Below the pieces are notes generated by a model, which ran no database searches, was not told the origin of the DNA, and saw only the letters and a list, made by a program, of their open reading frames with translations. Both the position numbers and the translations under genes were made by a program. DNA of 63,562 nt, the filler included, from Octopus bimaculoides (Eukaryota), in NCBI RefSeq assembly GCF_001194135.2. It is 5 parts of 5 records of this genome, joined end to end, with 100 filler letters (N's around TTAATTAATTAA, not from the genome) between each part and the next. Parts side by side here need not be neighbours in the genome. Positions count along the whole stretch, not along the records: positions 1 to 30,619 come from NC_068989.1; 4 more parts are not named here. One strand, 5' to 3'. This document shows positions 1 to 63,562 of the stretch, in pieces. How positions within the stretch are numbered: the stretch's first letter is position 1; every line of letters begins with the position of its first letter.

Positions 1-65
1 ATGTAGGTATGTACATACATGTACGTATATATGCATATACTCACATATTATTTGTATTATTATAT
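1..65 (+). repeat. 3' end of an interspersed repeat, partial tandem copy of 725-783
   Basis: 1-59 matches 725-783 with one mismatch and is directly followed by the next unit. Confidence 0.8.
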
Positions 66-789
66 GATGGAACGCACGCGTCCTGTTTGCAAGTAAGTTT
101 TAACTTTATTTTCTGACGCGACTCTATCTATCTTTGTATCTTTCTCCCCCTCTCGTCCCTTCTGTTGGTGTTCGCCTCTCCCCTTCACTACTATTTCTCC
201 CTCTCTCATCCTCCCTGTCTCTCGTTGCTCACCTATGTTCAACGTCCTCCCGTTTTTTCTCTCTCTCTACCACTCTCTCTCCTTACCCCTCGCTGGTCAC
301 ATGTGACCGGCTACTGCTTCCTTTCTTCTCTTGGCCACTGCCAAGCTAGCACGAACTTTCTTCTCTCTCCAGTTCATCACATCACAGCGTTCAGTATACA
401 GATATTTTTTCATGTCTGGCCTAACAGCTCTTCTTGTTTATTTTCACTGTTTCATTCTCCTGTCATGTTTTTTGTTTGCCACTTAATTCCTCCGCATTAC
501 AAATCTAATTTAATTTAATTTGTTTCCGCGTGGAGAACTATTCTAACCATGCATCTTGCCCTAATTCTTCGAAACGCTTAGTTTAGAATAGGGACAGCTG
601 ATGAAGGAAATATTCTCTATGTGGCCTGTTTGTTTTCTGTGCTCTGTTTATGTTCTGTTTTACATTTTGTCCACGTTATTTTGTGACATCCTGTACCCAG
701 ATATGCATCTATATATACATGTAGATGTAGGTATGTACATACATGTACGTATATATGCATATACTCACATATTGTTTGTATTATATATA
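66..789 (+). mobile_element. Non-coding interspersed repeat carrying a permuted hammerhead motif; possibly Penelope pLTR or retrozyme-like
   Basis: ~310-789 is homologous to the reverse complement of 7438-7895. The partial-tandem arrangement with 1-65 and the HHR boxes at 551-610 support the call. Class assignment is inference. Confidence 0.5.
551..610 (+). ncRNA. Permuted-order hammerhead-like motif, partly decayed
   Basis: GCAU-C / UUGCCC / UAAU / UCUUC-GAA-ACGC / 13 nt / GGGACAG-CUGAUGA-A-GGAAA. Confidence 0.55.
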
Positions 790-1267
790 NNNNNNNNNNN
801 NNNNNNNNNNNNNNNNNNNNNNNNNNNNNNNNNNNNNNNNNNNNNNNNNNNNNNNNNNNNNNNNNNNNNNNNNNNNNNATATATATATATATATATATAT
901 ATAAAGATTTTCAATAGAACTGCACCATCGCTATGTGTCAAAATATCAATACAAGATGAGCCAATGCAAACCAAGCATGTATACATGATAGATATGTTAC
1001 GTATGAAAAATCACACTCCTAAGGATTGCTGTCATTTGAAGACGGAGATTTTAATCTATTCCCTCCTTATCTGCTGAAATGGTAAGCTCCCACCGGTTTG
1101 CTCATTGAAGATGAATACATTCCCGTTATTGCCCACTTACAATGTGTAATTATTTGAATTAAGATTTTCCTAATCAAACAGCAAGCCCACTCGGGTACAC
1201 ATATACACGTGCATTCACTCTCAAACACACATATATGCAAAATTGCATACATGCATACATGCATACA

Positions 1268-1299
<32 letters not shown>

Positions 1300-1898
1300 C
1301 ATGCGTACATATACATGCGTACATACGTATGTGTGTTTACAAATATATATGCATAAAAATATATGAAAATATATCTTAAAAGATATTCGTGTACCACACA
1401 GCGAGCAAACCTAAAATATATTTAAATTAGTTATGTTACAGTTTTAAGCTTTTCAGACTTTAATCAGATGTAAAAGAATCGTATTATTTATTCTTACACA
1501 GAAAGGTAAGGTAGCTTGCCTTGAAATACTATGATTGTTCTGAAAACTAACCCACTCACATACAAGGAAGTATCACGTGATGAATTATCTCACAGAACAA
1601 ACCACATCTATAAACACCCATACGCAATAACATGTATTCGACTCCCAATCCCACTCCTTGTCTTCTACATTATATCTCGAGATCACAAATCCGACTACTT
1701 TTTGGGTTAGACCATTACACACCAAAATGCTAGAAATCTCACATACATATACATTCATAGTGTAAAACTGTTCACTGATTAAAGAAAAGTACCCCTTTAT
1801 TCTTCTGTCCAAGATAGAAGAAGTAAACCCCTGAGGAATTTCAACCATGTTTCGTAGTCTGCTACCACAACAGCTCCTTTATAAGATTCAGTTAGCTC

Positions 1899-1961
1899 AA
1901 GACATCATCAGGATGAACCACGTCCAGTTTCGGCCCCTACTCTTCTACCGTTTTGACGTGG
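1899..1961 (-). ncRNA. Permuted-order hammerhead-like motif, second family
   Basis: Minus strand: CGGU-A / GAAGA / GUA / GGGGCC-GAA-ACUG / GACGUGGU / UCAUC-CUGAUGA-U-GUCUU. Confidence 0.5.
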
Positions 1962-4231
1962 AGTCCCCCCCCCTTTTCGGAAATGTCTTCAGCTCTGGTG
2001 TTGGGTGCATGTCTTCTTTCTTCTATTCCCTGGCCTCTTCGATGCAGCATCAACGAGTGTCAGCGTCCGACGCTGACACTCGTTAGCAACTAATCATTAT
2101 GCAAATTGGAATGAACTAGAACTTAGCCGTAATGTGTAGTCTTAATTGAATACCGTGACATGTAAAGATGTACAGAAATTGAATAACATGACATGTTAAG
2201 ATGTACAGAAGCACAACACAGTATATATTAGAAAACCTCAATTTTAAATCGTTAAATTACTGTTTTTAAAACATTGAAGCAAATGTCAATAGACATTCTT
2301 ATTCCTTTCACACACAAATAAATAAATCTCTAGATTAATAAATACCAAATAGCTCGAAATTATATGTATGAATGCATCACTCAGAATATCAACATGAATT
2401 TTGTACATAATTAAGATTTCAAAAATCAATATCAAATAGAATAGGAAAGGCAAAAGTCATTAAGAATAATTTATGGAACGAAAAGTCATTAATGAAGACA
2501 ATGATTTCGTAATGAAGCAAAGGCTTCCAAAATTAATAATTTGAAAAGTGAGGTTAGTTGCCTTGAACGGATTCTCATGACTCTTTACCATGAACAATTC
2601 TATAATTCATATTTGAATTGGGTGCTTGAATCATAACGAATCTTTCATTAGCTGATTGCACAAACTTAGAGACTACCTCTATAGACGTGTTGCAGTTACT
2701 ATCTTGATAGAGCTTGGGGATCCTGACCGCTGAACTTCTAGGAATCCTTTGCTCAGCATCAATGTAAGAAGCGCCGCTGGCTCAGTGGAGCTCTTTCTGC
2801 TGCCTCTTCACAATCCGCCATGCTGCAATCCCATGACGTTGCTGCATTCCTGACAAGATGGCTTCCCGAGTGTTATGCCTAGTCAAAGAGCAGTTCGTAC
2901 CTATGGAGGGCATTGTCGTCACTCCTTTGAAGTAATTTCAGAATAACCGCATACCCTCAGGTATTTTGAACATTTTAATAAATCTAATCAGTTCAATGTT
3001 TTAGCAAGATGACAGGCTCAATACTTTAAAAGTATTTTTAGAATTTTATGTGATGATGTGTTCAGAGTTTTTACTCAATGGGGGGAACTTGGTAAAAATA
3101 TTTAACGTACTTTATCCGTATACAAGTAACGGAGGTTTTCTATTCAAGCGATATTTTTTGTGTTGTTCCAACTTAGATCGAAAAGATTACTATTATTTTT
3201 AATTTATAAATATATTCAGAAAAGAAGGTGGAAATTTTTCTCTCCGGAATTTCAACAGGAATGATTAATGAAATAAAAATCGTCTTAAAATCATTATCCG
3301 TGAGTTCAATTTTGACTCTGTTAGCACTCAGTATATAAGCAATATATTTATATACAATGTTCTTAGGTAGACGGTTAGTAACTAAAAGGTGTGCACAGTA
3401 TCATTACAGTTACACCTGGATGTATATTTATTTAAGCTAGGATTAAATTTGGTCATATTAAAACATATACCCCATACTACATCTGGTGTGGCTGTTTACG
3501 ATAGATTTACCGTAAAAAAAGACAGCTTTCTATCGTGACCTCAATTAGACACACCTACTTTCGCAGTACTCATACACTTAACTGAACCCTAAACAATGCC
3601 AAACTTCCCACATCAAACCCCAAAAAATCTCCTCAAAAGCTTTCTGAGCAATTCACATTCTAAAAACACAATTTCCTTCTCTCCTTCCCTATTCTCCCTT
3701 CTTAAGCAACTATTTCCGCAATCTATCTAAACCGCACCTATTTATCATTTCGTATACCTGCTACCACATAAAAATCAACTTACTTAAGACAATAAAATGT
3801 CAAAAGAATGCAAGTAAAGGACAATCTAAAGAAAAAGAGCAANNNNNNNNNNTATATATATATATACATACATACATAATTACTACGAGGATATATATAA
3901 AAAAAACTCTTACGGGGATTGTTTCATCCAAGTTACACTGGTTTACTATACTATATTGTTGAGAAATATCTCTTCAATATAAAAATAGGTACGTTATAAA
4001 TATAAAATATTATTGATTAAGAAAACGGAGAGTTTCAATGGATACAAATTAATTTCTTAATTTATTAACATTTTAATAAGGCCTATGGTTGTTTCAAATC
4101 ATACTCAATACAAATTGCAAACATATAGAATAAAATAAGTTTGCATATCTTCTGGGCCAATCGAGATTACGACAACTATATTTTGATCAACTGAGATTCT
4201 CCAACAGACTATGTAGATGACAATATGCTTA

Positions 4232-4233
<2 letters not shown>

Positions 4234-4299
<66 letters not shown>
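4234..4299. repeat. (GT)n microsatellite
   Basis: Pure GT run. Confidence 0.95.
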
Positions 4300-4302
<3 letters not shown>

Positions 4303-4364
4303 AATTCTATGCTGGACCGCTGAAATCTAGAGGTTTTTTTTCATTCTCTCTCTTTATTTTCTTT

Positions 4365-4500
4365 TATTCCTTTCCATTGAAGAGCGTAGGCTCGAAGCGT
4401 AAAAGACTTTTTCATTTTTCCTGAGCGTCAAACTAATACACTTGCTTGTTGTTCATACACCTGTCTTCGTCTTTTGTTTTTCCATGAATTTCAACTATAT
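4365..4500 (+). mobile_element. Penelope-like terminal repeat fragment with decayed minimal hammerhead
   Basis: TTGAAGA-GCGTAGGCTC-GAAGCGTA resembles CUGAAGA...GAAACGUA, followed by a T-rich tail typical of pLTR ends. Confidence 0.4.
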
Positions 4501-4776
4501 AAAATATGAGATATAAAATATGAAAACACAAAATAAAATTAAAAGTAAAAAAATAAATAATAATAAAGTAATTCAGGAAAAAATTAAAATATACAGACAC
4601 AAATCAAAATAATAAAAATAAAAAGGAAAATACTAAAATAAATAAAATAGAAACAAAAAATAACATAAAATACATGTGGGTAAGATAAAAATGAAAATCA
4701 AAATAAGATAAAAAATAAAAAGAAATAAAATAAAAATAAAACCCTTATAAATATGAATGTACATTGTCTACATTAA

Positions 4777-4824
<48 letters not shown>

Positions 4825-5412
4825 CTTGTTAGTAAAAAGCTATCGAATCAAATCGGTTTATTCATATACGCCTGTGCGTATAATTATATGAAAATACAAG
4901 TCAAGCGTTATAGTCTTGTATTACTATGCTTATATTTATGTCTGTGTATGTTCAAGTACGTATACATTAAAAAGACTACAGAAAACGCTATATTACATAG
5001 ACATCAATATATTATATATCTGATGGTAAGACTATCAATGAAATATAAATTAGTATATTTATATATGCATGCGCGTATAATTATTTGTAAATAAAAGCCA
5101 TCGGTTATAATCTAGCATTATAATTTTTTCTTTATTTATGTGTGTGTGTGTGTGTACATGTGTTTATACATGATTACGTTGAATGCAAGAATGAAAGAAA
5201 TTTGGGTAATTTAAGAATTAAGGAAGCTATGCTCATACACAGACTAGGGCCCCAAATTAAAAATAGGCTGCAGGTTGGTAATTAATATATTATGTAGCTA
5301 CATCTGAATGCGTGTAGCTTCCTTTTTGACAACATGCTCATGTATTATTTATAACAAAAAAGGAAAAACAGAAGGGAAGAAAAGGAAACTGCACGTATAA
5401 CACATAACTTAG

Positions 5413-5990
5413 AAGCAGCGCTACGGATTTGCCAGCACACACGAGATTGAGACATGGCCGACCTCACGAACTTCTCATGGGGAATTCCGGAAGGAGCTTC
5501 ATGAGACCACTGCTGAGACGCTTCCGAAAACAAAAAGGAAAAGCCGTTGGAAAGCTGATTATAGCAGCGACTCCATCTTCTGCTGGATTGAAGCGTTCTC
5601 TCACTTATCCACCTATCATAGGAAAAGAAAAAGAGGGTTTAAAATATATATTTTCCGACTAGAGTTAGATTTCTGGTAGGATTCTGACTTGCGTTGTTCT
5701 GGAAAAGAATAATATCTTGCAGGAGCTCAAAACGTCTGAGCAGAACTTGTCTGGGACCACAATGGTGATTCTTCTCGAACTTCAACTGAAATACACATAC
5801 AGGATGCCAAAATTTAACTCTCCCCTAAATAGAATGGAGCAGCGAATCATGATGAAGAGTTATAGGCCCAGATATATTAACCATATGACTTTCCGACTTT
5901 CCGACGCAAGTAAAAACAAATTTAATGAGACAATAACGAGCAGACTTTAACGTGAAAAATAAAAGCTATAGAAGATTTCTCTCGACAGCT
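5413..5990 (+). mobile_element. Possible degraded LINE (RTE-like linker region)
   Basis: An 88-codon open frame without ATG includes FRKELHETTAETLPKTKRKSRW, reminiscent of the APE-RT linker. No catalytic motif is visible. Confidence 0.25.
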
Positions 5991-6259
5991 GGCTGTTGGA
6001 TATCAACATGAATTCGACGTCTTAAGACGGGGTCGATATGCTCACGCAAAATGTGCACAATAAAATATCTTGCACACGGCATTGATCTTCACAGAGCTTT
6101 TAGGCAAATGGTGCTTGCCAAAGGTAATTCGCAATAAGCTTGAATCCCATGGTTGAGCAACGAAAGTTTCAACCATGCAACTATACTTTGCTCGTATTTG
6201 TAACCCTTTCGCAAATACATGTTTACGAAGACAAAAAGTTTTGAACCATTAGTCAATAT

Positions 6260-6310
<51 letters not shown>

Positions 6311-7202
6311 NNNNNNNNNNNNNNNNNNNNNNNNNNNNNNNNNNNNNNNNNNNNNNNNNNNNNNNNNNNNNNNNNNNNNNNNNNNNNNNNNNNNNNNNNN
6401 NNNNNNNNNNNNNNNNNNNNNNNNNNNNNNNNNNNNNNNNNNNNNNNNNNNNNNNNNNNNNNNNNNNNNNNNNNNNNNNNNNNNNNNNNNNNNNNNNNNN
6501 NNNNNNNNNNNNNNNNNNNNNNNNNNNNNNNNNNNNNNNNNNNNNNNNNNNNNNNNNNNNNNNNNNNNNNNNNNNNNNNNNNNNNNNNNNNNNNNNNNNN
6601 NNNNNNNNNNNNNNNNNNNNNNNNNNNNNNNNNNNNNNNNNNNNNNNNNNNNNTATATATATATACTTCACACGATATTTGCGATATTTAAGAAGCCTCT
6701 TATCTGTTTTGTGATACTACAGTTAATGGCATTTCAATCAATCAATTACGAACGTACCTAGCACGGTTGTCATAATTCGAACCTTCTACATTAACTGTCA
6801 TAGTGTTGAATAATGATTTCTGGTGCATAGAACTAGACGTGATCTCGTCGTTGAACCCTTTTAGGAATTGTAGTTATTTCCTTCTATATAGTAGCATACC
6901 TTGATGGTAGGATCCTATTCGGAAGTCACAAGTATTTTTCATTCCACTCTATATTATGTATATGCATTATGAATGTAGTTTTATATAATTTACCGCTAAT
7001 CCAGCTGTGCAAGCCTAGGTTAGGTGATGTAACACACAAAAGTTGACTCACAGCTCGGTTTCAAGCAGTTATTACATGTCAAGGAATCCGTTTGAATGCA
7101 AATTCCGATTGTGGAGATTTTAGTATTTCATAGTTTCGGATCAAACACACACACACATAGAAGCATGTACATTTACATGCATATGTAATATATGCGTACA
7201 TT

Positions 7203-7234
<32 letters not shown>

Positions 7235-7437
7235 NNNNNNNNNNNNNNNNNNNNNNNNNNNNNNNNNNNNNNNNNNNNNNNNNNNNNNNNNNNNNNNNNN
7301 NNNNNNNNNNNNNNNNNNNNNNNNNNNNNNNNNNNNNNNNNNNNNNNNNNNNNNNNNNNNNNNNNNNNNNNNNNNNNNNNNNNNNNNNNNNNNNNNNNNN
7401 NNNNNNNNNNNNNNNNNNNNNNNNNNNNNNNNNNNNN

Positions 7438-7895
7438 TATATATAAACAATATATGAGTATATGCATATATATGTACATGTATGTACATACCTTCATCTA
7501 CATGTACACATAGATACATAACTGAGTACATGACGTGGCAAAAGAACATGGACAAAATGATAAACAGGGTACAACAAACAAGTAAGCCGGATAGAAACAT
7601 CTCCTTCATCAGCTGCCACCATTAAAACACCGGCGTTTCGAAGAATTAAGGCAGTACGCATCGTTGAAATGGTTCTTCCCACGAACACAAATTAAATCAT
7701 TTTCATGGAGGATAGTGGCGGACGGAAAACAAGACAGGAAAACGAAACGGTGAATAAACAAACAAACAAAAAGGCTGTACAGCCAGACGTGAAGTGTGTA
7801 TGTATTGAACGCTGTGAAACACGTACAGGAGGGGCAAAGAAGTACGTGCGAGCTTGGTGATTCCAAGAACGAAAAGAAATAGCAGCCGTTACATA
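7438..7895 (-). mobile_element. Diverged second copy of the 66-789 repeat family
   Basis: The reverse complement aligns by eye with ~310-789, including TTCTTCGAAACG...CAGCTGATGAAGGA and the ATGTAG...GTACATACATGTAC tail. Confidence 0.75.
7600..7659 (-). ncRNA. Permuted-order hammerhead-like motif with intact core and all three stems
   Basis: Minus strand: GCGU-A / CUGCC / UUAAU / UCUUC-GAA-ACGC / 15 nt / GGCAG-CUGAUGA-A-GGAGA. Confidence 0.65.
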
Positions 7896-8024
7896 AACAG
7901 AAATTATGTATTATGTAATATTGCATAATAATAAAACTAAACACCTTCATTTCGTCAGATGTCATGTGAAACCATCAGTTTTCTCATGGAAAATATCGTC
8001 TGATAACTTGACATCTTCATTCTT

Positions 8025-8049
8025 TATCTATCTATCTATCTATCTATCC

Positions 8050-8087
<38 letters not shown>

Positions 8088-8184
8088 TTATCTATCTGCC
8101 TGCCTACCTGCCTACCTGCCTGCCTGCCTGCCTGCCTACCTACCCACTTACCTACATACATACATACATACATACATACATACA

Positions 8185-8218
<34 letters not shown>

Positions 8219-8270
8219 CATACATACATACATTCATACATATATACATACATATATATAAACATACACA
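8025..8270. repeat. Compound (TCTA)/(TGCC)/(CATA) microsatellite
   Basis: Direct reading. Confidence 0.9.
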
Positions 8271-8653
8271 TGCATATAAAGTATCTCCAAGATGGTGAAT
8301 CCTGTGATCATTTCAAGCCAATAATATTACATATAAAAGTTACACAGCACATATAATTATCTGCAAACATATTTGTGTGTATGTATTTATTAATGCTTCA
8401 TATATTTAATATTGTTCTCGTGTCACCAGTAATGTCACAACACACTCCTAATAAGTTTAATTGTGGGGTATCATTTACAGCTCAAAATTTCCATTAGCCG
8501 GTTAACCCTGCAGGGAAGCAATTAAGTCACACTGTTCTCTGCCATTTTGCAGATTAATTTGTCTACGCCTACTAAGTCTGTCTAAAATGGATGTTTATAT
8601 TGCAATATTAAAATGCACTGACATCATCGTATTATTGTCTGAAATTAACTAGT

Positions 8654-8654
8654 T

Positions 8655-8692
<38 letters not shown>

Positions 8693-8776
8693 AAACAACA
8701 ACAACAACAACAACAACAACAATAATAATATTAATAATAATATTAATAATAATAATAGTGATAATAATAATAATAA
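8654..8776. repeat. (AAC)n/(AAT)n microsatellite immediately upstream of an RLE LINE fragment
   Basis: Direct reading. Confidence 0.9.
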
Positions 8777-8778
8777 AA

Positions 8779-9222
8779 CATATAATTAAAAGAAACATTA
8801 CAAGTAACTGCAGAAAATGTGGCGATGGATAAGAAACAATAAATCGTATTATCTCTGGCTGCCCAGTCCTGGCTAAGAAGGAATATATTCACAGACACGA
8901 CAGAGCTCGGACCTATATACACTGGAAGCTATGCCAACACTATGGAATAACAACAGAAAAAAGATGGTATAAACACACGCCAGAAAAGGTCACAGAAAAC
9001 GAGAAAGCAACCATACTCTGGGATATGCCAATACACACAGATAGAGAAATTAAGGCCAATAGACCAGATATAGTTGTCAAAGATCATGAAGGAAAAAATG
9101 CTTTCTAATTGATGTATCAATACCAGCAGATGACAACGTTTCCCGAAAAGAAATGGAGAAACTTTCAAAATACAAAGACCTGGAAATAGAGGTAACTCGA
9201 ATGTGGAATCTAAAATCAGAAA
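8779..9222 (+). mobile_element. R4/Dong-like RLE non-LTR retrotransposon 3' fragment A (CCHC knuckle and PD-D/ExK endonuclease), pseudogenised
   Basis: CRKCGDG*ETINRIISGC...RHD...HWKLC...ILWDMPIHTDREIKANRPDIVV...LIDVSIP...EKLSKYKDLEIEVTRMW, with frameshifts. Confidence 0.85.
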
Positions 9223-9676
9223 TTGGCTGATAGGTGGAAACAAAAATTTCTGCATGGCAAATATGTGGCTCATAGCAAACACGCAGATGTAGACCAGAAG
9301 CACACCCATCAGTGGCAACGGAGCCTAGGGCTAAAGGCAGTGAGTGAAGGCTTTATCTTGGCTGCCCAAGATCAGAGCTTCTTGACCTGGAACTATCAAG
9401 CTAATGTAATGAAAAATGGTGTAGACCTAAAGCGTCGATACTGCAATGATGGGATAGAAACAGTCGACCACCTAATCTCTGGATGTAAGGTTTCAGCACC
9501 AGTAGAGTCATGAGACTCTACAGGTACTGACTCTACAGGTACTGACTCTACAAGCGAGACATGACAGAGATGGCCACTATCTACACTGGATAACGTGTCG
9601 GCATTATAAAATAAAAACTGCTGACAAATGATACAAGCACCACTCTGAGGCTATAACTGAGAGTGAAAATGCAACT
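9223..9676 (+). mobile_element. R4/Dong-like RLE LINE fragment B (different subfamily)
   Basis: WKQKFLHGKY...EGFILAAQDQ...NYQANVMKNG...YCNDGIETVDHLISGC...RHD...LHWITC. Contains an internal 15-bp tandem duplication (GACTCTACAGGTACT) at ~9514-9553. Confidence 0.85.
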
Positions 9677-9689
9677 AATAATAATAATA

Positions 9690-11395
9690 CCCAACAGTAT
9701 AAACAAAACTCACAAAATATACCATAGAAGAGCGATACCCGAAGAACTCTGGTTGTAAGAGTGAAAATTAAGCTGCACCGTAAAGGGAAGTCCTCTTGCT
9801 CGACAGTGATTCAATAAATATGCAGACTGACCACAACTGTTATCCTAATACAGTATCAACAGATAATAGAGCAAAGAGAGGGACGTGGACAAGCGAAGAA
9901 AACAGGATAGTGATGCAGTGCTCCTTAGAAAGGGAACCTAAAAGAAGGGGCTATATATAGAAAACGGATGTTAACTTTTTCGGTAGAGAAGGATATGTTT
10001 AAAGTGACTGACCAGAGATTAGTTGATCAAGCTAATGCTATTAGGAGAAGAAAGTAGATGACATAATTGGAGGTAGAAGAGATCACAAAAGAACTGGAAA
10101 AGAAAGTCGAAAATATGGACATGAAAGAACGCAGCAACCTTCCTAAACTTCAGAGTAGTAAAGAGAATTTGAAGCACATCTGCTAAGTGAGCACAACCCA
10201 CAAATTCATCATAAACGGAAACGAACTAAACTTCATATCCTTGAATGAAGTACTCTATGCTGCCGTTACAATCTGGATCAAAACGTGTGGCGCTTAACTG
10301 AAAAAAAGAGTTAAATCCTCATAATAGATGAACGTGGCAAGAAACAAATCCATACTCTACGTTCTGATATAAAACCATTGAAAAACACAAGCAATATGAA
10401 ATCATGTAAGTGGAGAAAGATAATGAGAAAATAAGAACTGAAGCCAGAAAACCAGTTGGCTGAAGTAATATAGTAGTTAAAGCAAAAGGTTCAACCAAAC
10501 CTATGCATATACGCTGCATCGAACAACAATCCAGGTTCTTTAAAAATAACATATTTAAAAATAATCCAATGAGCTTCTACAGGCGTATTAGAAAGAACAC
10601 CATCAAAATAAGAAAAGACCCCTTAGAACATGAAATACGGGAGTTCTAGAGGAAAATATGGGACAGATGAAAAGATGCATAACTATGATTTCCCATGGAT
10701 TAATGCACACAAAAAAAGACACTGAGCTTATAGAAGAGCAAATAAGGGAAAAGGTAAGTTCAAAAGATGTCAAACTCACATTTAAAATGTTCGATAAATG
10801 GAAGTTATCTGGTATAGAAAAGATCCCACACTATTGTCTCATAGTGTTTAGAAACTCGTACAAGGAACTAACGTCTGGTTAAAACGCAATCATGAAGGAA
10901 CTGCAATATTAATTGTGGCATCTTTCAAGGAGACTCATTATCTCCTTTGTTATTCTGCTTATTACAGTTTCCTCTAAATAAACTGACTGAAACAAGCTGT
11001 GAATAGAGGGTGTATGGAAAAAAAAATTTAATCATCTCCTTTATATGGATGACTTGAAACTATTAGTAAAATAATGACCTATAACCATAAACACTCCTAC
11101 ACAGTCAAACAATCTGGTGATAGCATCAAAATGCATTCTGGGCTTGATAAATGAGCCAAGACTACATTCACCAAAGAAAAACTACCAAATACACTTTCAA
11201 ATTATCAAATGCAACATCGCTGTAGATAGAGACACCGAAATAAAAGAATTAAGACATCAGAACAATTATAAGTATCTAGGAATATGTGAAGGAGACGGAA
11301 TTAAACAATCGCTAATAAGAGAAAAGATAAGGAAGGCATGTTGCCGAAGATTAAGTGACATTCTGAAAACTGAACTGAATGTTACGCTACAGGAC
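9690..11395 (+). mobile_element. R4/Dong-like LINE C: 5' region to RT domain, heavily decayed and internally deleted
   Basis: N-terminal WTSEENRIVMQC...RRGY.RKRM...DQRLVDQANAIRR; RT motifs WKLSGIEKI, FQGDSLSPLLFC (~10923) and HLLYMDDLKL (~11034); YKYLGI...KTELN. Confidence 0.8.
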
Positions 11396-11948
11396 ATTAA
11401 CATTACTATTGTCATTGAGTGCAGAAAAGGGTATAATGTAATTATACACAAAAATCCACTCATATCAACAGATTTATCTATTTAATACAGGAGACTTCTG
11501 TTTCCAGAACACTTAAGCTATGCAGTGTCACTGCATAAATCTCCCAGTCGAAAATTAACAGTTGCCCCATCGCATCTTGAAGAATTCTATCCCCTTATTT
11601 ATGCCTTGGTTGGTAAAATCATAAACACCGAGAACGCGGAGATTTGAATAATCCATCCCACGAGTCTCTATAAAGATTCTTTTGTCTACCTACCCAGTTT
11701 CACTCATGAGGAATAGGTCTACACGTGTCTGTAGTAAACGACATTGTCGTGTCCGAGGTTTCCATACGGTCAGAACAAAACCCAGATGTGGTCGTGCGTG
11801 TGTGTGAGTGTTTTGTGGTGAATACAAATATATGTGCATGTGTGTATGTATTTGCGCGTATACATATCAACTAACAACCTATTCAACAATACTTGTGTGC
11901 GTATGTGAATGTGTATATATATATATATATATATACACACACATCTGC

Positions 11949-11992
<44 letters not shown>

Positions 11993-12554
11993 ATGGTTTC
12001 CCCTTATTAAGTAAGCATAACGAGCGCACCATGAAATATTAATAACTATCGACGAATGAAAACTGGATGAAGTTTCTGGTATGGCTTTCAGAAGAAACAT
12101 TAATTAAATCTATATAAATTACATCATTGAGAATCTATTATGTACGAATATCATTACGTAAAGAATCTAGTTTATGACTCATAGTCATGAATGCTGATAT
12201 CTTACAATGCCATGCCTATATCGTTATAAGATTTTCCTACCAACCACGTGGTTCATGGTCCGACGCCGCAGCACGGCGCAGAGTTTTGGACAATTTTTTT
12301 CTACCGTTAAATTGGTTTTCTAAAATATTGAGTGGAGTTTGGAGTGTGGAGTGTAATGGACTGGAATGTGTATGTAAGCTCGCCACAAATAGAGATAAAC
12401 TGTTTCGCATATACACATACATACATGCACGCATACATACATAAATATATATATATAGTGTAGTATATTGCCACTTAAGTGTGGCTGACCCCTAGGGGTG
12501 GATGTTACTGTTGCTTTTAGCCCCAGTTACTGTTAATACTTCATTTAGAGAATT

Positions 12555-12595
<41 letters not shown>

Positions 12596-12781
12596 AATAA
12601 TATGTATATATATAATATATATTAGATTTATACATATATATATATGTATGTATATATGTATGTATGTATGTATGTTTGTATGTATGTATGTATGTATGTA
12701 TGTATGTATGGATGGATGGATGGATGAATGTATATATGTATGTATGAAAGCGGTCACACACACTAGAAAGAAATTTCTTAA

Positions 12782-13016
12782 GGCGGCGAGCTGGCAGAAA
12801 CGTTAGCACGCCGGGCGAAGTGCTTAGCGGTATTTAGTCTGTCTTTACGTTCTGAGTTCAAATTCCGCCGAGGTCGACTTAGCTTTTCATCCTTTCGGGA
12901 TCGATAAATTAAGTACCAGTTACTCACTAGGGTCGATGTAATCGACTTAATCCCTTTGTCTGTCCTTGTTTGTCCCCTCTATGTTTAGCCCCTTGTGGCC
13001 AATAAAAAGATAAGAA
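12782..13016 (+). mobile_element. tRNA-derived SINE, family 2
   Basis: Head GGCGGCGAGCTGGCAGAAACGTTAGC, B-box-like GAGTTCAAATTCC, core GTCGACTT.GC.TTTCATCCTTTCGGG.TCGATAAATTAAGTAC. A homolog lies at 19545-19757. Confidence 0.8.
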
Positions 13017-13518
13017 ACTTCTTCCAAAAACGGTAGCGACGTCCTGATAGAGAATTTACAACTGTTTTTAAATAATAGANNNNNNNNNNNNNNNNNNNNN
13101 NNNNNNNNNNNNNNNNNNNNNNNNNNNNNNNNNNNNNNNNNNNNNNNNNNNNNNNNNNNNNNNNNNNNNNNNNNNNNNNNNNNNNNNNNNNNNNNNNNNN
13201 NNNNNNNNNNNNNNNNNNNNNNNNNNNNNNNNNNNNNNNNNNNNNNNNNNNNNNNNNNNNNNNNNNNNNNNNNNNNNNNNNNNNNNNNNNNNNNNNNNNN
13301 NNNNNNNNNNNNNNNNNNNNNNNNNNNNNNNNNNNNNNNNNNNNNNNNNNNNNNNNNNNNNNNNNNNNNNNNNNNNNNNNNNNNNNNNNNNNNNNNNNNN
13401 NNNNNNNNNNNNNNNNNNNNNNNNNNNNNNNNNNNNNNNNNNNNNNNNNNNNNNNNNNNNNNNNNNNNNNNNNNNNNNNNNNNNNNNNNNNNNNNNNNNN
13501 NATATATATATATATACC

Positions 13519-13881
13519 TTTTATTTATTATCTTTTATCTGTTTCAGTCATTGGACTGCGGCCATATTGAGGCATTGCCTTGAATCGACCCCAGTACTTT
13601 TCTATCTGTTTCTTTTGCCAAACCACAAAGTTACGTAAAAACACCAACAAAGGTTGTCAACTAGTGCTGTGAGCGACAAACACAGACACACACATAGAGA
13701 TATATGTACTTATATATACGACGGCCTTCTTTCAGTTTCCGTCTACCAAATCCACTCACAAAGCTTTTGTCAGCCCGAGGCTATAGTAGAAGGCATTTGC
13801 TTAAGTTGCCACACAGTGGAGCTGAACCCGGAACCACGTGGTCTGGAAGCAAGCTCCTTACCACACAGCCACTCCTGCGCC
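13519..13881 (-). mobile_element. tRNA-derived SINE, family 1, near full length
   Basis: Minus-strand head GCGCAGGAGTGGCTGTGTGGTAAG...GGTTCCGGGTTCAG, central microsatellite, tail CAGTCCAATGACTGAAACAG. Homologous to 58778-59118. Confidence 0.85.
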
Positions 13882-13960
13882 ACCCCTATATGTATTGTTA
13901 AACTTGGAGATGGTCATTGTTAAACACATGCACCATATATATTTAGTCTTCATTTCAGCT

Positions 13961-14346
13961 TTATTACTTCCGCCAAGGAAGGAGGTTATGTTTTCATCGG
14001 CTTTGGTTTGTCCGTCTGTCCGTCTGTGTGCAAAATAACTCCATAAGTTGTGAACAATATTTGATGAAACTTGCAGAAAATGTTGGTAATGACACAAGGA
14101 ACGGATGGTGAAATTTTGGTAGTGATCTGGGAATTTTTATAGATTCTTGACGGATTTTTCATTTGTTATATTTACTTTTCATGAAGTATTACAATGTTAC
14201 GTTCTTTGATTATTTCCCTTGAGAACACGTTCATCGTTTGCACGTAACCTATGGTGGCGTTGCTGTTTCCAAAGTTTATTTTCGTTTCTCTATTAGTAAT
14301 TTTACTCGCGTATCTATCTTAAAATGAGCTTCGGTGCTTTTCTAAT
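13961..14346 (+). mobile_element. DINE-1/HINE-like non-autonomous Helentron-type element
   Basis: Start TTATTACTTCCGCCAAGGAAGGAGGTTATGTTTTC, (GTCC/GTCT) microsatellite block, end GGTGCTTTTCTAATT. Confidence 0.55.
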
Positions 14347-14764
14347 TATTATTGTTTTAGTTTCTTTGTAAAAGGTATTTCGTCACACATTTTGTGACCT
14401 CTCTTGTTCAGTTTATTCCATTTTGTCTTTCATTGTGAATTATACAACCACTATTTCCTATGAACGAAAGTTCTAGCTAATCATTTCCCTGACGGCTTGA
14501 ATTATTTGAGTTAGACTTCAAAGATCTGATGTAAATACGAAATTTAAAGTTTTTCCTGCCGAATCCAGTTAACTGCTTTGTCACAAGTTAGCATGGATGT
14601 TATTCCATTTCTTTTGAACACAGCTTTTTCAGTAATGCTAATCTGAAGTTTTATGTATTCGTGTATTACGTGTATACACACAAACACACACGCACACGCA
14701 CACAGACACACATATGTGTATGCATATATATATATATATATATAAGTACCTGTACTCGAAAAGA

Positions 14765-15365
14765 CCGCATATCTCGGTAGTTTACGCGAAACTTGTTTTA
14801 TTCCGTTAATATTCACATTTCAATGGTACCGTACTTTCAAAGTATCTTCCCATTATGCGCCAGTTTGGCTGTATTAAATTACAGAGTAGAACGCACACAA
14901 ACAAACACGCAAGCAAACAATCATAAAGGTGCCCGGAAAAAACGCGTATCTCGTGAACTCGTGGTCCGATTTACGCGAAATTTGTCTTATTCCGTTTGTA
15001 TTCCATTTCAGAGTATTCTCCCCTTTTGGCGCCGGTTTGGCTGTATTAAATTACAGACGAGCACGCATGCAAGCAAGCACGCAAACAAAACTATCCAGGT
15101 GTTCACAGTAAAGGACAAAACCTCCAGATTTCACTGCTTAAATTTGTGGAAACAAAACCAAAACAAACGTGCATCTCAGAATCCGTGGTCCGATTTACGC
15201 GAAACTTGTTTTATTGTACTTGTATTCACATTTCAGGGATACCTTACTTTCAGAGTATTTTCCAATTATGCGTACGTTTGGCTATATCAAATTACAGACA
15301 AGCACGCCAGCGAGCAAGTACGCAAGCAAGTACGCAAGCAGGCACTCAGGGAGTTTTAGTAGTAT
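14765..15365 (+). repeat. Three diverged ~150-190 bp direct repeats
   Basis: Each unit carries TTTACGCGAAA(C/T)TTGT...TTTGGCT(G/A)TAT..AAATTACAGA followed by a (GCAA) run. Confidence 0.8.
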
Positions 15366-15466
15366 ATATCAAGTCTGAAAGGAAGAAAGGCAATGCCAAC
15401 CTCGGCAGTATTTGAAGTCAGGGCGTGTAGACAGGTGTGCTAACGATTCTGCCGACTCGCTTTGTA

Positions 15467-16821
15467 TTGGGTTGGCAACTAAGTTTCCGCCGTTTTTTTT
15501 TTTAAATTTTAGAATTTATTGCGTTTTTAAATTTTGGAATCTATTTTTTTCGAGAATTGTATTTTTGAATCTTTTTTTTTTTTCTAGTTAATTTTAGTTA
15601 TATTTTGTTTATTTTGAGATCATTAAAATGGAATGTCAAGTTAAGAAAAAGGAGCATTTTCGACACCTTTTTGCTTTTAATCAAGGTTCTAAGGCCGCAA
15701 AAGCTGTTCGCGACGTTTGTGCTGTGTATGGAGAGGGTGCCATAGCTGAAAGAACCACTCGTGATTGGTATGCCAAGTTCAAAAATGGAANNNNNNNNNN
15801 NNNNNNNNNNNNNNNNNNNNNNNNNNNNNNNNNNNNNNNNNNNNNNNNNNNNNNNNNNNNNNNNNNNNNNNNNNNNNNNNNNNNNNNNNNNNNNNNNNNN
15901 NNNNNNNNNNNNNNNNNNNNNNNNNNNNNNNNNNNNNNNNNNNNNNNNNNNNNNNNNNNNNNNNNNNNNNNNNNNNNNNNNNNNNNNNNNNNNNNNNNNN
16001 NNNNNNNNNNNNNNNNNNNNNNNNNNNNNNNNNNNNNNNNNNNNNNNNNNNNNNNNNNNNNNNNNNNNNNNNNNNNNNNNNNNNNNNNNNNNNNNNCTTT
16101 AAGTGACAACAACAAAAATCAACGAGCCACAATCTCCGCTGGTTTGCTTGTTCGTCACCGCTTGACTCATGGACACAAGCAACGATTTCATTACAGAATC
16201 GTTACTGGCGACGAAAAATGGTGCCTGTACATCAATATGAAGCAGGGTAAGGAATGGCTTAACCCCGGTAAACAAGCGACACCGCGCGTGAAACAAGATC
16301 TTCATCCGCGTAAAACGATGTTGTGCGTATGGTGCGACTGGGAAGGGATTATCCATTACGAATTGTTTGAACGGAACCAAACGGTCAACGCGGAACTCTA
16401 TGTTCGACAGATGGAACGACTCAACGCTGCTATTCAAGAAAAAAGACCTAATCGGCAGCCCGCCCTCATATCGCCAATATGACCAAGTAAGCCATTGAAG
16501 CGCATGACTGGGATGTGCTGCCATACCCGCCGTACTCTCCTGATTTGGTACGAACAGATTTCCACCTCTTTCGATCTCTTTCAAGTGCTATGCACGGAGT
16601 TTCATTCAATACTGATGCAGAATTGAGAGTTTAGATGGATCAATTTTTCGAATCGAAATCGGGAGATTTCTACCAACGAGGTATTGAAAATCTTGTTGAA
16701 CGTTGAGAAGTTGTAAACAACAAAGGTGAATACATTATTGATTAATTAGTTGTCATTTTTTATCAAACCTTAAAAAAAATTCAAATTTTAAAAAACGGCG
16801 GGAATTTAGTTGCCAACCCAA
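15467..16821 (+). mobile_element. Full-length mariner transposon (mellifera-like), TIRs intact, TA target duplication
   Basis: TIR TTGGGTTGGCAACTAA...CCGCCGTTTTTT at both ends, flanked by TA at 15465-66 and 16822-23. Confidence 0.92.
15628..16745 (+). pseudogene. Mariner DD34D transposase, frameshifted
   Basis: MECQVKKKEHFRHLF...; IVTGDEKW; MLCVWCDWEGIIHYE; PYPPYSPDL..TDFHLFRS. It spans a gap and the HDN motif is deleted. Confidence 0.9.
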
Positions 16822-17440
16822 TATACATATTTGTATTTGTGTGTGTGTGTGTGTGTGTGTGTNNNNNNNNNNNNNNNNNNNNNNNNNNNNNNNNNNNNNN
16901 NNNNNNNNNNNNNNNNNNNNNNNNNNNNNNNNNNNNNNNNNNNNNNNNNNNNNNNNNNNNNNNNNNNNNNNNNNNNNNNNNNNNNNNNNNNNNNNNNNNN
17001 NNNNNNNNNNNNNNNNNNNNNNNNNNNNNNNNNNNNNNNNNNNNNNNNNNNNNNNNNNNNNNNNNNNNNNNNNNNNNNNNNNNNNNNNNNNNNNNNNNNN
17101 NNNNNNNNNNNNNNNNNNNNNNNNNNNNNNNNNNNNNNNNNNNNNNNNNNNNNNNNNNNNNNNNNNNNNNNNNNNNNNNNNNNNNNNNNNNNNNNNNNNN
17201 NNNNNNNNNNNNNNNNNNNNNNNNNNNNNNNNNNNNNNNNNNNNNNNNNNNNNNNNNNNNNNNNNNNNNNNNNNNNNNNNNNNNNNNNNNNNNNNNNNNN
17301 NNNNNNNNNNNNNNNNNNNNNNNNNNNNNNNNNNNNNNNNNNNNNNNNNNNNNNNNNNNNNNNNNNNNNNNNNNNNNNNNNNNNNNNNNNNNNNNNNNNN
17401 NNNNNNNNNNNNNNNNNNNNNNNNNNNNNNNNNNNNNNNN

Positions 17441-17471
<31 letters not shown>

Positions 17472-17745
17472 TATGTATAAGGATGATATTAAAATACCAT
17501 CACGAGTGGAAAGTGAATTATCAGCCGAACAGGCAAATTAATAAAATATATACATACAATATTAGATACGTACATATATACACAAAGGTACTGCATGAGT
17601 ACCGACATCGCTAAAAAATAGAAGTCGAAAAATACTTCTATACCACTGAATAGTCACAAATCTATATACGTATGTATGTATGTGTATGTATATACATATA
17701 GGAAGGTAGACTGATAAACATATCTGTACAAATATACACATACAA

Positions 17746-17787
<42 letters not shown>

Positions 17788-18147
17788 TCATAGATAGATA
17801 GATAGATAGATAGATTCAATTACTGCGAATTTTGCTGACAATATTATTCATTTATATATTTTATTTTTTTAATTTCATGAAGCCCTTGCTGTTTTCTTTA
17901 TTTGAGAAACAATGGAAAGATTGAATTTTAAGAGGTGTATCCACTCGTATCCAATTAGCTGCTTTGCTGCAAATTAGTGCAGCTTTGTTTTTGTTTGTTT
18001 GTTTGTTTGTTTTTTCAGTTTAATCAGAATTTAGAGACTTTAGATTTCCTAATCTGAAGCTTTTGCATGTATAGGCAATACGAATATGTGTAAAAACAGA
18101 CGGAATGAGTAATTTCTAATTCTTATTCCTTAGCAGCTGTATCCATC

Positions 18148-18287
18148 GTAGCCGCGGGGTATAACAACATTATACAAAGAACTGTTCAAAGGTAGTCATT
18201 ATTTAGACAAAAATAGTCACAAATATTAAATTATTAAGTTGGATCAAACACACCCTCCTGCTATTTTGTGTCAAGCCCCGCGGGTAC
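18148..18287. mobile_element. Possible small MITE
   Basis: 12-bp inverted ends GTAGCCGCGGGG / CCCCGCGGGTAC (11/12) around an AT-rich core. Confidence 0.3.
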
Positions 18288-18442
18288 AATCTTGTTATGC
18301 GATTTTATATTAGCTGAAGCGTAATTCAGCTAGAGGAGAAATTATATATTAATGCAGTGAGGTAGTTTGACAAAAATATATTTCACGATGCATTAATTCT
18401 TTCTTTTGTTTTTTTGATGACTAGTATTAACATGAATGTGTG

Positions 18443-18692
18443 GGAGCGTGGCTTAGTGGTTAGGGTGTTGGACTCGTGACATTAAGATTGTGATTTCGAT
18501 TCCTGAACCGAATGACGCGTTGTGTACTTGAACAAAACACTTCATTTTACGTTGCTGCAGTCCACTCAGCTAGCAAAAGTGAGTAATCTCGTGACGGACC
18601 GACATCCCGTCCAGGGGTTATTTGAAACACCACGGAAACCAGGAGACCAGCCCTCATGAGTCTATATGGCCCGGGAAGAATTTTTATCCTTA
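18443..18692 (+). mobile_element. tRNA-derived SINE, family 3
   Basis: A-box TGGCTTAGTGG, B-box-like TTTCGATTCCT, TTGTGTACTTGAACAAAACACTT domain, GTCCACTCAGCT core, short-repeat tail. Confidence 0.75.
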
Positions 18693-18824
18693 TCCTGTCA
18701 GCATGAATTGTTGAAATCGTATATCTCTTTTTAATAATAGCCGATAAAAATGATCGTTGGCTGGTATGTTGATTGGTTGGTTGAGAGAGGGAAAAATACA
18801 GAGTAACAGATAAATACATAGAGA

Positions 18825-19032
18825 CTTAATACCAGAGACACAGAATAGGTGTATATCTGGTTCTCATTCTAATCTAATCTAAATTAAAATTTCCATTAAA
18901 ATTTCATGTTAATTTATGTTCCAAGCCGCGTAATATCATTTATTTTAATAATTTTTTTTATTATTATTTATAAAATTAATTGAAAAAAAAGGGCAGTGTA
19001 TTTCAACAGAAATTTAATAATGAAAGGGTTAA
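18825..19032. mobile_element. piggyBac-like MITE remnant
   Basis: Right end ...GAAAGGG followed by TTAA. The left end is decayed. Confidence 0.35.
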
Positions 19033-19544
19033 ACCTTCTGAAAAATACACATTTTTCAATAAAATTTTGCAGAGAAAGGTTTTTGATAGAGTAGATGGCA
19101 AGTATGTCATGAAGATTTAGAAAAAAATAATAACATAAATAAATGGAAATGGATGTATGAGAAATTATCTTTATTCAATTTTATTTTAAGGTAGTAAATA
19201 TTTTCCTTTCTAAGATTAGTATTCATTTCATCATTTAGCATCAATAATGGTTTACGGCAAAGATGTAGATAAGTTCTTCTAAGTACTGAGTTGATTCAAA
19301 CGCTTCAATAAACACTACATAATTTTTTTCCAATAAACTTGTTATGAAATCTACTCCACCAGATGGTTTATTGCATATTGATCAGCAAACTTTTCAAAAA
19401 TTTAATGTAATCATGCATAAGCTCTACGTTACGTTTTGTAATTGTATATGTGGGGAGTATTTATGTATGTAAATGCGTATTATATGTGCATTGTGTAAGT
19501 ATGTATGTCATGTATCAATCATGATACGTAGGCAGAACAACGAG

Positions 19545-19757
19545 ACTCTAGATATTCTTTTCTACTCTAGGTACAAGACTCGACATTTTTGGAGAGGGTG
19601 CCAGTCGATTAGTACGCAAGTAGTACTTAATTTATCGACTCCCGAGAGGATGAAAGGCAAAGTCGACCCCGACGGAATTTCAACTCAGAACGTAAAGACA
19701 GATGAAATACTGTTAAGCATTTCGCCCGTCGTGCTAACGTTTCTGTCAGCTCACTGC
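19545..19757 (-). mobile_element. SINE family 2 copy with a different 3' tail
   Basis: The reverse complement matches 12782-12920, then diverges. Confidence 0.8.
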
Positions 19758-20295
19758 GAGACTCTAGATATTAATGTATCTACTCATTCTCAATGCGTTC
19801 TTGCAAATTCGACTGGGATGTGCTGATTGATATTGTTTCTTGTCGTCGGAAACATTCTCTCGCTTTTGCCGGTGTGTTTTCATGACATACACGATTCGTT
19901 AATGTATGGGCACCGATTTTGTGACCTTACTGCGTGTGTCTTCAATTAAATCTGTCCTACACCCGATCGATAAATCTAACAAGACTGGCTCTAATTTATC
20001 GACATCAGCAAATAAGATTTTTGCTGATGCATACTGATAACTTCCAAACTTGTTTTACTCATTTATATAGATATAAGCCTGTACTTTAGTTAGATTAACG
20101 GAACTGGGGATAACTTTTCATGAAGATATATAAGGTCGAAACACCTTATAATATGTATTTCAAAATTCCTTTACATCAATCAACCGCATGTGCTGCGAAC
20201 ACATATTGTCTTAAGTGAGATGGTCTCTGCTGACAAAAAACAACACTGATCAACATATTCTGACAGCGTATTGGGAATGAATAAATACGTTACAC

Positions 20296-20350
<55 letters not shown>

Positions 20351-20740
20351 NNNNNNNNNNNNNNNNNNNNNNNNNNNNNNNNNNNNNNNNNNNNNNNNNN
20401 NNNNNNNNNNNNNNNNNNNNNNNNNNNNNNNNNNNNNNNNNNNNNNNNNNNNNNNNNNNNNNNNNNNNNNNNNNNNNNNNNNNNNNNNNNNNNNNNNNNN
20501 NNNNNNNNNNNNNNNNNNNNNNNNNNNNNNNNNNNNNNNNNNNNNNNNNNNNNNNNNNNNNNNNNNNNNNNNNNNNNNNNNNNNNNNNNNNNNNNNNNNN
20601 NNNNNNNNNNNNNNNNNNNNNNNNNNNNNNNNNNNNNNNNNNNNNNNNNNNNNNNNNNNNNNNNNNNNNNNNNNNNNNNNNNNNNNNNNNNNNNNNNNNN
20701 NNNNNNNNNNNNNNNNNNNNNNNNNNNNNNNNNNNAAACT

Positions 20741-20785
20741 ACATTCCTCAAAATTTCAGGCCTTGTGCCTCATCAGAAAGGATAT
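20741..20785 (-). ncRNA. Minimal type I hammerhead relic
   Basis: AUAUCCUUU-CUGAUGA-GGC ACAAG GCC-U-GAAAUUUU-GAGGAAUGU. Confidence 0.45.
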
Positions 20786-20906
20786 TATATATATATTACA
20801 TATTATATCTATTTATCACACGAGGAGACCTATCTAAACCGTCGGATGCTCCTGAATCAATTGTTAAGTACCCCATCCATGAAGGATCGATTCTAGGTGG
20901 GTCGAG

Positions 20907-20940
<34 letters not shown>

Positions 20941-21075
20941 TTAGTTAAAATATGGTTATGACATACTTCAACTGCTAAAAGGCAAATTCACTGCAGTTAT
21001 CATGGAGAAAATATCTCTCTTATGGTAAAAAGGTGTGAAAACATCTGGTTTGTTCAGTGTCACTATTTATCAGGA

Positions 21076-21121
21076 ATCCAAGACATCGATGTTTCGGGTT
21101 TTCGACTCTTGTCAATGGGAT
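21076..21121 (-). ncRNA. Minimal type I hammerhead relic with palindromic stem III
   Basis: AUCCCA-UUGACAA-GAGU CGAAA ACCC-GAA-ACAUCGAUGU-C-UUGGAU. Confidence 0.5.
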
Positions 21122-21267
21122 GTACATAAGTGGGGCAACTCTGAACAAACTTATAACGCAATAGCGTCATGTGAAATTCCGTCAACAACGTTGACAGATT
21201 TGAGCTAGGAGATCGCTCGATCGAAGAAAATAATGAAATACATATACACATATACACGGACGGAGAG

Positions 21268-21356
21268 GTGGATGGATGGATGGATGGATGGATGGATGGA
21301 TGGATGGATGGATGGATGGATGGATGGATGGATGGATGGATGGATGGATGGATGGA
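21268..21356. repeat. (GGAT)n microsatellite
   Basis: Direct reading. Confidence 0.9.
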
Positions 21357-21387
21357 NNNNNNNNNNNNNNNNNNTATATATATATAT

Positions 21388-21462
<75 letters not shown>

Positions 21463-21572
21463 TGGAAAGGATAAAATGGTTAAAAATTTTATCAGTGGCC
21501 AGCGTATAAAATAGAAGTATCAAGTTAATTCATATATAGAGATTTATAAAAGCATAAAATGCAGCTATAATC

Positions 21573-21738
21573 AAGGGCACAGTGGGTGCCATTCCTATAC
21601 GCTGAAAATAGACGCTAAATCCTCGAACCATTCTAAATCATCAATTTTATAATACATACGTTGAAAGCAATGATTTAGAGTTGTTCGACGACTTAGCGTC
21701 TATTTTCAGCGTATAAGCATGGTATCCTCTGTGCCCTT
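21573..21738. repeat. 166-bp imperfect palindrome (MITE-like)
   Basis: Arms of ~70 bp including TATACGCTGAAAATAGACGCTAA / TTAGCGTCTATTTTCAGCGTATA. Confidence 0.85.
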
Positions 21739-21766
21739 AAATAGAATTGTATTTTATATATATATA

Positions 21767-36121: not shown

Positions 36122-36991
36122 GTCTATCTATGTGTGGATGTGTGTATATTTGCATACATGCGTGTCTCTAAATATCTATGTATGCATATGTGCACATGTT
36201 TGTACTAACTTTACATATATTCATATACATACAAACAAATGCATACACACATGCATTAAATTCGGATAATAATTCATACTCCGGTTTGTGAATGGGCAAG
36301 ACCTAATGGATAGAGTATTTAGCTTAAGATTAGAACGTCTGAGGTTTCGGTTGGCGCGGTGGTTCAGTTACGTTGGTTCAGTTTACTCAGCTGAAAATTA
36401 GTACCAGCAGTCTGCTAGTGTAGGTTTCTCTCCCTCACCACCAGTCACATCCACAGAGTGGGTGTCTATGTCTTCATGATTACATAGGCATCTAACACAG
36501 TTGAGGAAAGCGTGGTACATGATATCAGGTTATACAAGCTTGCGACGTTTAATTTGCTCTACTTAACCCGTTGAAAGTTCATTAATGATACACCATTAGC
36601 ACAACTATCTGTCTCTCTTTCTCCCAATTTATATCCTTCCTTTTTATTTTAATCGCATAGAGTGTGATTTGAGACCCGATTGACTGCTATTTTTATAGAG
36701 TATCTGATTGCTAAGATCTCAGTAATTTCACTTGCCTGAGGTTCCAATTCTTCATGAGATACCGTTTAAAATTACCGAAAAAAATTTTTAAACTGTAAAT
36801 TTAATAAAAATTAATTTTTATGAGCGTAAGAATTTTATAGTGACATTTTAGTTTTGTAATAATATAAATATGACGAAAAAATATTTAAGGAACCAGAGAA
36901 AGGGATAGCAAAAAGGCGGACGGAGAGACAGAAAGAGTGGGCGAGAGGGGGCGAAAAAGCGGTAGATTTAGAGCGAGGGAAGAGAGAGAGT

Positions 36992-37053
<62 letters not shown>

Positions 37054-38424
37054 GAGAGAGATAAAGAGAGAGAGATGCACTAATAAGGGGTAATCTATAA
37101 TGCGGAAGCATTTTTGATGCCGTTATTTCGATAATTTAATATTGTGGTTAATTTGAAAACCCTTTGATTTCATTTGAAATAAAGTTACCTGTAAAAAATT
37201 CAACCAATTAATTGAATTGCACGCGGGTGCNNNNNNNNNNNNNNNNNNNNNNNNNNNNNNNNNNNNNNNNNNNNNNNNNNNNNNNNNNNNNNNNNNNNNN
37301 NNNNNNNNNNNNNNNNNNNNNNNNNNNNNNNNNNNNNNNNNNNNNNNNNNNNNNNNNNNNNNNNNNNNNNNNNNNNNNNNNNNNNNNNNNNNNNNNNNNN
37401 NNNNNNNNNNNNNNNNNNNNNNNNNNNNNNNNNNNNNNNNNNNNNNNNNNNNNNNNNNNNNNNNNNNNNNNNNNNNNNNNNNNNNNNNNNNNNNNNNNNN
37501 NNNNNNNNNNNNNNNNNNNNNNNNNNNNNNNNNNNNNNNNNNNNNNNNNNNNNNNNNNNNNNNNNNNNNNNNNNNNNNNNNNNNNNNNNNNNNNNNNNNN
37601 NNNNNNNNNNNNNNNNNNNNNNNNNNNNNNNNNNNNNNNNNNNNNNNNNNNNNNNNNNNNNNNNNNNNNNNNNNNNNNNNNNNNNNNNNNNNNNNNNNNN
37701 NNNNNNNNNNNNNNNNNNNNNNNNNNNNNNNNNNNNNNNNNNNNNNNNNNNNNNNNNNNNNNNNNNNNNNNNNNNNNNNNNNNNNNNNNNNNNNNNNNNN
37801 NNNNNNNNNNNNNNNNNNNNNNNNNNNNNNNNNNNNNNNNNNNNNNNNNNNNNNNNNNNNNNNNNNNNNNNNNNNNNNNNNNNNNNNNNNNNNNNNNNNN
37901 NNNNNNNNNNNNNNNNNNNNNTATATATATACATATATATACACACACACCCATATACATATATGCATACCCACGTTTATATATACATCAATACACACAC
38001 ACGTATACGTATTTTAAAATCCATCTTTTCATTTAAAGTATGTTAGCGAAAGTCTTAATGAACATGAGAAGACAATGTTTTGAAATAACTATTATAGCTA
38101 ATCTAATATAACAATATATCTCTCATAACATAACTATAAATCTAACATGATATAACTATATATTTAACCTAAAATACATATGCTACATGTAATTTTTGTC
38201 ACTAACCATCGTTTCGTTTGACCAGCATCATATATTACGCTATTGCAATAAACAAATTAAATTCATGTTTAACCAGATCTTTTACTCCTACAAGTTATTT
38301 AAAAGAAATGTTAAATTTGTGCAATATCTTTATTATTACTGTTACGCTAAGTTAAAGGATCATAAATATGGTATAAGAGTTAATAATTGCCTTCATATAT
38401 NNNNNNNNNNTATTAATTCAAGTA

Positions 38425-38702
38425 CAGTAATCCCTGGCCATATCATGGTTCACCTATCCTGGTTCACCTATCGTGGTTCACCTATCGTGGTTCACCTATC
38501 GTGGTTCACCTATTGCGGTTTATTATTTAAGCTTACGGCGAATCCTCCGTTGTGTTGTTTTGCATTCACAATAAAACAAATGTATACAAACTATAAAAAT
38601 TAAAATAAAATTATACAGTACAACACTGCTTCTACTTCGCGGATTTTCACCTATCACGGGACGTCTTGGAAGGTAACCCCCACGATAGTCGAGGGATTAC
38701 TG
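38425..38702. mobile_element. Tigger/pogo-like MITE
   Basis: TIRs CAGTAATCCCT... / ...AGGGATTACTG, left TA; internal 14-bp x4 tandem TGGTTCACCTATCG at 38446-38501. Confidence 0.75.
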
Positions 38703-38920
38703 TGCTTCCCTGACTTGGGTATAAGGAAGAATTTTCTGGCAAAACTTCTAATTGTTAAGCGCTGATTAATGGTATCATTCAAGATACGAACTTATTCATT
38801 TGATTTATGCGTATATTTATCTTAATATGTATGTTATACCTATCATTCAAACTAGATAACTATTCAATACACTCGCACACACTCACTCACACACACGCGC
38901 ACATACACATACGTTCATTT

Positions 38921-38956
<36 letters not shown>

Positions 38957-40380
38957 TGTTAGGTTATATATATATGTGTGTGTGTGTGTATACGTATATT
39001 TTGTGTAAGTGTATACATATATATATTCATATATTTTGTGTGAGTGTGTATATATATGTATATATATTTATATATATNNNNNNNNNNNNNNNNNNNNNNT
39101 ATATATATACGCACATACACATGCCGCTATACATTCATAAGCATATGCACATATGTATGTACATACCATCGACTTACATGTATATCTCTGTGTGTTTGGG
39201 GGGTGTATCTACAACTCGCTTTCTATTTACACACACGCATTTATATGTTTACACCACATATATACGTGTATATATGCATGTGCACGCGCATGTGTATAGT
39301 CAACAAATTATAAATTTTCTCAGAATTTTATTTACTAATTCACATTTATATTGTTTCAAGTAAAAATAATGAACGCTGTCTTTGTAATAAATTAACGTCG
39401 CGGCATAAGAAGTTTCTCTGTTAAGTGACCAAACCGTAGAGCTATGTTCATTTCAACCATTGTTTCTGCATTCTTCGTCCTTGTGGGAATTTCTCTCTTC
39501 ATATTTATTTTAATCATGCCAGGAAATACCAGTAATACACTCCAGTTGATGTCAACGTTATTATTCTTATTTAGTTTACTCGACAACTGGCCTTGAGCCT
39601 AAGTAAAAAAATCAATATTTAAATCTGCCCTAGTCAAGTTGCAGGTCAGACTATAGACTGCAATATATAATATCCCTTAAACGAAAGCTTTGAGATGTAT
39701 TAAAATGTGTGTGCCTACGTGTGTGTCTGTGTATACAAATGCACATGGATGCGCACACACAGATGAGTGGCTATGCATTTTTTTTATGTGTGTGTGTGTG
39801 TGTGTATGCGCGCGCGTAAATATATGTATGTGTGCATGTTATGTATGTATGTATCTCTCTGGCCCAGTGGGTTGGTGGATGTGCATATTTGTGTGTGTGG
39901 ATGCTGTTGGAATTTACTGTGATTATTTCTCCCCCTGCACCTTGTCACGTCTAACGCTTAGCGTCACTCGCACTTATCTCAGACCCTTTTCTGTGCAGGT
40001 CCTCGTCAAAGATAGATACTGCATGCATGTTGATCCCAGCCGTAACTACACATGGTCGGCTGTCTTACAGTAGCTTGTATCAGATTGTTCAGTAAAGCTC
40101 GAGATCACACGGGGCACAGAAGGCGTGATGGACGATTCATTGTAATGATAAATCTTGTTCCGCTGGAATGAGTGAACAAAAACGTGTCTTGCTCATCCGA
40201 TCTGATTTGTCTCGCCGAGGAAAACTGCTAGGGAATAAGAAGAATGTGTTGTCTGTCGGTGTGGAAAGTGAAATTTTCTATAGGGAATGGTCGAGATAAA
40301 CCGCCACACTGCCTGCACCTGTACAGCAGTTGTTGATATAATGGACAGCTAGTTGTAAAACACAGCTAAAAACTACATGG

Positions 40381-40412
<32 letters not shown>

Positions 40413-40601
40413 TAATAATCAGCGGAGTTTGGAAATAGCTATCCTTCGAACTCCCGTTCCTCACGGAGAATAAAAAGTGGAAGGCAAAACATGCAAAAAA
40501 AAAAAGGAAATTTTCAATCTTTTTTTCTTTATGTATGTATGTACAATACACACACATATATATGTATGTATATTATACATATATATGTATGCCTATATGT
40601 A

Positions 40602-40702
<101 letters not shown>

Positions 40703-41933
40703 ATATATGTATGTATGTATAGAGAGATAGATAGATTGATAGATAGAAAAGTATGTCTCCTAAATGTTTTAATTATTTTTTGAAGTCAAAACAATGCAGT
40801 TTATAAGACACAATAACAAAGCAGGCTTCTGTTTCTTTTATATTTTTGTAACTTACATTGTTTTGGCTAAAAAAACTAATTTAAAACGTATTAGGCATTG
40901 CTTCATGAATCCCTCTCTCTCTCTTCACACTCATACACATGTATGTGCGCGTACATACATACATGTATAAACACAGATGTGTATGTATGTATATATATAT
41001 NNNNNNNNNNNNNNNNNNNNNNNNNNNNNNNNNNNNNNNNNNNNNNNNNNNNNNNNNNNNNNNNNNNNNNNNNNNNNNNNNNNNNNNNNNNNNNNNNNNN
41101 NNNNNNNNNNNNNNNNNNNNNNNNNNNNNNNNNNNNNNNNNNNNNNNNNNNNNNNNNNNNNNNNNNNNNNNNNNNNNNNNNNNNNNNNNNNNNNNNNNNN
41201 NNNNNNNNNNNNNNNNNNNNNNNNNNNNNNNNNNNNNNNNNNNNNNNNNNNNNNNNNNNNNNNNNNNNNNNNNNNNNNNNNNNNNNNNNNNNNNNNNNNN
41301 NNNNNNNNNNNNNNNNNNNNNNNNNNNNNNNNNNNNNNNNNNNNNNNNNNNNNNNNNNNNNNNNNNNNNNNNNNNNNNNNNNNNNNNNNNNNNNNNNNNN
41401 NNNNNNNNNNNNNNNNNNNNNNNNNNNNNNNNNNNNNNNNNNNNNNNNNNNNNNNNNNNNNNNNNNNNNNNNNNNNNNNNNNNNNNNNNNNNNNNNNNNN
41501 NNNNNNNNNNNNNNNNNNNNNNNNNNNNNNNNNNNNNNNNNNNNNNNNNNNNNNNNNNNNNNNNNNNNNNNNNNNNNNNNNNNNNNNNNNNNNNNNNNNN
41601 NNNNNNNNNNNNNNNNNNNNNNNNNNNNNNNNNNNNNNNNNNNNNNNNNNNNNNNNNNNNNNNNNNNNNNNNNNNNNNNNNNNNNNNNNNNNNNNNNNNN
41701 NNNNNNNNNNNNNNNNNNNNNNNNNNNNNNNNNNNNNNNNNNNNNNNNNNNNNNNNNNNNNNNNNNNNNNNNNNNNNNNNNNNNNNNNNNNNNNNNNNNN
41801 NNNNNNNNNNNNNNNNNNNNNNNNNNNNNNNNNNNNNNNNNNNNNNNNNNNNNNNNNNNNNNNNNNNNNNNNNNNNNNNNNNNNNNNNNNNNNNNNNNNN
41901 NNNNNNNNNNNNNNNNNNNNNNNNNNNNNNNNN

Positions 41934-41993
<60 letters not shown>

Positions 41994-42549
41994 TTGATAT
42001 ATATTTATGCTCTCCGACACAAACATGCATCCTATTTTAATGGTCCCGAGGAAGCTATAGCATCTTGCATAAGCCCTCAGCTCTGATTTCACTTCCTCCT
42101 ATAGCAGAAACAGATGGAAGCTAATGAAGGTGATTGTACTACTTGTGTAGGCATGTACGCGCGCACGTGTGTGTTTATGTGGATGAGTCTGTGTGTGTGT
42201 ATGTGTGTGTGTGTGTATTGTGTGTGCGTGTGCGCGCGAGTGCGTGTGTGTGAAATTTGCGGATAGATTTCTTTAGTACCTTAAAAACATAAGACACTAA
42301 ATATACTAAAATTTAGCTGTTAAGATTAAAAAGAGATGATGAATTTCAAATTGAGATGATTTTAATGGATGATTTATAAATTATTCAATATATATATAAA
42401 GGTAAATGGAATTGAAATTAAAAAGTCATTAATTATTTTGGAGTAAGTAGAATGATATATTTGTATTATTTATGTATGATACAGAAAAAATATCGAGAAA
42501 TACTTTATATTTTTACTAGGGAAAGGTTGAATGTTACTTTCAAGCTTCG

Positions 42550-42633
<84 letters not shown>

Positions 42634-43284
42634 CAACCACACACACGCAGGAATAAAAGAATATATATGTATATATAAACACACACATATATGTAAATAT
42701 ATATAACGAAACACATATATATGGATATATGTATATGCACATATATACATGTATATANNNNNNNNNNNNNNNNNNNNNNNNNNNNNNNNNNNNNNNNNNN
42801 NNNNNNNNNNNNNNNNNNNNNNNNNNNNNNNNNNNNNNNNNNNNNNNNNNNNNNNNNNNNNNNNNNNNNNNNNNNNNNNNNNNNNNNNNNNNNNNNNNNN
42901 NNNNNNNNNNNNNNNNNNNNNNNNNNNNNNNNNNNNNNNNNNNNNNNNNNNNNNNNNNNNNNNNNNNNNNNNNNNNNNNNNNNNNNNNNNNNNNNNNNNN
43001 NNNNNNNNNNNNNNNNNNNNNNNNNNNNNNNNNNNNNNNNNNNNNNNNNNNNNNNNNNNNNNNNNNNNNNNNNNNNNNNNNNNNNNNNNNNNNNNNNNNN
43101 NNNNNNNNNNNNNNNNNNNNNNNNNNNNNNNNNNNNNNNNNNNNNNNNNNNNNNNNNNNNNNNNTTTCCCTTCATCACTCTCGGCACCATTTCTAACATA
43201 AACATAGAATTCTTGCTTGTCATCGATAGAACTTATACTTTGTAGTTGATCTGCTAAAAAGAGTAGCAAAACTCCTCTCCTTTC

Positions 43285-43390
43285 CTACTGTCTTTTATCT
43301 TGTTTCAGTCATCGGCCACTTATTTTTTTTATGTCTGGTACTAATTCTATCTCTTTTCCAAACGTAAACAAGGCAAAGCGGTGGTTTGGG

Positions 43391-43446
<56 letters not shown>

Positions 43447-43605
43447 ACACACACAACGGGCTTCCAAAGTTTTCATATAGCAAATTCACTCATAAGGAAT
43501 TTGTCGACCCAGGGCTGAAGTAGAAGACACAAATCCAAGGTACCACGTGGTGAGACTGAACCCAAAATCACACCGTTGCAAAGCGAGTTTCTTCATCACA
43601 CAACG
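43285..43605 (-). mobile_element. SINE family 1, decayed
   Basis: TTGTTTCAGTCAT tail, (CA)n centre, AAATTCACTCATAAGG...GTAGAAGACAC head. Confidence 0.6.
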
Positions 43606-44358
43606 CCCACCCCAAAAGTAATGAAAAGAAAAGTCATCATGTTGGTCAATGTAATCAGATTAAATTTTGATGAAAGACAGGTTGGTCACGACTGGAATGT
43701 ATTACATCACAGATCAGGGAGAAGTCACGTGCTCTAAAAACAAGAACTCATGTGTATTAGATAAAAGAGAAGATTTCGAGAAAGGACTAAAGATATCCAT
43801 TCTTTGCCCAAATACTATAAGGAACCATGTCACGATGTTCTTTTATATCAATAAAATCGAACGAAGATATTATTTTGTAAAGAGAACATTTTCTTTCTTT
43901 TTTTAATTTCATTCTGTTTTTCTGCTTTTATAAAAACATTGTTTTTTCCTATTTCTGTGTCTAGTTTGAAAACATTTTTGTTTTTAAAAATAGTAAATCT
44001 AAAATAGTGGAAATAAATTTCATCCAGAGCGCGTGCGCGCACCCATACCCACACCCACACTCGCACACGCACACACATTTGGATGAATATCTATATGTAG
44101 GCATATGTCTGTAAATATGTGTGTATATGTGTGTATGTGTGTGTGTATATATATATATGCATATATGTGTATGTGTGTGTATATACATAAATGTGGGTGT
44201 ATATGTATCTCTCTCTCTCTCTCTCTCTCTCCATATATATNNNNNNNNNNNNNNNNNNNNNNNNNNNNNNNNNNNNNNNNNNNNTTAATTAATTAANNNN
44301 NNNNNNNNNNNNNNNNNNNNNNNNNNNNNNNNNNNNNNNNATATATACATATATACAT

Positions 44359-45339
44359 GTCATCATCATCATAGTTTAACATCCGCTTTCCATGCTGGCA
44401 TGGGTTGGATGGTTTGACTGAGGACTGGCAAGCCAGAAGGCTGCACCAGGCTCCAATCTGATCTGGCAATGTTTCTACAGCTGGATGCCCTTTCTAACGC
44501 CAATCACTCTGAGAGTGTAGTGAATGCTTTTACATTTCACCAGCACAAGGGACAGTCAGGTGGTACTGGCAACGATCACGCTCAAAGGTGTTTTTCATTT
44601 GTCACCTACATGGAAGCCAGTCCGACGGCACTGGCAACAACCACGCTCGAATGTTGCTTTTCACGTGCCACTGGCACATGTGACAGTATGGTGACGCTTG
44701 AAATGATCACACTTGAATGGTGCTTTTTACGTGCTACTGGCATGGTAACCAGACAGCAGCCCTGGCAACAAGTATGCTCAGATAGTGCTTTTAATATTCC
44801 ACTGGCACGAGTGCCAATCAGGCAGTACTGTCATCGGCTACATCAGTGATTTTGATTTCACTTGCCTCAACAGGTCTTCACAAGCAAAGTTTATTGTTCA
44901 ATGAATGAAGGGTACTCATAAGTGGGCTGGTTATACACCACTGGCATAGGCCATGGGCTATGGTCTCCCTTGGCTTGCCAGGTCTTCTCAACACAGCATA
45001 TCTCCAAAGGTCTCAGTCACTAGTCATTACCTCGGTGAGACCGTGTTCAAAGGTCGTGCTTCACCACCTCTTCCCAGGTCTTCCTGGGTCTACATCTTCC
45101 ACAGGTTCCCTCAACCGCTAGGGTGTGGCACTTTTTCCCACAGCTGCTCACATCCATTCACAACCCATGTGCACACCACAACTGATACTTCTTTGGTCCA
45201 ACTTTTCTTTCAGGGCGCTTACACTCTGTCGTGTATGCACGCTGACAATTCACATCCAGCAGAGAATACTGGCTTCATTCCTTGGAAGCTTATGCATGTC
45301 CTCAGCAGTCACGGCCCATGTTTCATTGCCATGTAGCAT
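44359..45339 (-). mobile_element. RTE-clade LINE 3' end with 3' UTR and (GAT)n tail
   Basis: MLHGNETWAVTAEDM...ILCWM; RPRKTWEEVVKHD; DLWRYAV. The UTR has ~60-bp tandem units and the tail appears as TCATCATCATCAT on the plus strand. Confidence 0.88.
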
Positions 45340-45634
45340 NNNNNNNNNNTATGAGTTAGAGGTTAGACAACCATCTAAGGGATAATAAATATCTAATATA
45401 CTATTGGATGTATACCTATATATATCCAAATGCTTTCTGGTGTAGGGCAATAGTGCAACTAAATAATAGTTTAACCAGAATTTATAAGACAAGGAAGAAA
45501 ATGGAGAAGATAATTAGTTGACAAACATCAGCTAGATATATTTATTAATTACAATCATATGAATAAATAAATAAGTAAATAAATAAATAAACAAGAATAA
45601 ATAACCTTATATATATATATATATATATACACAT

Positions 45635-45705
<71 letters not shown>

Positions 45706-46589
45706 TTTAAAATTATAATACAGGGTATCAAGAGATACCACCACGCTAAAAAAATAGCAGTCAAATCCTGACTCTAAAACCACAATAAATGTCCGCATGG
45801 CACGATTAGCGAAGACGAAGANNNNNNNNNNNNNNNNNNNNNNNNNNNNNNNNNNNNNNNNNNNNNNNNNNNNNNNNNNNNNNNNNNNNNNNNNNNNNNN
45901 NNNNNNNNNNNNNNNNNNNNNNNNNNNNNNNNNNNNNNNNNNNNNNNNNNNNNNNNNNNNNNNNNNNNNNNNNNNNNNNNNNNNNNNNNNNNNNNNNNNN
46001 NNNNNNNNNNNNNNNNNNNNNNNNNNNNNNNNNNNNNNNNNNNNNNNNNNNNNNNNNNNNNNNNNNNNNNNNNNNNNNNNNNNNNNNNNNNNNNNNNNNN
46101 NNNNNNNNNNNNNNNNNNNNNNNNNNNNNNNNNNNNNNNNNNNNNNNNNNNNNNNNNNNNNNNNNNNNNNNNNNNNNNNNNNNNNNNNNNNNNNNNNNNN
46201 NNNNNNNNNNNNNNNNNNNNNNNNNNNNNNNNNNNNNNNNNNNNNNNNNNNNNNNNNNNNNNNNNNNNNNNNNNNNNNNNNNNNNNNNNNNNNNNNNNNN
46301 NNNNNNNNNNNNNNNNNNNNNNNNNNNNNNNNNNNNNNNNNNNNNNNNNNNNNNNNNNNNNNNNNNNNNNNNNNNNNNNNNNNNNNNNNNNNNNNNNNNN
46401 NNNNNNNNNNNNNNNNNNNNNNNNNNNNNNNNNNNNNNNNNNNNNNNNNNNNNNNNNNNNNNNNNNNNNNNNNNNNNNNNNNNNNNNNNNNNNNNNNNNN
46501 NNNNNNNNNNNNNNNNNNNNNNNNNNNNNNNNNNNNATATGTAAGTATACTGTTTATATACATGTATTTGTATTTATGTACTAGAGTAT

Positions 46590-46651
46590 ATTCCACTGAT
46601 GAAGGCAGAACATTATTATTTATGTAAAGCCAGAAATCCAGGATTTGGAAT
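46590..46651 (+). ncRNA. Type I hammerhead-like motif with intact core
   Basis: AUUCCA-CUGAUGA-AGGC...GCCA-GAA-AUCC A GGAU-U-UGGAAU. Confidence 0.55.
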
Positions 46652-47437
46652 TATCTTATTTTTACTGGTTCATTTGGTCTTCGTCTTCGCTAATCGTGCC
46701 ATGCGGACATTTATTGTGGTTTTAGAGTCAGGATTTGACTGCTATTTTTTCAGCGTGGTGGTATCTCTTGATACCCTGTATTATAATTTTAAATAATTAT
46801 TACCTTTGATGGTTTTTATTCCCATGCTGACCACTTGATAAGATCAATACTTTAAATATCGATCTTATCCTTATTTATATAGATAGATAGATAGATATAC
46901 ACACACATGTACATATATAATCATATGAAATGTGTGTTTCTGTGTGTGAATACATATTTTGTTTTTTATGTAAATATATATGTATTTTATCATATAATAC
47001 ATGTGTGTATGTATGTATGTATGTATGCATGTATGCATGTATTTATCGCTCAGTCACTTATAATTTGACAGAGAAGTAGATATGCAAATATGTGAATATA
47101 AACATACATGGTTATTTTCATCCAATTGCTTTTAAAAGTAAAATATTCTATTTAAAAACTCTAAACAAAAATAGTTCATCCTTACTTCTATTCACAAACA
47201 CAATCATAAACACATGTTGATATAATGAGTTTGGTACATGTGCATATATGTGCATATTTCTATATATATGTCCTTTTGAATGTGTATGATTGACTGATAT
47301 ACATCCATACATGTATGAGTATAGATATTTGGTTGTAGATCAAAAGTGAATCAAGAGATTAATGTGTGTGTGTTTGTATACATATCTATATGCATGTATA
47401 TGTATCTACATACATATGTACATACATGCATATAATA

Positions 47438-48505
47438 TACATATTTTGCTCTATGAGTCCAATGAAGGTAACAACGCAATCGAAAGTGTGAGGAATATTA
47501 ATGTAGTATATGAAGATTGGACAATATGAATAAGCTAATGGCAATGGTTTTTTGAGAAATCCTGAACCAAAAGCTACAGCGTAGAAGACGAGCCTTGTCC
47601 TGGAAGATCTGTAGAGCTCAACAAGTATGTCCTGCAAATCCTGGTGGAACAAAATCCCACCCTAACTAGCAGAGAAGCTTGGATTTAGTCATTCAACCAT
47701 TCACCGACACCTGCATGCCATTGGAAAAGTCAGCAAATTAGCTCAATGGGTTTGTCACAAACTTTCCAAGTCTAATTGCATACAGAGAGTGAATGTATGC
47801 TTTTCTTTGCTCACATCTCACGAATGAATCTTTGCTTCGACTGAATAGTGACTGGTGACAAGAGATGGGTTCTCTATAAAAATGTCAAGCACCAAATACA
47901 GTGGGTAAGGAAAGGAGAAACACTGGCACCCCAGTCTAAAGAAGGCCTTCACCTACATAAAGTGTTGTCATCTGTTTGGTGGGATATGAAAGGTTTAGTC
48001 CACTTTGAACTTTTAAACTCAAACCAAACAATAACAAATGAGATATCCTGTGAGCAGCTTGTGTAGCTTACATCAGCGCTAGAAGAAAAACAACCATCTT
48101 TGGTTTGAAGATGAAAGGTTTTCTTCCATCAGAATAATGCCCAGCCAAATACTGCAAGGATGATATTCTATAGGCTGCAGCAGCTTAAATGGGAAACGAT
48201 GCCCCACCCATCATATTCGCCTGACTTTGCCCCATCTTATTATCATTTATTCCGCAGTTTTCAAAGTCACTTGGACAGAAAAAATATGAATTTTGTAGAC
48301 AAGGTAAGAACAGTACTGGAGGAGTATTTTTCATCATGAACAAATAAACTTTGGAAGAGGAGCCTTGCAAGTTTATCAGATAGATGGAAAAGCATTGTAG
48401 AAAATGAAGGAGAGTATATTTTAAATGAAAAAAGAACTTAGTTTATCTTAATTTTGAAAAATAAAAGAAGTATAAAAACAACTACATTATTTATGGGATG
48501 ACCAA
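47438..48505 (+). mobile_element. Mariner transposon, 5' TIR lost, transposase pseudogene
   Basis: ILLYESNEGNNA...; TGDKRWVLY; VWWDMKGLVHFELL; HQNNAQP; HPSYSPDFAPSYYHLFRS. Right TIR ...GGGATGACCAA followed by TA. Confidence 0.9.
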
Positions 48506-48541
48506 TAAATACATATATAAAGAAATATATACATATATAAA

Positions 48542-48579
<38 letters not shown>

Positions 48580-48605
48580 CACATACATATATAGATATAC
48601 ATATT

Positions 48606-48647
<42 letters not shown>

Positions 48648-48715
48648 GCTATGTAGCAAGCTAAATGGATGGATGGATGATGGGTGGGTGAGTGGATTGA
48701 TGGACGGATCAATAT

Positions 48716-48893
48716 TAAATGTGAAGAATGCTAGGAAGGATAATGGTCTTCTTTACATTAACTCATCAGAAGTACCAGTCTTTGAAATAGACTGCAGTAT
48801 TATAGATAAAACCATTAAGAATATGAAGTCATAGAGTGCTTCTGGTCCATCAGAAATTACCACAGAGATGCTTATAATATCTTGTGGCATAGA
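48716..48893 (+). mobile_element. RTE LINE RT N-terminal fragment
   Basis: IDCSIIDKTIKNMKS*SASGPSEITTEML matches the K-A-x-G-P-x-G-I-x-x-E-M-L RT entry motif. Confidence 0.6.
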
Positions 48894-48896
48894 ATA

Positions 48897-49805
48897 TGCA
48901 AATGTGCAAGGAACAAAGTTTGCCTGTTTAACTCTGATCATAGGCTTAAAAATATTATATACAGATGTAAGATTACCACAGAGAATAGTGAGTATTTCTA
49001 TATAGGAGCTAGGTCATGTTATATAAAGCAGAGAATTGCCAATCATTTACGTTCGTTTAGAAATAGGTACAAAATGAATACTACCAGCCTTAGTAAGCTG
49101 ATTTGGGCACAAACTATTTTCGATTGATTGGGAAATAATTAGTAAAGTAAAACCTTATAGAATAGGCAACTATAGATGTGACTTCATGTGGAGAAATGTA
49201 CCAAATTTTCACTTCTAAATTTACTCTTATAAACACTAGACAAGATGTCCACACTGAATAAAATATACGTTTAAATGATTTAAAGAAACACAACATACCA
49301 TCTATAGTAATTATACAAGTTAAAATAATGACTGTGATAATTAATGATATTTATGCAAATAATACTAATAAATATAATTATAATAATAATAACAATAATA
49401 TCAATTGAGGGTATAAACCCAAAATAAGTGAAATACCTCTGAATAAATAATGTACTCCAAAACTGCTACAATTAATTGTAATATAAATAAACATTTTAAA
49501 ACCACGAATCAACTGTAATACCAGTAGAGGTGATTATAATACCAGAATTCAATTTGATCTAAGAAGTAATGCTATCACCTTCATCTGAATACTAACACAG
49601 GAAGCTTGTTTGAATTAATTCACTTTGAAGACGTTGTAAGTGATGGACCCTAGATGAAATTGCAGCAACTAGGATGCATAGTTGCACGCTGAGCAACGTG
49701 TAGTTGCTGCATTTGAAACATATGCTGGTCATTGTTATATATGTTGTAGAAAATCTTTCAATAAAAAAATTTTGGATGTGAATAAGTCTCCATTCTCTTC
49801 TTTAT
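48897..49805 (+). mobile_element. Penelope-like element 3' end: GIY-YIG endonuclease remnant and pLTR-like tail
   Basis: CKCARNKVC...KNIIYRCKITTENSEYFYIG...KQRIANHLRSFRN...TSLSKLIW, then WEIISKVKPY. Downstream HHR-like fold at 49641-49734. Confidence 0.8.
49641..49734 (+). ncRNA. Type I hammerhead relic with long stem II
   Basis: UGAUGGACC-CUAGAUGA-AAUUGCAGCAACUA...UAGUUGCUGCAUUU-GAA-ACAUAUGCU-GGUCAUUG. Confidence 0.55.
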
Positions 49806-49810
49806 TTTCA

Positions 49811-49865
<55 letters not shown>

Positions 49866-50373
49866 NNNNNNNNNNNNNNNNNNNNNNNNNNNNNNNNNNN
49901 NNNNNNNNNNNNNNNNNNNNNNNNNNNNNNNNNNNNNNNNNNNNNNNNNNNNNNNNNNNNNNNNNNNNNNNNNNNNNNNNNNNNNNNNNNNNNNNNNNNN
50001 NNNNNNNNNNNNNNNNNNNNNNNNNNNNGAGAGACAGAGAGACAGAGCTATTGAAATATAGGTGTATGCATGAGTACATACAGATATAAATATGTTTATA
50101 TACACACACAAACGTGTGCACACACATACACACTCATACACACATACACACACATACATACATATACATATAAACTAAAAAATGAGAACAAGTAGACAAG
50201 AGAAAACTTACTATAGAAAGTAGAGTTATTTAAATTATATTCATTGGATGCTGAAAAACCTCACCATTTATCTGAATTTCTCATTTCTGATTTTCAATTA
50301 ATCATGTTACATTTATGACATTTACACACTTGTCCAGACACACATACACACACACATGAATATATGTGTGTGA

Positions 50374-50434
<61 letters not shown>

Positions 50435-50680
50435 TGGTGTGGCTCAGTGATTAGGTGCATGGCTGAGTGGTTAGAGCATCGAGCTTACGATCTTGAGGTT
50501 GTGAGTTCGAATTCCGCACCGGGCTACATGTTGTGTTCTTGAGCAAGACACTTTATTTCAGGAAAAGACACCAATAGAAAAAAGACTAGGCTTACAAAGA
50601 ATAAGTCTTGTGGTTGATTTGCTCAACTAAAGGCGGTGCTCCAGCATGGCCACAGTCAAATGACTGAAACGAATAAAAAA
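50435..50680 (+). mobile_element. Chimeric SINE: family 3 head joined to family 1 tail
   Basis: A-box, GAGTTCGAATTCC and TTGTGTTCTTGAGCAAGACACTT, then CTAGGCTTACAAAGAATAAGTC...AAATGACTGAAAC. Confidence 0.75.
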
Positions 50681-50883
50681 AATATATACATATCGACAGC
50701 AGTGATGAGGGACAAAGACCGCTGGAGAGAACTCATCCATGGATCTCGGGAATTTTACCTGCCCTAGATATATATATATATATNNNNNNNNNNNNNNNNN
50801 NNNNNNNNNNNNNNNNNNNNNNNNNNNTTAATTAATTAANNNNNNNNNNNNNNNNNNNNNNNNNNNNNNNNNNNNNNNNNNNN

Positions 50884-50918
<35 letters not shown>

Positions 50919-50959
50919 CACATTCTCATTTTTATATATATAGATATATATATATATTA

Positions 50960-50995
<36 letters not shown>

Positions 50996-51012
50996 GTATG
51001 TATATATATAAA

Positions 51013-51059
<47 letters not shown>

Positions 51060-51094
51060 TGTATGTATGTATTATGTATGTGTGCATGTGTGTG

Positions 51095-51249
51095 TGTATG
51101 GAGCAAAACAGTTTGATTCAAATTCGTTGGGACACTTGAGTTTCAAGCGTGATGCTAGTCGTCAGGCATTTTAAATAGCTGACGTCTAGCATCACGTTTG
51201 AAACTCAAGAGTATCAACGAATTTGAATCAAACTGTTTTGATCCATACA
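51095..51249. repeat. 155-bp near-perfect palindrome
   Basis: CAAAACAGTTTGATTCAAATTCGTTG / CAACGAATTTGAATCAAACTGTTTTG plus inner arms. Confidence 0.9.
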
Positions 51250-51772
51250 TGTAACTCCCAATAAATTGGTTGAGTGCCCTTCTTTCATTTGACAACTCAC
51301 TCGTATATATATGTATGTATATATATATATTTACTCATTTACTATTCTTCTGTTTAGGTAAGTTCAACAAAAGCCTATTCCATTCGGTGACAGATAAATA
51401 TCATTTAATGTACAGAATAATAAAGATACGAGCTGCAAATAGTTTCTGGCTGTGAAGAGACGAGTCCATGCATATTATAAAATCCTGCATCAAGACATGT
51501 TTCAAAAACTGTCAAAACACGTGTCTCCACAGCAAGTCTTTATCAGTGGCTCGTATCTTTATACTATGTACATCAAATGAGACATACATTATATATATAA
51601 TGACTCATCCCAAGCAATAAAAATATGCTTCAACACACGAATTCATATAAAGAATATTGCAAACCAAATACAAAAACGAAATACATATGCGCGTGTGTGT
51701 GTATGTATGTCTGTGCTTGTGTGTGTGTGTGTATGCGTGTGTTGCGTGTGTGTGCGCGTGTGTGTGCGCGCG

Positions 51773-51812
<40 letters not shown>

Positions 51813-52084
51813 TGGGTGTGTGTTGCTTCCCAACTACATGGTTCCGGGTTCATGTACAGCAACTTGAGCAAGTGTCGACGTACGAAAATTTGAGCAAGTG
51901 CCTTCTACTCAACACATATGTGTGCGGATTTGACGAAGATAGAATTCGCTCAAAATTAAAAAATATGGTAATATATCGAACATAGAAGCATATATGAATA
52001 TTAAAAATATAAAAGTTCCTAAATTTTGAGCTATATACCGTTGTATTTTGAACTGTTGTACAACTTTTGCTGTTATGTATCTAG

Positions 52085-52370
52085 AGGAAGGCGCTTCGGC
52101 ACAGTAGAGGTGAGATTTGCTTCCGAAGAAGAGGCAAAGGAACATTCTATGTCTCCCTTATAGTCGGCAGATCTGGTGTTACTGCCGACTTATCTTGGAA
52201 TGCGAACATCGAAAATAAAGATAGGGGAATTCTCACTAGAAATCGTTGTGGTGTGGCTGGTGGCAGCCGTACTGCTCAATCTGGAGGATAAAGCCATTAT
52301 CCTTCAGGCCACCAGGCTACACCAGATGAACTGTGGAGCCAAGGTCTGTAAAAACTTCGCAAAGTCCTAA
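52085..52370 (+). mobile_element. Possible LINE ORF1 remnant (L1/Tx1-like)
   Basis: RFASEEEAKEH...LLPTYLGMRTSKIKIG...WLVAAV reads like an RRM-type ORF1. Recognition is from memory only. Confidence 0.35.
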
Positions 52371-52433
52371 ACATAGGTCATACCTTTTTAGTTCCATATC
52401 TGTATGGATTTTCGGTACAAACTAATTCCCAAT

Positions 52434-52595
52434 TGTACGCAGGCGTTGCTGTGTGGTAGATATATTGCTTTCCAACCACATGGTTTCGGGTTCAGTTCCA
52501 CTGCATAGGAACTTGGGCAAGTGTCTTCTACTACAGACTCGGGCTGACCAAAGCCTTTGAGAGGATTTAGTAGACGTAAACTGAAAGAAGCGTGT
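52434..52595 (+). mobile_element. SINE family 1, 5' half
   Basis: GCAGGCGTTGCTGTGTGGTAG...GGGTTCAGTTCCACTGC...AAACTGAAAGAAGC. Confidence 0.75.
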
Positions 52596-52607
52596 GGTAT
52601 ATATGTA

Positions 52608-52642
<35 letters not shown>

Positions 52643-53166
52643 ATATACAGGGATTAGCAATTGAGTTGCTTCTCCAACATACTGAAAATTTAGAAATAGC
52701 AGTCAAAGAACTACTGATTCCAAACTACAAATTTTCTCTAAAGTGGATGGCGATATTTATGGCCAAAGATTACCGTGAATTTTTTTAGAGACACTTTCAA
52801 ATTTATCAGAATATTGAGGCTGAAGATTGGAATAGTGAAATTTCTATTCACTTAACCATGAAACGANNNNNNNNNNNNNNNNNNNNNNNNNNNNNNNNNN
52901 NNNNNNNNNNNNNNNNNNNNNNNNNNNNNNNNNNNNNNNNNNNNNNNNNNNNNNNNNNNNNNNNNNNNNNNNNNNNNNNNNNNNNNNNNNNNNNNNNNNN
53001 NNNNNNNNNNNNNNNNNNNNNNNNNNNNNNNNNNNNNNNNNNNNNNNNNNNNNNNNNNNNNNNNNNNNNNNNNNNNNNNNNNNNNNNNNNNNNNNNNNNN
53101 NNNNNNNNNNNNNNNNNNNNNNNNNNNNNNNNNNNNNNNNNNNNNNNNNNNNNNNNNNNNNNNNNN

Positions 53167-53202
<36 letters not shown>

Positions 53203-53348
53203 TGCGGTTCGGCAAAGTGATCGATAGAATAAGTTCTAAGCTTTAAAGAAAGTAAGTCTTGAGATCGATCTATTAAACTAAATTACTTCAAGGTGGTGCT
53301 TCAGCGTGGCTGCTGTCAAATGATTGAAACAAGTATAAGAAATAAAAG
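53203..53348 (+). mobile_element. SINE family 1, 3' half
   Basis: GCGGTTCGGCAAA...GATAGAATAAG...GTCAAATGATTGAAACAAGT. Confidence 0.7.
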
Positions 53349-54944
53349 AAATACCCTTGTATATATCATATAAAAAGACATTGAATAATTAAATGTACTA
53401 TTTCACTTTTCTCGGGTCATCCTTGTCATTATTTGCAAGAATAAAACAGCGTCTTTCGTCAAAAATGACATGCAAGAGGCAATATTTATATAAGATTATA
53501 TGAATGACAAGTACAAAAACTCTGACATTTCAGGTCCAACGGCATAAATACGAAAACAAGAATTTTCTACTGAGCGTTTCTACATTGCAAATTACAGTTT
53601 CATGTGACCTTTTCAGAGATTAGCGTCTTGAAAAAACTGAAGTAGTGAAATATTCAGTCAATGGCATTTCATCAGTGTGTCTAGCATAGTTGTATATTCT
53701 GTATGTACTAAACTGTGTCGTTAATAAACTTTCCTTTTCCCAGCTGCAAGTGGTTTACAATCGCTGAACCTGAAGAACTTCCAAGGAAACGCTTCTTTCA
53801 TTTCATTTTAAATCATATTATACTTTATAGTATGTATGTATGTGTGTATGTATGTATGTATGTGTATGTATATATGTATGTGTGTGTGTGTGTATATATG
53901 TATGTGTGTGTGTATATATGTATGTGTGTGTGTNNNNNNNNNNNNNNNNNNNNNNNNNNNNNNNNNNNNNNNNNNNNNNNNNNNNNNNNNNNNNNNNNNN
54001 NNNNNNNNNNNNNNNNNNNNNNNNNNNNNNNNNNNNNNNNNNNNNNNNNNNNNNNNNNNNNNNNNNNNNNNNNNNNNNNNNNNNNNNNNNNNNNNNNNNN
54101 NNNNNNNNNNNNNNNNNNNNNNNNNNNNNNNNNNNNNNNNNNNNNNNNNNNNNNNNNNNNNNNNNNNNNNNNNNNNNNNNNNNNNNNNNNNNNNNNNNNN
54201 NNNNNNNNNNNNNNNNNNNNNNNNNNNNNNNNNNNNNNNNNNNNNNNNNNNNNNNNNNNNNNNNNNNNNNNNNNNNNNNNNNNNNNNNNNNNNNNNNNNN
54301 NNNNNNNNNNNNNNNNNNNNNNNNNNNNNNNNNNNNNNNNNNNNNNNNATATATATATATATATACACGTATACAAACATACATATAAGCAAATCAAAAA
54401 TAAAAACGAAAACAACGAAAGTCAAACGGACGTGCACAGTGAATGTATTAAGTTGACGCTTAGTTTAAGATGGAAAAAAGAGTGGAAGGTGACCTTTCGG
54501 GCATGGCTCTTCGTCATTAAGAGGAAAGGGGAACGGACCGGCGAGAAGGAAAAGAATATTTCGAGAAAATCTCGTGTGTGGTGTGTTTGCATGACTGAAA
54601 CGACCGGAAATCACACACACACAGACACAGACAGACACACACACACACGGGCGTGCACACAAGCATATACATACATATATTTATTTATTTATGTGTTTCA
54701 GCCAAGTCGCTGCGGTCATGCTGGTGCACAAGAAATTAAATAGAAACACAAGAGGAAAGAACAAAAAATTGACACACACAACGTGGACATGCTGTTTCCT
54801 CGTTAGCTATCGTCCCCCACCCGGCCCAAAAAATCATTACAATTTTAAACCTGTAACGATAATATTGTTCATTTTTGGTGACGTCAATAGCGATACGTGA
54901 GTCTTGATGACACTGATGAAAACAAATACGTATACAACACAAGT

Positions 54945-55085
54945 TTCCGCCTACCTTATCCACTGACAAGGCTTTGGTCGACCTGAAGCTTTAGTAAAAG
55001 ACACTCGCTCAAAATGCCATGCAATGGGACTGAAACTGGGACCATGTGGTTGGGAAGGAAGCAGCTCACAACAGAGCCCGCCTGC
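54945..55085 (-). mobile_element. SINE family 1, 5' half
   Basis: The reverse complement matches the head of 13519-13881. Confidence 0.65.
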
Positions 55086-55087
55086 AG

Positions 55088-55134
<47 letters not shown>

Positions 55135-55156
55135 TGTATGTATGTATGTATGTACA

Positions 55157-55205
<49 letters not shown>

Positions 55206-55783
55206 AGAAAGGTAGGTAGATCTATGCTTTTATTATACACGCTCCCAATACGGGTGTCTTTGCGCAGCCCATGTCTGTATTAGAGTTCTTTGTTGTTTGA
55301 TCTATAATTCGAACTTAAACTGATATTAGTAACGTTGTAGCCGAAAGCTGACGTCCAGTGAGCAAACAGTTCAGTGTATTTCAAAAGGCAGCCTCAATCC
55401 TTCCGAGATAGACTTACTGCACTATTACAGTTAGAGCGTCGGCTAATTCGCATAGAACGCCATTAAGATAAATCACGTGCAGGTGTCCAAGCGAATGCTG
55501 AGAATCTACTCGATGTCCAGTGATAGACAATGGCAAAGTCAGCTATATAATTGCTCGCGAGAATATAATGTTGACAGAGACCATAATGAATTGCTAGCGA
55601 AAAGTTGTTCCGGTTTTATTAGGCTCCAACTAAATGGATTGAAATGAAAGTCAACAAGGTTTCTATATATGGAAAGCTGGTGTATTCATTTAGCCAAGCA
55701 CATTAATCTGTATTGATGGTTGATTATTGAATGTTCATATTTCCTTCACACACACACACACACACAAACACAGACACACGCAC

Positions 55784-55818
<35 letters not shown>

Positions 55819-56342
55819 ATATATGAGTGTGTTTGTGTAGATTTCTTTTATGTTTTAATGTTATTATATCTCCAAATAAAATTATATTTTTTTTAGGTAT
55901 ACTGAATGAAATTGTGAAAGTCGGTATATATATATTTGCTTATATATATATATATATATANNNNNNNNNNNNNNNNNNNNNNNNNNNNNNNNNNNNNNNN
56001 NNNNNNNNNNNNNNNNNNNNNNNNNNNNNNNNNNNNNNNNNNNNNNNNNNNNNNNNNNNNNNNNNNNNNNNNNNNNNNNNNNNNNNNNNNNNNNNNNNNN
56101 NNNNNNNNNNNNNNNNNNNNNNNNNNNNNNNNNNNNNNNNNNNNNNNNNNNNNNNNNNNNNNNNNNNNNNNNNNNNNNNNNNNNNNNNNNNNNNNNNNNN
56201 NNNNNNNNNNNNNNNNNNNNNNNNNNNNNNNNNNNNNNNNNNNNNNNNNNNNNNNNNNNNNNNNNNNNNNNNNNNNNNNNNNNNNNNNNNNNNNNNNNNN
56301 NNNNNNNNNNNNNNNNNNNNNNNNNNNGAACCTGTGTCCTTT

Positions 56343-56492
56343 ATAACCTTCGAACAGGGGAGGTCAGCAGTGTCCCCCTGCTGCTGGCTTGGCATCTGCA
56401 GACTAGACTAGTTTCAGGGTGTTGCCCCTTGTCAATGCAGAGTAGCCAAGCCTTAGCCAGGCGGCGCTGCTGACTATCTGCTCGAAGGTTAT
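56343..56492. repeat. 150-bp imperfect GC-rich palindrome
   Basis: ATAACCTTCGA/TCGAAGGTTAT, GTCAGCAG/CTGCTGAC, GGCTTGGC/GCCAAGCC, TCTGCA/TGCAGA. Confidence 0.75.
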
Positions 56493-56908
56493 TTATCTAA
56501 TTTCAGTGGAATCTATCCACTGGTTTTCAGAAATAGAGTTATTAATATTTCTAAGTCTCTCTAAAGGAGACTACGGCAGCGGTACTGGAAATTAATAGTT
56601 ATCGCCAAGCCAACATGGCAGTCCCAAAATTAGGACGAAAGCTGCCGTGAATTAGCTATATATATATAGATATATATATATAAAATAATGTCTTAAAAAT
56701 GGCGTAAAAAATAAAAATAAACGCAAGACATACTCTGAGAATGACGGAAAGGATAGTGTAAAATATCATTAACATGTTTAGTAACAGTAATAACTATGAA
56801 GAACAATGTTACATACACGCATATACATACATACATACATACATATACATATATGCATACACACACATGCACACACATATGGACGCGTGTATATATATAT
56901 ATATATAA

Positions 56909-56953
<45 letters not shown>

Positions 56954-57274
56954 TATATATAAATATATACATATCTGTCTATCAATTTATCTATCAATGT
57001 ACATATATATAATGTATATATATATATANNNNNNNNNNNNNNNNNNNNNNNNNNNNNNNNNNNNNNNNNNNNNNNNNNNNNNNNNNNNNNNNNNNNNNNN
57101 NNNNNNNNNNNNNNNNNNNNNNNNNNNNNNNNNNNNNNNNNNNNNNNNNNNNNNNNNNNNNNNNNNNNNNNNNNNNNNNNNNNNNNNNNNNNNNNNNNNN
57201 NNNNNNNNNNNNNNNNNNNNNNNNNNNNNNNNNNNNNNNATATAGATAGATATAGATAGATATATAGATATAGG

Positions 57275-57352
<78 letters not shown>

Positions 57353-57565
57353 TACATACATACATATTCATATGAATGTGTGTAAAATATACGCACTGGA
57401 TATAAATGTATATCTGCTGCTACTAAATTAAAGATAGTTTTTATTTATTTACATATATTCTCTTAATATTTTTATTTTGTTAACTGCCCAAATGTGTGTG
57501 TATGTATATATATATATAACACCTAAACATATATGTATATATGATTTATATGTATATCTATCTTT

Positions 57566-57609
<44 letters not shown>

Positions 57610-57641
57610 NNNNNNNNNNTATATTTGTATGTATGTGTGTG

Positions 57642-57695
<54 letters not shown>

Positions 57696-58777
57696 CGTAT
57701 ATATGTATGTTTGTATCCATACATACATATTATGGGCATACACATCAAGGCATGCTTTCAATAAGCGTAGATATTTGCCATGTAAACGTGTGAATAGATG
57801 CGTTAAGACTCTTTCTCTCTCTCGACAATTCGCGTGACTACAATTACATGCCTTAATAACTGTAGGGTTTTATTGCCAAATATAACAAACTACGATGATG
57901 GTATTATTGAATTATTTAGCAAAGTCACTGATGAATTTCAGTTTCATTTCCTTCTAGTTGATATTAATTATATTTCGACATTGTCCAAGATACTGACGCT
58001 CATTTACAGTCCTGCATTGATTGAACTATAGAAACGTATCATAAATTATATATTAAATATCAGAATATATTTTTAAATAGATTGTTAGATACTAGTAAAC
58101 ATCGTAAAGTAAGAGATAAATTCTTAGCGGATCGAATCACTATGAGTTTCTTTTATTGTCGTTTGGAACTAGTTTACATCAGTAACGTCAGTGAGATTGA
58201 CAGAATCGTCATAAAATACTCATCTCTTACTAATCCTAAAATATTGAGCTGAGTTGAAAGCAATAACGGTTTTAATTAGATTGATCATATAATATGAGAG
58301 CCAAGATTTATGCGTTTTCAGTCTGTATAATCCTCATGTTAGGTCATACATTTATAGGATTAGAAACACATTATAGTGTCTAAGCGCTTTGCAAATCTGT
58401 CACATGGAACTCAATTTGAGATTAGATGCATATCTCTTTAACTTACTAACTATGCCGGTCATTTGAGAGACTCTTTGCTATACATGTATCCATGTTATAA
58501 CAAGAGCCGGAGGTTATAATAGAGGTCTCGTTTGTACAGAATGGAAGAGAGAATAGCACACTATTTTCACCTGGTCTGCCGGCTTAACATGTGTGTCTAA
58601 CCCAGCGGCTCCCATTGTGCAGCATACACCCCACCGGTTTGGCCTATGCAGAAGTTGGGGGCGTATGCAGAACGTTTTCTTTGAAGTGATTCACTTTGTT
58701 TTCTTAGTCAATAAGGTACTTTTTGTACTCTGTACATAATAAAATAGTTACCTATAGATTCTTTTGTAGTATATATT

Positions 58778-59002
58778 ACTCTTTACTCTTTTTACTCTTT
58801 TACTTGTTTCAGTCATTTGACTGCGGCGATGCTGGAACACCGCCTTTAGTCGAGCAAATCGACCCCAGGACTTATTCTTTGTAAGCTTAGCACTTATTCT
58901 ATCGGCTCTTTTGCCGAACCGCTAAGTTACGGGGACGTAAACACACCAGCATCGGTTGTCAAGCGATATTGGGGGGACAAACACAGACACACAAACATAC
59001 AG

Positions 59003-59037
<35 letters not shown>

Positions 59038-59118
59038 CATATATACGACGGGCTTCTTTCAGTTTCCGTCTACCAAATCCACTCACAAGGCTTTGGTCGG
59101 CCCGAGGCTATAGTAGAA
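58778..59118 (-). mobile_element. SINE family 1, well preserved, head lost in gap
   Basis: (TACTCTTT)n tail and full body homologous to 13519-13790. Confidence 0.9.
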
Positions 59119-59220
59119 NNNNNNNNNNNNNNNNNNNNNNNNNNNNNNNNNNNNNNNNNNNNTTAATTAATTAANNNNNNNNNNNNNNNNNNNNNNNNNN
59201 NNNNNNNNNNNNNNNNNNAT

Positions 59221-59251
<31 letters not shown>

Positions 59252-59823
59252 CATACACGTACATATATATATATATATATATGTTTTGTGTTTATGTGTG
59301 TGTATATATATAATTATATACATTGCATGTTTACCAACGTCACGTATCGAAGACATAGACAAAATAGTAAGAACCATAAGACAATGCATTGTGTATATTG
59401 TATACGTCAATATAGAATGCATCGCACGCACTTTTAATACACATTTACACGTCAACGCACCATCTCGCCTTGCATGTGCATGCATACACGAACACATTCG
59501 TGTGATGTCAATCCGAAAGCTTTTCGTAGATTCTGCACGATGAAAATATCGGGAATGACATACAATTAGGGAAACAGTATGAAAATTTGCTGCATATATA
59601 TATATATATATGAATGCCACTTGGTAAGAGAACCATCCGATAGCATACATTTAAACACGAGAGAAGCTACATTTAACAGACAGGCTCACACGCTAGAAGA
59701 AGCAGTCAAAACGACCAAAACCACATTTAAGAGCAATTTCGAAGGGAATTAAAAATAAAAACTTTTACCTTGATATTTTTTTACGGTCATACCTAGATTT
59801 CGAATTTTATTTAGCAACTATAT

Positions 59824-59925
<102 letters not shown>

Positions 59926-60536
59926 GTAGAGATAAATTAATCAATTACTTAATTAGTAGAAGAGTTAGCTCTCAACCTTTCTTCTCGGATCTTAAAGTTG
60001 TGGTCGATTCTCACATACTTGTGAAAAGCGAGATTCCATCATTGTTAAAACACATGATGGAAAAAGTTTCAGACTTTTCAAAAAAAATATAAGTAATGAA
60101 GTACGGTCGTCTACTAAAACCATTCAGGGCCGTGCCCCACCATGGCCACGTTCAAATGACTCAAACAAGTAAAAAGGTAAGGCTTCGATCAAGTCAATAC
60201 TATGGAACAATATAGATGCCTAAAGAAGGCGTCTAATGGGATTGAACACCTAACTTATAACTGCAGAACACACACCTTAACTACTCGACCAAACATGAGT
60301 TTAGGTCCCAATAATAAGTTCTCGGTAAATATGGAGTAGTTATCAGTCATATACTGTTACTAGCTTTCTATCCGAGGGTTTATTTTCCGCATCTGTTAGA
60401 TTCATAGATTACGACCGGAGGTAAGCGTCAGCTTACAAGGGAAATTAAAGACTTCCATAGAGTTCATTGTTAAAACACATGGAATGGTACATATATCTAC
60501 GAGCGTATATATATATATGTACATTTGTATGTATGC

Positions 60537-60585
<49 letters not shown>

Positions 60586-60599
60586 CCCACGCTCAGTAC

Positions 60600-60679
60600 A
60601 ACCACAATCATCAGTATCACCATCACCATCATTGCTATCCTCATCATCATTACCATTATTACTATCATAATCATCATCA

Positions 60680-60729
<50 letters not shown>

Positions 60730-60787
60730 TTCATCATCATCATCATCATCANNNNNNNNNNTCGTCGTCGTCGTCGTCGTCGTCGCC

Positions 60788-60841
<54 letters not shown>

Positions 60842-61375
60842 TCAATATCACCACCATCACCGCAACTATCGTCATCATCACCATGACTCCTCACCTCACA
60901 CACACACACACACACACACACGTGCTGACCCCCATCTTCCAACCATCCTGAACGACATCTACCCACAATCACCATCAACATCAACATCAACATCAACAAC
61001 AACAATGACGACAATATATTGACATCGTCACTCAATCAAAACGATTATTTGCCGATCAAGTATTTTGTCTCACAGACACCCCCACCACCGCCACCACCGC
61101 CACCACCGCCACCACAACCACCNNNNNNNNNNNNNNNNNNNNNNNNNNNNNNNNNNNNNNNNNNNNNNNNNNNNNNNNNNNNNNNNNNNNNNNNNNNNNN
61201 NNNNNNNNNNNNNNNNNNNNNNNNNNNNNNNNNNNNNNNNNNNNNNNNNNNNNNNNNNNNNNGCCGCCGCCGCCAACGACACAACCACCACCACCACTGC
61301 CACCGCCACCGCCGCCGTCACCACCACCACCACCACCACTACTGTCACCACCGCTACTGCCACCATCGCAGCCAT
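60600..61375. repeat. Mosaic trinucleotide microsatellite (ATC/GTC/ACC/GCC)
   Basis: Direct reading; this explains the homopolymeric ORFs. Confidence 0.9.
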
Positions 61376-61806
61376 ATTTCTCTTTTCCCGCCATTTCAGA
61401 CATCTGTAAAATGGCCTCCATTGAATTTATTATTATTGTATTCTCCGCTGCTGTCAATAGGGATTTTTCATTTTATATTTACTTTTTTTTTATTTTTATT
61501 AGTGTTTTAAATTGATGTTTTGAATGTTATTGACATCATGTTTGTTATTCCTTTAAAACAACAAAAACAACAACAACGACGACGACGACGAAAACCCAGA
61601 AGAAACAAACAAACAAACAAACAAACACACGGAGAAAATGATTGTGGTCAAAGTTCAACATTAGAAAACTCCACCCAACTAAAAATTTTTCTTCCAATCT
61701 GATCTGTTTCACAGATTTTGAACTCTTCGCCTTCCTTTCATTAGAAGGATGTAGACAGCTTACACCCTTATACGACGTTCTACATAACACAGGTACACAC
61801 ACACAC

Positions 61807-61874
<68 letters not shown>

Positions 61875-62897
61875 TCACACGCGCAATATACATACTCAAA
61901 ATGNNNNNNNNNNNNNNNNNNNNNNNNNNNNNNNNNNNNNNNNNNNNNNNNNNNNNNNNNNNNNNNNNNNNNNNNNNNNNNNNNNNNNNNNNNNNNNNNN
62001 NNNNNNNNNNNNNNNNNNNNNNNNNNNNNNNNNNNNNNNNNNNNNNNNNNNNNNNNNNNNNNNNNNNNNNNNNNNNNNNNNNNNNNNNNNNNNNNNNNNN
62101 NNNNNNNNNNNNNNNNNNNNNNNNNNNNNNNNNNNNNNNNNNNNNNNNNNNNNNNNNNNNNNNNNNNNNNNNNNNNNNNNNNNNNNNNNNNNNNNNNNNN
62201 NNNNNNNNNNNNNNNNNNNNNNNNNNNNNNNNNNNNNNNNNNNNNNNNNNNNNNNNNNNNNNNNNNNNNNNNNNNNNNNNNNNNNNNNNNNNNNNNNNNN
62301 NNNNNNNNNNNNNNNNNNNNNNNNNNNNNNNNNNNNNNNNNNNNNNNNNNNNNNNNNNNNNNNNNNNNNNNNNNNNNNNNNNNNNNNNNNNNNNNNNNNN
62401 NNNNNNNNNNNNNNNNNNNNNNNNNNNNNNNNNNNNNNNNNNNNNNNNNNNNNNNNNNNNNNNNNNNNNNNNNNNNNNNNNNNNNNNNNNNNNNNNNNNN
62501 NNNNNNNNNNNNNNNNNNNNNNNNNNNNNNNNNNNNNNNNNNNNNNNNNNNNNNNNNNNNNNNNNNNNNNNNNNNNNNNNNNNNNNNNNNNNNNNNNNNN
62601 NNNNNNNNNNNNNNNNNNNNNNNNNNNNNNNNNNNNNNNNNNNNNNNNNNNNNNNNNNNNNNNNNNNNNNNNNNNNNNNNNNNNNNNNNNNNNNNNNNNN
62701 NNNNNNNNNNNNNNNNNNNNNNNNNNNNNNNNNNNNNNNNNNNNNNNNNNNNNNNNNNNNNNNNNNNNNNNNNNNNNNNNNNNNNNNNNNNNNNNNNNNN
62801 NNNNNNNNNNNNNNNNNNNNNNNNNNNNNNNNNNNNNNNNNNNNNNNNNNNNNNNNNNNNNNNNNNNNNNNNNNNNNNNNNNNNNNNNNNNNNNNNN

Positions 62898-62929
<32 letters not shown>

Positions 62930-63272
62930 GTATAGAGAGAGAGAGGGGGGAAAGAGTGATGCACCTATATGCATCTCTGTTAGATAACTAACTCTCTCTC
63001 CCTATATCTCTTTCGCTTCCTTTCTCTATCAGTCCATATGCTCGCACGCGAGCATTTGTGCGTGCGCGTGCGTATGTGTGTGTACCTGAATAAACGGGAG
63101 GTAACTACGTGTGAAACTTCCAGTGCATCATCAATCGCACGACAGAAAGAAAAAAACCATACTAAAACGTCCTTTCACGAGGAGGATAATGAAACAACGC
63201 CAACTACAATTATACGAACAGAAAGGGATAGAAAGAGAATATAATAATGGCAAAAACAAAACAACAACAACT

Positions 63273-63324
<52 letters not shown>

Positions 63325-63562
63325 TAATAATAATAATAATGGAAGCGCATGAAATGAACTGAAAAAACTTGAGGCTCTTTATTAACAATAGTGAATATTG
63401 CTAAGAGGACAACAACAACAAAATCGTGAACAATAATTTTATAATACACTACAACGAATAGGATTGCTTTTTCCCCCCCTCCCGTTTTTACTTTTCTTTT
63501 TCGTTTTCTTTTTTTCTTGCTTATAACAAAAGCCACGACAACACCGTTACGAAGAAGAAGAC

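What the first reader, a model, noticed from the sequence alone, without database searches (positions are those of the whole stretch)
7600..7659. Complete hammerhead ribozyme parts in reverse strand order (non-I/II/III permutation)
Seen on the minus strand: GCGU-A | CUGCC | UUAAU | UCUUC-GAA-ACGC | 15 nt | GGCAG-CUGAUGA-A-GGAGA. Stem III is ACGC/GCGU with a GUA cleavage triplet, stem I is CUGCC/GGCAG, and stem II is GGAGA/UCUUC. All core nucleotides are intact, with one extra A after the box, as also seen in the canonical-order relics here. Established: hammerhead types I, II and III are circular permutations of the order CUGAUGA-strand, GAAA-strand, NUH-strand. Here the order is NUH, GAAA, CUGAUGA, which no circular permutation gives. 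Inference: the NUH and GAAA strands close a hairpin via stem III, and the CUGAUGA strand pairs twice into its ~19-nt loop. The 5-nt linker would tie the distal ends of stems I and II, which are neighbours in the active fold. I do not recall this topology being described, but I could not search the literature.
Basis: partly seen in the sequence, partly recalled or inferred. Interest (0 to 1): 0.88.

Follow-up and report, generated by a model that had tools for sequence, protein, structure and literature searches.

The report
Permuted hammerhead look-alike in octopus repeat

Summary
Observation confirmed. Minus strand 7659-7600 reads GCGUA|CUGCC-UUAAU-UCUUC-GAA-ACGC-(15 nt)-GGCAG-CUGAUGA-A-GGAGA: a complete hammerhead core with stems I/II/III of 5/5/4 bp.

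The novelty claim fails. This strand order is the "type-SGC" hammerhead of Eckert et al. (NAR 2023, PMC10085705), validated in vitro. Validated examples also have 5-bp stem II, a short stem I-to-II linker and one extra nucleotide after CUGAUGA.

Whether this instance is a ribozyme is unproven, and I judge it unlikely (about 0.2).
- It lies on the sense strand of a ~480-nt, microsatellite-tailed, 5'-truncating retroposon of an octopus genome.
- The second full copy in the window breaks one pair in each stem, with no compensation.
- An O. bimaculoides relative keeps UUCGAAA and CUGAUGAAGG but not stems I and III.
- The fourth helix, required in SGC-3, is absent.
- Competing pairings are as stable or better conserved.
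- Matches of this quality are expected by chance at about 5e-4 per window, or about 17 per Gb.

If real, it would be the first type-SGC hammerhead in a cellular DNA genome. All family copies from the octopus assembly plus a cleavage assay would decide.

The parts
7650..7659 (-). Block S: stem III 3' strand GCGU (7659-7656, U16.1 at 7656), H17 = A7655 (predicted cleavage between 7655 and 7654), stem I 5' strand CUGCC (7654-7650)
7645..7649 (-). 5-nt linker UUAAU joining the distal end of stem I to the distal end of stem II (typically 3 nt in published type-SGC ribozymes)
7633..7644 (-). Block G: stem II 3' strand UCUUC (7644-7640), G12A13A14 (7639-7637), stem III 5' strand ACGC (7636-7633). It lies in a 16-nt run identical in copies A and B
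7618..7632 (-). 15-nt G-to-C linker CGGUGUUUUAAUGGU. It is poorly conserved (about 10 of 15 positions differ in copy B). It can pair with the 5' flank 7662-7673 to extend stem III into a long hairpin that excludes stem I
7600..7617 (-). Block C: stem I 3' strand GGCAG (7617-7613), CUGAUGA (7612-7606), inserted A (7605), stem II 5' strand GGAGA (7604-7600)
7662..7673 (-). 5' flank ACCAUUUCAACG, which pairs with the G-to-C linker (competing extended hairpin). Two compensatory changes between copies A and B, not significant
7439..7898 (-). Retroposon copy A (~460 nt, sense = minus strand), ending in a TA-rich microsatellite and an assembly gap. It carries the intact motif and has 19 CpG against 10 in copy B, so it is less decayed
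297..781 (+). Retroposon copy B, 75% identical to A. The homologous motif is at 551-610, with the same core blocks but one broken pair in each stem (stem III C-A, stem I C-A, stem II A-C)
1..57 (+). 3' tail of a third copy, cut by the edge of the piece (98% identical to the tail of copy B)

Best explanation
The 60 nt are part of the sense strand of an old, ~480-nt non-LTR-type retroposon of an octopus genome. The family shows 5'-truncated copies and a TA/TG microsatellite tail. By sequence, this copy carries the three hammerhead strand blocks in the order S-G-C, which is the published type-SGC permutation.

I consider it most likely a fortuitous, unselected match. The family carries two conserved strings, UUCGAAAC and CUGAUGAAGG, for unknown reasons. 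In the lineage of copy A the neighbouring bases happen to complete stems I, II and III. Retroposition then copied the arrangement and neutral decay erodes it.

Shown: the parts, the repeat membership, the lack of covariation and the missing fourth helix. Inferred: that it is not a selected ribozyme. If transcribed, copy A might still cleave weakly after A7655 in vitro, because the core is complete.
For: (1) Chance rate: 8.8e-5 per CUGAUGA box, about 17 per Gb, so such matches are expected in an octopus-sized genome.
(2) Three family members span the region and only copy A can form the helices. Copy B breaks one pair in each of the three stems with no compensatory change. The stem II mismatch (GGAAA) is shared by the independent 5'-truncated copy L003:17146-17263, so it is a subfamily state rather than private decay. 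The diverged relative L004:7786-7946 keeps UUCGAAA and CUGAUGAAGG but has no stem I or III.
(3) The fourth helix flanking block C, required for cleavage in SGC-3, is absent. The best duplex is -3.6 kcal/mol and 65% of shuffles do as well, against -9.2 and -7.5 in SGC-1 and SGC-3.
(4) The summed stacking of the hammerhead helices exceeds the best nested fold by only 7-9 kcal/mol before loop penalties, against 14-20 in the validated ribozymes.
(5) Competing pairings exist. UUCUUCG/UGAAGGA (-9.2 kcal/mol stacking, invariant in both copies) sequesters G12 and part of the box. A flank/linker extension of stem III carries the only two compensatory changes seen.
(6) The region is not unusually structured: z = +0.9.
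(7) There is no Rfam hit.
(8) Eckert et al. searched RefSeq with SGC descriptors and found no such RNA in genomes of known organisms.
Against: The match is complete and detailed. Every core nucleotide is standard. Stems I and II are both 5 bp, the I-to-II linker is short, and there is one inserted nucleotide after CUGAUGA. Validated SGC-1 and SGC-3 share these features: both have a 5-bp stem II, a short I-to-II linker and one inserted nucleotide after the box.

For this one window, p is about 1e-4 to 5e-4.

The motif lies on the sense strand of a retroelement, a context where canonical hammerheads are common.

Between copies A and B the 40 functional positions differ less (5/40, p=0.037) and the linkers differ more (10/20, p=0.012) than the repeat average.

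Copy B's stem changes are all G>A or C>U, one at a CpG, and A keeps twice as many CpGs. The intact state may therefore be ancestral, and B's defects may be post-insertion decay, which says nothing about the master copy.

A descriptor-only single hit (GCS-1) did cleave in vitro in the 2023 paper.
Confidence: 0.65

Rival explanations
1. It is a genuine type-SGC hammerhead ribozyme carried by the master copies of this octopus retroposon family. The transcript folds with stem III closing a 19-nt loop. The CUGAUGA strand pairs twice into that loop to form stems I and II, and the 5-nt linker holds the two stems side by side. The RNA then cleaves itself after A7655. Copy B, L003 and L004 are decayed or divergent copies.
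For: The core is complete and the architecture falls within the range of validated SGC ribozymes, including the extra nucleotide after the box. An extra A10 and a GUA triplet both occur in active natural hammerheads. The per-window chance probability is low. The motif is on the sense strand of a retroelement. Conservation of the blocks against the linkers shows weak signals. CpG and transition patterns suggest that copy A is closest to the ancestor. Eukaryotic retroelements often carry hammerheads, and some Naiad Penelope-like elements have hammerhead cores that fit no canonical descriptor.
Against: There is no covariation, and one pair per stem is broken in copy B. The stem II mismatch is shared at subfamily level with L003. 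The helices are absent in L004. There is no fourth helix. Stability is marginal and misfolds compete. Cleavage about 215 nt upstream of the 3' tail would separate the body from the end needed for target-primed reverse transcription. Type-SGC ribozymes are so far known only from metatranscriptomic RNA replicons.
Confidence: 0.22
2. The conserved blocks belong to another functional element of the retroposon's 3' region, and the hammerhead resemblance is incidental. One candidate is a long hairpin formed by the 5' flank and the G-to-C linker together with stem III, of the kind reverse transcriptases recognise in LINE/SINE 3' ends. Another is a degenerate tRNA T-arm or B-box-like string (compare GGUUUCGAAAU in L004).
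For: The extended hairpin is 84% paired in both copies, against 31-44% when the partner is slid, and it holds the only two compensatory changes seen (C-G to U-A, and G-U to C-G). It is part of the MFE fold of copy A. UUCGAAA and CUGAUGAAGG persist in L004 without the hammerhead helices.
Against: With two sequences the covariation is not significant (129 of 500 shuffles reach it). RNAalifold prefers yet another pairing, and the consensus energy is weak at -7.25 kcal/mol. Copy B's MFE fold is different. The B-box resemblance is loose, and ARAGORN sees no tRNA-like gene.
Confidence: 0.13

Closest known systems
Type-SGC hammerhead ribozymes (HRIMA-1 motif and type-SGC variants; Eckert, Friedrich, Weinberg & Weinberg, Nucleic Acids Res 2023, PMC10085705)
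   Same: The block order S-G-C is identical and all core nucleotides match. Stem II is 5 bp as in the published examples, and stem I is 5 bp as in the HRIMA-1 motif. A short linker runs from stem I directly into stem II. One inserted nucleotide follows CUGAUGA (U in the published examples, A here). Stem III closes a loop that is paired twice by block C.
   Different: There is no fourth helix flanking block C. The linker is 5 nt rather than 2-4. Stem I does not have the conserved AUGUU/AACAU sequence. There is no covariation. The motif is encoded in a eukaryotic DNA genome within a retroposon, whereas published examples come from metatranscriptomes and are associated with hairpin ribozymes of presumed circular RNA replicons. 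It is untested biochemically.
Canonical hammerheads of eukaryotic retroelements (type I in animal retrozymes, Sm-alpha SINEs and Penelope-like elements)
   Same: A hammerhead core on the sense strand of a repetitive retroelement in an invertebrate genome.
   Different: The strand order is not a circular permutation of the canonical one. No Rfam hammerhead model matches. There is no tandem or pLTR arrangement with a ribozyme in each unit. No Penelope-like element protein was seen next to the copies.
Hammerhead 'core without canonical stems' noted in Naiad Penelope-like elements (Craig et al., Mol Biol Evol 2021, PMC8557442)
   Same: Elements associated with (TA)n microsatellites, present in cephalopods only as old remnants. 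Some carry CUGANGA and GAAA strings that fit no canonical descriptor, and in some the second half lies on either side of the first.
   Different: This is only a lead. I found no Naiad reverse transcriptase or GIY-YIG sequence near the copies. The consensus sequences in that paper's supplement were not available. The family here looks like a short 5'-truncating retroposon.
CChMVd (+) hammerhead with extra A10
   Same: An extra A between A9 and G10.1 is tolerated with only a moderate loss of rate. GUA triplets occur in natural hammerheads.
   Different: That ribozyme is a canonical type III hammerhead of a viroid, with loop-loop tertiary contacts.

Membership tests
Type-SGC hammerhead ribozyme (Eckert et al. 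2023) | Blocks in the 5'-3' order S (cleavage site), G (GAAA), C (CUGAnGA) | tested here: met
   The same descriptor recovers validated SGC-1 and SGC-3.
Type-SGC hammerhead ribozyme (Eckert et al. 2023) | All highly conserved core nucleotides: CUGAnGA, GAAA, the A15.1-U16.1 pair, and H17 not G | tested here: met
   CUGAUGA 7612-7606, GAA-A 7639-7636, U7656, A7655. The core strings are also intact in copy B.
Type-SGC hammerhead ribozyme (Eckert et al. 2023) | Stems I, II and III can form | tested here: met
   Copy A: 5, 5 (one G-U) and 4 bp, with duplex energies comparable to SGC-1 and SGC-3 except for a weak stem II. Copy B has one mismatch in each stem.
Type-SGC hammerhead ribozyme (Eckert et al. 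2023) | Short linker (typically 3 nt) from stem I directly into stem II | tested here: inconclusive
   5 nt here, against 2-4 nt in the published alignment. Close, but outside the observed range.
Type-SGC hammerhead ribozyme (Eckert et al. 2023) | At most one or two inserted nucleotides between CUGAnGA and stem II | tested here: met
   One A (7605). Published SGC sequences have one U at the same place.
Type-SGC hammerhead ribozyme (Eckert et al. 2023) | Fourth helix joining the other sides of stems I and II (flanking block C); required for cleavage in SGC-3 | tested here: not met
   The best duplex between the G-to-C linker and the 3' flank is -3.6 kcal/mol, and 65% of shuffles do as well. SGC-1 gives -9.2 and SGC-3 gives -7.5.
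Type-SGC hammerhead ribozyme (Eckert et al. 2023) | Covariation supporting stems I-III across homologues | tested here: not met
   0 compensatory changes and 3 of 14 pairs broken in copy B. L004 lacks stems I and III, and L003 is truncated. Only three informative sequences were available.
Type-SGC hammerhead ribozyme (Eckert et al. 2023) | Site-specific self-cleavage abolished by mutation of G5 | not testable with these tools
   Requires in vitro transcription and cleavage assays.
Type-SGC hammerhead ribozyme (Eckert et al. 2023) | Context: RNA-only (metatranscriptome) replicons associated with hairpin ribozymes | tested here: not met
   The motif is in a eukaryotic genomic repeat: mariner and LINE relics in the window and family members in O. 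bimaculoides chromosomes. The paper found none in genomes of known organisms. Context does not define the fold.
Canonical hammerhead (types I/II/III; Rfam Hammerhead families) | Strand order that is a circular permutation of C-G-S, with a match to an Rfam covariance model | tested here: not met
   The order is S-G-C. There is no Rfam match at gathering score, or at E<=10, in the whole piece or in a 181-nt sub-window.
Retrozyme / Penelope-like-element hammerhead | Ribozyme in tandem units or pseudo-LTRs of the element, adjacent to a Penelope-like element RT/GIY-YIG gene or within short tandem repeats | tested here: not met
   Copies are dispersed (297-781 +, 7439-7898 -). Only a tail fragment lies 240 nt upstream of copy B. 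The RT relics in the window are LINE-type zf-RVT.

The most novel reading that the evidence does not exclude
This is the first non-circularly permuted (type-SGC) hammerhead ribozyme encoded in a cellular DNA genome. It would be carried by an octopus retroposon family and active in the master copies. That would show that permuted hammerheads are not confined to RNA replicons. It would also suggest that the 'hammerhead cores without canonical stems' seen in some invertebrate retroelements may be unrecognised permuted ribozymes.
Probability: 0.2. Interest if true: 0.6.

Novelty: new member of a known kind. Interest (0 to 1): 0.3.

Why it matters
As claimed (a new hammerhead topology), it does not matter: the topology was published and validated in 2023.

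If this instance proved active and selected, it would extend type-SGC hammerheads from environmental RNA replicons to an animal genome and to retroelements. It would also justify re-screening eukaryotic repeats with permuted descriptors, because all large eukaryotic hammerhead surveys I know of (my own knowledge, not tested here) used canonical strand orders.

If it is a chance match, as I think more likely, it is a useful calibration. In a Gb-sized AT-rich genome, complete S-G-C hammerhead look-alikes with 5/5/4-bp stems are expected about ten or more times. Descriptor hits therefore need covariation or biochemistry before they can be trusted.

Tried and rejected
1. Rfam 15 at gathering score, at E<=10 on the whole piece and on a 181-nt sub-window gave no hammerhead or other credible family; only microsatellite-driven sub-threshold miRNA hits appeared.

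2. I tried to collect more copies of the repeat.
- A protein-database search with the spurious 118-aa ORF across the repeat found nothing.
- Exact-pattern scans of metagenome, viral and prokaryote-genome contigs with two different family patterns found nothing.
- nhmmer within the piece found only copies A and B and one tail.
- An LINE-RT query gave hits of at most 60% identity, from another organism (ENA ERZ25878469), and those loci hold no copy.
- A mariner query led to two O. bimaculoides loci holding one truncated and one diverged family member. Three other loci (TARA scaffold, ERZ22157276) hold none.
- A look-up of a window ORF to extend the piece failed.

3. I looked for the 'canonical-order relics'. 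The other four CUGAUGA boxes outside the repeat family show nothing convincing. The one at 20776(-) reads CUGAUGA-GGC-ACAA-GCC-U-GAAAU next to an assembly gap and is probably chance.

4. I considered a fourth helix from AUGG/CUAU plus CCGG/CCGG by eye and rejected it, because it is no better than shuffles.

5. I considered a tandem (retrozyme-like) arrangement because a tail copy lies 724 nt upstream of copy B's tail. I rejected it because the 236-nt spacer has no counterpart upstream of copy A.

6. I considered Naiad Penelope-like element ancestry because of the (TA)n association. It remains only a lead, since no Penelope-like element protein was seen nearby and the paper's supplement is not held.

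7. I did not build a covariance model from the published SGC alignment. All three stems cross one another, and the published model would be dominated by a stem I sequence that is absent here.

Full report
**1. What is in the sequence**

On the minus strand, 7659 to 7600 reads GCGUA CUGCC UUAAU UCUUC GAA ACGC CGGUGUUUUAAUGGU GGCAG CUGAUGA A GGAGA. I wrote a descriptor requiring:
- a CUGAUGA box with 0-1 inserted nucleotide;
- an upstream GAAA whose 5' neighbour pairs with the bases after the box;
- further upstream, a UH site whose flanks pair with the bases after GAA and before the box.

It finds exactly one hit in the 30.6-kb piece, this one, with stems I/II/III of 5/5/4 bp, one G-U pair and one inserted A. 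All core positions are standard: C3-A9, G12-A14, A15.1-U16.1, H17 = A7655, G10.1-C11.1.

**2. Is it more than chance?**

CUGAUGA is not enriched: 6 found against 4.3 expected. I simulated 600,000 boxes embedded in first-order Markov sequence of the window's composition. The results per box were:

| Match quality | Probability per box |
|---|---|
| Stems >=5,5,4 (quality seen here) | 8.8e-5 |
| Same, with stem I-to-II linker <=8 nt | 1.7e-5 |
| Stems 4,4,3 | 1.1e-3 |

Two 20-Mb Markov genomes gave consistent counts. With about six boxes per 30 kb, this is about 5e-4 for this window but about 17 per Gb. The match is thus unlikely in any one window, yet expected several times in an octopus-sized genome and in any scan of many windows. 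Allowing the other two non-circular orders would roughly triple these numbers (inference).

**3. The topology is already known**

- They divide the hammerhead into blocks C (CUGAnGA), G (GAAA) and S (cleavage site). Types I, II and III are CGS, GSC and SCG.
- They describe type SGC, which is exactly the order found here. There are 583 predicted examples.
- Five examples cleaved at the predicted site. G5 mutants were dead. In SGC-3, disruptive and compensatory mutants validated all four helices.
- They note that one side of stem I runs into one side of stem II through a linker of typically three nucleotides. A fourth helix joins the other sides of stems I and II.
- None was found in genomes of known organisms.

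[quoted passage not shown] My descriptor recovers SGC-1 and SGC-3 with the same one-nucleotide insertion. In addition, CChMVd(+) has an extra A10 at this position, and GUA triplets occur in natural hammerheads. No later paper in the library reports type SGC in a eukaryotic genome.

**4. What the motif sits in**

The piece is eukaryotic: N gaps, abundant microsatellites, a Mos1-type mariner relic and LINE zf-RVT relics.

The motif lies in an interspersed repeat. Copy A is at 7439-7898 (minus strand). Copy B is at 297-781 (plus strand), 75% identical over 445 columns. The tail of a third copy is at 1-57. Both full copies end in TA-rich microsatellites that broke the assembly.

The mariner relic led to two Octopus bimaculoides proteins and their chromosomal loci in GCA_001194135.2.
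- These loci share the mariner at 83-91% nucleotide identity and contain family members.
- L003:17146-17263 is a 5'-truncated copy that starts inside block C and resembles copy B.
- L004:7786-7946 is a diverged relative.

The window is therefore from an octopus genome, probably O. bimaculoides. The family behaves like a 5'-truncating, microsatellite-tailed non-LTR retroposon whose sense strand is the strand carrying the motif (inference from the tail position and the truncation).

**5. Do the family members support a ribozyme?**

Copy B has the same core strings, but one pair is broken in each stem: C-A in stem III, C-A in stem I and A-C in stem II. There is one C-G to U-G change and no compensatory change. 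The stem II mismatch (GGAAA) is shared by L003, so it is a subfamily state. L004 keeps UUCGAAA and CUGAUGAAGG but cannot form stems I or III.

In favour of constraint:
- The 40 block positions differ less than average (5/40, p=0.037).
- The 20 linker positions differ more than average (10/20, p=0.012).
- Copy A has 19 CpG against 10 in copy B, and B's stem changes are all G>A or C>U. The intact state may therefore be ancestral.

Against reading much into this, identity runs of 14-20 nt are not unusual at this divergence: P(run>=16) = 0.68. With three informative sequences, none of this is decisive.

**6. Can it fold?**
- The fourth helix is absent. The best duplex between the G-to-C linker and the 3' flank is -3.6 kcal/mol, no better than 65% of shuffles. 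SGC-1 gives -9.2 and SGC-3 gives -7.5.
- Stem II is weak, at -2.7 kcal/mol as a duplex.
- The summed stacking of the hammerhead helices is -25.2 kcal/mol, against nested MFEs of -15.8 and -18.0. In SGC-1 the figures are -36.7 against -22.3, and in SGC-3 they are -33.6 against -13.4. After junction and linker penalties, the hammerhead fold here is unlikely to be the ground state (inference).
- Two competitors exist. The first is a register-shifted helix UUCUUCG/UGAAGGA, invariant in both copies, that sequesters G12 and part of the box. The second is an extension of stem III formed by the 5' flank 7662-7673 and the G-to-C linker. It is 84% paired in both copies, against 31-44% when the partner is slid, and it carries the only two compensatory changes seen, though these are not significant.
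- That extension ends directly at the first base of the stem I strand, so it cannot coexist with stem I (geometric inference from H-type pseudoknot rules).
- The region as a whole is not unusually structured: z = +0.9.

**7. Verdict**
- Its central novelty claim is wrong, because this is the published type-SGC format.
- Whether this instance is a ribozyme is open. I put about 0.65 on a fortuitous, unselected look-alike fixed in one lineage of an octopus retroposon. I put about 0.2 on a genuine type-SGC hammerhead of the family's master copies. I put about 0.13 on the blocks belonging to some other element of the retroposon's 3' region.
- Weak cleavage in vitro is possible under any of these, because the core is complete. 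The single descriptor hit GCS-1 cleaved in the 2023 study.
- If genuine, it would be the first type-SGC hammerhead in a cellular genome. That would be a new member of a known kind in a new context. It would also link to the remark that some Naiad Penelope-like elements carry hammerhead cores that fit no canonical descriptor (a lead only).
- The decisive steps are an alignment of all family copies from the octopus assembly and a cleavage assay.

Noticed in passing
window 15628-16482 (+): Relic of a Mos1-type mariner transposase (HTH_48 and Transposase_1 domains) interrupted by an N gap. It is 83-91% identical at nucleotide level to copies in Octopus bimaculoides chromosomes CM046611.1 and CM046615.1 and to a TARA Oceans metagenome scaffold. 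This is the basis for calling the window octopus.
   Followed up: yes
window 25797-26267 (-), 27097-27456 (-), 9223-9513 (+): C-terminal fragments of non-LTR retrotransposon ORF2. Two of them (25797-26267 and 27097-27456) match the Pfam zinc-binding zf-RVT region, while 9223-9513 resembles them in sequence but has no Pfam match. The best database relatives (tested for 25797-26267 only) are only about 60% identical, and the one named hit is from the coral Oculina patagonica.
   Followed up: partly
window 13723-13880 (-); also L003:16200-16338 and L004:7375-7520: Head of a tRNA-derived SINE with A/B-box-like strings (GGCTGTGTGGTAAGGAGC ... GGGTTCAGCTCC). In the window copy and in L003 it ends in GAAACTGAAAGAAG.. 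plus a TA/TG microsatellite; the L004 copy lacks the microsatellite. ARAGORN does not call it a tRNA. It is a different family from the one carrying the motif.
   Followed up: partly
L004:7786-7946 (O. bimaculoides): A diverged relative of the motif-bearing family that keeps GGTTTCGAAAT and CTGATGAAGG about 30 nt apart but has no stems I or III. The first string loosely resembles a tRNA B box (GGTTCGAATCC). This hints that the two 'core' strings are conserved for a reason unrelated to a hammerhead.
   Followed up: partly
window 20750-20776 (-): CUGAUGA-GGC-ACAA-GCC-U-GAAAU: a canonical-order fragment (box, 3-bp stem II hairpin, GAAA with an extra U) lying directly next to an N gap. There is no Rfam support and it is probably chance.
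   Followed up: partly
window 21599-21712: A 114-nt near-perfect palindrome (long hairpin) that scores sub-threshold to the mir-2513 model on both strands. It looks like a MITE-type inverted repeat.
   Followed up: no
window 14781-15329 (+): Three direct copies of a ~136-nt unit (60-79% identical, start-to-start spacing 172 and 241 nt) inside a 188-aa ORF with no Pfam match.
   Followed up: no
window 24272-24393 and 26190-26311 (+): A 122-nt direct repeat (86% identical), 1.9 kb apart. Each copy lies next to long (ATT)n/(CTA)n arrays and near the RT relic at 25797-26267. This suggests a duplicated retroelement end.
   Followed up: no
window 1-57 and 725-781 (+): The tails of two copies of the motif-bearing family are 98% identical and 724 nt apart in the same orientation. 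This is far more similar than copies A and B (75%), and suggests a local duplication or a young subfamily. The upstream copy's motif region lies outside the piece.
   Followed up: partly
window, many sites (e.g. 790-888, 6310-6665, 7235-7437, 13294-13516, 16860-17440, 20350-20740, 22585-22870, 28530-28980): Assembly gaps (N runs) are almost always bounded by TA, TG or CT microsatellites. Repeat ends and any tandem structure next to them are therefore unreliable in this assembly.
   Followed up: no
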